Position numbers and translations under genes: made by a program. Under the pieces are notes generated by a model. It was not told the DNA's origin and searched no databases. It saw nothing but the letters and a program-made list of their open reading frames with translations. Shown piece after piece: positions 1-64,000 of a stretch of DNA of 64,000 nucleotides. The stretch spans positions 192,001-256,000 of the forward strand of contig OY771506.1 of NCBI GenBank assembly GCA_963674705.1, read 5' to 3'. Source of the DNA: Phycisphaeraceae bacterium. GTDB lineage: Bacteria; Planctomycetota; Phycisphaerae; Phycisphaerales; Phycisphaeraceae. Numbering within the stretch: the stretch's first letter is position 1; every line of letters starts with the position of its first letter.

Positions 1-1500
1 GCCGGCTCGGAATGGAACCTCGCCACTTTTCTAGATGTCGGCAGTCTCGGCGAAGGCACGCTGAACATCCTCGACGGCGGTGTGGTGGAAACCCGGGGCA
101 GTAGCAGTAGTGATATCGGAGTGGGCTCCGGGTCCCACGGTACGGTAAACGTCGATGACTCACGCTTGAGCATTCTTTTCGAAGATCTGAATGTCGGGTA
201 TCACGGCACGGGTGAACTGAACATCAGCAATGGTGGGCGTGTAAGCAATATTGAAGGAAGGATCGGGTATCAGCCCACCGGGGTCGGCACGGCACGTGTC
301 GGCGGCGGATCGGTCTGGGAGCTTTCGGAAGCCCTGTTCGTCGGGTACGAAGGCCGGGGCACGCTGTTCATCGAGGCCGGTGGCCAGATCGAGAGCGCCG
401 CCGGGGTGCTCGGTCATAGAGCCGGTTCGGTGGGTATGGCCACAGTTACCGGCGCCGGCTCGATATGGAATTGCCGTTTCGGGATGCGGGTGGGACAATA
501 CACAGGCCAATGCACCCTGCTGATCGAGAACGGGGGTGTCGTCAATGCCCCGAACAGTGTCATCGGTTATGACTCCGGCCTGGATAATACCGCCACCGTC
601 ACGGGCGTCGGCTCGGTATGGAACTGTTCGGACTTGTTGACGGTTGGGCTTAAAGGGCAAGGCACACTCACGATCGACGACGGCGCCACGGTCTCGGTGG
701 GCAATCAACTTACACTCGGCGAAGAGACCGAGGGGATAGGCGTCGTCAACCTCGCGGGGGGCACGCTTGACCTGAATGGCGGTGAACTCGCGGCTGGGCT
801 GGGTGATGCTACCTTCAACTTCACCGGCGGCACGCTTAAAAACGCAGGCTCGATCCAGCTTGGACAACCATTCGTTCAAGATGGTGGCACCCTCGCGCCG
901 GGCGGGTCGATCGGGCAGATGGGTATCGAAGGAAATTACGATCTCAACGCCGGCACGCTGGAAGTCGAACTCGGTGGCATGGGTAATCCCATCGACCTGG
1001 TTACCGTCACCAGTGACATCGACATCGCAAACACCGATACCACGCTCGATCTGCAAGCCCTAGGTCCGATGGCTGCGGGAACATATACAGTATTGGAATC
1101 GACCGCCGGAACGATCACCGGCATGTTCGAGAATGTCAGCGCGCTAAACCTCTTTGGTGTCAACGTTACCGTGAACAACACAGGCAACGCTATCACCGTC
1201 ACGCTCGACAGCGACCTGGTCTTTGCGGACCCGAACCTCGATGGCTTCGTCGGCATTGATGATCTGGACATCGTGCTGAACCACTGGAATCAAACCGTCA
1301 CCGCCGGCGATATCTTGTCCGGTGATCTGGATGGCGATGGCTTCGTGGGTCTCAATGACCTGGATGCGGTGCTGAACAATTGGAACGCGGGGACGTTGCC
1401 TCCGGAAACAGCGAATGTCATCCCCGAGCCCAGCAGCGTTGGCTTGATGCTACTGAGCGTATTCGGTATCTGCCGACGGGGTTGGACGCGGGCGGCGTAG
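1..1500 (+). CDS. PEP-CTERM surface protein with T5SS/PEP-CTERM-associated beta repeats and dockerin-like Ca-binding repeats (5' partial)
   Basis: Frame is open from base 1. Repeated 'VG..G.GTL.I..GG.V' units; two DxNxDGFVGxxDL loops; C-terminal IPEPSS + TM + RR. Confidence 0.85.
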   Translation, partial: AGSEWNLATFLDVGSLGEGTLNILDGGVVETRGSSSSDIGVGSGSHGTVNVDDSRLSILFEDLNVGYHGTGELNISNGGRVSNIEGRIGYQPTGVGTARVGGGSVWELSEALFVGYEGRGTLFIEAGGQIESAAGVLGHRAGSVGMATVTGAGSIWNCRFGMRVGQYTGQCTLLIENGGVVNAPNSVIGYDSGLDNTATVTGVGSVWNCSDLLTVGLKGQGTLTIDDGATVSVGNQLTLGEETEGIGVVNLAGGTLDLNGGELAAGLGDATFNFTGGTLKNAGSIQLGQPFVQDGGTLAPGGSIGQMGIEGNYDLNAGTLEVELGGMGNPIDLVTVTSDIDIANTDTTLDLQALGPMAAGTYTVLESTAGTITGMFENVSALNLFGVNVTVNNTGNAITVTLDSDLVFADPNLDGFVGIDDLDIVLNHWNQTVTAGDILSGDLDGDGFVGLNDLDAVLNNWNAGTLPPETANVIPEPSSVGLMLLSVFGICRRGWTRAA

Positions 1501-1631
1501 ACCGATCGGCCACACCTGTTTTGCGGTCAGGCTATTGCCTGCGGTGGACGCCACTTCAGCGCTCAGCCCTCAGTACAGCCTCATCGCCCCCCTACCCGAC
1601 ACCCGCTACCCGATCCGCTACAATCTCCGTT

Positions 1632-2738
1632 ATGGCAGGTAACAGTTTCGGACAGCTATTTCGTGTGACGACCGCCGGTGAGAGTCATGGGCCGGGGAAC
1701 GTGTGCATTATTGATGGCGTCCCGCCGGGGCTTGAGTTGAGCGAGGAAGACCTGCTGCCGGATTTGGCGCGCAGGCGGCCGGGGCAGTCGAAGATCACGA
1801 CGCAACGCGATGAGCCGGATTACCCGCAGATCCTTTCGGGCGTGTTCGAAGGCAAAACGACCGGCACGAGCATCGCCATCCTGATCGCCAACAAGGACCA
1901 GCGCTCGCGCGACTACGGCGACATCAAAGACAAGTACCGCCCGGGTCATGCTGATTACACATTCGACGCTAAATACGGCCGGCGCGATTACCGCGGTGGT
2001 GGCCGCAGCAGCGCACGCGAAACAACCGTGCGCGTCGCCGCCGGCGCGGTTGCCAAGAAACTCTTAGCCGAAGCGCACGGCATCAACATCGTCGGCTTCG
2101 TCACACAAGTTGGCGCTATCGTTGCCGATATCCCGAACCCGCAATGCATCACACTCGAACAAGTCGAATCAAACATCGTGCGCTGCCCGGATAACGAAGC
2201 GGCGCAAAAGATGATCGACCTGATCGAAAAGATGCGAAGCGAACGCGACTCGATCGGCGGCATCGCACAGATCGTCGCGACAAACGTCCCACCCGGCTGG
2301 GGCGAACCTGTCTTCGACAAACTCAAAGCCGACTTAGGCAAAGCCATGTTCAGTTTGCCCGCGGTGCTGGGTGTTGAATATGGTATCGGTTTCGGATGCG
2401 CCACACTACGCGGCACGGAAAACAACGACACGTTCGTGCCCGCCCCTCAAGCCTCAAGCCCCAAGCCTCAAGCCATCACAACTTCAACCAACCGCCACGG
2501 CGGCATGCTCGGCGGTATCAGTTCCGGTCAGCCGATCGTTCTGCGTTGTGCGATCAAACCCACAAGCAGTCTGCCGCAAGATCAGAACACCGTGACGCGC
2601 GACGGCGAGCCTACCACAATATCTACAAAAGGCCGTCACGACCCCTGCCTGCTGCCGCGTTTCATCCCGATGGGCGAAGCGATGGTCGCGATCGTGTTAG
2701 CCGATCACATGCTGCGGCAGCGGGCACAGTGCGGGTAA
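1632..2738 (+). CDS. aroC: Chorismate synthase
   Basis: MAGNSFG start; GESHG, RPGHAD, GGGRSSARET, KPTSS and GRHDPC motifs. ATG at 1632 chosen instead of the longer ORF call. Confidence 0.97.
   Translation: MAGNSFGQLFRVTTAGESHGPGNVCIIDGVPPGLELSEEDLLPDLARRRPGQSKITTQRDEPDYPQILSGVFEGKTTGTSIAILIANKDQRSRDYGDIKDKYRPGHADYTFDAKYGRRDYRGGGRSSARETTVRVAAGAVAKKLLAEAHGINIVGFVTQVGAIVADIPNPQCITLEQVESNIVRCPDNEAAQKMIDLIEKMRSERDSIGGIAQIVATNVPPGWGEPVFDKLKADLGKAMFSLPAVLGVEYGIGFGCATLRGTENNDTFVPAPQASSPKPQAITTSTNRHGGMLGGISSGQPIVLRCAIKPTSSLPQDQNTVTRDGEPTTISTKGRHDPCLLPRFIPMGEAMVAIVLADHMLRQRAQCG
2445..2472 (+). repeat. Intragenic heptamer tandem (CCTCAAG)x4, one variant unit, in aroC
   Basis: cctcaag cctcaag ccccaag cctcaag, encoding PQASSPKPQA. 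Confidence 0.8.
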
Positions 2739-2879
2739 ATCCCTGTCAAATAGAGTTAATCTAGATAAAACGCCCTGCTAGCGATAATGACTCACTTGCA
2801 GGTCTGGTTTTTCATTGAATCAAGACCTTATTATGTTAAACTGGCCATGACTTATTAATTCTCAAACCGGGAGACTAGC

Positions 2880-4637
2880 ATGCACACCCGAAGCCCCCTT
2901 CTCGGCCCCGCCTACGTGTTGGCCCTGTCGATCACGCTATTGAGTTTGGCACCACCGGCCACAGGTGCAATCACGGTTACGGGAGATGTCACACCAACGT
3001 ACGACGGCACCGACCCGTGGGATGAAACGGGTACACACTTTTATATAGGCGAAACGACTGATGGATCACTCACCATAGACAATGGCAGCGAGGTCTACAG
3101 CGGGACTGCCTCCATCGGTGATGGAGGTAACGGCACAGTCACCGTTACCGGAGTGGGCTCGCTATGGGATACTCGATACGTTCACCCGATTTTCCATGGC
3201 AGTTCATGTTTGAGTGTGGGTTCTGGATCCACTGGCGTTCTGAATATTGAAAACGGAGCAGTAGTACAGTCCTTCGGCGCAAGCATAAGCGGTACTTCCG
3301 GTTCGGAAGGAACTGTTACTGTCACGGGTCCCGGATCAAGGTGGGAGATATCTCCTGACAGTATCTTTAGTTCACACCAGGGTGTAAGCATCGGTGGTCA
3401 GCTTAATATCCTGGATGGGGGCGTGGTCACCGATAATAATGTCGAGTCTTTAATGGTGAGTACAAGCGGTTCGATCAATATCAGCGGTGCAGGATCGACT
3501 TTGTCTACATCATTTGACACCGAGTTGAAGAACACAGTAATCGCTGACGGTGGCAAACTTGTAAGTGTGTTTAATATCTTGCTAAGTGGAGTTGCTAGCA
3601 CCACGAGAGTGACTGGGGCTGGTTCATCTATGGATACACCTGACTTGTATGTTGTTGAATCTACTTTACTCATTGAGAATGCCGGCTATGTCAAAAGTGA
3701 TTATGCTACCATCGGAGGTACTGCCGAACCGAGCACCGTGACCGTCACCGGCTTCGATACAGCCTGGGAATCTGATAATCTAGATGTCTATTACGGAGGT
3801 GTAATCAATATAGAAAATGGTGGACGTGTTTTTGTAGGATGGGGGGTTTTTTTCCCGGAACCTACTAATACCGCCCTTACGGAGCCTGGCACGATCAATC
3901 TTACGGGCGGCACGCTGGACCTCAACGACAACTACATGATCTGCAGGGCTGATGATGTGGCATTCAACTTCACCGGTGGGACGCTGCTGAACGCGAAGGC
4001 TATCAGACTCGAACACCCCTTCGTCCAGAACGGCGGCACACTCGCACCGGGCGGATCGATCGGACAGACGGACATCGAGGGGGATTACGACCTGAACGCC
4101 GGTACACTTGAAATCGAACTCGGCGGCGTGGGTGATCCCATTGATCTTGTCACCGCCACAGCAGATATCGACATCGCAAGCACCGATACCACCTTGGACC
4201 TGCGAGCCTTAGGTCCGATGGCGGCGGGAACCTATACCGTGTTGGAATCGACCGGCGGGACGATCACAGGCATGTTCGAAAACATCAGCCCGTTCAACCT
4301 CTTCGGCGTCAACGTCACCGTGAACAATACCGGCAGCGCAGTTACAGTCACACTCGATAGCGATTTGATCTTTGCCGACCCCAACGGCGACGGCTTTGTC
4401 GAGCTCGACGACCTGGATATCGTGTTAAGCCATTGGAACCAGACCGTCACCGCCGGCGACATCTTGTCCGGCGATCTCGATGGTGATGGCTTTGTTGGCC
4501 TCGACGACTTGGACGCGATACTGACGCATTGGAACGAAGGCACGCCGCCGACGGAAGTCTTGGCAAGTGTGCCGGAGCCCGCCACGGCGGTGATATTGTT
4601 TGCGGGGATTAGCGCACTATTGAAAAAGCGTTTGTGA
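2880..4637 (+). CDS. PEP-CTERM surface protein, paralog of 1..1500
   Basis: Signal peptide; G.GS.W repeats; C-terminal ~200 aa about 80-85% identical (hand alignment) to 1..1500; VPEPAT + TM + KKR. Confidence 0.88.
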   Translation: MHTRSPLLGPAYVLALSITLLSLAPPATGAITVTGDVTPTYDGTDPWDETGTHFYIGETTDGSLTIDNGSEVYSGTASIGDGGNGTVTVTGVGSLWDTRYVHPIFHGSSCLSVGSGSTGVLNIENGAVVQSFGASISGTSGSEGTVTVTGPGSRWEISPDSIFSSHQGVSIGGQLNILDGGVVTDNNVESLMVSTSGSINISGAGSTLSTSFDTELKNTVIADGGKLVSVFNILLSGVASTTRVTGAGSSMDTPDLYVVESTLLIENAGYVKSDYATIGGTAEPSTVTVTGFDTAWESDNLDVYYGGVINIENGGRVFVGWGVFFPEPTNTALTEPGTINLTGGTLDLNDNYMICRADDVAFNFTGGTLLNAKAIRLEHPFVQNGGTLAPGGSIGQTDIEGDYDLNAGTLEIELGGVGDPIDLVTATADIDIASTDTTLDLRALGPMAAGTYTVLESTGGTITGMFENISPFNLFGVNVTVNNTGSAVTVTLDSDLIFADPNGDGFVELDDLDIVLSHWNQTVTAGDILSGDLDGDGFVGLDDLDAILTHWNEGTPPTEVLASVPEPATAVILFAGISALLKKRL

Positions 4638-4682
4638 GTGGAACTGCCGGCAGCAAGCTGCACGGCTAAACGGGGGGATGGA

Positions 4683-4703
4683 CCGTTAGCCGTTAGCCGT
4701 TAG
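4683..4703. repeat. Intergenic heptamer tandem (CCGTTAG)x3
   Basis: ccgttagccgttagccgttag; a degenerate reverse-complement patch lies at ~34143-34167. Confidence 0.75.
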
Positions 4704-4751
4704 ATTTAGAGCGCATTGCCGTATGCAGGCGGGATCGTCTATGCTGGTGCA

Positions 4752-5207
4752 ATGCGAGTACTTCTACAACGTGTCAGCAAAGGTTCGGTTACCGTCGAGG
4801 GTGAGGTGGTCGGCGAGGTTGGGGATGGTTATGTTCTGCTTGTTGGGATCGCGGACGGGGATACACAGGCGATCGCGGACAAGCTGGCGGAGAAGGTGGT
4901 GAACCTGCGGATTTTCTCGGATGATTCGGGGAAGTTTGATTTATCGTTATTGGACGTTGAGGGCGGGGCGCTGGTGATCTCGCAGTTTACGTTGTATGGC
5001 GATGCACGTAAGGGGCGTCGACCGAGCTTTATACAGGCGGCGAGGCCTGAGGTGGCGGAGCCTTTGTGTGATTACTTCGCGGATAAGCTGAGGGCTCTGG
5101 GGATTCAGCACGTGGCCACAGGGCGGTTTGGCGCCAGCATGCGGGTCGAGATCATCAATGAGGGGCCGGTGACGCTGATGCTTGATAGCGATGTGTTGGG
5201 CAAGTGA
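4752..5207 (+). CDS. dtd: D-aminoacyl-tRNA deacylase
   Basis: [20 protein letters not shown] and NEGPVT motifs. Confidence 0.96.
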
Positions 5208-5271
5208 AAGACCGCAGCCTGCATTGATAAAACCGATTGATTATCGGAACAGGCAACTCACTTCATCAGAT

Positions 5272-5298
5272 TCAGAGGCGCTTAAATAGAGCCGATGT
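5272..5298 (+). promoter_or_regulatory. Putative sigma28 (FliA/WhiG)-type promoter
   Basis: TCAG-N15-GCCGATGT, similar to the TAAA-N15-GCCGATAA consensus; matching motif at 20713-20739. Confidence 0.6.
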
Positions 5299-5370
5299 AA
5301 TGGTATATCAAAGCGCTCCTTTCGCATGGAGCGCGGCCTTGTGTTACCTGTCGACTTGAGGAGGCATCTG

Positions 5371-5793
5371 GTGACGGAGCGAGCGAAGACCATCCTGATC
5401 GTGGATGACGAGCCGCATATTGTGCACATCATCCGGTACAAGCTGGAGCGATCCGGTTACCGAGTAGAGGTCGCGGACGATGGCGAGGCCGGTTTCGAAA
5501 CAGCTCAGACACTCGACCCCGACCTGATCGTGACGGACTTCCAGATGCCTGTGCTCAGCGGGTATGAGATGTGTGTCAAGCTGCACGCATCAGAACTGAC
5601 AGCCGACACACCTGTGATCATGGTCACCGCTCGTGGGCATAAGCTGTCCGCCGAAGAGTTGGAGAAGACCAATATCCGACAGATGCTGTGCAAGCCGTTC
5701 AGCGCCAGGGAATTGCTGGACGTGATCGATGAACTTCTCAGCGACAGTGACTCCGGGGAAAGTGGTTATCAAAACGAGGCGGACGCGGCATGA
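5371..5793 (+). CDS. Stand-alone receiver-domain response regulator
   Basis: ILIVDDE, D(FQMP), TA and KPFS motifs; GAGGAGG SD before GTG 5371; ATGA overlap with the next gene. Confidence 0.92.
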   Translation: MTERAKTILIVDDEPHIVHIIRYKLERSGYRVEVADDGEAGFETAQTLDPDLIVTDFQMPVLSGYEMCVKLHASELTADTPVIMVTARGHKLSAEELEKTNIRQMLCKPFSARELLDVIDELLSDSDSGESGYQNEADAA

Positions 5794-7421
5794 ATATTCT
5801 GCAAGGGCCGGGCTATCAAACTGGATATACCAAGGCTCTTGCCGAACGATGCGAGGTGCTGCGGCTGGCGTGTTGGTACTTGCCTGCAAGCACGAACGAC
5901 CTTAATCCGCCGGCGGTGGATGATTCGGCGGCAAAGTTACTCACATCATCAGCGATGCAGGATCGTGTATCGCAACACATCGAATCCTGGCTTTCACAGG
6001 AAGAAACCTCCGCGGTTGAAATCGAAGCCGGTTGCTGGTTGCTACCTGTTGTATTGCGTAAGCGTCGCAGGGTGACAGCGATTGTAGCGGGGATCACGTT
6101 CGGAGCCGGCGTATTCGACAGTGCGTGGTTTGCTGATATTTGTCAGGCAGCACAAATCGATCCGCGGCAAGGCCGGGAAGCACTTGCCAAGTACACCTGG
6201 CCGGGGGATGTGGATCTGAACCTGTTAACCGGTGCGTTCGAGAAAGCCGTCGAAGATCACACACAGGCAGAGAGTAGCGCCGCGATCATGGACGACTTCA
6301 GCGAGCAGTTGCTGGAGACATACGAGCAGACGAACCTGCTGTTCCGCCTGGCGCGATACATGAACAGCCTGGAGGACCCGAAGGAACTGATACCGGCCTG
6401 CTGTTCACAGATACTTCCAATATTCCCCTTCCGCTGGATCGCGGTGAAGTTCTGGGAGCAGGGGCATCAAGTCAAGGGCTTGACCGGCCGTCAGTTCATC
6501 ACAGGCGAATTGCCGTGTGACAGTAATGAGTTTGAAAAAGCGGTGATTCAGCAGTTCAGCATGAATGGTGAAGGCGACTGGACGCGCCTAATTGAGCCGG
6601 GCAACGGGCGCGTGGCGGACCTGGTTGGCTCCGAGGTTATCGTCGAAACCATCAAACACGATACCGAAGTTGTCGGTGTGTTGATGACGGGTAACAAGCG
6701 TGGCTCCTGCCCGATGGAAAGCGATGTAACCAGCGGTGAGATGCTTTTCTTCGAAGCAGCGTCGAACATGATCGGCGTCTTCCACGAGAACATCGCACGC
6801 TTCGAGGACCTCCGGGATATGTTCAAGGGCACGCTCCGTGCTCTGACCGCTGCCATCGATGCGAAAGACCCCTATACTCGAGGTCACTCCGAACGTGTGG
6901 CATACCTGGCCGCCCGCCTTGCGGAGAAGATGGGGCTTGATAAGCCGGAGGTCGAACGCGTTCATACGACCGGCCTGGTGCACGATGTGGGTAAGATCGG
7001 TGTACCCGGCCACGTGCTGAGCAAGCCCGGGCGCTTGACGGATGAAGAATTCGGCTTGATTAAAAAGCATCCGACTATCGGTTATGAAATCCTCAAGGAC
7101 ATCCCGGCATTGGAAACGATGCTGCCGGGTGTGCTGCACCACCACGAACGCTGGGACGGCCGGGGCTATCCGCACGGTTTGTCGGGTGAAGCTATACCGA
7201 TGCTCGGACGTATCCTGGCATTGGCGGACACGTTCGATGCGATGAGCTCGACGCGCTCGTACCGCCCCGCCCTGCCGCGCGACACGGTCCTGGAAGAAAT
7301 CCGCAATTGTGCCGGCACACAGTTCGATCCGAAACTGGCGCCGCTTTTCGTTGAGTTGGACCTCAGTGAATATGACAGGCTGGTCGAAGCCCATCGTTCC
7401 TTAAGCGTGTTCGCGGCCTAG
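5790..7421 (+). CDS. HD-GYP cyclic-dinucleotide phosphodiesterase with N-terminal sensory/GAF-like region
   Basis: KDPYTRGHSERV, HDVGKIG, HHHERWDGRGYP, DTFDAM and GTQFDP motifs all intact. Confidence 0.93.
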   Translation: MNILQGPGYQTGYTKALAERCEVLRLACWYLPASTNDLNPPAVDDSAAKLLTSSAMQDRVSQHIESWLSQEETSAVEIEAGCWLLPVVLRKRRRVTAIVAGITFGAGVFDSAWFADICQAAQIDPRQGREALAKYTWPGDVDLNLLTGAFEKAVEDHTQAESSAAIMDDFSEQLLETYEQTNLLFRLARYMNSLEDPKELIPACCSQILPIFPFRWIAVKFWEQGHQVKGLTGRQFITGELPCDSNEFEKAVIQQFSMNGEGDWTRLIEPGNGRVADLVGSEVIVETIKHDTEVVGVLMTGNKRGSCPMESDVTSGEMLFFEAASNMIGVFHENIARFEDLRDMFKGTLRALTAAIDAKDPYTRGHSERVAYLAARLAEKMGLDKPEVERVHTTGLVHDVGKIGVPGHVLSKPGRLTDEEFGLIKKHPTIGYEILKDIPALETMLPGVLHHHERWDGRGYPHGLSGEAIPMLGRILALADTFDAMSSTRSYRPALPRDTVLEEIRNCAGTQFDPKLAPLFVELDLSEYDRLVEAHRSLSVFAA

Positions 7422-7461
7422 AATGATCCAGGCATTTGCCAGGTATCCCAATCCGTCACGC

Positions 7462-7932
7462 CTAATATACGACGCGTTTCCATGTGCCGGATTGAATCGT
7501 GCCTTCGCTGTCAATTGTGACTTCAAACGCGTACCTGGCATTACCCCAGATACCAACACTTGTGAGTACAACCGGATCGGTAGTATCGTCGGTCAGGTTG
7601 CCGTCATCCGGGTCGACACCGGTGACCGAAAAGGTGCCCGTACCCATCGTGATATTTTGATAGTTTCCATTATTGAGAGAAGTACGCCATGTGCTGCTCG
7701 TTTCGGTCTCAATGCGCCAGAGCATGTAGTCGATCCCTGAGCGCGCCAACTCACGGGCTTGCACACGATCGGCTGTATTCGTGACGCTGCGGCGTTGGAC
7801 CCTGGCAAGCATCAGCGATGACACACCGATCGCTGCCACAATCACGGACGCACCTAGCACGAGGATGTAGACGGATCCACGCTCTTGCACCGAGCGGCCG
7901 ACACGGCGATTGACTTTAGAGTTATGGCACAT
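7462..7932 (-). CDS. PilX/GspK-like minor pilin
   Basis: RGSVYILVLG... hydrophobic N-helix without Glu5, 'ARELARSGI' motif; SD before ATG 7932. Confidence 0.7.
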   Translation of the reverse strand: MCHNSKVNRRVGRSVQERGSVYILVLGASVIVAAIGVSSLMLARVQRRSVTNTADRVQARELARSGIDYMLWRIETETSSTWRTSLNNGNYQNITMGTGTFSVTGVDPDDGNLTDDTTDPVVLTSVGIWGNARYAFEVTIDSEGTIQSGTWKRVVY

Positions 7933-9088
7933 CCAGCGCCTCCTCCTTATCCGCAGCCCAAGCGATGGCACGCTTCATGAGCAACTTGCCGTCGTCATTC
8001 AACAGACTTCCATCAAAGCTACCGCCACCCCAGGGTAACTGAACGCGTCGGCCTGCGGCGACCCCACCGCCGAACAATCCGCGGCCGGTCTCGATCACAA
8101 CCAGCACATGTTCATCATCATGGTCGGTCTGTGCCAGAACATCGACACCTCCGCCAAGCCCGCCGATGATGCGTGAAAGTTCCGAGTTGGAAGAGAGAAT
8201 TTCGAGCTTGTCTACTGCAAAACCCTCGGTGATGAAGTGACTGTTATCTACAATGTAGACTTTTTTCTTATCATAGAGTTCGAAAGTATCCGTGAAGCCA
8301 AACTCATCATCCAAATAAGGCTCTTCACACACGACACCGATCGTCGCATCCAAGAGTTTTGTATTCAAATCACCTGAACTGATTGCTTCACAAACATAGA
8401 CCACGTCATTACGGGCCGCGGCGTCATCAAAGGCGGTCTGTGAATCAGAAGCTGTAATCGGTTCGACGACAAAGCCCCATGACTCCATTAATGTTTGGCG
8501 GAGTTGTTCCTGGCTGGTCAGTGAAGCTGAGTCTATTACGACCAATAGTACATTGACGACGGGCGTTTTGTCCGGCCAGCCACTGGTCCGCAAGGATGAT
8601 AACGTCGTGATCGGCTGGCCGTTGTGCGTCACCGTCACGTCGATCCGTTTAATCCCGTTGGCGCTGCCTGACGTGCTGTTCAGGTCGGCGGCATCCGCCC
8701 AGGTCACGGTGACTTTACGGCCCCACCCGTCCATGCCGGGCAAATCCGTGCCGTTTCGATCCTGAGGCGGGGTGCTGCTCCAGCCGTCGTAGTCATCGAC
8801 GTCATCCCAATCGGTGCGTACCGTGGCGTTCTCACCTTCCAGACCGAAGGTACCTGTGGTGGCAGGCTCCATGTAGTGCTGGTTGAGGATCTCGGTCATG
8901 AGGTCCTGGGCAAGCATCGGGCCCAGGGATTGTTCGGTATTGCGCATCTGTGAGAGCTTGGACGCCCCGAGTGTGTTCAATACCGCAACCAGCATCAATC
9001 CGACAACAAGGATCGACATCACCGCTTCGATAAGGGTGAAAGCCGTCGCCACGCGACGCGATGTAGATTTAGCGGTTGAGTATGTCAT
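7922..9088 (-). CDS. Minor pilin (PilV/GspI-like) with extra C-terminal domain
   Basis: AFTLIEAV prepilin motif; DDVDDYDG motif; ~200 aa C-terminal extension. Confidence 0.8.
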   Translation of the reverse strand: MTYSTAKSTSRRVATAFTLIEAVMSILVVGLMLVAVLNTLGASKLSQMRNTEQSLGPMLAQDLMTEILNQHYMEPATTGTFGLEGENATVRTDWDDVDDYDGWSSTPPQDRNGTDLPGMDGWGRKVTVTWADAADLNSTSGSANGIKRIDVTVTHNGQPITTLSSLRTSGWPDKTPVVNVLLVVIDSASLTSQEQLRQTLMESWGFVVEPITASDSQTAFDDAAARNDVVYVCEAISSGDLNTKLLDATIGVVCEEPYLDDEFGFTDTFELYDKKKVYIVDNSHFITEGFAVDKLEILSSNSELSRIIGGLGGGVDVLAQTDHDDEHVLVVIETGRGLFGGGVAAGRRVQLPWGGGSFDGSLLNDDGKLLMKRAIAWAADKEEALDVP

Positions 9089-10299
9089 GGCATTGCAGGC
9101 TGATTTAATACAACGACTGAAGACCGCGACTCCGAGGCCGAGTCGGTGTTAGGTGTTATAGTCATGGATACGGAACGCAGCAGGTTGCTGGTGGTGGTTG
9201 CTCCCGGCGTGGTGTACGTACCGTAGAGGTAGTAAACCATTGATTTGTTTTTATCTAAACTCCACGAGCTTCCTCCGTTAGAGGTCTTGTAGTAACCGCT
9301 GCCGCCATCATCGTCGTACATGGCATAGCAGGCTACATTGCCCGCCTGCCATTGCACGACCAACGCCACACATGAATCCGGCAGGAAACCCTTGACATTA
9401 CTGAAGGTGAAGCCTTGCCAGCTATATGAGATGGGGATGTTAATTTCGTTCATCGTTTGTGCTTCGATCACGATGTCGGTGGGTATGTCATCGGCCCCGA
9501 TCTGTCTCAACTGCACCTGGGCAATGCCATCGATGTTGTAGACTGACGGATCGATGTAGATGTATACACGCGTGGGCGACCACGTCAGGGCATCCTCCGG
9601 CAGGTTCTGCGGCATGAGGCACTGGCCGATCCAGTGGTCCTCATCAACCGTATAGTCTTTGCTTTTTGTCACAGAACCATGGCTGGCGAGGACGACCTCG
9701 GAGCTGGTAACCGGATCGCTGGTAACGGTGACTTCTTGTGTGTCGTAGATGAGTTCGAAGTTCTTAAGGTTGGGCGCGACTTCAAAGGCGGTGCCACCGT
9801 TATATTGGCGGAACAGCCCGTCTGCTGCGGAGCCGTTCCACTTATACTTGATGGTTTCATCCGAGCCATCGTTGTCACGGTCAGGGACCGTAAACTCGAT
9901 CCCGTTAGCCGAGGCCGCGAGGATTGCGGTAGCGACCTGCAATTCAGAGGCGATCTGTTCGAGTGTCTCACCGGCCTCAACGCCAAGAACGACCGGGCTA
10001 TCGGGTTCGGGGACAGCCTTTGCTGCAAGAATCATGACCGAGCCCATCGCGAGGAATACGATGGAAACGATCGTGAGACTGACAACCATCTCGATGAGGG
10101 TGAAGGCAAGCGTCCGTGGGGACATTCCGGTCCCCTCTCCTCTCGGCAGAGGGTTCGGGTGAGGGCTGGTTTGACTGATTGGCTTGGGACTGGGATTGGC
10201 CACCGAATCAAGATCGGCCCTCACCCCGGCCCTCTCCCGAGGGGAGATGGGGTTTAGCGCCGATGTCATGCACAGATCATGGGTATCGTGACGATTCAT
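9085..10299 (-). CDS. Minor pilin (PilW/GspJ-like) with inserted beta domain; start 10299 or 10125
   Basis: AFTLIEMV motif; ATG 10299 overlaps the upstream stop (ATGA). Confidence 0.8.
   Translation of the reverse strand: MNRHDTHDLCMTSALNPISPRERAGVRADLDSVANPSPKPISQTSPHPNPLPRGEGTGMSPRTLAFTLIEMVVSLTIVSIVFLAMGSVMILAAKAVPEPDSPVVLGVEAGETLEQIASELQVATAILAASANGIEFTVPDRDNDGSDETIKYKWNGSAADGLFRQYNGGTAFEVAPNLKNFELIYDTQEVTVTSDPVTSSEVVLASHGSVTKSKDYTVDEDHWIGQCLMPQNLPEDALTWSPTRVYIYIDPSVYNIDGIAQVQLRQIGADDIPTDIVIEAQTMNEINIPISYSWQGFTFSNVKGFLPDSCVALVVQWQAGNVACYAMYDDDGGSGYYKTSNGGSSWSLDKNKSMVYYLYGTYTTPGATTTSNLLRSVSMTITPNTDSASESRSSVVVLNQPAMP
10132..10252. repeat. Inverted pair of REP-like 'CCCTCACCCCGGCCCTCTCCC..GGGAGA' palindromes
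   Basis: Copy A at 10132-10165 and inverted copy B at 10218-10252; translates in frame as ISPRERAGVR...PHPNPLPRGEG. Confidence 0.8.
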
Positions 10300-10802
10300 T
10301 GTATCACCGCCTCGCCGGTATCGGCATCGAGTACGACGGTGCACGACTCTGAACCTGAGGTCAGGACAAGGCTGCCACCGGAATCCGGCATACCGAATCC
10401 ATCGAAAATGATAAAGGAATCACCTCCAAAGTCTGCCGTTACGATGTCTGCGTGATATGGAGCATAAGCCAAAAATGTTCGGGTATGAGCGTTGCTAGGA
10501 TCATCAGGATCTTGGATATTGCGCAACACAACAATGTCGTTTGATGGACGTATTTGCACGGTGATGCTGGTGCTGGTCGTTCGGGCATGTTCGCGAGCAA
10601 ACTCTAAATCTGCGATGACACGTCTTGCGGCAGCATCCGCACGGTATCGGGACTGCGCGCTGCTATACCGTGGAACAGCGATCGCAGCCATAATGGAGAT
10701 GATCGTTATGACCAGTATGAGTTCGATCAGGCTGAAAGCTGACCGAGAGGTACGACGTCTGTGTACCAGGCAGATACTCGGAATGCCCCGGGATGGTTGC
10801 AT
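10296..10802 (-). CDS. GspH/FimT-like minor pilin
   Basis: AFSLIELI; 'LEFAREHA' and 'IIFDGFGMP' motifs. Confidence 0.85.
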   Translation of the reverse strand: MQPSRGIPSICLVHRRRTSRSAFSLIELILVITIISIMAAIAVPRYSSAQSRYRADAAARRVIADLEFAREHARTTSTSITVQIRPSNDIVVLRNIQDPDDPSNAHTRTFLAYAPYHADIVTADFGGDSFIIFDGFGMPDSGGSLVLTSGSESCTVVLDADTGEAVIQ

Positions 10803-10804
10803 GG

Positions 10805-11347
10805 TCAGTCCTTCACCAGGTCGTCCCGCACCAATTCGGTTGCGTTGATAACGTTCGTCACGATCGTCTCATCGGTTGCGCCGTCGGTTCGTCGGATGTT
10901 CGGCCGGATGATTCCCTTGCCGGGGTAATAGAGCCAACCGACATCAGCCGCATCACTGGTAGCAATTTTGGTATTACCTTTGCGTGCCCCCATAGATATT
11001 GGCGGGATGGTTCGCAGATAGGGACCGTAAGGGACTTCAGTGTCACCGGAGGACCAGAGCGTACCATCCTGTTTGGTTTTGCTGGTCAGTTGTTGTTCGA
11101 TACCTGCCAGTGTGGGGTATGAACCGTCATGCTCGGCCGCGTAGAGATCGAGTGCTTTATTGATCGTGTTAAGGTTATTCACCAAAGCATTGATCGAAGC
11201 CCCCTGGCTGCCACGGCTCAATCGGGGCACTGCAACCGCGCCGATGATCCCGATGATGACCACGACAATCACCAGCTCGATCAGGCTGAAGGCCCGAGAT
11301 CGTTGCGTGCCGTATTGGTGTGTCTTGAGCATCATGAAACGGTTCAC
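10805..11347 (-). CDS. Major pilin/pseudopilin paralog 3 (GspG/MshA-like)
   Basis: AFSLIELVIVVVIIGIIGAVAVP; YGPYL motif. Confidence 0.88.
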   Translation of the reverse strand: MNRFMMLKTHQYGTQRSRAFSLIELVIVVVIIGIIGAVAVPRLSRGSQGASINALVNNLNTINKALDLYAAEHDGSYPTLAGIEQQLTSKTKQDGTLWSSGDTEVPYGPYLRTIPPISMGARKGNTKIATSDAADVGWLYYPGKGIIRPNIRRTDGATDETIVTNVINATELVRDDLVKD

Positions 11348-11354
11348 AATCAGT

Positions 11355-11386
11355 AAAAAACCCGGCGTGCAATGATGCCTGCCGGG
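11355..11386 (-). terminator. Intrinsic terminator between pilin 2 and pilin 3
   Basis: Minus strand CCCGGC...GCCGGG stem followed by TTTTTT. Confidence 0.65.
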
Positions 11387-11439
11387 CTGTGTACTTACTC
11401 AATCGGCCTGTTAACTACCGGCACGCAATCGTCCTGAGC

Positions 11440-11949
11440 TTAGTAAGTGTTGTACGGGACATTGGCGGCGTCTGTCTCGGAGTCCTTACAATTGGCTTTC
11501 ACATCACCGGTGGATTCGCTGTAGTACCAGCCTCCGGCGGCGGTTGTTGCTGCGGGCAATACACCGGTGAATTCCGTTTGACCCTTATTAGCCCCTACCG
11601 GAAGTTTGGGTATTGCACGCAGGTACGGCCCGTATATGTGTGTCGCGTCCTTGGTCGCCGAGAAGTCGTCACCGGCAGCGTTGGAGTATTGAAGCAGTGG
11701 ATCGGGCATATCGGCTCCGATCGGGTACTTCCCGCCGTGTTCCGCTGCGTAGTGCTCGATGGCATCTCGCAAGACGGTCAGGTTCGCGGTCAGCGCCGAA
11801 TCGGCGGCGCCCTCTGCCCCGCGGCTCATGCGGGGGACTGCTATCGCTCCAATGATCCCAATGATGACCACCACGATCACCAACTCGATCAGGCTGAACC
11901 CCCGGCCTGAACGAACCATCCGACACAACATACGAGGCTCCTTCTCCAT
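11440..11949 (-). CDS. Major pilin/pseudopilin paralog 2
   Basis: GFSLIELVIVVVIIGIIGAIAVPRMSRG; YGPYLR.IPKLPVGANKG. Confidence 0.9.
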   Translation of the reverse strand: MEKEPRMLCRMVRSGRGFSLIELVIVVVIIGIIGAIAVPRMSRGAEGAADSALTANLTVLRDAIEHYAAEHGGKYPIGADMPDPLLQYSNAAGDDFSATKDATHIYGPYLRAIPKLPVGANKGQTEFTGVLPAATTAAGGWYYSESTGDVKANCKDSETDAANVPYNTY

Positions 11950-11998
11950 GCCGACGCGTTATACGGAAGGGTCAGCATACACCTCCGCCCCGTTGTGC

Positions 11999-12496
11999 TT
12001 AATAATCATTGTAGGCGACGTTGGACTCGTCGGTTTCGGAATCCTTGCAGTTAGCCAGGATGGTGCCGGTCGTTTCGTCGTAGTACCAACCGGCCGATGC
12101 GGCTGTGGCAGCCGGGGCCGTACTGGTGAAGGTCGCCAGGCCTTTATTTGCACCCACCGGGAGCTTGGGGACCGCACGGATGTACGGGCCATAGATCGCG
12201 GTGACGGTCTTGGTGGCCGAGACAGTACCGCTGGAATCGGTGTACTGCAGCAGAGCATTAGGCATATTAGCCAATGTCGGGTAGTCGCCTGCATGCTCGG
12301 TGGAGTACAGGTCCAGCGCGTTGCGCAGGACGGTAAGGTTGGCGGTGACGGCCGAGTCAGCCGCACCCTTGGCGCCACGGCTCATACGGGGAACGGCGAT
12401 AGCGCCGATAATCCCGATGATAACCACGACGATGACCAATTCGATCAGACTGAAACCTAGAGTGCCTGGACGTTTGATTTTGCGTGCCGCTTGCAT
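11999..12496 (-). CDS. Major pilin/pseudopilin paralog 1
   Basis: Same N-helix as paralog 2; CAGGAG SD upstream. Confidence 0.9.
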   Translation of the reverse strand: MQAARKIKRPGTLGFSLIELVIVVVIIGIIGAIAVPRMSRGAKGAADSAVTANLTVLRNALDLYSTEHAGDYPTLANMPNALLQYTDSSGTVSATKTVTAIYGPYIRAVPKLPVGANKGLATFTSTAPAATAASAGWYYDETTGTILANCKDSETDESNVAYNDY

Positions 12497-12567
12497 CTGT
12501 AATTCTCCTGGATAGTACCTGCCCCGGATTCTTGTACCGGGTCCTTATTCAAAAATAGAATCGGCAC

Positions 12568-12595
12568 AAAAAAACCTCCACGTAAGCGCGGAGGT
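12568..12595 (-). terminator. Intrinsic terminator after the assembly genes
   Basis: Minus strand ACCTCCGCG-CTTA-CGTGGAGGT followed by a T-run. Confidence 0.7.
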
Positions 12596-12650
12596 CATAT
12601 ATGAGGTATGTATCAACTGATTTTTGCAAAAAGATATTAATCTGTAACGG

Positions 12651-13214
12651 TTATGAGGGCTCACCGACTGCTGCATCGGAGTGAATGGTAAGACTAACTC
12701 GAAAACCGTTTGCTTCAAAGTCAGCCGAACGCTCATGAACAGCAATCAATTGCAGGCCCTTGTAATGCTGGCCTAGATAAATCGTCTGGCCGTTGACGAC
12801 CGCATAACTACGCGAGCCCGTGAGCAGGACAGCATCCAGGCGGCTATCGCGCTTGAAAGCCTCCAGGGCCCTGCGTGCACTTTCACCGTTCTGAGGCAGC
12901 AGATCCGATCCTGAAGCCTGCCATTGAGCAGGCACGGCAAACGCATCGCGGGGAGTATTGGCTTCTGATTGTCTTGTGGATGTCGTCTGACGCAGACGAT
13001 CGGCCAAGGAGACCTTCGGGGTGCTTGAGACCTGAGCTACGGCGCTTGGTTCGATAAGTAGCGCAGCCGGGTCCGGTTCAAACTCGATAATGCCGGCAGC
13101 GGATTCCGATGGCCCGGTAACATCAGAGCCTAGCACAAACCGGTCGATTGCCAGGCCCAGGCCTGCAATGCCCAGTACGGCGATCAAGATGTTTCTTTCC
13201 CTGGAGCTTTTCAT
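12651..13214 (-). CDS. MshK/PilP-like assembly protein
   Basis: N-terminal TM; 'LDAVL...SYAVVNGQ...GLQLIAV' C-domain; located after PilO. Confidence 0.6.
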   Translation of the reverse strand: MKSSRERNILIAVLGIAGLGLAIDRFVLGSDVTGPSESAAGIIEFEPDPAALLIEPSAVAQVSSTPKVSLADRLRQTTSTRQSEANTPRDAFAVPAQWQASGSDLLPQNGESARRALEAFKRDSRLDAVLLTGSRSYAVVNGQTIYLGQHYKGLQLIAVHERSADFEANGFRVSLTIHSDAAVGEPS

Positions 13215-13259
13215 ACTCCAAGCGAACGATATAAGCGAGAAGCGGTCAAGCGCGAAGTG

Positions 13260-13832
13260 TCAATTTTCTACCATACCCATGGCGGGCAGGGTATACCAGG
13301 CTAGTCCGATATCAAAGCTCGCCGAGTTGCCCTGGGATACTTTAGCACTCAGATCAAACTCGATGACCGCGATATCAGCAAAGTTGTCGTGCACTTCCTG
13401 CATGAACTGTGTCACTTTCTTGTAATCACCGGCGCCGGATAATGCAATCGGCACGATGTCGTAACGCTCGCCGGAGCGTATCGTATCCGGCAATATCTGG
13501 TGGACTTCCAAGCCTATAGTCGAAGCCAATTCCGCCAAACTGGACAGTCGCTTGTTGACCTGCGAAGAGGATTCCAGTCTCAGCGACAGGCCCTGTAGCT
13601 CTAACTTCGTACTTTCCATCGATTCCTGCAATGCGACCAACGAAGCGCGTTCACTCTGGACCTGATTGCTCAGTTCAGTTACCTGGGGATGTAATTCCAT
13701 ATAAGCCTGTCGGCTGTCGATCGACGGGCGGATCAATGTGTAAAAGCCCAGCGCTGTCATGGCCGCACATATTGCCAGGCCGCACAGGTCAATCTTCCAC
13801 CATCGTGCGTGAGTGTGGATGTTGCTTTTCAT
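13260..13832 (-). CDS. pilO: PilO-like protein
   Basis: TM + coiled coil + 'L.GAGDY..V..F' fold; synteny. Confidence 0.8.
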   Translation of the reverse strand: MKSNIHTHARWWKIDLCGLAICAAMTALGFYTLIRPSIDSRQAYMELHPQVTELSNQVQSERASLVALQESMESTKLELQGLSLRLESSSQVNKRLSSLAELASTIGLEVHQILPDTIRSGERYDIVPIALSGAGDYKKVTQFMQEVHDNFADIAVIEFDLSAKVSQGNSASFDIGLAWYTLPAMGMVEN

Positions 13833-14434
13833 AATCCACCTCCGTTCGCCGGTGGCATCGAGCACTTGACTTCAAAGGCAATCGCCTGTGACTTCAGGAA
13901 AGGCTCACGATTTGTTCGGGTGAGTTTGACCCTCTCAAACAAGCCCATCTCTTCCAGCCGTAAGACAAACTTGGACATATCCGGTGCGGTCTGTGCGTAG
14001 CCTGAAAGTGTGAGAACCAATGGTGTATTATTGACTTTTAAAGCATCCTGCTGCTTATCATCCGGGGCCAGGGTACATTCGACCAGAACGACATTATCAC
14101 CCAGCACTTCATCGGCCAGGTAAGTCAGCAGTAAACTCCAATCAGGTTGATCTGTGATCGATCGGCCTGCGGAAAGGATCAGTTGCAGTTCTTTGAGATC
14201 GGGCCGTATACTTTGCTGTTTCTGTTGCAGTTCAGCCAAGGTCAATTGGTAATCTGATATATCCTGATGCATAGCGTCCATGTTGTAAGACACGGACAGG
14301 CCACGATAGAACAAACATCCGATCAAAACCAGTGACGAATAGCCGACGACAGCAGTGATCCATAAGCGGATACGGTTGTTCCGCTGCCGGGCAAGGCGTC
14401 TATGAGTTGGTATGAGATTGATTTGATCCATCAC
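13829..14434 (-). CDS. pilN: PilN-like protein
   Basis: INLIP N-terminal motif, TM, 'LSGYA' domain. Confidence 0.85.
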   Translation of the reverse strand: MMDQINLIPTHRRLARQRNNRIRLWITAVVGYSSLVLIGCLFYRGLSVSYNMDAMHQDISDYQLTLAELQQKQQSIRPDLKELQLILSAGRSITDQPDWSLLLTYLADEVLGDNVVLVECTLAPDDKQQDALKVNNTPLVLTLSGYAQTAPDMSKFVLRLEEMGLFERVKLTRTNREPFLKSQAIAFEVKCSMPPANGGGL

Positions 14435-14435
14435 A

Positions 14436-15482
14436 TTACCCCTGGCCTACGTATCCAGCTAAACCAAGCGCCGCGGTCATCAATGCCTGATCGGGCAACA
14501 GCTTGCCGGTCTGTGCTGATATTACTTCAGCACTCATGCTGTTGTTCAGATACTCGGCTACACCGGACACACATGCGCCGCCACCCGTCAGAACAATCCG
14601 GTGTGTATCCGTATCGGAGAACTCGTGCTCGGCGTACTCAAAGGAAGCAATCAGTTCAGTGGCCACCTCGTCCAGAAAAGCTGATATCACCGGGCGCAAA
14701 ACAGATGCCGCCGCGCTGATACGCGAATCCTGTTGTTCTGGAGCGTCAAGACCGGTGCTTATTCCGACGTTTTGCAGTAAAGCATCGGCTTCGGCAAGTT
14801 CCAGCCCCAGGACCTTGCTGACCTGATTCAGCAGCGATCCAAGACCACAACCATTTAACACGCGCTCGAATACGACTACTTCGCTATGTACCAATGCAAG
14901 CCTTGCAGCCCCCCAGCCCATATCGAGTAAAGCGGAGACACTGTTGGCAGGCCCGAGCATCCCCAGACTCGCCTTGACGGCTGAGCACAATCCCGAATCC
15001 ATCACAGCAACATCAAAACCGGCGCCCGCGAAGGTATCGAGGATAGGCTCGCTGTCAGAATACGCACATCCTATTGCCATGATCTTAGTTGAGGAAGATC
15101 TTTGTCGTTTGGGTACATCCCACCAGGCCATTTCAAAATGACCCGGCTCAAGACATTGAAGACGCGCAAATTCCTTGGCGGCGATCACGTTGTATGGTGC
15201 GCCGGATTCCCGCGGCGGCATGTCAATGATGGATGACATTAATCGTTCTGCCGGTGGCGAAAGCACAATCGTTCGGCCGACAAATCCCTGCTGCGCAAGG
15301 ACACGTGCTAATCGTGTGGCCTCGTCGGTGGAAATCTTAGGATCATCGCCCGACCGTCCAAACGAAGCATACGCACCGACGGAGGTCTTGCCATGCTTAT
15401 GCCGTAATTGGACGGCCTTGATCATCCGTGTTCCGATATCCACCCCGATCGGTGGGTTCGTGTATCTTTGTAACAGACTCAT
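14436..15482 (-). CDS. pilM: PilM-like actin-fold protein
   Basis: IGVDIG..IKAVQL, LDMG and LTGGGA motifs. Confidence 0.88.
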   Translation of the reverse strand: MSLLQRYTNPPIGVDIGTRMIKAVQLRHKHGKTSVGAYASFGRSGDDPKISTDEATRLARVLAQQGFVGRTIVLSPPAERLMSSIIDMPPRESGAPYNVIAAKEFARLQCLEPGHFEMAWWDVPKRQRSSSTKIMAIGCAYSDSEPILDTFAGAGFDVAVMDSGLCSAVKASLGMLGPANSVSALLDMGWGAARLALVHSEVVVFERVLNGCGLGSLLNQVSKVLGLELAEADALLQNVGISTGLDAPEQQDSRISAAASVLRPVISAFLDEVATELIASFEYAEHEFSDTDTHRIVLTGGGACVSGVAEYLNNSMSAEVISAQTGKLLPDQALMTAALGLAGYVGQG

Positions 15483-16702
15483 TTTGGCCCCCCCGCTGAC
15501 ATAGCAGTCAGATCGAACAATGGTAGGAAGATACTTAGAGCCATAAAACCGACCAGTACACCCATCCCCAGCAAGATCATGGGCTCGAGCACACCGGTCA
15601 GTGATTTGATCAACACTTCGTTTTCTTCATCGAGCATGTCAGACATGGTCAATAGTGATGGTGCGACCTTGCCGGATGATTCGCCGCTGCGCATCGCTTC
15701 ACTTACTGAAGGCGTAATAAGATCAGACGAGGTGAAAGCGGTGCTGATGGGTTCACCGTGAGTGACCGCTTCACGCGCCTGATCCAGCAACCTCCGGTAA
15801 TGGACGTTGGTTGTGCCGTTCCGGATAAGGTCCAACACCTCCAACAGCGGAAGATGGCTATCCATGAGCACACCCAGCAAACGGGCGATGCGTGCGGTCG
15901 CGAAACTGCGTGTTACTTTGCCAACCATAGGTAATGTGAGCATCGCTGTATAAACTGTTTGTTTACCGTGGCTAGACTTAAGCCAATAAAACCCGCCCAC
16001 AACAGTGATGGCAATGACAATCAGGATCGCCCACCAATAGCTGATAAGCGTTCCACTGAGGAACATCAAAAACTGGGTCGTTGGCGGCAAAGGCAGATCG
16101 AGGGTATCAAACAGGTCTGCAAACCGTGGCAGCACGATCGTAAGCATCAGGCAGAGAACAACAACCGCCACGACCACAAGCAGGCTCGGATAAACCAAAG
16201 CACCGACCACCGTGTTACGTGTCTGCAACTGTTTGCGAGTGAGTTGTGTCAATCGCTCAAGCATCACCGATAACTTGCCTGATGTTTCACCAGCAGCAAC
16301 GAGGTTGCGGTAGATAGGATCAAACCGCTGTGGATAATCCTTCATCGCTTCGGAAAGCGGGATACCCTCCTCGACGCGTGAAGCAAGACCCGCGATGGTT
16401 TCACGCCAGATAATACTGTCTGCCTGACGGTGCAGGGCATTGAGCGATTGCACGATCGGTGTACCCGTGGCAAGCATAACCTGAAGCTGACGGGTGAATA
16501 AGGTGAGTCCCTTGACACCAGATCCCCCCCGGCTGCCTTTTCTACGTTTGGTTTTGCTTGCCCCACCGGTCACTTTGCTGATCGAGGTGACATACAGACC
16601 TTTATTACGCAACAGGCTCGATGCTTCAGCAGTGCTGGTCGCATCGATGACATCGTGTACTGCCTTGCCGTTGCTGTCGTATCCCTGATAAGCGAGTTTC
16701 AT
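15479..16702 (-). CDS. pilC: PilC/GspF platform protein
   Basis: FTRQL...G.P, AGE.SGKL, YP and LEP motifs. Confidence 0.93.
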   Translation of the reverse strand: MKLAYQGYDSNGKAVHDVIDATSTAEASSLLRNKGLYVTSISKVTGGASKTKRRKGSRGGSGVKGLTLFTRQLQVMLATGTPIVQSLNALHRQADSIIWRETIAGLASRVEEGIPLSEAMKDYPQRFDPIYRNLVAAGETSGKLSVMLERLTQLTRKQLQTRNTVVGALVYPSLLVVVAVVVLCLMLTIVLPRFADLFDTLDLPLPPTTQFLMFLSGTLISYWWAILIVIAITVVGGFYWLKSSHGKQTVYTAMLTLPMVGKVTRSFATARIARLLGVLMDSHLPLLEVLDLIRNGTTNVHYRRLLDQAREAVTHGEPISTAFTSSDLITPSVSEAMRSGESSGKVAPSLLTMSDMLDEENEVLIKSLTGVLEPMILLGMGVLVGFMALSIFLPLFDLTAMSAGGPK

Positions 16703-16735
16703 GGTTATACCGCTTTACGATCTTGTTGCTCTTTG

Positions 16736-18478
16736 TCATGCAGCGTCAGCCACATCCTGTGCGACGACTTCCTGATCGTTCTGTGTCACACGCAAGACTT
16801 CCTCGAGCGAACTCTTGCCCTGTAGTGCGATTGCAACACCCTCTTCACGCAATGAAAGCCCGCCGTGTTGACGGATCTTGTCTCGCAGTTCATGTGTGGG
16901 AGCACCACGGTGAACCATCCGACGCAGCTCGGGGCTGACCTCCATCACCTCATAGACACCGATACGTCCCGCGAAGCCGGAGTTATGACATCGCTGGCAC
17001 CCCCCACCCTTCTGGAAGGCGCGGCCGGCGTACTCTTCGATCCCCGCATCCTGGAGCACGTGTTCAGCCGGGTAGTACTTGGTTCGGCATCCGGAACAGA
17101 TCGTTCGGCACAAGCGCTGGGCGACCACACCGTTGATCGCGCTGGACAACAAGTAAGGCTCGACGTTCATATCCAACAAACGAGCAACAGCGCCCGGCGC
17201 ATCATTGGTATGCAGCGTGGCAAGAACGAGGTGGCCGGTCAAAGCGGCCTGAACAGCGACGCGCGCTGTAATCTCATCACGGATCTCACCAATCATGATG
17301 ATGTCCGGGTCCTGACGCAGAATACTTCGCAGTGCGGCGGCGAAGCTGAGGCCGATCGAATCCTGCACATGGATCTGATTGATCAGGTCCATCTGATATT
17401 CAACCGGGTCTTCAACCGTCACAATATTTCGTTCCGGGCTGCGCAACAGATCGAGCGCTGAATAAAGCGTGGTGGTTTTGCCACTGCCGGTCGGGCCCGT
17501 AACCAGTACAAGTCCGTGTGGCTGACGGAGCATACGTTTAAATGCTTCCAGCCCGTCGTGACGGATGCCAAGGTCCTCCATCTTCACATGAAGATTGGCC
17601 TTATCCAAGACACGCACCACCAGTTTCTCACCGAGTAGCGTTGGCATGCTGGAGACACGCAGATCGATCTCGCGTCCTTCGGCAACGAGACGGACGCGGC
17701 CTTCCTGTGGCAAGCGTTTTTCGGCAATGTCCATCTTCCCGATGACTTTGACACGCGAAACGATCGCGGCGTGCATACCCGGCGGCGGCTTCATCAGGTC
17801 GCGTAACAGGCCGTCGATGCGGTAACGGATGCGCGTGCCCTTCTTGTCGGGCTCAATGTGGATGTCGCTGGCTTTGTCACGGATCGCGGTCAGCAAAGCA
17901 ACATTCACCAGGTTGATGATCGGGCTGCCCTCGACCATCTGATCTAAGTCCGTCGTCGGTCCTTCATCGATCGTCTCACGTTCGACCACCTCGACATCGG
18001 ATTCCACCAGCGAGGTCAAGAACGCATCAACGTCGACATCACCGCCTGCATACTTCTTGACGAACTCGAGGATGTTCGATTCCATCGCCAAGACGGGGCG
18101 GATCTTGCAGCCGGTGAGACGGCTAAGCCGATCGATCGTCGGCAGGCTTTGTGGTTCTGCCATCGCGACGGTCATTGTGTCGTGGATCCGGAACATCGGA
18201 ATGACTTTAAGCCGACGAGCTTCTTCATCACCGATATCTTTTAACAGCGCCGGATCGATCAGGCCGTGTCTCAGCACGCAGCCTTTGATTCCCTGACACC
18301 TTCCTAAGGCATTGATAAGGACATTGGGATTCACCACCCCTTGATCGACGAGCACTTCACCGAGCATCGCACCGGTGTTTTTCTGCGCAGCAAGAGCACG
18401 AGCGAGCTGCTCTTTGGAAAGAGCACCTGCTTCAATCAGCGCCTCACCAAGGCGAGGTCTGTGCCCTTGCTCGGTCAA
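16736..18478 (-). CDS. pilB: PilB/GspE/MshE assembly ATPase with N-terminal MshEN domain
   Basis: GPTGSGKTT, EDPVE, LRQDPD..GEIRD, TLHTN and tetra-Cys motifs; N-terminal RLGxxLxxxGxxxxxxLxxxLxxQ. Confidence 0.95.
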   Translation of the reverse strand: MTEQGHRPRLGEALIEAGALSKEQLARALAAQKNTGAMLGEVLVDQGVVNPNVLINALGRCQGIKGCVLRHGLIDPALLKDIGDEEARRLKVIPMFRIHDTMTVAMAEPQSLPTIDRLSRLTGCKIRPVLAMESNILEFVKKYAGGDVDVDAFLTSLVESDVEVVERETIDEGPTTDLDQMVEGSPIINLVNVALLTAIRDKASDIHIEPDKKGTRIRYRIDGLLRDLMKPPPGMHAAIVSRVKVIGKMDIAEKRLPQEGRVRLVAEGREIDLRVSSMPTLLGEKLVVRVLDKANLHVKMEDLGIRHDGLEAFKRMLRQPHGLVLVTGPTGSGKTTTLYSALDLLRSPERNIVTVEDPVEYQMDLINQIHVQDSIGLSFAAALRSILRQDPDIIMIGEIRDEITARVAVQAALTGHLVLATLHTNDAPGAVARLLDMNVEPYLLSSAINGVVAQRLCRTICSGCRTKYYPAEHVLQDAGIEEYAGRAFQKGGGCQRCHNSGFAGRIGVYEVMEVSPELRRMVHRGAPTHELRDKIRQHGGLSLREEGVAIALQGKSSLEEVLRVTQNDQEVVAQDVADAA

Positions 18479-18810
18479 TGGAAGCTCCTTAACGCCGAGT
18501 TCGTGTCATCAAAATGGTCAAAGCGATTTCCCAGGCCAGTGAGGTCTAGGATCTCACGGATGGTTTCGTTGATCGCACACAATTTCAATGCGCGGCCACC
18601 CGCTGCCAGCGTGTCATTGGCTTCGACCAATACCTCAAGCCCCCGGCTATCAACGAACGGTACCTTCGTAAGGTCCACAACCACACGGCCGGAACTCTCC
18701 GCAAGCACCTCGGTGAGTTTGTTCTTGAACTGTTCGGCGTCGTCCTGGCTTAACGCGCCGTCCGGCTCAAGTACCGTCACCGCTCCCTGTGTCTGCTCGT
18801 TGATCTGCAT
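18475..18810 (-). CDS. STAS-domain anti-sigma-factor antagonist-like protein
   Basis: VVVDL..V.FVDSRGL with the conserved Ser; ATGA overlap with pilB. Confidence 0.9.
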   Translation of the reverse strand: MQINEQTQGAVTVLEPDGALSQDDAEQFKNKLTEVLAESSGRVVVDLTKVPFVDSRGLEVLVEANDTLAAGGRALKLCAINETIREILDLTGLGNRFDHFDDTNSALRSFH

Positions 18811-18816
18811 TACTAC

Positions 18817-20661
18817 TTATGCCGCCTCTGCGTTATATGGCAGGTACAGTGTGAACGTACTGCCTTGATTCAGTTCGGAACTGGCCTCGATATCACCGCC
18901 ATGACGGCGCACAATCTCCCGAGCGATCGGCAAACCAAGTCCCGTGCCGACGATCTCAGATACGCGGCTATCCTTGGCTCGATAGAACCGATCAAAAATT
19001 TTCTCTAACTCCTCCTTGTCGATACCAATGCCTTTATCCTTGATCGCAACTGTGAGTTTGCCATTATTGGCGGTAACACTGACAGTGACTTCACCGCCGG
19101 CAGAGGAATACTTGATTGCATTACCCACCAGGTTGTGCAGAGAGATTGCCAGCTTGTCGCGGTCTCCTTGGATAACAGGCAGCTTGGGTGGCAGGTCAAA
19201 CTTGAGGCTGATCTTCTTCTCCTCCGCCTGCTGACGGAAGTCGTGTCCGATCGTTTCAAAAAGATCATCCAAGCGGATATCGTCGTGGCGCAGGGTCATC
19301 GATCCGGCCTCAATCTCAGAGACCGAGAGCATGTCGTTAACCACCTGGGCAAGGCGCTGCGTCTCCTGATTGATCACATTCAGACAACGGCCGCGTAACT
19401 CGGCATCGTCCTCGCCGTCGTCTACTGCGGCTTCGACGTTCAGGCTGATGTTTGTCAGCGGTGTACGCAGCTCATGGGCAACCTGTGCCACAAAGTTTCG
19501 CCGTGTCTCTTCTGCGATACGGTTTTGCGTGATATCTTCGATGACAACCAGAACACTCCTGCTGGCTCCCTCACCCGTGACACGGATGCTGTATCGAAGT
19601 GCTTCAATCCGGCCGTGATTATCATGCTCGACATTAATCGAGCGCCGTCGACCATCAGCGTTATGAATCACCTCATTGATCGCATTGGCAATCTGCTCAT
19701 CATCAAAGACATCCGTTACTTCACTGTTAACCAGGTTGTCACGCGAGGACTTCAGCAGCACCGCTGCCGCGCCGTTGGCATAAGTAATGCGTTTTGCGAT
19801 ATTGACCATAACAACGCCATGCCACAATGCGTCACCGATCAGCCCAAACGAACCCGCACCGGTCTGCCCATTAGCAGCTGAGTCAAGAGCTCGGTCCAGC
19901 ATGCTTGCACGGTCTTCTTCGTCGCGCTGCTGCACCAAACGGTTCCAGACATGGGCCTCGGGCCCCATCGCATCACTTATCTTCAATGCCTTGGCGTCCA
20001 CTTCACCCTGTTCCAGTGACAGCAGGGCTTCGCGGATCATGGCATAGGGCACGACACGCGACTTAGCAGGACGCCAGAGAAACATGAACAGGATGAGGAT
20101 GGCGCCGATGATTCCCGCGGTAACCACGGATGTCATCCCCGCTTCCCAAGTAGATTCGCCGGTTAGTGCGGCGACACGCAGGATCACCGTCCCACGGCCT
20201 GGCAGTTGTATCGGATAAATAATCGTCAACGTACCATCGTCTATCTGCTGGGATACATCATCCGTAGCCGATCCGCCTTCCCAGGTATCGGGCAAAGCAC
20301 TGACCGTGGCATTGGCCGGATCCATATCCGCGAGGATCGAGCCATCGGGCAACTCTATACGGCAGACTTCAAACGCAGCCTGATTGGCGGATTCAGCAAG
20401 CAACCTGCGAGTTGCAGTCAGATCGCCACCAGACAGCATTGCATGAGTGCTGTCGGCCAGTAGTTGTGAGATTGAAACGATTCGGGCCGTAGTCGCACTG
20501 ACCACAGCGGTTCGCTCGGCGCGCACAGACCACCAGCCCATCAAACACAGACCAACCAGAACCGCGGCAACCATCGTGCCGAGGATCGGCCCGATCATGG
20601 TTTCCACCGGTCCCAGTTTCAGTAACTTCCTGGTGTCGGTCCCTTCACCCGGTTCCAACAT
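18817..20661 (-). CDS. Membrane sensor histidine kinase (PAS, HisKA, HATPase)
   Basis: Two TMs; HELRTPL, NLVGNAIKY, DKGIGI, FDRFYR and GTGLGL motifs. Confidence 0.95.
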   Translation of the reverse strand: MLEPGEGTDTRKLLKLGPVETMIGPILGTMVAAVLVGLCLMGWWSVRAERTAVVSATTARIVSISQLLADSTHAMLSGGDLTATRRLLAESANQAAFEVCRIELPDGSILADMDPANATVSALPDTWEGGSATDDVSQQIDDGTLTIIYPIQLPGRGTVILRVAALTGESTWEAGMTSVVTAGIIGAILILFMFLWRPAKSRVVPYAMIREALLSLEQGEVDAKALKISDAMGPEAHVWNRLVQQRDEEDRASMLDRALDSAANGQTGAGSFGLIGDALWHGVVMVNIAKRITYANGAAAVLLKSSRDNLVNSEVTDVFDDEQIANAINEVIHNADGRRRSINVEHDNHGRIEALRYSIRVTGEGASRSVLVVIEDITQNRIAEETRRNFVAQVAHELRTPLTNISLNVEAAVDDGEDDAELRGRCLNVINQETQRLAQVVNDMLSVSEIEAGSMTLRHDDIRLDDLFETIGHDFRQQAEEKKISLKFDLPPKLPVIQGDRDKLAISLHNLVGNAIKYSSAGGEVTVSVTANNGKLTVAIKDKGIGIDKEELEKIFDRFYRAKDSRVSEIVGTGLGLPIAREIVRRHGGDIEASSELNQGSTFTLYLPYNAEAA

Positions 20662-20712
20662 AGCCTCCTCCTTCAGGAGCAGCCGCGATAACTCTTGGCT
20701 ACTTCCTGAGGA

Positions 20713-20739
20713 ATATCGGCAAGAGAGTAGTAGGTCTGA
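20713..20739 (-). promoter_or_regulatory. Putative sigma28-type promoter of the kinase-pilus operon
   Basis: Minus strand TCAG-acctactactctctt(15)-GCCGATAT. Confidence 0.62.
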
Positions 20740-20983
20740 GGTAGGGCTTGCCTACTATGTGAAAGGTTTGCTGTCCGGTAATCACCCCCGGATCGTTATA
20801 AACCGTACCGCTCTACCGATAACCGGGTGAATCGTTAAGCGTGATGTTTATAACTTTTTACGGACGTTGCTAAATTGCACCTATATCGCAACGTAAGCGC
20901 ACAGGTTAAACCTCGTGCTATCGCACGGGTTAACCACATATTTGTAGTATCTGATAAATGTGTGTTACCGCAGCTGATCAGGA

Positions 20984-21679
20984 TCAATACGGTGACATCG
21001 TCTCGTAGCGATAGGTCATCCGATCAGGATCAAATGCATCGAAAACGGCGACGTGTCCGTCAGCAAACGCGGTGTTTAACATGCCATCATGATGCGGCGC
21101 CCAGTGGTCATCATCCTGAGCAAATACCTGTGTCAGGAAAGTGTAATCATCCTTGTCGGCATCGGTCAACGGACCGAGGTCACTGAAACCGCTGAAGTTG
21201 TTGTCGCCGGTGATAACGAAGCTGTCCGGGAAACGAACCTTCTCACGGTCAACAGCAGCGAATTGTTCGCCGGCATCAACATAAGCGGCACGGGCGCCCA
21301 AGAAGTAGTGGAACGGGCTCTTCAGCGGATACGCGCCGCAACCCGACAGTACGTCCTTCTCGGGCAGATATGACACAACCTGTTGCATCCAAGACGGCAT
21401 CTTGGTTTCAGGATCAACCTCTTCCCACGGGACCAAACCCCCAGCGATGGTGTAAAGGCTGTCATTGTCGTCAGCGTATTGGTTCAAGCCGTCATCGATG
21501 CGCTTAAGCTGGATTGAGCAACCGATCTGTCGGGACGCGGAACGCACGCCACGGAAAGATGGCAGCAGCAGCACCATGAGGATCCCCAGAGCGACGATCA
21601 TCACCAGCATCTCGATGAACGAATATCCCTCGCGGGCAACCGTTCTATCAGTGCGTGATTGTTTTACATTCGACTTCAT
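20984..21679 (-). CDS. Prepilin-type N-terminal / H-X9-DG domain protein (DUF1559-like)
   Basis: GYSFIEML...LLP; C...LK; C-terminal H-DGMLNTAFA-DGHV. Confidence 0.88.
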   Translation of the reverse strand: MKSNVKQSRTDRTVAREGYSFIEMLVMIVALGILMVLLLPSFRGVRSASRQIGCSIQLKRIDDGLNQYADDNDSLYTIAGGLVPWEEVDPETKMPSWMQQVVSYLPEKDVLSGCGAYPLKSPFHYFLGARAAYVDAGEQFAAVDREKVRFPDSFVITGDNNFSGFSDLGPLTDADKDDYTFLTQVFAQDDDHWAPHHDGMLNTAFADGHVAVFDAFDPDRMTYRYETMSPY

Positions 21680-21830
21680 GATGGTGTTACACCTCAGTGT
21701 GGTCGTACTAATACCCCAGTTCTACGGTCGGTCATTATAGCCTATCTTTCCACCTGTCACTACTGATATCGACGATTTGGGCCCGAAAAGTCCACGTCCA
21801 AATACCTGTTATCGGGTTAAAAATCAGTAA

Positions 21831-22415
21831 TTATTCGTTACAGAGCTTAGTATCGATAACCTCGCACATACTGTGGTAAAGCACCTGGTGGGCCTCCTGA
21901 ATCCTCGCTGAGGCTTCGTTCTGGACGATTATCTCCACCTGGGCCATCCCACGGGCTTTCCCGCCATCCCTACCCAGAAACGCCAAAGTCGCCAGATTCA
22001 ACGATTTGGCCTCTTCAAGGGCACGAACGATATTGGATGAATTCCCGCTGGTTGTGAGTACCAGCAGCACATCCCCGGGACGGCCGTAGGCCTGTACCTG
22101 GCGGGCAAAAATATTATCAAAGCCATAGTCGTTACTTACCGCGGTTAGCGTGCTAGGCGACTCGGTGAGGGCGATTGCGGGATAACCCTTACGATCCTGG
22201 ACAAACCGCCCTACAATCTCGGCCGCGATATGCCCGGCATCAGCGGCACTCCCCCCGTTGCCACAGATCAGCAGCTTATTGCCCTCCAGAAGAGCATCCA
22301 CGATTATTTGCGCCGCACGCCCCAGAGCCTCAGTATGCTGACTGAGATTCTGGATCGTCCGTACCGTGTCTGCGATGTTTCGTTCGAGGATGTCTTTGGC
22401 GTTGAGTTCGTTCAT
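21831..22415 (-). CDS. gmhA: Phosphoheptose isomerase (SIS domain)
   Basis: GNGGSAADA.H.AAE, NDYGF, TSGNS and RIQEAH motifs. Confidence 0.9.
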   Translation of the reverse strand: MNELNAKDILERNIADTVRTIQNLSQHTEALGRAAQIIVDALLEGNKLLICGNGGSAADAGHIAAEIVGRFVQDRKGYPAIALTESPSTLTAVSNDYGFDNIFARQVQAYGRPGDVLLVLTTSGNSSNIVRALEEAKSLNLATLAFLGRDGGKARGMAQVEIIVQNEASARIQEAHQVLYHSMCEVIDTKLCNE

Positions 22416-22454
22416 ATCTTTGGTTTTGAATACTTCTTTAAATTCTGTTGCTGT

Positions 22455-23549
22455 TTATCGCAGGCGGTCCAACAGATTGGCCAAAACGACACGGTTGTCG
22501 CCGCAGATGTAGTCGAGTGTACCGCCCATCCGGGCGAAGCTCTTGCAGAACCGCAGGTAGTACGCGGGGCTGTCCTTGGGTGGTTCGCCTCGGGTCCAGT
22601 CCCAGCCGCCGGAGTCCTGCAGGTCGACCACGGTCATGTGGTGGTTCTCTACACACTTACCTTCCTGTGCCAGCAGATTATTCGCCAGACTCATCGCTTT
22701 TTCGAACACCTGCGGGCTCATGATCGCCGAGCCTACGCTGAGGTATACCCCGCCGGAAAGGTTCTTCACGCCCTGGGCGAAAATACGTGTATCTGTAGCA
22801 CTCGCCCGGCCGATCGCCCCGCCGTGAAACATCGGGTGATTGGTGATGATGTCGTAGCCGATGCCCGGATGGACGGTCAGCGGGATCCTATGCTGGAAAG
22901 AGCCGGCAAGTGCTGAGTACTTCTTATAAGGATGTTCGACCTTGTGTCTGCCGGTAGAAAGACTGAATCGCTTCATTACGGCAAGTAAATCGGCCCGGGC
23001 GGCAGTCAGGGAATCCGCGGGATTATCAGCAATCTGTTTAGCTAGTGCCTCAGGCTCGGGTAGCGTGTAGCCCTCTTCGTAAACCAACCGCCCTACTGCT
23101 TCGCCCCAGCCGATGCCCTCAGCCGCACCAATCAGCGCCGCAAGGTTCAGGTATCTGCCTGTCTCGTCCCATGTACCGAAGCACCCTTTGGGCGTGTTGT
23201 CACGGACGGACTCGCTGGACTTGCCGTGGTATGCAAACTCCCAATCATGGATGATGCCCGCACCCTGTGTGGCAAGGTGCGTAATAAGGCCGGTCTCCAG
23301 CAGTGCATTGACCAATGGGCCGCAGCCATTTTTGATAACGTGTGCCCCGTAAACGAGCATGACAGACGCGTTGCGTTCGCGTGCCTTGCGGATGCGGTCT
23401 GCCAAGCGTTCGACCTGGCCTCGCATCGCACCGGGTTCTGGTGGCGGAGCAGACGGATCGATCGCGTCCTGCTCAATCTGGATATAACTCTTGCGCTTGG
23501 CAAGCGGCAGGACACGGATCTGGCTGGGATCGATCGCTTCGTAAGGCAT
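22455..23549 (-). CDS. Conserved protein, deoxyhypusine-synthase-like/GSU2086-like fold
   Basis: GAHVIKNG, G.IHDWE, TVH.GIG.DI and GSA..P.VF.KA motifs; family recalled, not searched. Confidence 0.6.
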   Translation of the reverse strand: MPYEAIDPSQIRVLPLAKRKSYIQIEQDAIDPSAPPPEPGAMRGQVERLADRIRKARERNASVMLVYGAHVIKNGCGPLVNALLETGLITHLATQGAGIIHDWEFAYHGKSSESVRDNTPKGCFGTWDETGRYLNLAALIGAAEGIGWGEAVGRLVYEEGYTLPEPEALAKQIADNPADSLTAARADLLAVMKRFSLSTGRHKVEHPYKKYSALAGSFQHRIPLTVHPGIGYDIITNHPMFHGGAIGRASATDTRIFAQGVKNLSGGVYLSVGSAIMSPQVFEKAMSLANNLLAQEGKCVENHHMTVVDLQDSGGWDWTRGEPPKDSPAYYLRFCKSFARMGGTLDYICGDNRVVLANLLDRLR

Positions 23550-23656
23550 GGTTGGGTAACACGGTCTTTGTAAAACGAGTAGAAGTCAAATTCCGAAACA
23601 ATACCCCCTCGGGATAGTGGGTTCACGCCCAATATACCGATACGACGTCCTAAACG

Positions 23657-23681
23657 AAAAACCCCCGTCTTTCGACAGGGG
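23657..23681 (-). terminator. Intrinsic terminator after ACP
   Basis: Minus strand CCCCTGTC-GAAA-GACGGGGG-TTTTT. Confidence 0.8.
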
Positions 23682-23710
23682 CTTCGGAGAAGAAACAGGT
23701 TATTGCCTGA

Positions 23711-23944
23711 TTACAGGTGCTTTTCGATAAAGGCGACAGCCGTGCTGATGTCTTTCACGCCCAAGGCGCCCTGCTCGTCCATCTCGATATCGAATTCTTC
23801 TTCAAATGCAGCGACCAGCTCGACGCTCTGGATCGATTCGGCGCCCAGATCTTCCACAAAACGTGAATCGTCTTTGACCATTGATTCATCGATCTTCAAG
23901 GTTTCCGCGGTCACTTTCTTAACACGTGCTAGGGTGTCTGACAT
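23711..23944 (-). CDS. Acyl carrier protein (atypical GAESIQ motif)
   Basis: 77 aa, acidic; F.EDLGA[E]S...VEL...FEEEF.IE pattern. Confidence 0.88.
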   Translation of the reverse strand: MSDTLARVKKVTAETLKIDESMVKDDSRFVEDLGAESIQSVELVAAFEEEFDIEMDEQGALGVKDISTAVAFIEKHL

Positions 23945-23965
23945 AACGTATAGCTCCTCTCGGGT

Positions 23966-25951
23966 TTAAGCGTTGACGGTCAACGATTTTTTCAGTTTCT
24001 CGATACGGGTGCTCAGGTCCTCAATGGCCTGTTGCATTTGTTTTACGAACTTATTGCCATCATACGTGCCGCGAACCGCTTCGAAGTCGGCAGCCACGTC
24101 GTCCGGCGAACCATCCTGGCCGAAGCCGACCTGTGTCACCGTGTCGAATTCCTTGCCGGCGTCGATCAGGATCAGCTTCAGGAACTTGCTCTGATCGGTC
24201 AGCAACTGATCGGCAAGTTTCTCAGCATCATCAGCCTTGAGCTCGGTCTCGAAGACATGCTTGTATGCTTCGAGTACCCAGGCCCACTCATCTTCATCAT
24301 ACGCTGCAAGGATCGCATCGAGCGCCTTGTTGAATCCAGCGAGGTCAGCAACCTTGCCCGACTCGACATCTGCATACAGGCTTTCGAGCCGATCGGCGGG
24401 CATCATCTGGCCACCGATGTCGACCCACTTCTTGCTGTATACGGCATCCGGCGCAGCCGCCAATGCCTTATCCAGTGAATCGCCCTTCTCGATCGCCCTT
24501 TCAATCCGTGCAACGACCTTCTCGAGCAGGTAGGTGTGGATACCTGAGCGATAGTACTTCACGCCGCCACGCAGCAGTACACGTTTAACCTGCGCGCCTT
24601 CGATCGTGACGGTGTCGACGGACTTGTCGGTCTTGTCCATTAAAGCTTTGATCCGGTCGTGGCCGTTGATCATCCGGCCGACTACGAGCGGACAGAAGAC
24701 GTCGAACGTAATACGGTCTCGCTTGAAGCCTTCCTTGCGGCGGTCACGTGCGGGCCACTTCGCGCCGTCGCGGACGGTGCCGACGGTCGAAAGGTTCAGG
24801 CCGGGCACGACCATGCAGCGACCATCGTGAGCCGCTTCAATGTGGCTGAACGGCAGGTCCGACAGGTCGAACGTGCGTGTGTGCTTACCCAGCACAACGG
24901 AGAACGGACCGACGCGGCAGGGCCACATCATGTAGCTGAAGCTGCCGGTCTTGCAGCCGCGTTCGAGCTTGCCCTCGTGGACGGGACCTAGCTTGTACAT
25001 GTGGTTGGACTGGTTGGTACCGCTGCCCGCGTTGTAGAAGCTGAACATGCCGGCGATCAGCAGTGTGGACTTATGGTGAGTTACGGTGTAAGGCCCGGCG
25101 AAAATGCTGCATGCCTCGCCGTGGAAGCCTTCGCAGTTAGCGAAGAAAACAGAACCTTCCGCCGAGTACTGCTTACCAATCTGACAGCCTTGGCCGACGA
25201 AGCTCTTGCTGACGATCGCGCCTTCGGTGACCTTGGATGCTTCACCGATGATAAAGCCGTGGGCCTGGATGGCGTCGCCGATCAACGTCGGCGCCGCGGG
25301 ATCGGAGAGGATCGTGCCGTTGACCAGTGCATCAGCACCCCAGACAGTCGCGGCCGCGCCGATATTCACATCAACGATGCGTGACACGCCTGCGATCTTC
25401 GCACCGGCGCCGATCGTGCCGGTGTCGGACTTCACTGCTGCAATAGCTTGCTCAGCGTAAGCCTCAAGCTTCTTGATGAAGTTGGGCTTGTAGCGATGCA
25501 GACACAACAGGTATGCAAACTGGCTGGACATCTCGTTGAAGAGCTTGATCTCACGACCGCCGCCTTCGTTGAGGACTTCGATCTCGACACCGTTGCCAAA
25601 CGTCGCACCGGGATTGGTCTGCAGCACACCGACGTCCTCGATGCACGCACCGTCACCGATGCAATAGTTGGCGATGTGCGAACCGATGCGGGCGATACGG
25701 GCATTGTCACCGACCGTGCAGCTGATCAGCGTCGCTTCCTCGATGCCGCTGGGACGCTCGATGCCCGAGGCACAAGTGACGTTACCGGCCAATGAGCCGA
25801 TCTTCACTTCGCCCTCGAACACAACATCGTACACACGTGCCGGATCGAATCCGTCGGCGACCGAGACCTTGGCACCCTCGGCGAACCGGCAACCCTGTGC
25901 CTTGAGTTGCTCGATCTGACTTGCCGTCAGCGTTTGATAATTCTTACTCAT
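23966..25951 (-). CDS. DUF4954-like protein with left-handed beta-helix-like repeats
   Basis: FGNG..V.NE.GGRE, GEACSIFAGPYTVTHHKSTLLIAG and GSG.NQSNHMYKLGP.H.G motifs recalled as DUF4954. Confidence 0.75.
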   Translation of the reverse strand: MSKNYQTLTASQIEQLKAQGCRFAEGAKVSVADGFDPARVYDVVFEGEVKIGSLAGNVTCASGIERPSGIEEATLISCTVGDNARIARIGSHIANYCIGDGACIEDVGVLQTNPGATFGNGVEIEVLNEGGGREIKLFNEMSSQFAYLLCLHRYKPNFIKKLEAYAEQAIAAVKSDTGTIGAGAKIAGVSRIVDVNIGAAATVWGADALVNGTILSDPAAPTLIGDAIQAHGFIIGEASKVTEGAIVSKSFVGQGCQIGKQYSAEGSVFFANCEGFHGEACSIFAGPYTVTHHKSTLLIAGMFSFYNAGSGTNQSNHMYKLGPVHEGKLERGCKTGSFSYMMWPCRVGPFSVVLGKHTRTFDLSDLPFSHIEAAHDGRCMVVPGLNLSTVGTVRDGAKWPARDRRKEGFKRDRITFDVFCPLVVGRMINGHDRIKALMDKTDKSVDTVTIEGAQVKRVLLRGGVKYYRSGIHTYLLEKVVARIERAIEKGDSLDKALAAAPDAVYSKKWVDIGGQMMPADRLESLYADVESGKVADLAGFNKALDAILAAYDEDEWAWVLEAYKHVFETELKADDAEKLADQLLTDQSKFLKLILIDAGKEFDTVTQVGFGQDGSPDDVAADFEAVRGTYDGNKFVKQMQQAIEDLSTRIEKLKKSLTVNA

Positions 25952-25968
25952 AACTCATTACCTTTCAG

Positions 25969-27159
25969 TCAGGCTTGACTCATTTCATAGGTATCGATGG
26001 CGATAGCCGCCTCTTCGTTTGTTGGTATTACCAGCACCGCAACTCTACTGGCGTAGGAACTGATCTTGGATGCACCTTTCGCGGCCTGGTTCGCCGCCGC
26101 ATCCAGTTCAACGCCGATCTGGTCGAGGTTAGAGCAGATCGCGGCACGGATATCTGCAGCGTTTTCACCGATCCCGCCGGTGAAGACCACAGCATCCAGT
26201 GTGCCCAGGGCAGCGGTGTATGCACCGATGTACTTCTTGATCCGGTAGGCGAAAACATCCAACGCAAGCCGAGCTCGTTTATCACCCTCTGCCGCTTTCT
26301 CGGTCAGGGTGCGCATGTCGTTAGACGTGCCGGATATCCCCAGCACGCCGGACTGCTTGTTGCACAACTTGTTCATATCCGCGACGGAATAGCCTTTACC
26401 CGCCAGGTAGAACAAGATCGCCGGATCAAAGTCACCGGTGCGTGTCCCCATGGGAACGCCTTCCAACGGCGTCAATCCCATCGAGGTATCCACACTCTTG
26501 CCCTTGCTGACAGCGGCGATTGAGCTGCCGTTGCCGAGGTGGCAGGTGATACAGTTGATATCATATTTTCCTTTTCCGAGCATCTCCGCCGCTTTTCGCG
26601 CGACCCAGCGGTGGCTGGTGCCGTGGAATCCATAGCGACGGACGCCGTACTTCTCATACAACTCGTACGGCAGAGCATACATGTACGCGACCTCGGGAAT
26701 GGTCGTGTGGAAAGCGGTATCAAAACACGCGATCTGTGGGACGTTCGGCATCGCGTGCTGCGCGGCACGGATACCGGTTAGGTTCGGTGGATTGTGAAGC
26801 GGCGCCAGGTCGGCGACCTTGTCGATCGAGGCGATCACCTCGTCGTTGATCACGACCGAACCGGTAAACGCTTCACCGCCATGAACGACACGGTGTCCCA
26901 CGGCTTTGATTTCATTAATGTCTTTGATGACGCCGTCATTGGGATCGACCAGCGCCTCGAGAATAATATCCATACCGGTGTCATGGTCCGGCACGGGCTT
27001 TTCAATCTTGTTTTTACTGCCGTCGTGTTCGTAGATCAGAGCCGAGCCTTCGTTGCCTATACGGTCAACCATGCCTTTTGCAATAACGTGTTGCTCGGGC
27101 ATGTCGAAGACTTGAAACTTGATCGACGAACTGCCGCAGTTGACTACCAACACAATCAT
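25969..27159 (-). CDS. ackA: Acetate kinase
   Basis: NCGSSSIK, GHRVVHGG, APLHN, FDTAFH, HLGNG and TGGIGEN motifs. Confidence 0.97.
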   Translation of the reverse strand: MIVLVVNCGSSSIKFQVFDMPEQHVIAKGMVDRIGNEGSALIYEHDGSKNKIEKPVPDHDTGMDIILEALVDPNDGVIKDINEIKAVGHRVVHGGEAFTGSVVINDEVIASIDKVADLAPLHNPPNLTGIRAAQHAMPNVPQIACFDTAFHTTIPEVAYMYALPYELYEKYGVRRYGFHGTSHRWVARKAAEMLGKGKYDINCITCHLGNGSSIAAVSKGKSVDTSMGLTPLEGVPMGTRTGDFDPAILFYLAGKGYSVADMNKLCNKQSGVLGISGTSNDMRTLTEKAAEGDKRARLALDVFAYRIKKYIGAYTAALGTLDAVVFTGGIGENAADIRAAICSNLDQIGVELDAAANQAAKGASKISSYASRVAVLVIPTNEEAAIAIDTYEMSQA

Positions 27160-27211
27160 GTGTCTGGCTCCTGTTGTGGTACGCCCCGGCCTGGCCGGGC
27201 AGGTCTAATTG

Positions 27212-28195
27212 TTATGTCATAGCAATGCAGATAGCGGTGGTTGCGACGACGTCCGAAGCGCTTGCGCCGCGAGATAAATCACTGATCGGTTTGGCAAAAC
27301 CCTGTAGGAACGGCCCGATCGCCGCCGCGCCCGCCATGTACTGCGTCAATTTGTATGCAATGTTGCCCGCGTCGAGGTCGGGGAAGATCAGCACGTTCGC
27401 CTGGCCGGCGACTTCGCTGGGCTCCTTAACCTTCTTCGCGGCGACCTTGCCGATGATCGCTGCGTCGGCCTGGAACTCGCCATCGATCATCAAATCAGCG
27501 GCGCGCTGCTTTACGATCGACAACGCTTTGGTGACCTTGTCGATGTCATCATGTGCGGCGCTTGCCTTAGTCGAGAACGAAAGCATTGCGGTGCGTGCAG
27601 GCTCACCCAGGAGCTTCTCGCCGCTGGCGTGGCTGGCCAACGCGATGTCCGCAAGTTCGGCCGCGTTCGGTTGGATGTTTACCGCGCAGTCGGCATAAAT
27701 GAACGGCTTATCCTTTGTGCCCTGGAAGTCGGGAACAACCATCAGGAAGAAGCTGCTGGCCGTTTCGATGCCGGGTGCGTATCCGACGGTCAGCGCGCCC
27801 GCCTGAATCACGGTCGCGGTCGCGTTGGCGACGCCGGCAACGAGCGTATCCGCATCGCCCTGCGCAACCATCATGCCGCCGTAGAAAAGCGCACGCTTAA
27901 CCATACGCTGCGCAATGCCTGACTTCATGTCGCGGGCCTTGGCGTAGGCTTCGGTGTAGGCTTCGAGTTTGTCGCTGGTCTTCGGGTCAATGGTCTTGAT
28001 ACCGTCCAGCGAGACACCGCCCTGCTCCGCGGCAGCCTTGATCTCTTCTTCTTTGCCCAAAAGGATCGGCTCGGCGATCCCTTGGTCCTTGATCTGTCTT
28101 GCGGCTTGCACGATCCGCTCGTCATGGCCTTCCGGTAGCACGACCGAACGTGACATCCCCTTGGCTTTTTCAACAAAATTGTCGACGATACCCAT
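27212..28195 (-). CDS. pta: Phosphate acetyltransferase
   Basis: LPEG, DCAVN..P, DGEFQADAA, FPDLDAGNI.YK and DLSRG motifs; SD before ATG 28195. Confidence 0.96.
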   Translation of the reverse strand: MGIVDNFVEKAKGMSRSVVLPEGHDERIVQAARQIKDQGIAEPILLGKEEEIKAAAEQGGVSLDGIKTIDPKTSDKLEAYTEAYAKARDMKSGIAQRMVKRALFYGGMMVAQGDADTLVAGVANATATVIQAGALTVGYAPGIETASSFFLMVVPDFQGTKDKPFIYADCAVNIQPNAAELADIALASHASGEKLLGEPARTAMLSFSTKASAAHDDIDKVTKALSIVKQRAADLMIDGEFQADAAIIGKVAAKKVKEPSEVAGQANVLIFPDLDAGNIAYKLTQYMAGAAAIGPFLQGFAKPISDLSRGASASDVVATTAICIAMT

Positions 28196-28239
28196 GCTGT
28201 GTAATCCTCCAAATGCATGGCTGAGGTTTATGTAAATGC

Positions 28240-28303
28240 ACGAATGACGAATGACGAATGCCCGAATGTCGAAGTACGGCGTTCGTACATTCGACATCCG
28301 GGC
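28240..28303. repeat. Heptamer (CGAATGA)n-armed hairpin element between nagB and pta
   Basis: cgaatgacgaatgacgaatgcccgaatgtcgaa ... ttcgacatccgggc. Confidence 0.7.
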
Positions 28304-28326
28304 TCCGTCAGTTCAGTCTGTCTGTT

Positions 28327-29109
28327 TTACGCCTGCGGCGCGCCGGGCTTCTTCATCTGGATCCAGTCGTAGTATTCACGCATCTTCAGTTCCGAAGCGG
28401 CATCGCTGTCGATGTAGAACTTCGTGTAGGGATGCATCTGCAATGCACTGGCGGTGTTCATGCAGCAGACCGGGCCTTCAATTGCTTCGGCGATGCACTT
28501 GGCTTTGCCTTTGCCGCTGGCCAGCAGGATGACTTCATCAGCCTCGAGGATGGTCCCGACGCCCATGGTGATCGCATAGATCGGCACGTCCTCGACCTTA
28601 TCGAAGAAGCGAGCGTTATCGTCGATGGTCTGCTTGGCCAGGGTTTTGAGCCGTGTGCGTGAGCTCAGCGAGCTGGTGGGCTCATTGAAAGCGATGTGGC
28701 CGTCTGAACCGATGCCGAGGATCTGGATATCGATCCCGCCGCATTCCACGATACGCTGCTCATACCACTGGCAGAAAGCTTTGAAGTTGCTCGTTGTGCC
28801 TGAAGGAACATGGATGTTCGATTCGGGAACGTTGACGTGCTTGAAGAAGTTTTCATGCATGAAGTAGTGATAGCTCTGATCGTGGCTGATCGGCAGACCA
28901 ACATACTCGTCGAGGTTGAACGTGGTGCAGCGGGAGAAGTCCAGGCCTTCTTCCTTGTGCATGCGGGCCAGTTCCTTGTACACGCCTAACGGTGTGGAAC
29001 CGGTTGCCAGCCCGAGCACCGCGTTGGGCTTACGGTTGACCACCTCTGCGATCTGCAGAGCGGCGGCCTTGCTGATTTCGTCATAAGTCGGCTTGATAAT
29101 AACTTCCAT
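28327..29109 (-). CDS. nagB: Glucosamine-6-phosphate deaminase
   Basis: LGLATGSTP, FNLDEY, GIG.DGHIAFNEP and AITMG motifs. Confidence 0.96.
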   Translation of the reverse strand: MEVIIKPTYDEISKAAALQIAEVVNRKPNAVLGLATGSTPLGVYKELARMHKEEGLDFSRCTTFNLDEYVGLPISHDQSYHYFMHENFFKHVNVPESNIHVPSGTTSNFKAFCQWYEQRIVECGGIDIQILGIGSDGHIAFNEPTSSLSSRTRLKTLAKQTIDDNARFFDKVEDVPIYAITMGVGTILEADEVILLASGKGKAKCIAEAIEGPVCCMNTASALQMHPYTKFYIDSDAASELKMREYYDWIQMKKPGAPQA

Positions 29110-29183
29110 CGTAACTCACTCCAGTGGTAGTAAAGTGTGACAATAACTGATCGGGTCGCATCGACCCGTGGTACATAACTCTG

Positions 29184-31172
29184 TTATAAGCCGGCCTTCA
29201 CAGACTGGCTGTTGTTTTTCTTGACCGTCTGCTCGGGTTCATCGTTCAAACCCTTCCAGAGAACAAACGCTTCCATCGCTTCATACTCGGCCAGGCCGAG
29301 CTTGTCGTAGATCTTGGCGGTCTCGCGGTTGCGTTGCTCTGCACGTTCCCAGAACTCACGTGTGTCAATACCCGGGAACAACGCTTTGTCTTTCTGCGAT
29401 TCGTGCTTGAAGATCGCGTTGAGCTTGCGCTCCAATTCCTTCGGCGACAGCGGCACCGCCATCTCAATCTGCTGCGGCTCCCATTCCTGCCAGGCGCCGC
29501 GATACATCCACAGTTCGCAGTCCTGCACCCACTTCTGGTCCTTGAGCCGACGCATCGCTTCAAAGATCGCAGCGAGGCAGACACGGTGTGTGCCGTGCGG
29601 GTCGGATAAGTCGCCGGCCGCGTATACCTGATGAGGCTTGACCTTCTCGAGAAGGTCCATCGTGATCTTGATATCTTCCTCACCGATCGGCTTCTTGCGC
29701 ACGGTGCCGGTCTCGTAGAACGGCAAGTCGAGGAAGTAAGCACGCTCGCTGGGCACGCCGCAGTAACGGGCAGCCGCACGGGCTTCGCCGCGACGGATCA
29801 ACGCCTTGATGTTCTGGACGATTTCCGAATCGACCTGGCCCGGCTTTTTCTGCCTGAGGAATTCCTCGATGTGATCCTCGATCTTCTGGGCTTCGTTGCT
29901 GTCCATACCGAACAAGTGGTTGTAATCCGAAGCGAAGTCAGCGAAGCGGATCGCGTCTTCATCAAATACAGCAATGCTGCCGGACACCTGATACGCAACG
30001 TGCACTTCGTGGCCCTGGTCGACAAGACGAATGAACGTCCCACCCATGGAGATCACATCATCGTCCGGGTGGGGCGAGAAGATCAGTACGCGCTTGGGCA
30101 CGACGTCGTTGGTCGTATCACGTGGGCCGGCCAATTGAATCGGCATACCCTCAACCAGACCACCGGGGCAGCCGCAGACCGTTGTCTGCATCGCACGGAA
30201 GACAAGACGGTTGATTTCATAGGACGGGCCGTGCTCAGCCAGCAGGTCCTGAAGGTGGTTGGCGTTGTAGTCTTCGTCTGTCAGTTTGAGGATGGCTTTC
30301 TCGGTCTTCATCGCCAGCCAGATCACGGCGTTGCGGATCTGCTGCCGCGTCCAATCAACCGTGCCACACTTCCAAGGCGTCTGGAAACGGGTCAGCTTCG
30401 CGGACGAAGCGGCATCCATGCAGATCATCGCGTTCGGATGTTCCTGCAGATAACTGGCCGCGACATGATCGGTGATCGGTCCCTCGATAGCCTGTCGCAG
30501 GATCGGGGCCTTGCCTTCACCAAACGCGATCAGGTAGACCTTCTTCGCGTTCATGATGGTCTTGACACCCATGGTGATGGCCTTATACGGCACGTTCTCC
30601 ACGCCGAAGAAGTCGCTCGCGGCGTCCTGACGTGTGAGTGGATCAAGCCAGATCAGACGCGTGCGGCTGACCTTGCTCGAACCCGGCTCGTTGAAGCCGA
30701 TGTGGCCCGTTCGGCCGATCCCCAGCAACTGGATGTCGATCCCGCCGGCGTCTTCGATCGCCTGTTCGTACGACTTGCAGAAGTGAGGGATCTCTTCAAT
30801 GCTGAGCGTGCCATCGGGGATGTGCACGTTGTCCGGATCGATATCAACGTGGTCGAATAGGTGCTCCTTCATGAACCGGACGTAGCTCTGCAGCTCATGG
30901 GGCTGCATCGGGTAGTACTCGTCCAGGTTGAAAGTGATCACGTTCTTAAACGACAGACCTTCGTCCTTATGAAGCTTGATCAACTCATCGTAAACCTCGG
31001 TCGGGCTGGAGCCGGTCGCCAGACCCAACACAGCCATCTTGCCTTCCGTGGCGCGTTTACGGATCAGGTCCGAGATCTCACGGGCAACCATCCGGCTGAC
31101 CTGGGCCGAGTTCTCAAATACCCTGGTAGGAATGTTCTCGTACATACATCTTTCTGGATCGTTGTCGATCAT
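29184..31172 (-). CDS. nagB: NagB deaminase fused to a PIG-L family deacetylase domain
   Basis: N-terminal GLATGSSP/NLDEY/GHIGFNEP; C-terminal SPHPDDD and DPHGTH. Confidence 0.92.
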   Translation of the reverse strand: MIDNDPERCMYENIPTRVFENSAQVSRMVAREISDLIRKRATEGKMAVLGLATGSSPTEVYDELIKLHKDEGLSFKNVITFNLDEYYPMQPHELQSYVRFMKEHLFDHVDIDPDNVHIPDGTLSIEEIPHFCKSYEQAIEDAGGIDIQLLGIGRTGHIGFNEPGSSKVSRTRLIWLDPLTRQDAASDFFGVENVPYKAITMGVKTIMNAKKVYLIAFGEGKAPILRQAIEGPITDHVAASYLQEHPNAMICMDAASSAKLTRFQTPWKCGTVDWTRQQIRNAVIWLAMKTEKAILKLTDEDYNANHLQDLLAEHGPSYEINRLVFRAMQTTVCGCPGGLVEGMPIQLAGPRDTTNDVVPKRVLIFSPHPDDDVISMGGTFIRLVDQGHEVHVAYQVSGSIAVFDEDAIRFADFASDYNHLFGMDSNEAQKIEDHIEEFLRQKKPGQVDSEIVQNIKALIRRGEARAAARYCGVPSERAYFLDLPFYETGTVRKKPIGEEDIKITMDLLEKVKPHQVYAAGDLSDPHGTHRVCLAAIFEAMRRLKDQKWVQDCELWMYRGAWQEWEPQQIEMAVPLSPKELERKLNAIFKHESQKDKALFPGIDTREFWERAEQRNRETAKIYDKLGLAEYEAMEAFVLWKGLNDEPEQTVKKNNSQSVKAGL

Positions 31173-31234
31173 CGTTTTCCGCCCTTCTGTCTATTGAATC
31201 AGTTCTAATCAGGTTCTGGTTAATGGTTGAATGT

Positions 31235-32416
31235 TCAGTCCGTTACTTGAAGTTGTTGGGTTTGGTTCTGGTTTTCGGAATCGCGTACCTCGCCGCCGAC
31301 CGTCATCAACGACGCCCACCGGCTTGTATAAAAGTGTGCAAGTACCAGGCTCGCAGCGATACGCGATGGCTGCGATTCGGTCCGGTCCCACAGATCTATC
31401 CGAAGGCGCTGCTCCAGTTGGCTCAGCGTCAACGCACGCACACGTTCGGTCAATGCTGTGGTAAATGCTTCACAAGTGGTCAATTCGCTGGCAAGTACAA
31501 GCCGACTGACACGTGTGAAGTTCACCGCGTTGGATAAACCCGTCGCCAGCAGGTCCAGCATCCGGTTCACTGCTTTATCCGAGCCATCATAATTGGCCGC
31601 ACGATCCGCCAGACAGGTATCCGAACCGTTGATCAGGCTCAGGTACCCAGTGGAGAAGATGCGTTCAAGACAACCGACCTGGCCACAGAAACAGACGGGC
31701 GCTTCCACCGGCAGCCGTGTGTGCCCAAGCTCGTTCGCGCCGGTGACACTGCCACGATTCGGCTGGCCGTTGATCAACAGCGTCGAACCCAGTCGGCCGT
31801 CACCCAGCCGGACGATCAACACATCGCCACCGGATTCCGCATCTACTCGGTGTGATAGCGCCCAACGGGCAGCCAATGCCACCGCATCGTTCTCCAGCGC
31901 GATCGGTACGCTCCCGGCAGCGTCATAAATCGGCATCAGACTCACCGGCTTGCCCGAAGGCACCGTCGGGCTGAACAGCATCTGGCTCGTTTTCAAATCT
32001 ATAAAACCGGGCGCTGTCAGACCCACCGCCAGTGTCTGTGCAGAAAGTTGATCCTGCAACAGCTCTACCGCGGTATTCAGTGTCTCTGTCCGGTCCTGCG
32101 TCACACGGGCAATTGGCTCACCCACTAACTTGCCCAACAGGTTCACACGGCCGATCTCGACACCACCGCGGTTCATCGCCAGCCCAAGCACGTGGCAGGA
32201 CTCCGGATCGATCTCCAGAGGCACACGCGGTCGACCTCGGCCATGAGCCTGAACGATGCATTCCCGCAGGATCTGCCGATCCAGTAAAACAGCCGTTTCG
32301 TTACCGATGGTGTTCAGCCGAATCCCCGTCAACTCATGCAGATCCGACCGACTCACCTGAGCGTGTCGGTAGACCATCCTGAGGATCGCACGTTGTCGGG
32401 GGGCCAGCAAGACCAT
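31235..32416 (-). CDS. ROK-family transcriptional regulator
   Basis: N-terminal HTH (SRSDL...GRGRP); ENDA; ELGH...C.CG..GCLE. Confidence 0.9.
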   Translation of the reverse strand: MVLLAPRQRAILRMVYRHAQVSRSDLHELTGIRLNTIGNETAVLLDRQILRECIVQAHGRGRPRVPLEIDPESCHVLGLAMNRGGVEIGRVNLLGKLVGEPIARVTQDRTETLNTAVELLQDQLSAQTLAVGLTAPGFIDLKTSQMLFSPTVPSGKPVSLMPIYDAAGSVPIALENDAVALAARWALSHRVDAESGGDVLIVRLGDGRLGSTLLINGQPNRGSVTGANELGHTRLPVEAPVCFCGQVGCLERIFSTGYLSLINGSDTCLADRAANYDGSDKAVNRMLDLLATGLSNAVNFTRVSRLVLASELTTCEAFTTALTERVRALTLSQLEQRLRIDLWDRTESQPSRIAASLVLAHFYTSRWASLMTVGGEVRDSENQNQTQQLQVTD

Positions 32417-32615
32417 CCGCAATATCTTTCCAATTAGATATTTATAGAAAAATTTGACCGAGGTTCGTACCGCTTGCTCGGTACCCGGTCTATTTAATTC
32501 ATCTGATGATAATAAATCGGGGCAAGATGTCAAGCCCCAATTATTATGAAATTAATATGAGAATTCCCGAATACCGCTTATACCAACCCACTTGGTGCCT
32601 TAGCGCCTGTTCGAA

Positions 32616-34010
32616 TCAGGCGTGGATCGCCCTGCCATCGACCGCCAGGGCGGCCTCTTTAACCGCCTCTGAGAGCGTCGGATGGGCGTGGCAGGTCCGG
32701 TATATGTCCTCGGCAGTGGCGCCGTATTCCATAGCTGCGGCACATTCGGCAATCAAAGACCCGGCATCGGGGCCGATGATATGCACACCTAAAACTCGCT
32801 CGGTCTTCTTGTCCGCCACGATCTTCACAAAACCGTCCGCCCCATCGATCGCGTGGGCCCGGCCATTACCTTTGAAGTAGAACATCCCCTTCTTGTATTC
32901 GTGGGCCTCATCCTTAAGGTCGCTCTCCGATTTGCCCACGCAGGCGATCTCAGGATCGGTGAAGACCACGGCCGGGATGACCTTGTAGTTCACATGGCCG
33001 TGACCGTTGACGATCTTCTCTACACAAGCAATGCCCTCTTCCTCCGCCACGTGCGCGAGCATGGCCGTGGGAATGACATCTCCGATCGCGTAGATATTGC
33101 CAACGCTCGTGCGGTAATCATCGTCAACGATGATATACCCCTTGTCGTCACGCTCGATGCCAATTTCATCGACACCCAACCCCTCGGTAAAAGGGGCACG
33201 TCCGACAGCGACCAGTACCCGATCCGCCTTGACGGGTTCAGCGCCTTCACGTTCGATGGTCACGCTCTGCTTGTTCGCCTTGACACCTATTACACGACTC
33301 TTGAGTTCAAAGTTGAGTCCTTGTCGAGCCAGCATCTTATGCGCGTGTCTCGCAAGCTCCGCATCCATGCCGGGTAACACGCGGTCCAGGTATTCGAGCA
33401 CTGTGACCTTGCTGCCCAACCGACGCCAGACCGAGCCGATCTCCAATCCAATGTACCCCGCACCGATGACCGCTAAATGCTTAGGTGGCTTGTCATAACT
33501 GAGCGCATCGGTGTTGGTGTCGATCCGGTCCTTGCTGATATCCACATTGGGAAGCGTCGCGGGGCGTGAACCGGTCGCGATGATGAGGTTCTCGGCGACG
33601 ATCGTTTGCTGCTTGCCCGCTTCATCCGTGACGGTGACCGACTTGTCCTCATTGATCGAGCCAAGCCCCTGGTAGTGCGTGATCTTGTTTTTCTTGAATA
33701 AAGCCGCGATCCCGCCTGATAGTGTCTGTACAACTTTATCCTTACGGGCGAGCATCGCCGAAACATCCAGCGACACGTCCTTAACCTTGATGCCGTGGAC
33801 ACCGAGGTGCTTGCTGGTCTTTTCATAAAGGTGGCTTGATTCGAGCAGCGCTTTACTTGGGATACAACCAACGCGCAGGCATGTTCCGCCAAGCTGGCTG
33901 TTCTTGTCGACACAGGCAACATCGAGCCCAAGTTGAGCAGCGCGGATAGCCGCAACGTATCCACCGGGCCCGGCGCCGATGATAATCAGATCGTGAGTAG
34001 TAGTAGCCAT
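32616..34010 (-). CDS. lpdA: Dihydrolipoamide dehydrogenase (E3)
   Basis: GAGPGGY, GGTCLRVGCIPSK and HAHPTLSE motifs; true start MATTT at 34010. Confidence 0.97.
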   Translation of the reverse strand: MATTTHDLIIIGAGPGGYVAAIRAAQLGLDVACVDKNSQLGGTCLRVGCIPSKALLESSHLYEKTSKHLGVHGIKVKDVSLDVSAMLARKDKVVQTLSGGIAALFKKNKITHYQGLGSINEDKSVTVTDEAGKQQTIVAENLIIATGSRPATLPNVDISKDRIDTNTDALSYDKPPKHLAVIGAGYIGLEIGSVWRRLGSKVTVLEYLDRVLPGMDAELARHAHKMLARQGLNFELKSRVIGVKANKQSVTIEREGAEPVKADRVLVAVGRAPFTEGLGVDEIGIERDDKGYIIVDDDYRTSVGNIYAIGDVIPTAMLAHVAEEEGIACVEKIVNGHGHVNYKVIPAVVFTDPEIACVGKSESDLKDEAHEYKKGMFYFKGNGRAHAIDGADGFVKIVADKKTERVLGVHIIGPDAGSLIAECAAAMEYGATAEDIYRTCHAHPTLSEAVKEAALAVDGRAIHA

Positions 34011-34016
34011 AATATT

Positions 34017-34140
34017 CGGGTATCGGGTATCGGGTATCGGGTATCGGGTATCGGGTATCGGGTATCGGGTATCGGGTATCGGGTATCGGATTCTATATCG
34101 TACCAACGCCGGTCCTGAGCAAAGCGAAGGGCCGGGCTTC
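34017..34140. repeat. Composite element: (CGGGTAT)x10 + CGGATTCTATATCGTACCAACGCCGGTCCTGAGCRAAGCGAAGG
   Basis: Direct read; near-identical to 35452-35547. Confidence 0.95.
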
Positions 34141-34173
34141 CGCGCTAATAGCTAAAGGCTAACGGCTTATCAA

Positions 34174-35439
34174 TCACACTTCCATCAGCATCCGCGCGGG
34201 GTCTTCCAGCGCCTGTTTGATACGGACGAGGAAGCTGACCGCCTCGCGGCCGTCGACCAGCCGGTGGTCATACGTCAGCGCGACATACATCATAGGCCGC
34301 ACTTCGATCATTTCTTTTCCATCCTTCGTTACCGCCACGGGTCGGCGTTGGATCGCGTGCATGCCAAGCACCGCGGATTGTGGTGGGTTTACGATCGGCG
34401 TGGAAAGCAACGAACCGAAGATCCCGCCGTTGGTGATCGTGAACGTACCGCCCTGCAAATCTTCCAGCGACAACTTGTTGTCCTTGATCTTCTGGCCGAA
34501 GCCGGCGATCGCCTTTTCGACCTCGGCAAAACTCATCCGCCCAGCATTACGCAAGACAGGAACCACCAGCCCCTTGCCCGTACCGACCGCGATACCGATG
34601 TCATAGTGATCTTTGTAGATGATGTCAGTGCCGCGGATTTCAGCATTCACCGCGGGGAACTGTTTAAGTGCATCAATACTCGCCTTGGTAAAGAAAGACA
34701 TGAAACCGAGCTTGATGTCGTACTTCTTCTGGAAGGCATCTTTGTACTGATTACGCAGCTCCATGACTGCCGTCATATCGACTTCATTGAATGTCGTCAG
34801 CAGCGCAGCGGTCTGCTGCGCCTGGATAAGCCGTTCCGCGATACGTTTACGCATCGGCGTCATTGGCACGGCTTCTTCGTCCGGACCGACAACCGATTCA
34901 TTCACAGATTCTTGTGACGGCGTATTGATCGCCGGCGCACTCGGCGCCGCCTTAGGTTGACTATCGAGGTAGGCTTTAACGTCTTCTTTCAGTAACCTGC
35001 CACCGGGCCCGGTCGGACGGATCTTGCTTGCATCTAAGCCGTGCTCATCGATTAGCCGCTTGGCGGCGGGCATGATCAAAGAAAGATCCGCCTTGGCTTG
35101 CGGCTTCTTGTCCTTCTTGGATGCCGGCTTCGATTCAGTTTCAGTCTTAGCTTCCGGCTCAGGCTTCGGCGCGGGTTTGCTTTCAGCTTCTGCCGCCCCT
35201 TCGCCCGCTTCCATGTAGCCGATCGTCTCGCCGACTACTGCCTCGTCGCCCTGCTTCTTGAGCAACTCACCGATCGTCCCATCAGCGGGAGCAGGCAGTT
35301 CGAGCGTGACCTTGTCGGTCTCGATCTCGACGATGGGATCGTCCTTGCTGACACGTTCGCCGGTCTTTTTAAGCCAACGGCCGATCGCGACTTCGGTGAT
35401 GGATTCGCCGACCTCAGGCACTATCAATTCAACGGGCAT
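34174..35439 (-). CDS. sucB: 2-oxoglutarate dehydrogenase E2 succinyltransferase
   Basis: Lipoyl ETDKV motif, E3-binding domain, LTTFNEVDM and YDHRLVDG. Confidence 0.97.
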   Translation of the reverse strand: MPVELIVPEVGESITEVAIGRWLKKTGERVSKDDPIVEIETDKVTLELPAPADGTIGELLKKQGDEAVVGETIGYMEAGEGAAEAESKPAPKPEPEAKTETESKPASKKDKKPQAKADLSLIMPAAKRLIDEHGLDASKIRPTGPGGRLLKEDVKAYLDSQPKAAPSAPAINTPSQESVNESVVGPDEEAVPMTPMRKRIAERLIQAQQTAALLTTFNEVDMTAVMELRNQYKDAFQKKYDIKLGFMSFFTKASIDALKQFPAVNAEIRGTDIIYKDHYDIGIAVGTGKGLVVPVLRNAGRMSFAEVEKAIAGFGQKIKDNKLSLEDLQGGTFTITNGGIFGSLLSTPIVNPPQSAVLGMHAIQRRPVAVTKDGKEMIEVRPMMYVALTYDHRLVDGREAVSFLVRIKQALEDPARMLMEV

Positions 35440-35451
35440 GGTTATCTATCT

Positions 35452-35547
35452 CGGGTATCGGGTATCGGGTATCGGGTATCGGGTATCGGGTATCGGATTC
35501 TATATCGTACCAACGCCGGTCCTGAGCGAAGCGAAGGTCCAGGCTTC
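35452..35547. repeat. Composite element copy 2: (CGGGTAT)x6 + same core
   Basis: Direct read. Confidence 0.95.
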
Positions 35548-35561
35548 TTCCATAGATTTAA

Positions 35562-38432
35562 CTATTCGTCTTCCTCTACCGGCTTCGGACCGATTGCTTC
35601 GGTCAGTATCTGTTCCTGCTCAATCAGGTGCGCGGCTCGCGAACCGGTCGCGGGGCTGGCGGATTCCGCACGGGCGATCCCCTTGAGCGTGAACCGACCA
35701 AGGAATTCGGGACAGAACCGCATTCGCAGGAACGGCCAAGCGCCCTGGTTACGTGGTTCCTCTTGAACCCAGAACACCTCGGCATCGCTGTCATACTCAG
35801 CCAGCACTCGCTCAAGCTGATCATGCGGGAACGGGTAAAGCTGCTCCACACGGATGATCGCCACATCATCGCGGTGGATCACTTCTCGACGTTCGATCAG
35901 GTCGTAATACACCTTGCCGGAGCACAGCAACACCCGCGTGATTTTCCTGCCTTCGCCGGCGTGGCTGTCAGGTAAAACGCGCTCGAAACCGCCGGAGGCC
36001 AACTCTTCCAACTCCGACACCGCGCCGGGGTGGCGCAACAAACTCTTAGGCGACATCACAATCAACGGCTTAAGCCACTTGCGCATCACCTGACGCCGCA
36101 ACAGATGAAAGTATTGTGCAGGCGTCGTCGGGTTCACAACCTGGATATTGTCTTCGGCAGAAAGCATCAGGAACCGCTCGAGCCGTGCAGAAGAGTGTTC
36201 GGGCCCCATCCCTTCAAAGCCGTGCGGCAACAGCATGACCAGGCCTGACAAACGATTCCATTTATCTTCCGCACTTGTGATGAACTGGTCGATGATTGGT
36301 TGGGCAACGTTCGCGAAGTCGCCAAACTGCGCTTCCCAGATCGTCAACCCGTCGGGCGTGTCAAGGCTATAGCCGTATTCAAAACCCAGCACACTGTTCT
36401 CTGAAAGCGGGCTATTGTAGATCTCGATGGATGCTTGCTTGGAGTCGAGGTTCGCCAGCGGGATGTAGTCGTGCCCATCGTCTGCATCATGCAGAACCGT
36501 ATGGCGCTGGCTGAACGTGCCGCGCTGAGCGTCCTGGCCAGACATACGCACCCGCACGTCGTCCGTTAATAGTGAAGCCAATGCAAGCGCTTCCGCGGCC
36601 GCCCAGTCCAGACGGCGTGAACCCTCCGCCATCTCCCGACGCGCCGCGATCCAACGCTTGAGCTTCGGATGCAGTTTGAAGTCATCCGGCGTGTGCGTCT
36701 GCGATTCAAGCAGCCTTGAAAGACGGTCGACAGGCACGGTCGTGTCAGGATCACGTGATGGATCTTCCGGCCCACCCTCAAAGCCCTTCCATACCCCGCC
36801 GAACGCTTCCTTCTGAGGCACGTAAGATTCACTACGCGCCGAGATCAGTTCTTTTTCCAGCAGCTCGGTACGACGCAATGCAATACGGTCAGCATCATGC
36901 TCGCTGACGCCGCCGAGTTTCATCAGGTGCCCCAGGTACGATTCTCGTACGCCCTTGTGTTCGCGGATCGCCTTGTACATCTTGGGCTGCGTGTAACTGG
37001 GCTCGTCGCTCTCATTGTGCCCGCGTTTGCGGAAACAGTACATATCGATCACAACGTCCCGGTCGAACTTCTGACGGAAGTCCATCGCCAGATCGACCAC
37101 CTGGGCCACTGCTTCAGGCTGCTCGCCGTTAACGTGGAAGATCGGTATCTGCAGCATCTTTGCGATGTCGGTGCAGTAGGTGCTCGTTCGCGCACTGACG
37201 ATGCCTGTCGTGAAGCCGATCTGGTTGTTGATGACGATGTGCAAAGCCCCACCGGTCTTGTACCCGCGCAGGCCGGACATATTCAGCGTTTCCTGCACGA
37301 CGCCTTCACCGATGAACGCGGCGTCACCATGAATCAGAATGGCAAGCCCCTTATCACCTCGCCGCAGGTCCTTGCCGCGTTTTTCAAAGAGTCGATCCTG
37401 CTTGGCACGGAGCCGACCCAGTACAACGGGATTCACAAACTCAAGGTGGCTGGGATTGAAACAGAGCGACAGGTGAATGCTTTGTCCGCCGCGCGTGCGC
37501 CAATCGCCCGATTCACCCAAGTGATATTTAACGTCACCACCGCCTAGATAAAGCTGTGGATCGGCATCCTCAAACTCGCGGAAAATCCTGGCCGGGCTCT
37601 TACCGATGATGTTAGCAAGCACGTTCAGTCGGCCGCGGTGGGCCATGCCGATAACCGCTTCCTCGATCCCATGCCCCCCTGCTTTTTCAAGCGCCAGGTC
37701 CAGCAGCGGGATCAGGCTCTCAGCCCCTTCCAGGCTGAAGCTCTTGGCGCCGATGAACTTCTTCTGGATGAACTCTTCGAAGATCGTCGCGTCGGTCAGG
37801 CGGGTCAGGATACGCACCTGCTGCTTCCGGCTTAGCTCGATCCGGTTCTCCGTGCTCTCCATCCGCTCCTGAAGCCATTCACGGATTTCGATGTCATCAA
37901 TGTGCATGAACTGCGCGCCGATGTGGCGGCAGTAGGTGTTGTGCAGATGGGCGATGATCGTGCGTAACGACCGCGCGGTCGGCGGGCCCGTGATTGAGCT
38001 GGTGAGGAACGGCGTATCCATGTCGGCATCGGTGAAGCCGAAGTACGCCGGGTCAAGCTCGATCAATTGCTCGCGTGTTTGGCCAAGTGGATCAAACGCA
38101 GCAGCCCGGTGCCCCCTGACGCGATACAAACGAACCAGCTTGCCGACTTGGTGCTGCAGCCGTTGCAGGTCGAGCTGGCTTCGGGTGTCACCGCCTGTCG
38201 CTAACGATCCACCCGCCGGATTAAAAAGACTGCGAGGTGTGAATGTCGGTCTGATCGTCTTGGTATCGCTGATAGCAACATCACTTTGGGTATGACCATT
38301 TGAGCCGGCCCAGCGTTTGAAGTGCTCCCGCCAGCTTTCATCCAGCGCGTCAGGATTGCGCAGGTATAGCTCGTAGAGCTCCTCCACATAAGCCAGGTTC
38401 GAGCTGTCGGGCCAGGTTGATTGGCTATCCAT
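35562..38432 (-). CDS. sucA: 2-oxoglutarate dehydrogenase E1
   Basis: GMAHRGRLN, GDVKYHLG, NPSHLE, HGDAAF and WEAQFGDF motifs; start MDSQ at 38432. Confidence 0.97.
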   Translation of the reverse strand: MDSQSTWPDSSNLAYVEELYELYLRNPDALDESWREHFKRWAGSNGHTQSDVAISDTKTIRPTFTPRSLFNPAGGSLATGGDTRSQLDLQRLQHQVGKLVRLYRVRGHRAAAFDPLGQTREQLIELDPAYFGFTDADMDTPFLTSSITGPPTARSLRTIIAHLHNTYCRHIGAQFMHIDDIEIREWLQERMESTENRIELSRKQQVRILTRLTDATIFEEFIQKKFIGAKSFSLEGAESLIPLLDLALEKAGGHGIEEAVIGMAHRGRLNVLANIIGKSPARIFREFEDADPQLYLGGGDVKYHLGESGDWRTRGGQSIHLSLCFNPSHLEFVNPVVLGRLRAKQDRLFEKRGKDLRRGDKGLAILIHGDAAFIGEGVVQETLNMSGLRGYKTGGALHIVINNQIGFTTGIVSARTSTYCTDIAKMLQIPIFHVNGEQPEAVAQVVDLAMDFRQKFDRDVVIDMYCFRKRGHNESDEPSYTQPKMYKAIREHKGVRESYLGHLMKLGGVSEHDADRIALRRTELLEKELISARSESYVPQKEAFGGVWKGFEGGPEDPSRDPDTTVPVDRLSRLLESQTHTPDDFKLHPKLKRWIAARREMAEGSRRLDWAAAEALALASLLTDDVRVRMSGQDAQRGTFSQRHTVLHDADDGHDYIPLANLDSKQASIEIYNSPLSENSVLGFEYGYSLDTPDGLTIWEAQFGDFANVAQPIIDQFITSAEDKWNRLSGLVMLLPHGFEGMGPEHSSARLERFLMLSAEDNIQVVNPTTPAQYFHLLRRQVMRKWLKPLIVMSPKSLLRHPGAVSELEELASGGFERVLPDSHAGEGRKITRVLLCSGKVYYDLIERREVIHRDDVAIIRVEQLYPFPHDQLERVLAEYDSDAEVFWVQEEPRNQGAWPFLRMRFCPEFLGRFTLKGIARAESASPATGSRAAHLIEQEQILTEAIGPKPVEEDE

Positions 38433-38584
38433 ATCTCGCCGTAACCTCTTGGGTGATGTATTAATAACAAGCTGCGGCGAAAAAGAAAGTGCCGCCCCTT
38501 GGAAGATAATAAAAGTCTGACGAGTGTACGATGGCTGTCTGTATTTATTAGCGTTATGATTCAATTTTAAGATAATTTGATCTG

Positions 38585-40207
38585 TTGAATAACACGCCCC
38601 TTCAATCCGACACATTACTCGCCTGGGTGGATCGCCGCAGGTGGTGGTTATGGCTTTTCATTGCATTGGTTCTGCTGGCTGGATTTAACGGCCAGTGGCG
38701 CATCGGCCCCGACTCCGCCGTCCATGTCGAAGTCGCACGCAACCTCGCGGAAGGCTCGGGCTTCACCCACCCCACCGGCTTGGAAAGCACCATCCGGCCG
38801 GGGCTGGCCTGGCTCACAGCCGCGACGTTCCGCCTCTTCGGAATCGATCACTTCATCGCAATCGATCTGCTGGTGCTGCTTAGTATGGCAACCGTGCTTG
38901 TGCTGACATACTGGACGATTCAAGTGCGCTTTGATCGCCCTACCGCTGTCATCGTCGTCTGCATGCTTGCGTTGAACGAAACGTTTTACCGCTACGGCTA
39001 TCAAGTCCTGACAGACATGCCATTCCTGTTGGGCCTGATGCTTTTGCTGCTTGGGCTTGAACTACTTCAACGCGGCAGCAAACAGCGGCTGTTTGCACTA
39101 GTCGCGATAACGGTAGCTGTTCTAATCATGGTGTTTTTCCGAAGCGTGGTCATCATCGTGGCTGTCGCGGGTTTGCTTGCTGCGCTCTATCACATCTTGA
39201 AAGTAAGTGATGCCAAGACCCGGACTCGTTACATCACTTTCGCCGGCCTGTTTGCGATCGGATTGTTGATAATCACCTGGTTGATCGGCGGCGCATCACT
39301 TGTACGTGACGGCGGCAAAGCGATTAGCCTGATCGATAACAACCTAGGCGACACCTTCACGCGCATCCTCACCGATAACGGCCCGTCATTGATCGGTGAA
39401 CATTTATCCGAATCAATGCTCGGCTTCGACCCCGGATTATGGCTGGGTTTGCCACTAGGAATCCTCATCCTTGTTATGGGTATCTCTCTGTTCAGGTACC
39501 GACCGATATGGGGTTTGCTGGTCGGCGTCTTCGTGATGCAATGGTTGCTGCTGATCACAACTGAAAGGTATCTGCTGGTTATCATGCCGCTGCTGGCGCT
39601 GAGCTGGTGGCTGCTATTGCGCTGGTGCGATGCCCACATCAAACAACCGGTTCATGCGCGTTGGGCGGTAGCCGGCCTGCTGATCCTATGGTTCGTGCCG
39701 AATCTCGCGGAAATGAGTGTGTTTATCGCTGAACAACGGGCGCGCCCCTTTATTCAACATTACCAGGACGGCAGGTACCTGTCGGTTCAAGCCGTTGCCG
39801 ACGAACTTAAGCAGGTTGCAGAAGACGGAGACTTCATCATCGCAGACAACGCCCCTCAACTCACCTACTACTCGCAGCTGCCTGTCTACGGTCAGGCCAG
39901 TCTCCCGACCTACGGCTCGGAACGCGACACCACTGCAGAAGTACTACGCCAAGCAGATCGTATCCTGCTGGTCGAACCAACCAGCGAGAAGCTGAGCCTA
40001 CGCATCGAACAACTGAAGATGCAAAAGCTGGATGTGATCCGTGATGTGCCTCCCGCGGATATGCAAGATGCCCCGGCGTATCAGATCACTGAGATGCGGG
40101 CGCGCAACGTCAACTGGGAAAATTATCACAAGCGGTTGCAGAAGCGGTTAGATCGTTCCCGGGCCACGGAACAGGGAGACAGCGAGTCCGAAGAGCAAAC
40201 CCGATAG
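38585..40207 (+). CDS. Multi-TM GT-C (ArnT/PMT-like) glycosyltransferase
   Basis: D....VARNL.EG.G, PG, LTDMPF and RYLL motifs with many TMs. Confidence 0.7.
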   Translation: MNNTPLQSDTLLAWVDRRRWWLWLFIALVLLAGFNGQWRIGPDSAVHVEVARNLAEGSGFTHPTGLESTIRPGLAWLTAATFRLFGIDHFIAIDLLVLLSMATVLVLTYWTIQVRFDRPTAVIVVCMLALNETFYRYGYQVLTDMPFLLGLMLLLLGLELLQRGSKQRLFALVAITVAVLIMVFFRSVVIIVAVAGLLAALYHILKVSDAKTRTRYITFAGLFAIGLLIITWLIGGASLVRDGGKAISLIDNNLGDTFTRILTDNGPSLIGEHLSESMLGFDPGLWLGLPLGILILVMGISLFRYRPIWGLLVGVFVMQWLLLITTERYLLVIMPLLALSWWLLLRWCDAHIKQPVHARWAVAGLLILWFVPNLAEMSVFIAEQRARPFIQHYQDGRYLSVQAVADELKQVAEDGDFIIADNAPQLTYYSQLPVYGQASLPTYGSERDTTAEVLRQADRILLVEPTSEKLSLRIEQLKMQKLDVIRDVPPADMQDAPAYQITEMRARNVNWENYHKRLQKRLDRSRATEQGDSESEEQTR

Positions 40208-41065
40208 CGCGAAGAGGCCGGAGACAAGACCAATATCAGCATTGATTGGTTTGGCCGGTGGTGCCGCATAGCTGACGATACGTACAATCTGCTCGCTGTC
40301 ATCGCGTCTGACTTCAAAATCCGCATACCTTTTGTTTAGCGCATCCAACAAAAGCTTAGCCTGATCGAGTTCATTTTCTTTTTCCAAGCGTAACACATCA
40401 GACACATCATCGGGTAACGCTTTGACGACAGCTTCTGCGGCAAGCAAAGATGCTTTGGCCTGCTCAATCCTCACCATAGTTTGTTCAAGCTCTTCCTCGG
40501 TCGTGCCGTACGCTTTAACCAGCATGTCCCGGCAGATCTCCGCCCAGGTATTTGCAATCCGGGCCGCCTTCTTCGGGTCCTGATCCACCGCCCGAAGTGA
40601 CGCCAGTTCCCGACTCAACTGGTCGTAATAAATGATCCCCGCCAGGTCACCTCGAACTTCCTGATCTTGTATTTTTTTATCCTCAGCCTCTTGCACCAGT
40701 TTGCTCAACTGTTCTGTATCCGGCCAATCAGGATCGGGCCGACCCGCCAACCTGGCTTCCAGAATCTGGATCACTGCATCCGACTGGCAAACCGTCCCCA
40801 CCGTCCGACGCACCGGCGGAATCAGTTCCACCTCCATCGGCGTGTCATCCGAACCAATACGCAAGACCTGGATGTTGACCAGCAACACCGTCTCGGCACG
40901 ATACACCGGCGGGCTCATCAGGCTCCAGCCTGCCCCCACGATCAGACCGATCAGCGTAAACAGCAAAACAACACGCCCGTGACGGCGTATCGCCTTACCG
41001 AGGTAACGCAACTCAAATGTGTCTACAAAAACCGGTTGTGTGGAGCCTGGACTACTCTGGGACAT
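40148..41065 (-). CDS. Wzz-like polysaccharide co-polymerase
   Basis: N-terminal TM + P.YRAE, coiled coil, A.PP..P + C-terminal TM. Confidence 0.8.
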   Translation of the reverse strand: MSQSSPGSTQPVFVDTFELRYLGKAIRRHGRVVLLFTLIGLIVGAGWSLMSPPVYRAETVLLVNIQVLRIGSDDTPMEVELIPPVRRTVGTVCQSDAVIQILEARLAGRPDPDWPDTEQLSKLVQEAEDKKIQDQEVRGDLAGIIYYDQLSRELASLRAVDQDPKKAARIANTWAEICRDMLVKAYGTTEEELEQTMVRIEQAKASLLAAEAVVKALPDDVSDVLRLEKENELDQAKLLLDALNKRYADFEVRRDDSEQIVRIVSYAAPPAKPINADIGLVSGLFALSGLLFGLAVSLFRGPGTI

Positions 41066-41077
41066 CTGAACATCATA

Positions 41078-42109
41078 TCAATCACCAACAGGATGCGCAC
41101 AATCGCTTGCTTGCATAATGGGCCGACGCCGCACGATCAATCCCAACCCCAGCCCCAAACAAACCGCCGTCCCGGGTTCCGGCAACGTAGCCCCATCGGT
41201 CGACCTCAGCACCAGCGAGGTATCGACAAATGAAGTATTAATAACAAACTCGTTGCGATCATTGACAGAACTGGCATATTGACGGCCACGCTCGGTCGGG
41301 TCTGTATATAACTTATTCGTAAACCATACCGACAATTCATCGCTAGGTGTCCACACCCTGGAATCAATATTCGGGGTTTGATAACGAGGCGTAATGGGCA
41401 GCTCATATCCCCCCGGAAATACCGGGCAACTGTACCAATCTGAATAATCCCAATAGGTACCAGTCGGTGTAGGAGTCGTTGGGGTTTCAGGTTCCAACTC
41501 AGCCTCGGGCACTTCTTCAACCACTGCTGTCACGACCGGCGCGACACCCGCCTGGAGTACCACGTCAAATCGTTGCCCACCGGTTAATAGCGCCACCGCC
41601 CCCGTCGCGTCATCGCTGAGCGTAAGCCGGCCGATCGTGGTTGTGCCGATGTCGCTTTTGTCAATGTTGTACCACGACACATCCAAACGGTTTGTGTCAA
41701 AGGCAAACCCTGTACCGCCGAGGTCACCCGCACCGCCGATGATATTGCCGATGACAAAAGTGTCGACCCGCATCGCCGGATCGGGCCATGTCTGCCACAT
41801 ATTGACCGGGTCATTATCACTACCGTTCGCATATTGATAGATCGAGCCGGAATCCAGAGTCAAAAGCATGGCCGCCGAGGTCCAGTCACTGTCGGTCGTG
41901 ACTTGTAAGTCATACGTCACATAGCCGGTCAAAGCCGCGGCGTTGTCGACCGGCGACATCTCAAATACAACCGACGCGCGTGAGAATCCACAGGCACTGT
42001 GTAAAAGAAAAACCAGACAGAAAAACCGCATCCACCATGCGGAAAACGAAGACCGCATGATGCGTACAGAAAGTGCATCTGCTTCAGATACTGGCTCGTG
42101 TGTGAACAT
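41078..42109 (-). CDS. PEP-CTERM surface protein (start uncertain: 42109, 42058 or 42031)
   Basis: Signal-like segment; E/P/T-rich linker; LPEPGT + TM + RRR. Confidence 0.8.
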   Translation of the reverse strand: MFTHEPVSEADALSVRIMRSSFSAWWMRFFCLVFLLHSACGFSRASVVFEMSPVDNAAALTGYVTYDLQVTTDSDWTSAAMLLTLDSGSIYQYANGSDNDPVNMWQTWPDPAMRVDTFVIGNIIGGAGDLGGTGFAFDTNRLDVSWYNIDKSDIGTTTIGRLTLSDDATGAVALLTGGQRFDVVLQAGVAPVVTAVVEEVPEAELEPETPTTPTPTGTYWDYSDWYSCPVFPGGYELPITPRYQTPNIDSRVWTPSDELSVWFTNKLYTDPTERGRQYASSVNDRNEFVINTSFVDTSLVLRSTDGATLPEPGTAVCLGLGLGLIVRRRPIMQASDCAHPVGD

Positions 42110-42271
42110 GCTACCCCCATTTTTTATCAAAGCATAGACTGTATACTGGCTAATCAATGTATAACAGCGACGGAGCAGATTCAAGATAATCTGTGCTGAG
42201 GCTGATAATTCAGAAATAAATTCACTTCGGCCCGGTCGCATTACACGTTCATGCAATGACACGTATGCGCC

Positions 42272-42308
42272 AAAATAAAAAGCCCCGTCAATATCACGGC
42301 GACGGGGC
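42272..42308 (-). terminator. Intrinsic terminator after htpX
   Basis: Minus strand GCCCCGTC...GACGGGGC-TTTTTATTTT. Confidence 0.75.
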
Positions 42309-42347
42309 GGAGGGGAGAAAGAATCGCGGCCAGAGAGGCCGACGCTT

Positions 42348-43178
42348 TTACGCCAGTTCACGGAGCTTCGCGATGCGGTCGGCGGTCTTGGGGTGGGTTG
42401 AGAACAAACCGGCTAACCCGCCGGCCGACAGCGGCTGCACGATGAACATATGGTTCTGCGTCGGCATCTCATTTTGCATCGGCACACGCTTCGCTTGAGC
42501 TTCAAGTTTTTGTAACGCAGAAATCAGACCATAGGGAGAACCCGCAATCGCCGCACCGTCCGCATCGGCCACAAATTCCCGGCTGCGGCTGATCGCCATC
42601 TGGATAATCCCCGCTGCAATCGGCGCCAGGATCACAAACAGCAGCGCCGCCAACGGGTTCGAGTCCCGGCTATTTCCGCCGAACATGAACATCCAGCCCA
42701 GCATGCTGATCACACCCGCGATCGTCGCGGCTATCGTCGATGTCAGCGTGTCCCGGTTCTTCACGTGCGCCAGCTCGTGCGCCATCACGCCTTCAAGCTC
42801 ATCATAAGTAAGTAGTTGCAGCGCACCCTGTGTCACGGCCACGGCCGCGTTTTTAGGATTTCGGCCGGTCGCAAAGGCGTTGGGCGCGTTATGCGGGCAG
42901 ACATACACTCGCGGCATCGGCAGCCCCGCGTTCTGCGAAAGCTGTCTGACCATACGAATCAAGTCTGGGGCCGAACGCTCATCCACCTGCTGACCGCGCA
43001 TCGAGGCGATGGCGATCTTGTCGCTGTAGAAGTACGCAATAAAGTTCATGAGCCCGCCGAAGACAAAGGCGATCGCCAGCCCGCGCGGCCCACCGAAAAA
43101 ATGGCCCGCCATCAGGATCAGGCCGAACATCAGCCCCAGAAGAACGGCCGTCTTGGTGTTGTTGATGAATTTTGTCAT
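42348..43178 (-). CDS. htpX: Zinc metalloprotease HtpX
   Basis: PNAFATG, HELAH, SRSRE..AD and STHP motifs. Confidence 0.95.
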   Translation of the reverse strand: MTKFINNTKTAVLLGLMFGLILMAGHFFGGPRGLAIAFVFGGLMNFIAYFYSDKIAIASMRGQQVDERSAPDLIRMVRQLSQNAGLPMPRVYVCPHNAPNAFATGRNPKNAAVAVTQGALQLLTYDELEGVMAHELAHVKNRDTLTSTIAATIAGVISMLGWMFMFGGNSRDSNPLAALLFVILAPIAAGIIQMAISRSREFVADADGAAIAGSPYGLISALQKLEAQAKRVPMQNEMPTQNHMFIVQPLSAGGLAGLFSTHPKTADRIAKLRELA

Positions 43179-43349
43179 GGTTTGTCACTCCTGAATCAAA
43201 TCCCCGAAAACTCCTTTTCTGTGGTTGCTTTTTGGTCATTCCGCCCATTAATACGCAAGCCGTGTGCCCCGGTTCAGTGGGCGCATAAGCGTAGTCGGAC
43301 AAGATTGCAGAACCTTGTCATAAAACGCAAGTATTTATTATTTCGAGAC

Positions 43350-44213
43350 TTATGTCCCGCCAAACCCCAGCGGCAGCCCTGCCATCTTCCAGGCGGCGAC
43401 GGACATTAGCAGGATAAAGGCGATCCGGACCTGCCGAAGCGGCAGGCGGTGGGTGAGTCCGGCCCCGATCCGCGAGCCGACCCAGGCTGTGGGCGCAAGC
43501 AGCGCCGCGATCAGCAGGCTAACCTTCCAACTGATCGGGCTGGCCTCCGTGGCGTGCTGGGCGAGTGTCGCGTTCTTGTAGATCGCCCCGATGGTCGCGC
43601 TGATGCAGATGATGGCCGACGAATTCCCGATGCAGTTACGCAACGGCATCTTCATCCAGATCTGCTGAAGCGGTACCGCGATCGCCCCGCCACCGATCCC
43701 CAGCAGCCCCGCAATGGTGCCCATCACCGCCCCCACACCCAGCCCACGCACCGGCGTGATCGTGCGATTTTCAAGCTTGTCCGGATGAGACTTCGTCCGC
43801 AGCTTCCGGATATTCACCACGATCACGTACACCAGGAAAACCGCAAGCAACCGCCCCAGCCAGCGCCCGCCGTCCGCCCCTTCAAATACAGGCAGATTAC
43901 TGACCCACACACCGATCAGAATAAACACCAGCGCCGCCGGCAGCATCCACACAAGCGCATCACCCACCAGCGCCCCAGCTTTACGATGTCGCAACATCGC
44001 GGGGATCGCCACGACCACATTCACAACCATCGCCGAGGCTTGAAACAGATGCTGGTTCGGCACAGCCGACTTGCTCATCGAAAACAAGATCGCCAGCCCC
44101 GGGATCATCACCACGCTCCCCCCAACCCCCAGCATCCCCCCAAGCATCCCGGCAATTAACCCGAGCAACAGGATCAATACAAAGATAAGCGGGTCGTTGA
44201 AGAAACTGGCCAT
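43350..44213 (-). CDS. TauE/SafE family sulfite-exporter-like membrane protein
   Basis: Duplicated G...G.LG.GGG motifs; about 8 TMs. Confidence 0.88.
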   Translation of the reverse strand: MASFFNDPLIFVLILLLGLIAGMLGGMLGVGGSVVMIPGLAILFSMSKSAVPNQHLFQASAMVVNVVVAIPAMLRHRKAGALVGDALVWMLPAALVFILIGVWVSNLPVFEGADGGRWLGRLLAVFLVYVIVVNIRKLRTKSHPDKLENRTITPVRGLGVGAVMGTIAGLLGIGGGAIAVPLQQIWMKMPLRNCIGNSSAIICISATIGAIYKNATLAQHATEASPISWKVSLLIAALLAPTAWVGSRIGAGLTHRLPLRQVRIAFILLMSVAAWKMAGLPLGFGGT

Positions 44214-44239
44214 AGATAGATTCTACATAAAGATTCAAC

Positions 44240-44402
44240 CACAGAGGCACAGAGACACAGAGAAAACTATTTGGAACAGGGATGAATACGGATAAACACA
44301 GATGGAATGTAAGAAAAGGCTACTTCTCGAACCCTCTTGACTTATCCGTGTTCATCTGGGTTCATCCCTGCTCCTCCCCCTCTGTGTCTCTGTGCCTCTG
44401 TG
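44240..44402. repeat. Nested inverted-repeat element built from 8- and 9-mer tandem units
   Basis: Perfect 23-bp outer IR (44240-44262 / 44380-44402); imperfect inner IR (44277-44304 / 44343-44370). Confidence 0.9.
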
Positions 44403-44403
44403 C

Positions 44404-45582
44404 TTAATCATCTCGATTCACCTTTGATTCGACATTTTCCAATCGTTCAGGTAACTCGCGGTCGACCAGTTCGTAACACATCTTCTCGTACTGATCCGTC
44501 ACCGCTTCCCATGAGTACACCCGTGCAGCGTGGGCGGCCGCTTTCTGTCGATACGTCTCCGCCTCATCGGGATCCTTCAGGATTGCATCGAGTATCTCGG
44601 TAAGCGATTCTGCCCCGCGATCACCCTCATAGTTCAGGCCGCTGCCGTCGACGGTCTGTAGGTTTACGGGCGTGTTATTGACGATGCAGCAGTTGCCCAT
44701 CGCCATCGCCTCGATCAGCGCCGGGTGCGTCCCGCCGACGCCGGTCGTGGCGACATAGGCATACGCATTGGAGCCCAACTCCCGATAGCCTTCACCGAAG
44801 ACATAACCGGTGAAGATGATGCGTTCATCACCGCCGGCCAGGTCGCGAAGCTGCTTCTGGTAGTCCTCCGCATACGGCGCGTCACCGACGATCACGCACT
44901 TCATATCCGTGTCGAGTTTTGCAAATGCTTCGACCAGGTGATGCGCATTGTTCTCCGGAACCAGCCGACCCACAAACAGGACATATCGCTTGGCTTCGAG
45001 GTTGTATTGCGCCAGTGTCTCGCCCGGTGGCAGCTTGTCGATATCCGAGCCGTACACGATGTAGGGCGGAGCCTTGCCGGTCGTGTCCTTGTAATACGCC
45101 TGCACCAGCGGGCTGTCCGTCAGATATAGGTCCGGCCCGTACTGTGCGTACCACTCAGCAAACTGGATGTACTTCTTCGCCAGGCTGTTCCACTTATCCC
45201 GTTTCCAGTCCAGGCCATCGACGTTCAGCGCCGTCTTCGTACCGATAAGCCGGGGGATCCACGTAACCGGGCTGTTGCCCGCGATGAAGTACAGCCCGAC
45301 ATCGTAATTCTGCTGCAGCGCGTGGATCGACGAAATAAAGCTGTGCACCAGCGTATCGAGGAATTTATTGCGGATCGTCGGCAGCTTGATCAGCCGCATG
45401 CCCAGGTATTCATCGCCGGGATACTTGATGTGATGCGATCGGCAATAGACCGTCACATCATGCCCGCGTTCGGCAAGCCGCTTCCCCAGTTGCTCGACGC
45501 ACGTCTCGAACCCGCTGTAACTGGCCGGGACGCCGCGTGTGCCCATCAGGGCGATCTTGAGATTGTTTACTTTATCTGCCAT
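44404..45582 (-). CDS. GT4 glycosyltransferase (DUF1972-type N-terminus)
   Basis: GTRGVPA.YSGFET, NVDGLDW.R.KW, VGRLVPEN and GGTHPALIEAM motifs. Confidence 0.92.
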   Translation of the reverse strand: MADKVNNLKIALMGTRGVPASYSGFETCVEQLGKRLAERGHDVTVYCRSHHIKYPGDEYLGMRLIKLPTIRNKFLDTLVHSFISSIHALQQNYDVGLYFIAGNSPVTWIPRLIGTKTALNVDGLDWKRDKWNSLAKKYIQFAEWYAQYGPDLYLTDSPLVQAYYKDTTGKAPPYIVYGSDIDKLPPGETLAQYNLEAKRYVLFVGRLVPENNAHHLVEAFAKLDTDMKCVIVGDAPYAEDYQKQLRDLAGGDERIIFTGYVFGEGYRELGSNAYAYVATTGVGGTHPALIEAMAMGNCCIVNNTPVNLQTVDGSGLNYEGDRGAESLTEILDAILKDPDEAETYRQKAAAHAARVYSWEAVTDQYEKMCYELVDRELPERLENVESKVNRDD

Positions 45583-45643
45583 GTAGGCGAGACAGTATAA
45601 GCATAATGCGCGCGTGTCGAACGCATGAAACAGAATCCCCACT

Positions 45644-45718
45644 CAACGCCGGTCCTGAGCGCAGCGAAGGGGCGGGTGGTTTTCGGGTATCGGGTATCGG
45701 GTATCGGGTATCGGGTAT
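45644..45718. repeat. Composite element copy 3: core CAACGCCGGTCCTGAGCGCAGCGAAGG followed by (CGGGTAT)x5
   Basis: Direct read; module order is swapped relative to copies 1 and 2. Confidence 0.9.
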
Positions 45719-45814
45719 CGAATTGTATGACGATGTGCAGATTCCATATTCCACATCGAACATTCCACATTGAACATCCCCCCGCCGCTCTCTACGATGT
45801 CGACTTGCCAGCCC

Positions 45815-46741
45815 ATGCCCGACACCACACTGCCCAACCTGATCATCGCCGGCGTCAACAAGGCGGGAACCACCTCGCTCTACACCTACCTCGCGCAGCA
45901 TCCGCAGATCGGCGCCTCCGCCATCAAGGAAACCTGCCACTTCCTGCCCCTGCGCTACGGCGAACCCATGCCCAGCCTCGATAACTACCGCAGGCAATTC
46001 CAGCAGGTCACCGATAAACCCATCCGCTTCGAATCCACCCCCGGCTACTTCTACGGCGGCCAACCCCTGATCGACGGCCTGCGTGAAACCATGGGCGATG
46101 ACCTGCGCATCATCCTCATCTTCCGCGAACCAGTCAGCCGGTTGGTCTCGTTCTTCAACTTCAAAAAAAGCACACTCGAACTACCCGCCGACCTCACGCT
46201 CAGCGAGTACATCGAACGCTGTCAAACAATGACCGTAGCCGACCTGCGCAAACGCGACAACAATCCGTGGTTCGGCCTGGAAGGCGGCAAATATGCCGAC
46301 TACCTCCAACCATGGCTCGATGCTTTTCCGAATCGTCTCAAAATCTTTTTCATGGACGACCTGAATCACAATGCACGTAACGTGCTTCGAGATATCCTGT
46401 CCTTTGTCGAACTCGATCCGGCCACAGCCGATACCATCGAACTTTCGCGCGAAAATAAGGGGACGGATTACCGTTTCGCCGGCGCTCAAAAGGCAGCGCT
46501 TACCCTGAACCGCATGGGCGAAACATTCTGGCGTTCGCACCCGAAGATTAAACGTTCGCTCCGCCGGCTCTATTACACGCTGAACGGCAAGAAGTTCGAT
46601 AAGCTCGAGGACGACCAGACGCTGCAAGCCCTACAACGGTTCTATGAGCCTTACAGCGCTCGCTTCGCCCAGCAACTGATTGAAGCCGGCATCACCAACC
46701 TGCCCGGCTGGCTTCAAACGAAGGGGGAACCCGTCGCATGA
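45815..46741 (+). CDS. Sulfotransferase
   Basis: 5'-PSB G..KAGTTSL; KET..F; ESTPGY; 3'-PB REP..R..S. Confidence 0.92.
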   Translation: MPDTTLPNLIIAGVNKAGTTSLYTYLAQHPQIGASAIKETCHFLPLRYGEPMPSLDNYRRQFQQVTDKPIRFESTPGYFYGGQPLIDGLRETMGDDLRIILIFREPVSRLVSFFNFKKSTLELPADLTLSEYIERCQTMTVADLRKRDNNPWFGLEGGKYADYLQPWLDAFPNRLKIFFMDDLNHNARNVLRDILSFVELDPATADTIELSRENKGTDYRFAGAQKAALTLNRMGETFWRSHPKIKRSLRRLYYTLNGKKFDKLEDDQTLQALQRFYEPYSARFAQQLIEAGITNLPGWLQTKGEPVA

Positions 46742-47736
46742 TCGCGCAGCTCGATCCCGACTACATCCGCACCCGCCCGACCAAAGCGCTGTCGCGCATC
46801 ATTACCCATTTACTTCTGCAAGGCCGTCCACTGACCACCGCAGCCCGCTGGATGAACCCGCTGCTTCTCGCGCAGTACAACGCAGCCAAACACCTGCCGA
46901 TGCCCGAAATCGTTCACAAGCCCGTCTTCGTGCTCGGTACAGGACGCAGCGGTACCACCATCCTCGGCAAAGTCCTCGGCATGCACCGCGACCTGCTTTT
47001 CCTCAACGAACCCAAAGCCCTCTGGCACGCCGCCTGCCCTGTCGATGATGTCATGGGCAATTATCAGCTCGGTGATGCACGCTACACGCTCGACGCAGAA
47101 GATGCAGATGAACAAACCGCCCTCGCGATCCGACGGATCTACAGCTACGCGCTGACCATCACTAACTCAGGCCGCATCCTCGACAAGTACCCCGAGATGA
47201 TCTTCCGTGTCGACTTCATCAAGGCGATCTTCCCGGATGCCAAACTGCTGTTCCTGACACGCAACGGCTACGATGCGCTGCGCTCGATCACCAGGTGGTC
47301 GGAAAAATCAGGACGCGAAACCACGCAAGGCCTCGAAGACTGGTGGGGCCTGGACCGCCGCAAGTGGAACCTGCTCGTGCGCGACGTGGTTGCCCAGGAT
47401 GATGCGCTCGCCGACCGTGCCGAAGAAATAAAAAATATCACACGCCACGAGGACATGGCCGCAGTCGAATGGGTTGTGACGATGCGTAAAGGTTTACAGC
47501 TCAAAGAGCAGAACGCGGACAGCTTGCACTTTGTGCCATACGAAGCACTATGCAAAGACCCCGAAACCGTGCTGCGTGATGTTTGCGAATATTGTGAACT
47601 GCCGGAAGACAAAAAGTTCCTCGACTTTGCCAAGCGCACACTCTCTCCTGTCCCCGCCCGGGCCAAGACCGAACTCGATCCGCTGATCGAAAATGTCTTC
47701 CTCGACACGATGCAAAGACTGGCGTATCCAGAATAG
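46738..47736 (+). CDS. Sulfotransferase (Sulfotransfer_3-like)
   Basis: GTGRSGTT, LNEP, DK.P, R.G.D...S and YE.L..DP motifs. Confidence 0.9.
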   Translation: MIAQLDPDYIRTRPTKALSRIITHLLLQGRPLTTAARWMNPLLLAQYNAAKHLPMPEIVHKPVFVLGTGRSGTTILGKVLGMHRDLLFLNEPKALWHAACPVDDVMGNYQLGDARYTLDAEDADEQTALAIRRIYSYALTITNSGRILDKYPEMIFRVDFIKAIFPDAKLLFLTRNGYDALRSITRWSEKSGRETTQGLEDWWGLDRRKWNLLVRDVVAQDDALADRAEEIKNITRHEDMAAVEWVVTMRKGLQLKEQNADSLHFVPYEALCKDPETVLRDVCEYCELPEDKKFLDFAKRTLSPVPARAKTELDPLIENVFLDTMQRLAYPE

Positions 47737-47847
47737 TAGCCACGAAAAGGCACAAAACTCACCAAATGTATGACGATTGAGTCGATGGGTATTGTGTCCA
47801 AATCAACTCCGGTCCAATTTTGTGGTTTTTGTGACTTTTCGTGGCTA
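47737..47847. repeat. Inverted-repeat element with ~31-bp arms between convergent sulfotransferases
   Basis: tagccacgaaaaggcacaaaa ... tttttgtgacttttcgtggcta. Confidence 0.85.
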
Positions 47848-47864
47848 AAAAAATGAATTGCCTA

Positions 47865-48875
47865 TCAACGAGCAAGGCGCCGGAATAAAGATTCACGCAG
47901 ATTTTTGATCCGCCGGATATTCAGCGCCAGCGCAAGTGCGCTCTTGAATAGCCACGTGATTCTGCTGAATAGCAGCGCCGCGATGGTTGAACGGATCTTT
48001 TCAGGTTCGTAGCTGTGACGACTCATGTGCTCGCTGCAGATGTGTTGGCAGATCGCGATCTCGGTTGATGTCAGCCCGCCGTCGCGCCACCGTCCTGCCG
48101 CTTTCGGGTCGAGCCCGCGCTCGGTCGGCCGATCCTGCTGATGCGAAGACCCAACTCTCGGCACATCAAGCATGTTCGCGTTAAACAGCAGCCCCGTCAC
48201 ATCGCAGATGCGCTTCAATTGCGGCTTTGGATCATTGAGTAAATCTTCAAACCGCAGCACACACACACGTCGATCATCCTTGAACCGGTCCCCCGCCGCG
48301 ACGCCGCTACGCCACAGTAAACTGATCGTGATAGGATGATATCCCGCCCATGTGCGTAATGCGTTCCGCCAGGGTGTGCCCCTCGCACCCAGCCGCCTTC
48401 GTTTCCACCGGTTTTTCTGCGACAGCAGCACATCCCGTGGATCGCGTACCATCACGACAAACCTTGCCTCGGGATATAGATCGAGCAACTCCTCGATGTA
48501 ATACAGATTGCGCGGCGTCTGATCGCAGACGATTGTTTTGTGATGCTGTCCGCATTCATATTCAAGAAACGCGGCGAAAACCCCCGGCGGTGTAATGGGC
48601 TCGGATATATCAGCAACAACCTGCTCCGCTTCTTCGCGGTACTGCTCGATATCAGCCTGCGTGTAGTATCCGTCTCGTTGGATGGTCAGGAGGCGGGCGA
48701 CCAGGCTGGTCGCGGCTGCGGTATCAATGGGCTGCGGCTGTTTTTCAGGTTGCCAGAGCTGTTCAAAAAAGTGCAGCTCGTTGAATGTGAATACATCGCC
48801 GTGCCCGCCCAATACTCTACCCATCATGGTCGTGCCGCTTCGGCTGTTGCCGACGACAAAAATCACGCGCTGCAT
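47865..48875 (-). CDS. Sulfotransferase (Sulfotransfer_3-like)
   Basis: GNSRSGTT, DQTP.N, RDPRDV..S and RFEDL motifs. Confidence 0.92.
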   Translation of the reverse strand: MQRVIFVVGNSRSGTTMMGRVLGGHGDVFTFNELHFFEQLWQPEKQPQPIDTAAATSLVARLLTIQRDGYYTQADIEQYREEAEQVVADISEPITPPGVFAAFLEYECGQHHKTIVCDQTPRNLYYIEELLDLYPEARFVVMVRDPRDVLLSQKNRWKRRRLGARGTPWRNALRTWAGYHPITISLLWRSGVAAGDRFKDDRRVCVLRFEDLLNDPKPQLKRICDVTGLLFNANMLDVPRVGSSHQQDRPTERGLDPKAAGRWRDGGLTSTEIAICQHICSEHMSRHSYEPEKIRSTIAALLFSRITWLFKSALALALNIRRIKNLRESLFRRLAR

Positions 48876-50077
48876 GACGCCCCCGCTTCCTCGTAGACTC
48901 GCACCAACTCGCGATAGTGCACATCCGGCGTAAACTTTTCCAGCAACTTCGCACGACCGGCACGCCCCATCGCGTCGGCTTTTTCAGGATCGTCCGCAAG
49001 CGTTCGCATCGCCTGCGCCAAACTATCAGCATCCGCTGGTTCAACAACCAGCCCATCGGCCTCATCAATCAACTCCGGCAGCGCGCCCATCCGCGTCACA
49101 ATCGCCGGCCTGTTTTGTGCGAACGACTCCAACACCGTCAGCCCGAACGGCTCGTACCACTCAGCGGGCAACACCGTCGCCAGACTGTCTCGGATCAACT
49201 CTTTTAAAGTGTCACCCTCTGTAAATCCAAGCAGCTGCACATTCGTGATGTTCTTTGTCTTGATGTACTCAGCCAGCGCCGCCTTGGCATCGCCCTCCCC
49301 AACAATCTTGACCTTCACATCCGGCAGCTTCGCCGCAGCATCCGCAAGCGTAAACACGCCCTTGATCCGCTCAATCCTGCCGAAGTATAGAAAATACCCA
49401 CCTTGCCCGGTTGAACCCTTCGGCTCATCGCCCGGCTCGACAAAGTTGTAGACGCGCACCAGCTTCGACTTCGGCACGCCGAACTCCGCCATCTTGCGCT
49501 TCTGAAAATCGCTGATCGCAATAAATCGGTCGATCAGGCGCTGGCTTCCCACAAGCCTCGACATGTACCACTCAAACGTTGCCAGGGAAGAGCGTGTTAA
49601 CGAACCACGGTTAAACCGCTGCATTGCTGCATGCCACGCCGACATCCCGCAACTCGATTCATCGATCTTATCGTTGTGCACAAGCGTGTAGTTCGGGCAG
49701 ATCTGCCGATACTCGTGCATCGTGTGTACAACGGGAATAGCTTCATCCTTCAGCACCGGCAGGATCGACGCCGTCAGTTTGCCGTAATAAATATGCAGAT
49801 GCGCCACGTCCGGCTTTTGCTCGCGGATCAACCGGCGGATCGCCTTCGCGGCAGGCCTCGAATACACATAACGCACGAGGTCGATCAGGTGAGGCTTTTC
49901 AAAGTCCGCCGCAACCGGGAAGTATTCCGCCCAGGGCGAATCAGCGTTCTCCTTGTGTTCGGCTACGAATGGGATCACCTCGTGCCCGTGGCGCTGCAGC
50001 AGCGCACACGTATCGAGGAACATCCGGTCCGAACCGCCGCGAACAAACAGGTTTTGCGAGACCTGCAGCACCTTCAT
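48863..50077 (-). CDS. GT4 glycosyltransferase
   Basis: H.Y..ICP, FGR....KG and WYEPFGL.VLES motifs. Confidence 0.93.
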   Translation of the reverse strand: MKVLQVSQNLFVRGGSDRMFLDTCALLQRHGHEVIPFVAEHKENADSPWAEYFPVAADFEKPHLIDLVRYVYSRPAAKAIRRLIREQKPDVAHLHIYYGKLTASILPVLKDEAIPVVHTMHEYRQICPNYTLVHNDKIDESSCGMSAWHAAMQRFNRGSLTRSSLATFEWYMSRLVGSQRLIDRFIAISDFQKRKMAEFGVPKSKLVRVYNFVEPGDEPKGSTGQGGYFLYFGRIERIKGVFTLADAAAKLPDVKVKIVGEGDAKAALAEYIKTKNITNVQLLGFTEGDTLKELIRDSLATVLPAEWYEPFGLTVLESFAQNRPAIVTRMGALPELIDEADGLVVEPADADSLAQAMRTLADDPEKADAMGRAGRAKLLEKFTPDVHYRELVRVYEEAGASCSA

Positions 50078-51513
50078 GATTGTGTTGTATCATCAACCTC
50101 GGCGCTTGGCGATTCAGGCGGCGCTGACCACGCCGCATACGCCAAGGCAGGCAACAACCAGAGATAGAAACTGAAAGAGCGTATCTCCGGCACGCGGTTA
50201 AACCACATCAGTAGCGCCGCCTGTGCCACGATGCAGAAGCCGGCCAGCCCCGCCCAGCGCAATACCGGATCGCCACGCGCCCCTCGCACCACCGCCGCAC
50301 AGGTCCACATCATCCGCACGCCCAACCACATCACCGCCAGCGCGCCCACAACCCCCGTGTAGCACAACAGCGCCACCCAATACACATCTTCGAAGCCTTC
50401 CTTCGTCATCGTCTTGTATAGCCGTGTGCGGTAAGCCTCGTTCAACCGCTCGATCGCGTACCCCTGATCCGGGCCATAACCGAATAGCGGCGCGTTCATC
50501 AAGGCGGTAGGAGCTACGCCGATCACAGCACCAAGCCGCTGGCGCTTCGCGCGTTCAAGATATTCCACCGAAAAGATGTTGGTCATGTTCCGCACGATCG
50601 AACGCCGACCTTGCCTCGGATGATGATACACACCGCCCTGGGTTTCCATGAGCATCGAACCGGCGATCAATACCAGGCCCAGCGAGATCGCCAGCAGGAA
50701 ACCTCCTGCTACGCGCCGTAAACCGAGCAATCCCCCGGCAAAAGACATTAACGTCAACCCCCCGGCGATTACCGCCGCCCGGGAGTATGAATAGGCCACC
50801 ATCAGGTAAACAAGCAAAAGGCTCAACCCGTCCCAGATACGCAATCGCCGGATCCGCGCCAAATAAACCGTCAGCACGACGAGCATGAACAGGCCGTAGT
50901 ACAGCGTATCGCCCAACGTACCAAATATGCTGCCGATCTCTCGCCCGCGCTCGACGATCGCAAACCGCCTCGCTTTGCCCGCGATTTCGATCTGTGATGT
51001 GTAAGGCAGCATCCAGACTTTCAGGTTATAGCCCACGACCCACTGCGCCAGCCCCGCAATCAACTGCAGCAAACCAGAGATCAGGATGATCCACAGGACC
51101 GTCGACACCTGCCGCCGCGAAAGACCCAACTGCGTCACAAGATAGAACACCGCGACGTACCGAAACGCGGAGCGCAGGTTCATCAGGCTTCCCACCAGAG
51201 GCGCATTGTTCAACGCGATCGACACCACCACGATCGCGAAAATCACCAATAGCGGCGTATCGATCGGTGTTCGGCGAAGACACCTGTCTTTAATTAACCT
51301 CACCGCAAGCACGGCTAACAGCGCCGCATAAACCAACCCCTCGATAGCAAATTGCATCGCAAACAGCACGCGCCCGGGAAACAATCCCGTCCGCCAGGCA
51401 AGCGTGATCAGGAAACTCTCCAAGGGGATCAAGGCTGTAAACGCCGCGATCAGATAAAACACGCATCGCTGCGTTATCGTGTCGATTGGATTAGCAGTAA
51501 CCGTGCTGTTCAT
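50074..51513 (-). CDS. Wzy/O-antigen-ligase-like polymerase or oligosaccharyltransferase
   Basis: Multi-TM; SYSRAA and PLFGYGP motifs. Confidence 0.75.
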   Translation of the reverse strand: MNSTVTANPIDTITQRCVFYLIAAFTALIPLESFLITLAWRTGLFPGRVLFAMQFAIEGLVYAALLAVLAVRLIKDRCLRRTPIDTPLLVIFAIVVVSIALNNAPLVGSLMNLRSAFRYVAVFYLVTQLGLSRRQVSTVLWIILISGLLQLIAGLAQWVVGYNLKVWMLPYTSQIEIAGKARRFAIVERGREIGSIFGTLGDTLYYGLFMLVVLTVYLARIRRLRIWDGLSLLLVYLMVAYSYSRAAVIAGGLTLMSFAGGLLGLRRVAGGFLLAISLGLVLIAGSMLMETQGGVYHHPRQGRRSIVRNMTNIFSVEYLERAKRQRLGAVIGVAPTALMNAPLFGYGPDQGYAIERLNEAYRTRLYKTMTKEGFEDVYWVALLCYTGVVGALAVMWLGVRMMWTCAAVVRGARGDPVLRWAGLAGFCIVAQAALLMWFNRVPEIRSFSFYLWLLPALAYAAWSAPPESPSAEVDDTTQS

Positions 51514-52475
51514 CCATCACTCCAACCCGACAGATCGCGACCGATCAACCTGGATAGCGTTTCGTTGTGTGGTGCAAAGTAATCAATCAATCGCCGCCGC
51601 GAGTCATCAGGCATCGGCGGCGGATCAAACGATTTTTCGTTCAGCCGTAACAACGCATGGCGCGCCCGCCGTGCCAATCCATGCGGGATAAACCGGCGGA
51701 CGGTGCGTTTCATCCGATTCTTCGACTTCAGCACCCCCGCCATGCCACGCGCCACCAACTCACTGCGGGCCGCCGCCGCTGCGTTATGCTCCCGCGACAG
51801 GTCCGGCTCAAAACCGCTGTCCACGCCCACCGCTTCGTACATCGTTCGACAAAGCGCACCCGCGTCCTGCGCCAGATCATCCGTCAAAAACACGTGCACG
51901 CGCTGCGGCCCAAACACCTCCAGCAAACGCTCAATGTGCGGCTGGTAAATCCCGACCTTCAGGTGCAACCGATCCCGGTCGGCCAGCCAGTCAGCGCCGA
52001 TCGTCTGATCGAGTTCCCGCTGAACCGCAGCATCGAACGACTTGGCCGATTCCCAGCCGCGCCGACGGGAATACCAGTAAGACGAATACGCCCGCTTAAC
52101 CGGATCTCGCAACAAGGCAAAGACCTGCATCTGCGGATTGTGCTCATGAAGCCGTTGAATCGCGTCGGGCTTGTACATCGCAAATACGTGCTTCGCCAGG
52201 AATAATGACTCGGATGGATAGCGCTCGGGCAGATACTTCTGGCAACTCGCAGCGTACCCCTGAGCATATTCATCTTCACTGAAAAAATACATCATCTCAC
52301 GCTGGGCATGAGAAAGTAGCTGCGGATGCTGCGCGGCGTAACGATACAGGCTCGTCGTCCCCGCCTTCGGTGCACCGACAAGCATCGCACAAACAGACGG
52401 GACAGCCCCATGCTGCCTGCTTGTGTTTGAGGCGACACCCGCCGCTTCATCGGTTTGTCCGTTCTCAGACATCAT
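51510..52475 (-). CDS. Sulfotransferase
   Basis: GAPKAGTTSL and LRDP..RAYS.Y motifs. Confidence 0.92.
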   Translation of the reverse strand: MMSENGQTDEAAGVASNTSRQHGAVPSVCAMLVGAPKAGTTSLYRYAAQHPQLLSHAQREMMYFFSEDEYAQGYAASCQKYLPERYPSESLFLAKHVFAMYKPDAIQRLHEHNPQMQVFALLRDPVKRAYSSYWYSRRRGWESAKSFDAAVQRELDQTIGADWLADRDRLHLKVGIYQPHIERLLEVFGPQRVHVFLTDDLAQDAGALCRTMYEAVGVDSGFEPDLSREHNAAAAARSELVARGMAGVLKSKNRMKRTVRRFIPHGLARRARHALLRLNEKSFDPPPMPDDSRRRLIDYFAPHNETLSRLIGRDLSGWSDG

Positions 52476-52617
52476 GACGCAGCGTGCTCGGTTCCCTGAT
52501 ATCGCGATTGAACTATCGTATGAACGACCATCTTCCCTGACATCTCAACGGTGCTATCCCCACATATGATAACACGCACAACCCTGGACACATCGAATAT
52601 ATCACTTCGATGCACCG

Positions 52618-53541
52618 TTACCAGACCCATTTATCCAGGCCCAGTAAATGCGCCAACGCTTCCGGCTCATTCTGGTAATACGCCTCCAGCTTGAGGCGGT
52701 CCGCATCACTTAACGCATCACCCGGCACAGCCCGCCCGCCCCCATTGCCTGATCGACCAAGTACCGCATCCGTCACGCTCCGCAACCGCCTCAAAACCGA
52801 ACGCATCGCGGGTTTGTCATGCACGTACGGCTTAAGCCGCCAGATCAATGAACGATACACCCCATGCAACCCGGGCCATCGCACACGACGCGAAGCGTTA
52901 TGGATATCAAACGCATAATCATCGTAAAACGCACGATCAATCCCCACGCAGCCACATATCCGCTGAACAATCCCTTTCGGATCATCGATCAGTTCGCGGT
53001 AGTTGACCACAGTGAGTCTGTCCCGCCCGAACTCGTCCACCCACGGGCGAAGATACTTTGAATACCGACCTTCCTGTATGGACCGCATGTGTTGCGGAAG
53101 TGATTCGCCTTTCGACGCAGCCTCGAATTGTGTCTGTACGTATTCTGTCAGACTCACGCTCGAAGCCAGCAGCCCGTTCTGGATCGCGTAACGCCGCCAG
53201 GACTTCATCCGTGCGATCGGTTCACGCAATACGACAACGACATGCACATCCTGCAAAGTGTCGGCGATCCGTTTGGCGACCACCGGCCTGAACAGATAAT
53301 CCGGCGTCGCCTCAAGCCGAACCTTGTCCGCCGGGCAATCCGGAAAGAAACTGTTGTACCCCTGCGCCCCATCTTCATATCGATGCAAACGACGCAATTC
53401 ATCATGATCCAGGAAGAACCGTGTCTCCTTGATGGTCGATTTACACATGCCCGGATGGTCAGACAGGTAGCTGAATAGTGACGTGGTGCCCGCACGGGTG
53501 ACGCCGGCGATGATCAGATGTTTTGCGGGGCTTAAAGTCAT
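52618..53541 (-). CDS. Sulfotransferase
   Basis: G..RAGTTSL, KETRFF, EATPDY and LREP..R..S motifs. Confidence 0.92.
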   Translation of the reverse strand: MTLSPAKHLIIAGVTRAGTTSLFSYLSDHPGMCKSTIKETRFFLDHDELRRLHRYEDGAQGYNSFFPDCPADKVRLEATPDYLFRPVVAKRIADTLQDVHVVVVLREPIARMKSWRRYAIQNGLLASSVSLTEYVQTQFEAASKGESLPQHMRSIQEGRYSKYLRPWVDEFGRDRLTVVNYRELIDDPKGIVQRICGCVGIDRAFYDDYAFDIHNASRRVRWPGLHGVYRSLIWRLKPYVHDKPAMRSVLRRLRSVTDAVLGRSGNGGGRAVPGDALSDADRLKLEAYYQNEPEALAHLLGLDKWVW

Positions 53542-54875
53542 GAACTTGGATGGGACAAAGCGTTAGACATCGGTTTGGCGTTCAGTCGTAACAGGTTCAG
53601 CATGGACAATATCGCCGTAGCCAGAGCCGCCCACGCCACGCCGGTCAGCCCTAGCCAGCTAAACAACACATAGGCAAGTACCACATTAGCGAAGGCTGCA
53701 AAGCACATATTACCCAGCACGGCCCCGAATCGCTTGCGGGCATAGAGCGCTGAGGTCAGTACAGGCAGCAAGCAGTAAAAGATTGTCGCCGGTCCAAGCA
53801 CGAACAGGACCGCCGCCGACGCCTCCAGCCCCGCCGGGTCTTTGCCTTTGCCGCCATAAAGTGTGTCAATAATGAAAGAGCTCAACAGCATCATGATCAC
53901 CGCGGCGGGCAGGGTTAATCCCAGAATAAGCAGCAATCGATGATAAATGGATCGCTTGAACTGCTTCCAGTCGCCGGCAAGGTCCTGCTCGGTGAGCTTT
54001 GGCATCCCGGTCAACGCAACGGAAACCCCAACGATATTCTGAATCGCCGCCAGCAATCGGTACGCACAGTAGTAGGCCGTCACAGAACCTGAAGGCCCGA
54101 GTGAAGCGATCGCGTACTCGACCACACGTGACGCCTGCCTCACGCCGAATCCCGCAAGCGGATACGCGATCGTGCCACGCAACTGTGTAAAAGTCTCCCG
54201 GCGCGGCAGGTGCAAAATGTTTGGCTTGAATCCCAGCTTCATGACCGCATTGATCAGCAACAGGATGAAGTACAACGCGTAACCCAGCGTAAACGCTGCC
54301 GCGATCCAGTACGGCGCGCGGTCGTTGTGCCAGGTCAGAACCACAGCGAGTATCACAACACCGGGCGTGATCGCATTACGCAGTGCGGTCACGGTAAAGT
54401 GCTTGTGGCTGTTGAGCATGACCTCGAGCACCGCAGCCCCCATCGCGAACAATACCACCCCCGACATCAGCCGAAGCAACGTCGCGGATAACGCCTGATC
54501 CTCCGGCTCGAGGCCCCAGCCCGCCAACATCGTGATCGGTCCCGCCAAAACCAACCCGACACACATCAGCACAAAGCCGATCCCCAGGAACAGGTTGAAC
54601 ACGCGTGTGCCAAAATCCAGGAATTCCCCGCCGCCCCGCTCTTTTTCAACCGTGATGAATACCGACATCAGGCTGAACTTCGTCGCGTCCCGGCCGACCG
54701 TCCCGATCAGGCGCGGCAGCCGCAGGGCGATGATCAGGGCGTCCGCCACGGCTGAAAAATCGAACCGCCGCACGATCAGCACGTCCGCCAGCAACGCCAG
54801 CACCATCCCCGCCGCCACCAGGCTCATCACCCGCTGGGTTGCACTACGCCATAGCTTGGCAAGGAGTCGACTCAT
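53538..54875 (-). CDS. MOP-family (MurJ/Wzx-like) flippase
   Basis: Many TMs; 'ADAL..A.RLP' MurJ-like motif; located inside the glycan locus. Confidence 0.85.
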   Translation of the reverse strand: MSRLLAKLWRSATQRVMSLVAAGMVLALLADVLIVRRFDFSAVADALIIALRLPRLIGTVGRDATKFSLMSVFITVEKERGGGEFLDFGTRVFNLFLGIGFVLMCVGLVLAGPITMLAGWGLEPEDQALSATLLRLMSGVVLFAMGAAVLEVMLNSHKHFTVTALRNAITPGVVILAVVLTWHNDRAPYWIAAAFTLGYALYFILLLINAVMKLGFKPNILHLPRRETFTQLRGTIAYPLAGFGVRQASRVVEYAIASLGPSGSVTAYYCAYRLLAAIQNIVGVSVALTGMPKLTEQDLAGDWKQFKRSIYHRLLLILGLTLPAAVIMMLLSSFIIDTLYGGKGKDPAGLEASAAVLFVLGPATIFYCLLPVLTSALYARKRFGAVLGNMCFAAFANVVLAYVLFSWLGLTGVAWAALATAILSMLNLLRLNAKPMSNALSHPSS

Positions 54876-55107
54876 AACGGATGTTTCGCAATAGGGATGG
54901 GGCTCAGGCGTTTCATTTTCGGCAAGTGTAGCGAGCAATGGCACTGCGGGTCACGCCGGGCCGCCATAGGCTGCTCGATCACCCCTAACTTACCCAATTG
55001 TCGGGGTTTGTTGACATTACGGCCACCTGCCTTACACTGACAGGTTAGTGCAGTGACTACGGCTTGTTTCGGCTGCAAAGGATGGCGCCGATCCCGCGCG
55101 CTAATGC

Positions 55108-56685
55108 ATGGTCATGACACCCAGCGAAACTGCGACGAACATCTCGACTACCTTGGACCCCGCAGCTGAGGTCTCGGTAAAGCCCGAAGTACGGATCACC
55201 ACGACCACGGTCCCGCGCAAGCGTTTTCGCAGACCACCGGCCAAGGATCCGTTGGCGTTTCGTATGCGCCGCCTGGCAGGGCCCAGCCTCTTCCTCGGGG
55301 ACGTCCTGGCCATGCAGATGTCCCTGCTGATGGGATTCTGGCTCCGCTGGGGACTCGACGCCTTCGGCCGAATGACCGAATTTAAAATACTCACCGGCGG
55401 GCTGAGACGCGGTGAGTACGGCGCTCTGGCGATCGGCATGATGGTACTGCCCATCGCTTACTGGGTGCAGGGCCTGTACCCCGGCTACGGCCTGAATCCC
55501 GTCGAACGTCTGCGCCGACGTATCTACACCGTTGGGCTCGTTTTCGCCATGCTGCTGGCATGGGATTACGCCGTACTGAAAGCCGATCCCTCCCGGGGCG
55601 TCCTCATGCTGACATTCGTCTTCGCGGCCGTGCTAGGACCGGTTATTGAAGCCGTCGTCCGTACGTGCCTGCGATCCGCTGGAGCATGGGGCATGCCCGT
55701 GGTCGTCCTCGGAGCCGCCAAGACCGGCAAAATGGTCACCCGTGTACTGCAGCGAGAGCCCGAACTCGGTTTCGTCCCCATCGCCATCTACGACGACGAT
55801 CCGGACACATGGGGCACGGAAATCGCCGGCGTGCCCGTCCTCGGGCCGCTGTCCCGAGCCAAGAAACTGTCCAAAATCTGCAAGACCGCCCTGATCGCTA
55901 TGCCCGGCATGGAAGCCCGCAAAACCGCCCACCTATGCCACCGCCTGCCTTATCCCCGTGTGATCTCGATCCCCGACCTGGTCGGCCTGTCCAGCCTCTG
56001 GGTCTCCTCACGCGACCTCGGCGGGATCGTCGGCCTGGAGGTCAAAAAGAACCTCTTCCCGCGTCGGAACTGGATGCTCAAACGCACGCTCGACTATATC
56101 CTCGGTTTCCACCTGTTCGTTGCGAGCCTGCCGTTACTCGCCGTTTTCGCGGTCTGGATCAAGATCGTCAGCCCGGATGGGCCCATCCTCTTCCGTCAGC
56201 CCCGCGTCGGTTTCGGCGGCAAGACGATCGGCGTCTGGAAACTGCGGACCATGTACCCCGATGCGGACGACCGCCTGCAAGCCTGCCTTGAAGCCGATCC
56301 CGAAAAGTTCGAGCAGTGGAAACACTACTGCAAACTCAAGGACGATCCGCGTGTCCTGCCCGGTGTCGGTCGGCTCCTGCGACGTACCAGCCTCGATGAG
56401 CTTCCCCAGTTATGGAACGTACTCGTCGGCGAGATGAGCCTCGTCGGCCCACGCCCGTTCCCCCACTACCACCTCGCCCGATTCAGCCCGCAGTTCCGTA
56501 CCATCCGCCGAAGCGTCCTACCCGGCCTCACCGGCCTCTGGCAGGTCTCCGGCCGAAGCGAATCCGATGTCTCCGTACAGGAAGTCATGGACACCTACTA
56601 CATCCGCAACTGGTCCCCCTGGCTGGACGTCTACCTCCTCGCCCGCACCATCGGCGCCGTCATCCAGGGCCGCGGGGCGTACTGA
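55108..56685 (+). CDS. Priming polyprenyl-phosphate sugar-1-phosphate transferase (WbaP/WcaJ family)
   Basis: [33 protein letters not shown] and [13 protein letters not shown] motifs. Confidence 0.93.
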
Positions 56686-56718
56686 TCGACTCCAGCCGGA
56701 GAACCCGGACATCAGATT

Positions 56719-56856
56719 CCAAATGACGAAGTTCGAATGCACGAATGTCGAATCAATGTCCAAATAACAAATGCCAAATGAATGTCCGGCCTCCGATTCG
56801 CCATTAAAGCCTTCGACATTCTTTCGTCATTCGGGCATTCATCATTCGTGCATTCC
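56719..56856. repeat. Degenerate (GAATG)-type heptamer inverted-repeat element between convergent genes
   Basis: Left arm aaatgacgaa/cgaatgcacgaatgtcgaa; right arm ttcgacatt/ttcgtcattcgggcattc...ttcgtgcattc. Confidence 0.75.
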
Positions 56857-56878
56857 ACCTATGCCTAAAATGAACCGT

Positions 56879-58258
56879 CTATCGTGAAGTGTGTTGCTCG
56901 ACCAACTCAATAAACCGCGCCCCGCGCTGCTCGTAGTTATCAAACTGATCCCAACTCGCACACGCAGGGCTTAGCAGTACGACTTCGCCGAATTTCGCAC
57001 GCTGCACCGCTTCTTTCACCGCTCGTTCCAGCACCTCACACCGCACCACCGCCGCGGCGGCGGAGGCGGCTTCAGCCGCCGTTGCAATCCCATCTCCCGT
57101 CACCCCGATCGTGTAAACACCCGCACACTTCTGCGACGCTAACGCCGCCAACGGCTTCAGGTCGCTGCCCTTGTCATACCCGCCCAGAATGATGTGAACC
57201 GTCCCCGCATCAAAACTCTTGATCGCAAGCTCCGCCGCCTCCGGCGTCGTACACTTCGAATCATTGAAGTAACGCACACCGTTGTGTTCACAAACAAACT
57301 GCAACCGGTGCGGCAGGCCCGGGAAGTCTGTAAGAGCCGAGGCGCTTAGTTTTTCTTCTACTTCTGCAAAATGGCATGCGCCGATTGCCATCACCGCATT
57401 CATCAGGTTGTGCTCGCCGGGGATCTTTAACTCAACACCCCACGCTTCGGCATAATCTCTCGGCGTGTCATCAAAACCGATCACGCGCTTAGGCCAGCGA
57501 TCACTATTCAATCGAAATACATGATGTTGCCATTCGGGGAATACAGCAAAATCCGCTTCGCTCTGGTAGTCGAAGATCACCTGCTTGTCTTCAAGATAAG
57601 CCTCGTAAGTTCCATGCCAATCAATATGATTCGGGCTGACATTCGTCAGCACCGCGATATGCGGCGACCACCCCTTAAAGTGCTTGTTCTCACGCAACCC
57701 GTGCAGCATGAAACTCGAAAGCTCCAGCACTACCCAATCATCCGGTCCGATCTCATCCACATAATCCAGCAGCGACCCCCCGATATTGCCCCCGACCCAC
57801 ACGCTCCGGGCACCTTCATTTCCTGCTTTTCTGCTTTCCTGTTTTTCTGCTTTCTCCAACACATGTCCGATCATCGCCGTCGTCGTACTCTTGCCCGCCG
57901 TGCCCGTTACGCCGATCGTGCGATGGCGGTTAGGCAAAGCCTCGACAAGCAACCGTATCTCGCTGGTGATTGGGATGTCCGCCGCTTCGGCCGCTCGCAG
58001 GAAACGGTTGTCGGGCTTTACCGCCGGGTTCGCGACGAGAAGGTCACAGGTCGTGAAGTCGCTGACGTTGTGTTCGCCCAGCCGGTACTCGATCGGCAGG
58101 CCTTCGAGTTTGATGAGGCTGTCCTTAAGCTGATCCTCGTTTAGCTGATCGGTCACCAGCACGTCCGCGCCTTGTTTGACCAGGTAACGCGTCACCCCCA
58201 CCCCGCCACCGAAGCGGCCGAGACCCATTACCGTTACGCGCTTACCTGCCAGTTCCAT
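56879..58258 (-). CDS. murD: UDP-MurNAc-L-Ala--D-Glu ligase
   Basis: GLGRFGGG, GTAGKSTT, GGNIG, ELSSF, HRL, NDSK.T and LSPACASWDQF motifs. Confidence 0.96.
   Translation of the reverse strand: MELAGKRVTVMGLGRFGGGVGVTRYLVKQGADVLVTDQLNEDQLKDSLIKLEGLPIEYRLGEHNVSDFTTCDLLVANPAVKPDNRFLRAAEAADIPITSEIRLLVEALPNRHRTIGVTGTAGKSTTTAMIGHVLEKAEKQESRKAGNEGARSVWVGGNIGGSLLDYVDEIGPDDWVVLELSSFMLHGLRENKHFKGWSPHIAVLTNVSPNHIDWHGTYEAYLEDKQVIFDYQSEADFAVFPEWQHHVFRLNSDRWPKRVIGFDDTPRDYAEAWGVELKIPGEHNLMNAVMAIGACHFAEVEEKLSASALTDFPGLPHRLQFVCEHNGVRYFNDSKCTTPEAAELAIKSFDAGTVHIILGGYDKGSDLKPLAALASQKCAGVYTIGVTGDGIATAAEAASAAAAVVRCEVLERAVKEAVQRAKFGEVVLLSPACASWDQFDNYEQRGARFIELVEQHTSR
57819..57850. repeat. Intragenic octamer tandem (TTTYCTGY)x4 in murD
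   Basis: tttcctgc ttttctgc tttcctgt ttttctgc, encoding AEKQESRKAG. Confidence 0.7.
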
Positions 58259-58277
58259 ACCAACAGTGTACGAAATC

Positions 58278-58310
58278 AAAGAAGCCCACGTTCAATCGAA
58301 CGCGGGCTCC
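58278..58310 (-). terminator. Probable terminator after the CvpA-like gene
   Basis: Minus strand GAGCCCGCGTTC-GATT-GAACGTGGGCTTCTTT. Confidence 0.6.
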
Positions 58311-58336
58311 CGTGTTGCTTGATAATGTTTAACGAA

Positions 58337-60076
58337 TCACTCGACCTTGTACGGTGGGTTAAACGACTGGTTCGACTCGTTACCCACGCGGTAGGCGGTC
58401 AGCGTCGCCGGCTTCGTAACGCTGAAGTAGAAGTAGAACTGATCATCATCACCCATCTGGCTGATCGGCGTCTGGCTGGCGCTTTGGATCGGTTCGTAGT
58501 CATTAAAATAGATTTCCTGATCGCCGTTTTCCTTCCTCCAGACCCACGCGGTGGGACGCCACACGTTCCCGTTCGAGTCTTCCAGGAATATCGGGTTCAG
58601 CGCCTTGGCCGACGCTATACCACTGCCGAAGATCGATCGGGTCTGCTCGCCCTTGACCTCGATCTGAATCATGGCATCTTGAGGTGGTATATCGAAGCCA
58701 ATGATCTTGTTGCGTGCACCGACATTCCCGCCCGGCTTACGGGCCGAGCCCTTACTGCCTCGTGTGATCAAGGCACCGCTTTCGGAGTCCGTGGTAGAAA
58801 GACCGCTGATCGTGTTCTTGCTAGCGGTTGCCGGCAGGCGGTTGGTCTCTTTCAGAGCCAGTGCATAACTGCCCACCAGGATGCTGTCCGCATCACTGAT
58901 CTGCGTTGCACCTTGATCGCGATCCGGCCTCTCAGCGCTTTCACTCACATCACCTTCTTCGGCTTCCGGTTCCGGAGCCTTCGGCTGGCCAAGTGCATCC
59001 AGCAGCTCGTTGGCATTGCTCTTGATCTGACCCTGGTCGGGCATATCCAGACGCAACATGCGGATCTGCGGGAACTGTGGCTCATATCCCGGCTCAACCA
59101 GGAACACGAAACCAAACGTACTGTTGGGCGCCTGCGAGAACGCCATCTGTGAGCCCGAGTCATACGGGTAGAACGTACGCACGCCGCTGCTGCCCATCGG
59201 CTTGGAAAAACCGATCGGCCCCACCGTTTTCACATCCTTGACACCCTTTTCCTTCGACTGGACGATCAGACGCACCTGCGAGGAAGGCAAACGTAACGCA
59301 CGGTCACCATCGACCGTGTTTTTAACCACTGACCACTCGGTATCGACGATCACCATTTTCATCCCCGGCTGGTTGAACCGGGAACCGAGCACCTCCGCCA
59401 TATCAGGCGTCAGGCTATCGACCAGGTTGGATGTATCCGCGATGTACGCATTCGTCACTTTCACCGCATCCGGCGACGCCACGATGGAGACAAAGTCAGG
59501 GCGAACGCGGACCAGTGACATCTGAACATCCAGTTCAGGCTTGTACAGTGCCATCGGGGTCTTGGTGGAGAAAGCACCGCGAGACAGGCCGCTGTAGAAG
59601 TTGGCGGCGATCGAATTCACCGGCACCCACAGCTTGCTGCCCGTGTCCTGGATCACGCCACCGGCCGCGACCGTGTAAGGCGCATACCCACCCAGGTTCG
59701 GGGTGAACGGCAGGAAACCTATCGCGATCACAAAAATCCCCGCGGTCAGCATCCCGCTGAGTAAGCCGCAGCCCCCGCCCAAAACCAGGTTCATCACCCC
59801 GGCAAACTGCGCGTTGGCCGGCACCAGCTTGTCCGACACCATTCGCAACACAAGCAGCAACACACCGAACGGCAGCAGCAGGCCAAGCGTCCAGGCGAAC
59901 AGCGGCACGTACTTGATCAGGAGCATGAGCGTCAGCGGCTCCCACAAGGCAAAGGCCAGTGTCCCCGCCACGATCACCACCATCAGGTGCAGAAACGATG
60001 AGAACAAGCCCTGCACCGTTCCCATGTAGATCATGGCCAGGATAAACAGAAGTACAACGATATTGGTAATAGGCAT
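58337..60076 (-). CDS. CvpA-family membrane protein with large C-terminal extracytoplasmic region
   Basis: G..QGLF...; 'GG..GL..G' CvpA-like TMs, then ~450 aa soluble region. Confidence 0.65.
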   Translation of the reverse strand: MPITNIVVLLFILAMIYMGTVQGLFSSFLHLMVVIVAGTLAFALWEPLTLMLLIKYVPLFAWTLGLLLPFGVLLLVLRMVSDKLVPANAQFAGVMNLVLGGGCGLLSGMLTAGIFVIAIGFLPFTPNLGGYAPYTVAAGGVIQDTGSKLWVPVNSIAANFYSGLSRGAFSTKTPMALYKPELDVQMSLVRVRPDFVSIVASPDAVKVTNAYIADTSNLVDSLTPDMAEVLGSRFNQPGMKMVIVDTEWSVVKNTVDGDRALRLPSSQVRLIVQSKEKGVKDVKTVGPIGFSKPMGSSGVRTFYPYDSGSQMAFSQAPNSTFGFVFLVEPGYEPQFPQIRMLRLDMPDQGQIKSNANELLDALGQPKAPEPEAEEGDVSESAERPDRDQGATQISDADSILVGSYALALKETNRLPATASKNTISGLSTTDSESGALITRGSKGSARKPGGNVGARNKIIGFDIPPQDAMIQIEVKGEQTRSIFGSGIASAKALNPIFLEDSNGNVWRPTAWVWRKENGDQEIYFNDYEPIQSASQTPISQMGDDDQFYFYFSVTKPATLTAYRVGNESNQSFNPPYKVE

Positions 60077-60121
60077 CGTGAATGATCCTCAACAGCGATG
60101 GGCTTGACCCGGTCCGCTGGT

Positions 60122-61786
60122 TTATTTGTCACTTGAACGGCGCTTGCTGCGGCCCCCACCACTCTTCTTCGACAGCGCCCGAGTGACTTCCTTGATGTCG
60201 GTGACGCCTTCCACAACCTTCGCGAGCGCCGCTTCCTGCAACCACAGCATCTTCGAGCGACGCAAGTGAGCGCGGAGCTTATCATCCTCGCCCGCCGCAA
60301 TGTACTGCCTGGCCTGGTCGTCAAGCACCATGACCTCGAACACAGCGGTACGACCACGGTAACCAAGCCCCATACAGTCGGGGCACGGCTCGGGTTTGTT
60401 CTTCACCATCACCTGACCGGAAGCATGATAAAGCTGCTCGACCTTGCTCGGCAGGTTGAACTTCTTCAACGCCGCCGGATCGGGCACGAACGGTGTGCGG
60501 CAGGTATAGCACAGTCGCCGGATCAAGCGTTGCGAGATCGCGGCCGTGATGGACTTCGCTGCCAGCTTACGGTCACCGACCGCCTTGACCCACAGCTTGA
60601 CCGCCATGAACGTGTCGTCCGCTTCCATCGGCAGGTAGATACGCGCCTCGGCCGAACCGCGAGCGGCGTGGGCCGGGGTCTTGGCGTCGGCGAAACGAGA
60701 AAGCAACAAGACCTGCGGGTCGGCACGGATAATCGCCTGAAGTTTCTCGTTGAACTTCTCCGGCGTCATGCTTTCCTCAAGCTTGTTGTGGTGGACGCCT
60801 TCCAACTCCCAGGCGACTTCCTCTTCCATCGTCACGACACTGCTGGTGTAAGGGTCGTGCTCACTGAGGATGCTGTAGAGCGTGGTCGTCGTACCCTGTC
60901 CCGGGGGCGAAGCGATCAGTGTCACACCACCGACCGTCGAAAGCAGCTCGCGCACCTTCTTGAGCTGAGGCTCCATGAAGCCCAATTGTTCCAGCGGCAT
61001 CTGCGTTCGCAGGTCCGGATCGATGTTGATGATCATGCTCAGTCCGCGGGTCGAACCCGACGTCGCCAGGTCCATCGTGTGCCGACCGAGTTCACCGGCA
61101 TCAACCTTCAATAGACCCGACTGCTTCTTGCGGCGCTCAGCCAGGTCCATCCCCGCCGACATCTTCAGGTACTCCACCAGACGCATCGCCAGCGCCGGCT
61201 CGATCCCTTCCGACTGCGGGTAAGACACACCGTCGATACGCGTGACGATCGCCGCTTTGGACGGCTCGACAACCACATCGATTCGGTCGGCGTTACGCGG
61301 GAAGGCGAAGTCCAGCAGGTTCTCCAGCAGATGGTGTGCCTCGGAGTTTGGATCATCACGACTGGGTACAGGCAGACGCGTCTCGTCCTTCTTCATCAGA
61401 ATGACGGCCGCGTGCTTCTGTGCCGACGCTTTATTCTTGTTACTGATCGCGTCCTTAATGAACTGCAGCGAGACTTCCCACTTGGCGGGCGGCGGCACTT
61501 CATTGTTTCGGTAATAGATATAACCGAACGACACACCCGCCAGGATCATCAGCGCAAGCGGCAAGCCGATGAAGAAGAACGGGATCAGCAGCAGCAGGCC
61601 GAACGCCAAGACCGCGCTGGCAAGATGCCCTGTATTCCAGAGTTTGCGTTTGAGGTAAAAACGTTCAGCATCCTTATCCAGGTTGCTGACTACCCAACCC
61701 CACCCGATGACGAGAGCCAAGAACAAAATCGGCTTGAACAAGCTCATCAGGAAGGCGGGTTCGGCCGATGCGATCACGTATGTCAT
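60122..61786 (-). CDS. Membrane-anchored GspE/PilB-like protein with degenerate ATPase motifs
   Basis: 3 N-terminal TMs; RIDG; QRLIRRLC..C...C..C..GY.GRT.VFE; Walker A reads SPPGQGTT. Confidence 0.82.
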   Translation of the reverse strand: MTYVIASAEPAFLMSLFKPILFLALVIGWGWVVSNLDKDAERFYLKRKLWNTGHLASAVLAFGLLLLIPFFFIGLPLALMILAGVSFGYIYYRNNEVPPPAKWEVSLQFIKDAISNKNKASAQKHAAVILMKKDETRLPVPSRDDPNSEAHHLLENLLDFAFPRNADRIDVVVEPSKAAIVTRIDGVSYPQSEGIEPALAMRLVEYLKMSAGMDLAERRKKQSGLLKVDAGELGRHTMDLATSGSTRGLSMIINIDPDLRTQMPLEQLGFMEPQLKKVRELLSTVGGVTLIASPPGQGTTTTLYSILSEHDPYTSSVVTMEEEVAWELEGVHHNKLEESMTPEKFNEKLQAIIRADPQVLLLSRFADAKTPAHAARGSAEARIYLPMEADDTFMAVKLWVKAVGDRKLAAKSITAAISQRLIRRLCYTCRTPFVPDPAALKKFNLPSKVEQLYHASGQVMVKNKPEPCPDCMGLGYRGRTAVFEVMVLDDQARQYIAAGEDDKLRAHLRRSKMLWLQEAALAKVVEGVTDIKEVTRALSKKSGGGRSKRRSSDK

Positions 61787-61955
61787 GGTCTGTTTCACTG
61801 GTTCCGGGCGGTGGCCCCGGGGGTGTAAAGTTTGGATCGGCCGGGTCCGGCATACCGACGCGGGCCAGTCCCGACGGCCCGGTCCTCTGTTCGGGCCTGA
61901 TTCATCATAACCCCGGATGGCCTCAACGTTAAACCAGAGCCCACCCGGGCCCCGG

Positions 61956-63107
<1,152 letters not shown>

Positions 63108-63829
63108 GACAGCTCCTATTTCGCTCAAATGAATTCAAGATGACATCACACGGTCGGTCCGGCCGCGCCACACAAATCCCCCGGTAGCAGGTTCTTGCGT
63201 TGAGCCCCACTCCGTCGAGGCATAGCAGAATCGCATTTTAACCCATGACTTGCCGCCTTGCACGGCTGACCTTTGATAAAACCCATGGGCATGAATCTGA
63301 GCACATCAGGCCCGCAGCCCTATAACCTCTTAGCCCACTTCATGTGCCGCAAGATTACTCGATGAATGAACACTTGTACGGCCCCCCATTTCGATGCTTG
63401 ATCATAATGTCTTTATTATAAAAATATTTATAGACGCTCCAGTTGTGCACCGTGTACGAATTTACAGTTGAAATAAGCACTGCAGTCGATATATTGAGAC
63501 TAGCATATCAGTTTATTGAGCGAGCAGGCAGCGCAGTTGCTGCCAACGGAGGGGGAGGGCAGCCGTGTTCACCGTATCACCAGCACAATCTTCAAAGCAC
63601 CACGACGGTGTCTGCTGCGCGGACCGACCACCTCCCAAGACAATCAAACCGATCAGAAATTATCTGTAGCGGGCGATGACCTGCTCACGCGCGCGTTTAC
63701 ACACGAACCATTGTGAAATTGGGACACAAACTCAAAGACACCATCACAACTCATCTGACAATTCATCGTTCGTTGTTGAGGGAAGAAAGCTTGACAACAT
63801 TCATTCAACCAGTGCCTGGAGCAAACACG

Positions 63830-64000
63830 ATGTCAGAATCTCACCGCCGAACAAACCTTCCGAAATTGATCTTAAGGCTTGCAGCCTTTTTCGGTATTGT
63901 GGCTTGCTGTAGCAATGCAAACGCAGTGATTTATGAATATGTAGACGGCACCTTCGGCGGGCAGCGCGGCGCGGGAATGATCTTCGCCGGCATGGTCGAT
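63830..64000 (+). CDS. Secreted protein, 5' portion only (not in the ORF track)
   Basis: GGAG SD; MSESHRRTNLPKLILRLAAFFGIVACCSNANA|VIYEY... signal peptide; frame open to the window end. Confidence 0.6.
   Translation, partial: MSESHRRTNLPKLILRLAAFFGIVACCSNANAVIYEYVDGTFGGQRGAGMIFAGMVD

Follow-up and report, generated by a model that had tools for sequence, protein, structure and literature searches.

A dedicated acyl carrier protein and a GlmU-type DUF4954 protein in an amino-sugar operon of a Phycisphaeraceae bacterium: a candidate acetyl-transfer module

Gene organization and regulatory elements

The analysed window was a stretch of 64,000 nucleotides (contig OY771506.1, positions 192,001 to 256,000 of the forward strand) from a Phycisphaeraceae bacterium. 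Seven co-oriented, closely spaced genes had been placed at 23657..32416 by an initial annotation, and this order and span were confirmed, all seven ORFs lying on the minus strand with gaps of 62, 74, 131, 52, 17 and 21 nt between successive genes. The features, in the direction of transcription, are as follows.

32506..32533, minus strand: predicted sigma-70-type promoter of the operon, TTGACA-N16-TATCAT (11/12 consensus match)
32493..32516, no strand assigned: AT-rich pseudo-palindrome (TTTATT-N12-AATAAA type), candidate ROK operator, in 7/7 aligned upstream regions
31235..32416, minus strand: ROK-family repressor (NagC/Mlc-like), 393 aa (PF00480; best NCBIfam matches NagC and Mlc, both below cut-off)
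29184..31172, minus strand: NagB-PIG-L fusion of the PRK02122 type, 662 aa (NF002557, 1016 bits; PF01182 and PF02585)
28327..29109, minus strand: glucosamine-6-phosphate deaminase NagB, 260 aa (TIGR00502, 316 bits)
27212..28195, minus strand: phosphotransacetylase Pta with Gln131 and a basic helix 93-104 (TIGR00651, 315 against a cut-off of 311)
25969..27159, minus strand: acetate kinase AckA, 396 aa (TIGR00016, 521 bits)
23966..25951, minus strand: DUF4954-DUF6819 protein, 661 aa (PF16314, PF20683), left-handed beta-helix (LbH) acetyltransferase-like, with a helical C-terminal domain
23711..23944, minus strand: dedicated acyl carrier protein (ACP), 77 aa (PF00550; Ser37 codon 23834-23836)
23657..23683, minus strand: predicted intrinsic terminator with GC hairpin, GAAA loop and U tract (fold z -3.2)

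Both hexamer regions of the promoter were aligned in 7/7 genus-level upstream regions, and the -10 box is overlapped by the pseudo-palindrome. With a matrix built from six upstream regions, to whose training set the site itself belongs, the site scored 30.2, against 19.9 for the runner-up in the genome and maxima of 17-19 in shuffled genomes; the pseudo-palindrome is taken as a candidate operator of the ROK repressor. A wider ROK regulon was rejected, no second strong site being found in the genome matrix scan. The clean terminator reported after the ACP gene held up as a hairpin followed by a U tract (0/200 shuffles as stable); it was absent from the consensus-scan list, and by inspection a hairpin with U tract was seen in 3/10 relatives, the remaining ones showing a hairpin but no clear U tract. 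On base composition, a recent foreign origin was rejected (GC 0.56-0.59 in the six long genes, genome 0.566).

Amino-sugar genes inside and outside the operon

Judged by its profile matches, the ROK protein is of the repressor type. The operon NagB has D67, D136, H138 and E143, which we take to be the catalytic positions by reference to E. coli NagB. The PHPDDD and HxxH metal motifs (positions 367 and 524) are retained in the fusion protein, whose PIG-L domain may itself be a hydrolytic deacetylase. A ROK repressor, a NagB with catalytic residues and the amino-sugar context are shared with the NagC-NagA-NagB catabolic operon, but there the acetyl group is hydrolysed by NagA to free acetate, and the present operon combines a transferase with a carrier and with enzymes acting on acetyl thioesters.

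Neither nagA nor fab genes occur among the seven operon genes, as first described; that description did not extend to the genome, which elsewhere contains a nagA-like gene (score below cut-off) and, surrounded by genes identified by eye as fabH, fabD, fabG and fabF, a separate AcpP. The genome also has glmS and an alternative GlmU (alt-GlmU) outside the operon, a full biosynthetic set without it, and two candidate explanations, that glmS is missing and that DUF4954 is the only acetyltransferase of the genome, were rejected on these grounds. Absence of nagA proved not to be a general feature, nagA being above cut-off in 25/50 module-bearing genomes; the module as a simple nagA substitute was rejected for the same reason, and together with the intact PIG-L motifs this count indicates that a hydrolytic route may run alongside.

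The DUF4954 protein

The beta-helix active site expected for DUF4954 was recovered: a left-handed beta-helix is predicted, and a conserved His lies within a motif of the acetyltransferase type. This His293 (codon 25073-25075), the proposed active site and presumably catalytic by reference to E. coli GlmU, is kept in all 40 rows listed of the DUF4954 alignment, and His292 is not. LpxA/LpxD had been suggested as the closest relatives, but the GlmU/alt-GlmU acetyltransferase is closer by profile match and His/Asn motif: by hhalign, DUF4954 matched alt-GlmU (TIGR03991) over 204 columns (prob 95.8, E 7e-9), with His293, Asn307 and Ser315-Asn316 aligned. The His and the N-x-G-x-G-T-x-x-S-N motif of alt-GlmU are in register with DUF4954 (motif form N-x-G-x-G-T-x-x-x-N), but alt-GlmU has about 400 residues against about 660, and the matched part is 20% identical. 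Conservation of E274 and S315-P323 in the GTDB set was in part a product of the search patterns themselves and was excluded as evidence. From these comparisons DUF4954 is judged to be an LbH protein homologous to the alt-GlmU acetyltransferase. As TIGR03991 is a hypothetical equivalog, the alt-GlmU activity is itself an annotation.

When the model of residues 165-420 was compared with LbH proteins by VIA-align, Z was 10-13; the value for M. tuberculosis GlmU (Z 13.1, rmsd 2.7, 106 aligned) was tied with those of other LbH proteins, and the model is of low confidence in the proposed active site (residues 275-325). A full-length VIA search placed GlmU and LpxD on top at Z 9, close to the helical background. 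Foldseek with the model gave no match at E<=0.001, a single-protein sequence search of solved structures gave chance helical matches only, profile searches of solved structures gave weak LbH matches out of register, and pairwise BLASTP against the alt-GlmU of the genome was not significant. Atlas names were GlmU-like at 0.86-0.87, a lead only. Pfam showed no N-terminal nucleotidyltransferase domain, and at E<=0.01 there was no match to any NCBIfam family, including the bifunctional GlmU families TIGR01173 and TIGR03991 and the LpxA/LpxD family. Compared with GlmU, DUF4954 is longer by about 170 residues at the N-terminus and about 240 at the C-terminus, and many positions in these parts are invariant. 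Contacts with the ACP are predicted at Lys356, Arg457 and Lys465.

LpxA/LpxD share the LbH fold (Z about 12) and transfer between ACP and an amino sugar, but their acyl groups are long-chain hydroxyacyl, their acceptors UDP-sugars and their carrier AcpP, and the His/Asn motif of DUF4954 is of the GlmU type; no lpx, lipid A or fab genes were among the recurring neighbours of the module loci (87 loci clustered). E. coli GlmU, according to Whaley et al. 2021 (PMC8666670), binds and uses acetyl-ACP (KM 20 uM for acetyl-ACP, 400 uM for acetyl-CoA) and is thus an LbH acetyltransferase for glucosamine-phosphate accepting a protein-bound acetyl thioester, but there the fatty-acid AcpP is borrowed, loaded by malonyl-ACP decarboxylase, and used in the biosynthetic direction. 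The operon differs by a private carrier, by the extra N- and C-terminal parts, by the lack of a detected uridylyltransferase domain and by its partners (Pta/AckA, ADP-forming ligase or citrate synthase).

The dedicated ACP and its link to DUF4954

The operon ACP is 34% identical to the AcpP of the genome and has the helix II signature S-I-Q-S-V-E-L-V-A-A (subfamily S-x-Q-S-x-E-L-x-A). Among ACPs linked to DUF4954 the phosphopantetheine Ser37, at the start of helix II, is kept in 62/62, with Gln or Lys at +2 in 60/60, Ser at +3 in 59/60 and Ala at +8 in 60/60; the 27 unlinked ACPs read have D, T and M at +2, +3 and +8. The AcpP pattern, a D-S-L-D-T-V-E-L-x-M helix II in a fab context, is lacking in the linked ACPs, and since AcpP is a separate gene as well, identification of the operon ACP as the fatty-acid AcpP was rejected. 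Neither the CitD nor the MdcC family was matched; Pfam at E<=0.01 gave PP-binding and one ACP domain family only. One PF01648 transferase is present in the source genome. In citrate lyase and malonate decarboxylase a private carrier holds an acetyl thioester in catabolism, as proposed here, but those carriers belong to other protein families and bear a phosphoribosyl-dephospho-CoA group, and the present one is a PF00550 four-helix ACP.

Synteny and co-occurrence, both anticipated for this pair, were found widely: the ACP lies beside DUF4954 in all 14 DUF4954-positive genomes of 61 related ones, and adjoins it in 53/80 of the closest GTDB loci, from about eight phyla. Mariniphaga sediminis is a cultured bacterium with the module. 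Special ACPs were found in 2/161 Bacteroidales genomes, both times adjoining DUF4954. All ACP-tagged DUF4954 proteins (59/59) fall within one clade of 80 (modest support, 0.70), none being in 37 others or 7 long paralogues; two genomes with a DUF4954 of this clade gave no special ACP. In one genome (G109) the special ACP sits in an alt-GlmU-ACP-citrate synthase operon, where alt-GlmU can stand in the place of DUF4954.

Acetyl-thioester partners

The grouping of Pta and AckA with the module was upheld in a broader form, 51/53 ACP loci carrying Pta/AckA, an ADP-forming ligase or Re-citrate synthase. The ligase was the only partner in 27 loci, Pta/AckA in 12 and citrate synthase in 8; ligase plus synthase occurred in 2, Pta/AckA plus synthase in 2 and none in 2, and ligase with Pta/AckA in 0/53. 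These sequence comparisons show that the ACP subfamily and the GlmU-type acetyltransferase DUF4954 occur together with NagB and with one of the three types of acetyl-thioester enzyme, and it is very probable that a dedicated acetyl-ACP connects them. The name Re-citrate synthase is the JGI name on close homologues, this DRE-TIM enzyme being named from homology only.

In the operon Pta, Ser308-Arg309 of the catalytic D-x-S-R motif is kept, and Gln131 occupies the site of the CoA beta-phosphate Arg (Arg133 Mt, Arg135 Pg; alignments to solved Ptas; residue roles, including this contact, from PMC6461089). This Arg is kept in 0/16 linked and 26/28 unlinked Ptas, the one unlinked Pta with Gln being that of G109, which carries the special ACP, and the charge of helix 93-104 is +3 to +5 in linked and -3 to +2 in unlinked Ptas. 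The other CoA-binding Arg is retained in linked Ptas, and loss of the CoA Arg was worth only 21% of activity in the P. gingivalis Pta (PMC6461089). As linked Ptas form one clade (support 0.62), their changes count as one event. It is proposed from these residues that the operon Pta acts as an acetyl-ACP:phosphate transacetylase. This type of reaction is that of PlsX, which converts acyl-ACP to acyl-phosphate, but PlsX substrates are long-chain acyl groups. Linked ligases have Pro in an N-terminal CoA-domain loop in all 24 rows listed, and Gly stands at this position in four unlinked paralogues and three solved relatives. An Asn-to-Ser change in linked ligases was rejected as diagnostic (23/24, and one solved CoA enzyme has Ser).

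Carrier-less DUF4954 in Bacteroidales

Among 161 Bacteroidales genomes, 14 have both DUF4954 and alt-GlmU, 34 DUF4954 only, 107 alt-GlmU only and 6 neither; judged from gene content, carrier-less DUF4954 thus replaces alt-GlmU in 34/40 genomes without the latter. glmS adjoins 10/40 Bacteroidales DUF4954 loci; within the set of 80, no locus of the ACP clade has glmS beside it. NagB adjoins 7/40, one of these ACP-linked, and because it also adjoins carrier-less DUF4954 it does not fix the direction of the pathway. In rich medium nagB was marked essential and glmS not in two Bacteroidales strains, a pattern compatible with reverse operation of NagB. BT2257, the DUF4954 of B. thetaiotaomicron, was absent from nine supplements of PMC8121099.

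Proposed pathway and its direction

In the proposed pathway, the operon would be controlled by the NagC-like repressor, the N-acetyl group of a GlcNAc-phosphate (6-phosphate likelier than 1-phosphate) would be transferred by DUF4954 through His293 to the phosphopantetheine of the ACP, and glucosamine-6-phosphate would be turned by NagB into fructose-6-phosphate and ammonia. Acetyl-ACP would be discharged by the altered Pta and AckA, through acetyl-phosphate to acetate and ATP or by passing the acetyl group to CoA; in other genomes this would fall to the ADP-forming ligase or Re-citrate synthase. We give about even chances to such a private shuttle, which moves the acetyl group onto the ACP and on to ATP or citrate; within the dedicated acetyl-ACP link, a catabolic net flux is somewhat favoured.

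Amide-to-thioester transfer is uphill by about +18 to +33 kJ/mol (from assumed values), and with the same values a net ATP gain was calculated only at low ammonium and acetate. Removal of glucosamine-6-phosphate by NagB would pull the transfer, and a private carrier would be required, since nearly all of it can be kept free of acetyl groups, which is not possible for the shared acetyl-CoA pool. Acetylation by GlmU/GNA1 is usually regarded as one-way. Re-citrate synthase, by its established chemistry, consumes acetyl thioesters and cannot supply them; in synthase-only loci the acetyl group would therefore have to come from the sugar.

These data suggest that many bacteria route the acetyl group of GlcNAc via a protein-bound thioester and not by plain hydrolysis. 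The fullest form of the proposal is offered tentatively, at somewhat less than even chances: an energy-conserving de-N-acetylation in about eight phyla, with a GlmU-like transferase working backwards onto a private ACP, with one ATP per sugar from an ACP-specific Pta/AckA or ADP-forming ligase or else direct entry of the acetyl group into citrate by an ACP-specific Re-citrate synthase, and with BT2257-type DUF4954 as the missing glucosamine-phosphate N-acetyltransferase of GlmU-less Bacteroidales. The newness of the system rests, with high confidence, on the dedicated carrier module and not on direction; no published description of a DUF4954-ACP module was found in literature searches. If true, a phosphopantetheine ACP would be placed in central sugar metabolism, and Pta, ADP-forming ligase and citrate synthase would each gain a first member that acts on a protein carrier. 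If flux is catabolic, cleavage of an amide bond, in textbooks a plain hydrolysis, would yield ATP. Given the abundance of chitin, peptidoglycan and mucin sugars, this would matter for how much energy Planctomycetota, Bacteroidota and other degraders can gain. In either direction DUF4954 gains a testable function and is a candidate for the acetyltransferase whose presence in bacteria with a truncated GlmU was inferred in a 2026 preprint.

Operation of the same module in a biosynthetic or salvage direction, as a glutamine-independent route to GlcNAc-phosphate, is unlikely but is the strongest alternative. AckA together with the altered Pta, or else the ligase, would load acetate on the ACP and spend one ATP, and DUF4954 would acetylate glucosamine-phosphate formed by NagB working backwards from fructose-6-phosphate and ammonium. 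This would be thermodynamically easy, it is the direction in which GlmU uses acetyl-ACP (PMC8666670), and it agrees with the complementarity of carrier-less DUF4954 and alt-GlmU in Bacteroidales, often beside glmS. A second acetyltransferase candidate was found in 30/46 ACP-bearing genomes and none in 13/46, genomes of uncertain completeness; the former count, like the lack of glmS beside ACP-clade loci, speaks for the catabolic direction, and the latter for biosynthesis. Left unexplained are the 8/53 loci with citrate synthase as sole acetyl partner and the need for a private carrier, carrier-less DUF4954 managing without one; moreover, the source genome already has glmS and alt-GlmU, and repressor control with a NagB/PIG-L neighbour suits an inducible catabolic operon.

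More improbable is a carrier module with another substrate or product, such as an O-acetylated or other N-acylated amino-sugar donor, or a citryl-type acyl group assembled on the ACP and put on glucosamine, with a small metabolite as product. The terminal parts of DUF4954 with invariant positions that GlmU lacks, the easier thermodynamics of an ester donor and the homology-based name of the DRE-TIM enzyme would fit it, but among the 87 clustered loci there is no recurring tailoring, export or glycosyltransferase gene, Pta/AckA and the ligase indicate acetyl or another short acyl group, and DUF4954 and alt-GlmU can replace each other, across genomes as well as within the ACP operon.

Compared with the acetyl-ACP shuttle, ordinary GlcNAc catabolism beside acetate metabolism, with hydrolysis by PIG-L, deamination by NagB, CoA-dependent Pta/AckA, and ACP and DUF4954 as passengers, is very improbable: the intact PIG-L motifs, the ROK-nagB-nagB/PIG-L neighbourhood of P. 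vulgatus (with DUF4954 elsewhere, from locus tags) and the operon Pta as the only PTA_PTB-type Pta of the genome would agree with it, but it is opposed by the cross-phylum ACP synteny, distinct helix II and restriction to one DUF4954 clade, by the corresponding alterations of Pta and ligase, by the operon of G109 in which alt-GlmU stands with the ACP and the synthase, and by the PduL-type transacylase and further AckA paralogues available elsewhere in the source genome for CoA chemistry.

Operon structure and host background

The seven genes were found in the families and order given by the initial annotation, and its terminator was recognised as a hairpin with a U tract 3' of the ACP gene. 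As judged from sequence, they very probably form an amino-sugar metabolism module with its own dedicated acetyl carrier. The features were as follows:

23657-32416, minus strand: operon of ROK, NagB/PIG-L, NagB, Pta, AckA, DUF4954+DUF6819 and ACP genes (intergenic gaps of 17 to 131 nt)
32506-32533: near-consensus promoter, kept in 7/7 genus-level upstream regions
21831-23549: GSU2086-family gene (NF052581) and GmhA-like SIS gene after the terminator, in an order kept genus-wide and not in other taxa
34000-34106 and 35400-35470: short tandem repeats (7-base unit) between 2-oxoglutarate dehydrogenase genes, translated as YPIPDTR-like runs

A conserved pseudo-palindrome overlapped the promoter in the same upstream regions, no second strong copy was found by a genome-wide scan, and the top matches of the ROK protein were NagC and Mlc, from which the operon reads as locally repressed and inducible. 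Outside the operon, the same genome encoded glmS, an N-terminal-only GlmU, an alt-GlmU (TIGR03991) above the cut-off, a nagA-like gene below the cut-off, the fatty-acid carrier AcpP amid fab-like genes (neighbours assigned by eye), PduL transacylase, further AckA genes and one phosphopantetheinyl transferase, and the operon is therefore accessory. A second ROK repressor (G000:C1:678890-680017; 42% identity to the operon's) was divergent from a nucleotidyltransferase-like gene near a microcompartment locus.

Association of the ACP with DUF4954

DUF4954 was detected in 14 of 61 related genomes, and the ACP gene lay at most about 2 kb from it in all 14, as its proposed synteny implied; a Re-citrate synthase-like DRE-TIM enzyme followed the ACP in three. 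For the GTDB scan, the best 80 of 599 confirmed DUF4954 loci were ranked by likeness to the window's protein and were thus enriched for its clade; 53 carried the ACP and 55 NagB, with record titles from Planctomycetota, Bacteroidota, Ignavibacteria, Spirochaetota, KSB1, Calditrichia, Gemmatimonadota, Latescibacterota and Chloroflexia. In the linked ACPs the Ser was retained and AcpP helix II was replaced by S-x-Q-S-x-E-L-x-A.

The DUF4954 tree was constructed from 124 proteins of at least 560 aa, after removal of two near-duplicates. All 59 ACP-tagged proteins belonged to a single clade with 80 members (support 0.70) and none fell outside; locus L038 was a further member, its ACP having been missed by tagging, and the special ACP was not found in two genomes with an ACP-clade DUF4954. 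Across 161 evenly sampled Bacteroidales genomes, the special-ACP profile (about 121 bits, versus 75-84 for AcpP) was matched in two, both beside DUF4954, versus 48 with DUF4954 itself, so the majority of Bacteroidales DUF4954 is carrier-less. Locus L064 (11910-12951) held two special-type ACPs, one after DUF4954 and the other before a citrate synthase-like gene; at L044 (8770-11969, genome G007), a second operon-region copy had frameshifts in ackA and DUF4954, reflecting assembly error or decay. At two further loci (L054:9120-9905 and L096:6366-7205), ackA and DUF4954 were separated by a gene of the FolE2 family.

Predicted function of DUF4954

The proposed beta-helix was supported by a model of residues 165-420, which matched left-handed beta-helix proteins at Z 10-13, with low model confidence over the proposed active site. 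The profile comparator was alt-GlmU, not LpxA/LpxD: against 31 alt-GlmU proteins a probability of 95.8 (E 7e-9, 204 columns) was obtained, with His293, Asn307 and Ser315-Asn316 in register with the GlmU-type motif. His293, and not His292, was retained in all 40 displayed rows of the tree alignment, distant long paralogues included. DUF4954 and alt-GlmU were complementary across the 161 Bacteroidales genomes (both in 14, DUF4954 only in 34, alt-GlmU only in 107, neither in 6), a statistic that overstates the effect since the genomes are related. At 40 Bacteroidales loci, the genes near DUF4954 included glmS (10 loci), nagB (7 loci) and an hflX-like gene assigned by eye (12 loci). In the B. thetaiotaomicron control, DUF4954 was present and both GlmU types were absent at the thresholds used. 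Genome G109 is the mirror image of the Phycisphaeraceae genome: alt-GlmU shares an operon with a special ACP and a Re-citrate synthase-like gene (L322:39-3212), and its DUF4954 is carrier-less.

Together, the fold model, profile match, kept His293, complementarity, glmS/nagB neighbours and G109 swap make DUF4954 a predicted glucosamine-phosphate (6- or 1-phosphate) N-acetyltransferase family. The window's protein belongs to the carrier-linked branch; the carrier-less branch is probably biosynthetic. Being complementary to alt-GlmU and often adjoining glmS, carrier-less DUF4954 (L219-L258 in Bacteroidales; BT2257 of B. thetaiotaomicron) is a candidate for the glucosamine-phosphate N-acetyltransferase otherwise missing in gut Bacteroidales. 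A missing glucosamine-phosphate acetyltransferase was also inferred, for bacteria with truncated GlmU, in a 2026 preprint. A distant, longer subfamily (about 730 aa; L048:13178-15373, L249-L254) kept His293 and the Ser-Asn-His motif, some members being beside glmS or nagB.

In PMC13114119, P. vulgatus tolerated insertions in rich medium in DUF4954 (77% of sites) and likewise glmS (74%), and DUF4954 was not marked as essential in any of five further strains; both are points against an essential role. In mice, the DUF4954 mutants were unfit (log2FC -2.27, 11/11), as were those of nagA, nagB and the NagB/PIG-L fusion. BT2257 was not found in the supplements of PMC8121099, where nagB is given as nearly essential.

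The acetyl-carrier module is probably undescribed; neither an account of it nor a functional study of DUF4954 was found in literature searches mostly confined to sources other than subscription journals.

Acetyl-handling partners

At the 53 ACP loci among the best 80 of 599, the partner was an ADP-forming acyl-CoA ligase only in 27, Pta/AckA only in 12, the DRE-TIM enzyme only in 8 and the DRE-TIM enzyme with one other in 4; two had none, and ligase and Pta/AckA never occurred together. Several close homologues of the DRE-TIM enzyme are annotated as citrate (Re)-synthase by JGI.

The linked ligases had Pro in an N-terminal CoA-domain loop that touches CoA (24/24 rows caught by the pattern); at this position Gly was present in four unlinked paralogues and in three solved relatives. 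The Arg that contacts the CoA beta-phosphate in P. gingivalis Pta (PMC6461089) corresponded to Gln131 in the window's Pta. It was missing in 16/16 linked Ptas and present in 26/28 unlinked ones (30 loci from the top matches of 50 genomes, less two linked) and in four displayed solved Ptas. The adjacent helix had a charge of +3 to +5 in linked versus -3 to +2 in unlinked Ptas. The window's ACP was acidic (8 basic versus 19 acidic residues), and such a partner would call for fewer nucleotide contacts and a basic patch; Pta and ligase thus appear fitted to a protein carrier, the change in each counting as a single evolutionary event. A second CoA-binding Arg was retained in the linked Ptas, and loss of the first costs the P. 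gingivalis enzyme only 21% of its activity. The sole unlinked Pta with Gln was that of G109, which has a special ACP; its altered Pta-AckA pair was located elsewhere (L319:6100-10378), flanked by a ROK kinase-like gene and a divergently oriented PIG-L-like gene.

Direction of acetyl flux

Biosynthetic operation, in which acetyl-ACP would acetylate glucosamine-phosphate, is a serious alternative, because E. coli GlmU uses acetyl-ACP in this way (PMC8666670) and acetylation is energetically downhill. Moreover, among 46 ACP-bearing genomes, another acetyltransferase candidate was absent in 13, borderline in 3 and present in 30, as tallied by hand with long paralogues taken as candidates and genome completeness not given. 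The catabolic direction is nevertheless favoured, because citrate synthase, the sole acetyl partner in 8 loci, can only consume an acetyl thioester, a private carrier is required only if its pool must stay unloaded, glmS was never near ACP-clade DUF4954 in the best 80 of 599 loci, and the operon is accessory and under repressor-type control. In a thermodynamic sketch with assumed constants, catabolic transfer cost +18 to +33 kJ/mol and net ATP was allowed only at low ammonium and acetate (at the middle value, acetate below about 1 mM at 1 mM ammonium), which shows feasibility, not fact.

Relation to nagA and PIG-L

The initial interpretation was partly supported, with synteny and fold upheld. 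nagA was above the cut-off in 25/50 module genomes, which rules out the module as a general nagA replacement. In 10 of the 14 DUF4954-positive relatives, nagA-like genes were below the cut-off. Since nagA is frequent in module genomes and the motifs of the operon PIG-L domain are intact, acetyl transfer and hydrolysis may coexist or use different substrates. A chitin-locus gene of F. johnsoniae is called NagB in PMC5127042, where its expression failed. A second NagB-like/PIG-L-like fusion of 770-800 aa, in which the NagB motifs were altered and just the first of the PIG-L motifs could be recognised, recurred beside the module (L060:3281-5602, L068:4195-6513, L077, L079, L094, L099, L101, L104 and L110).
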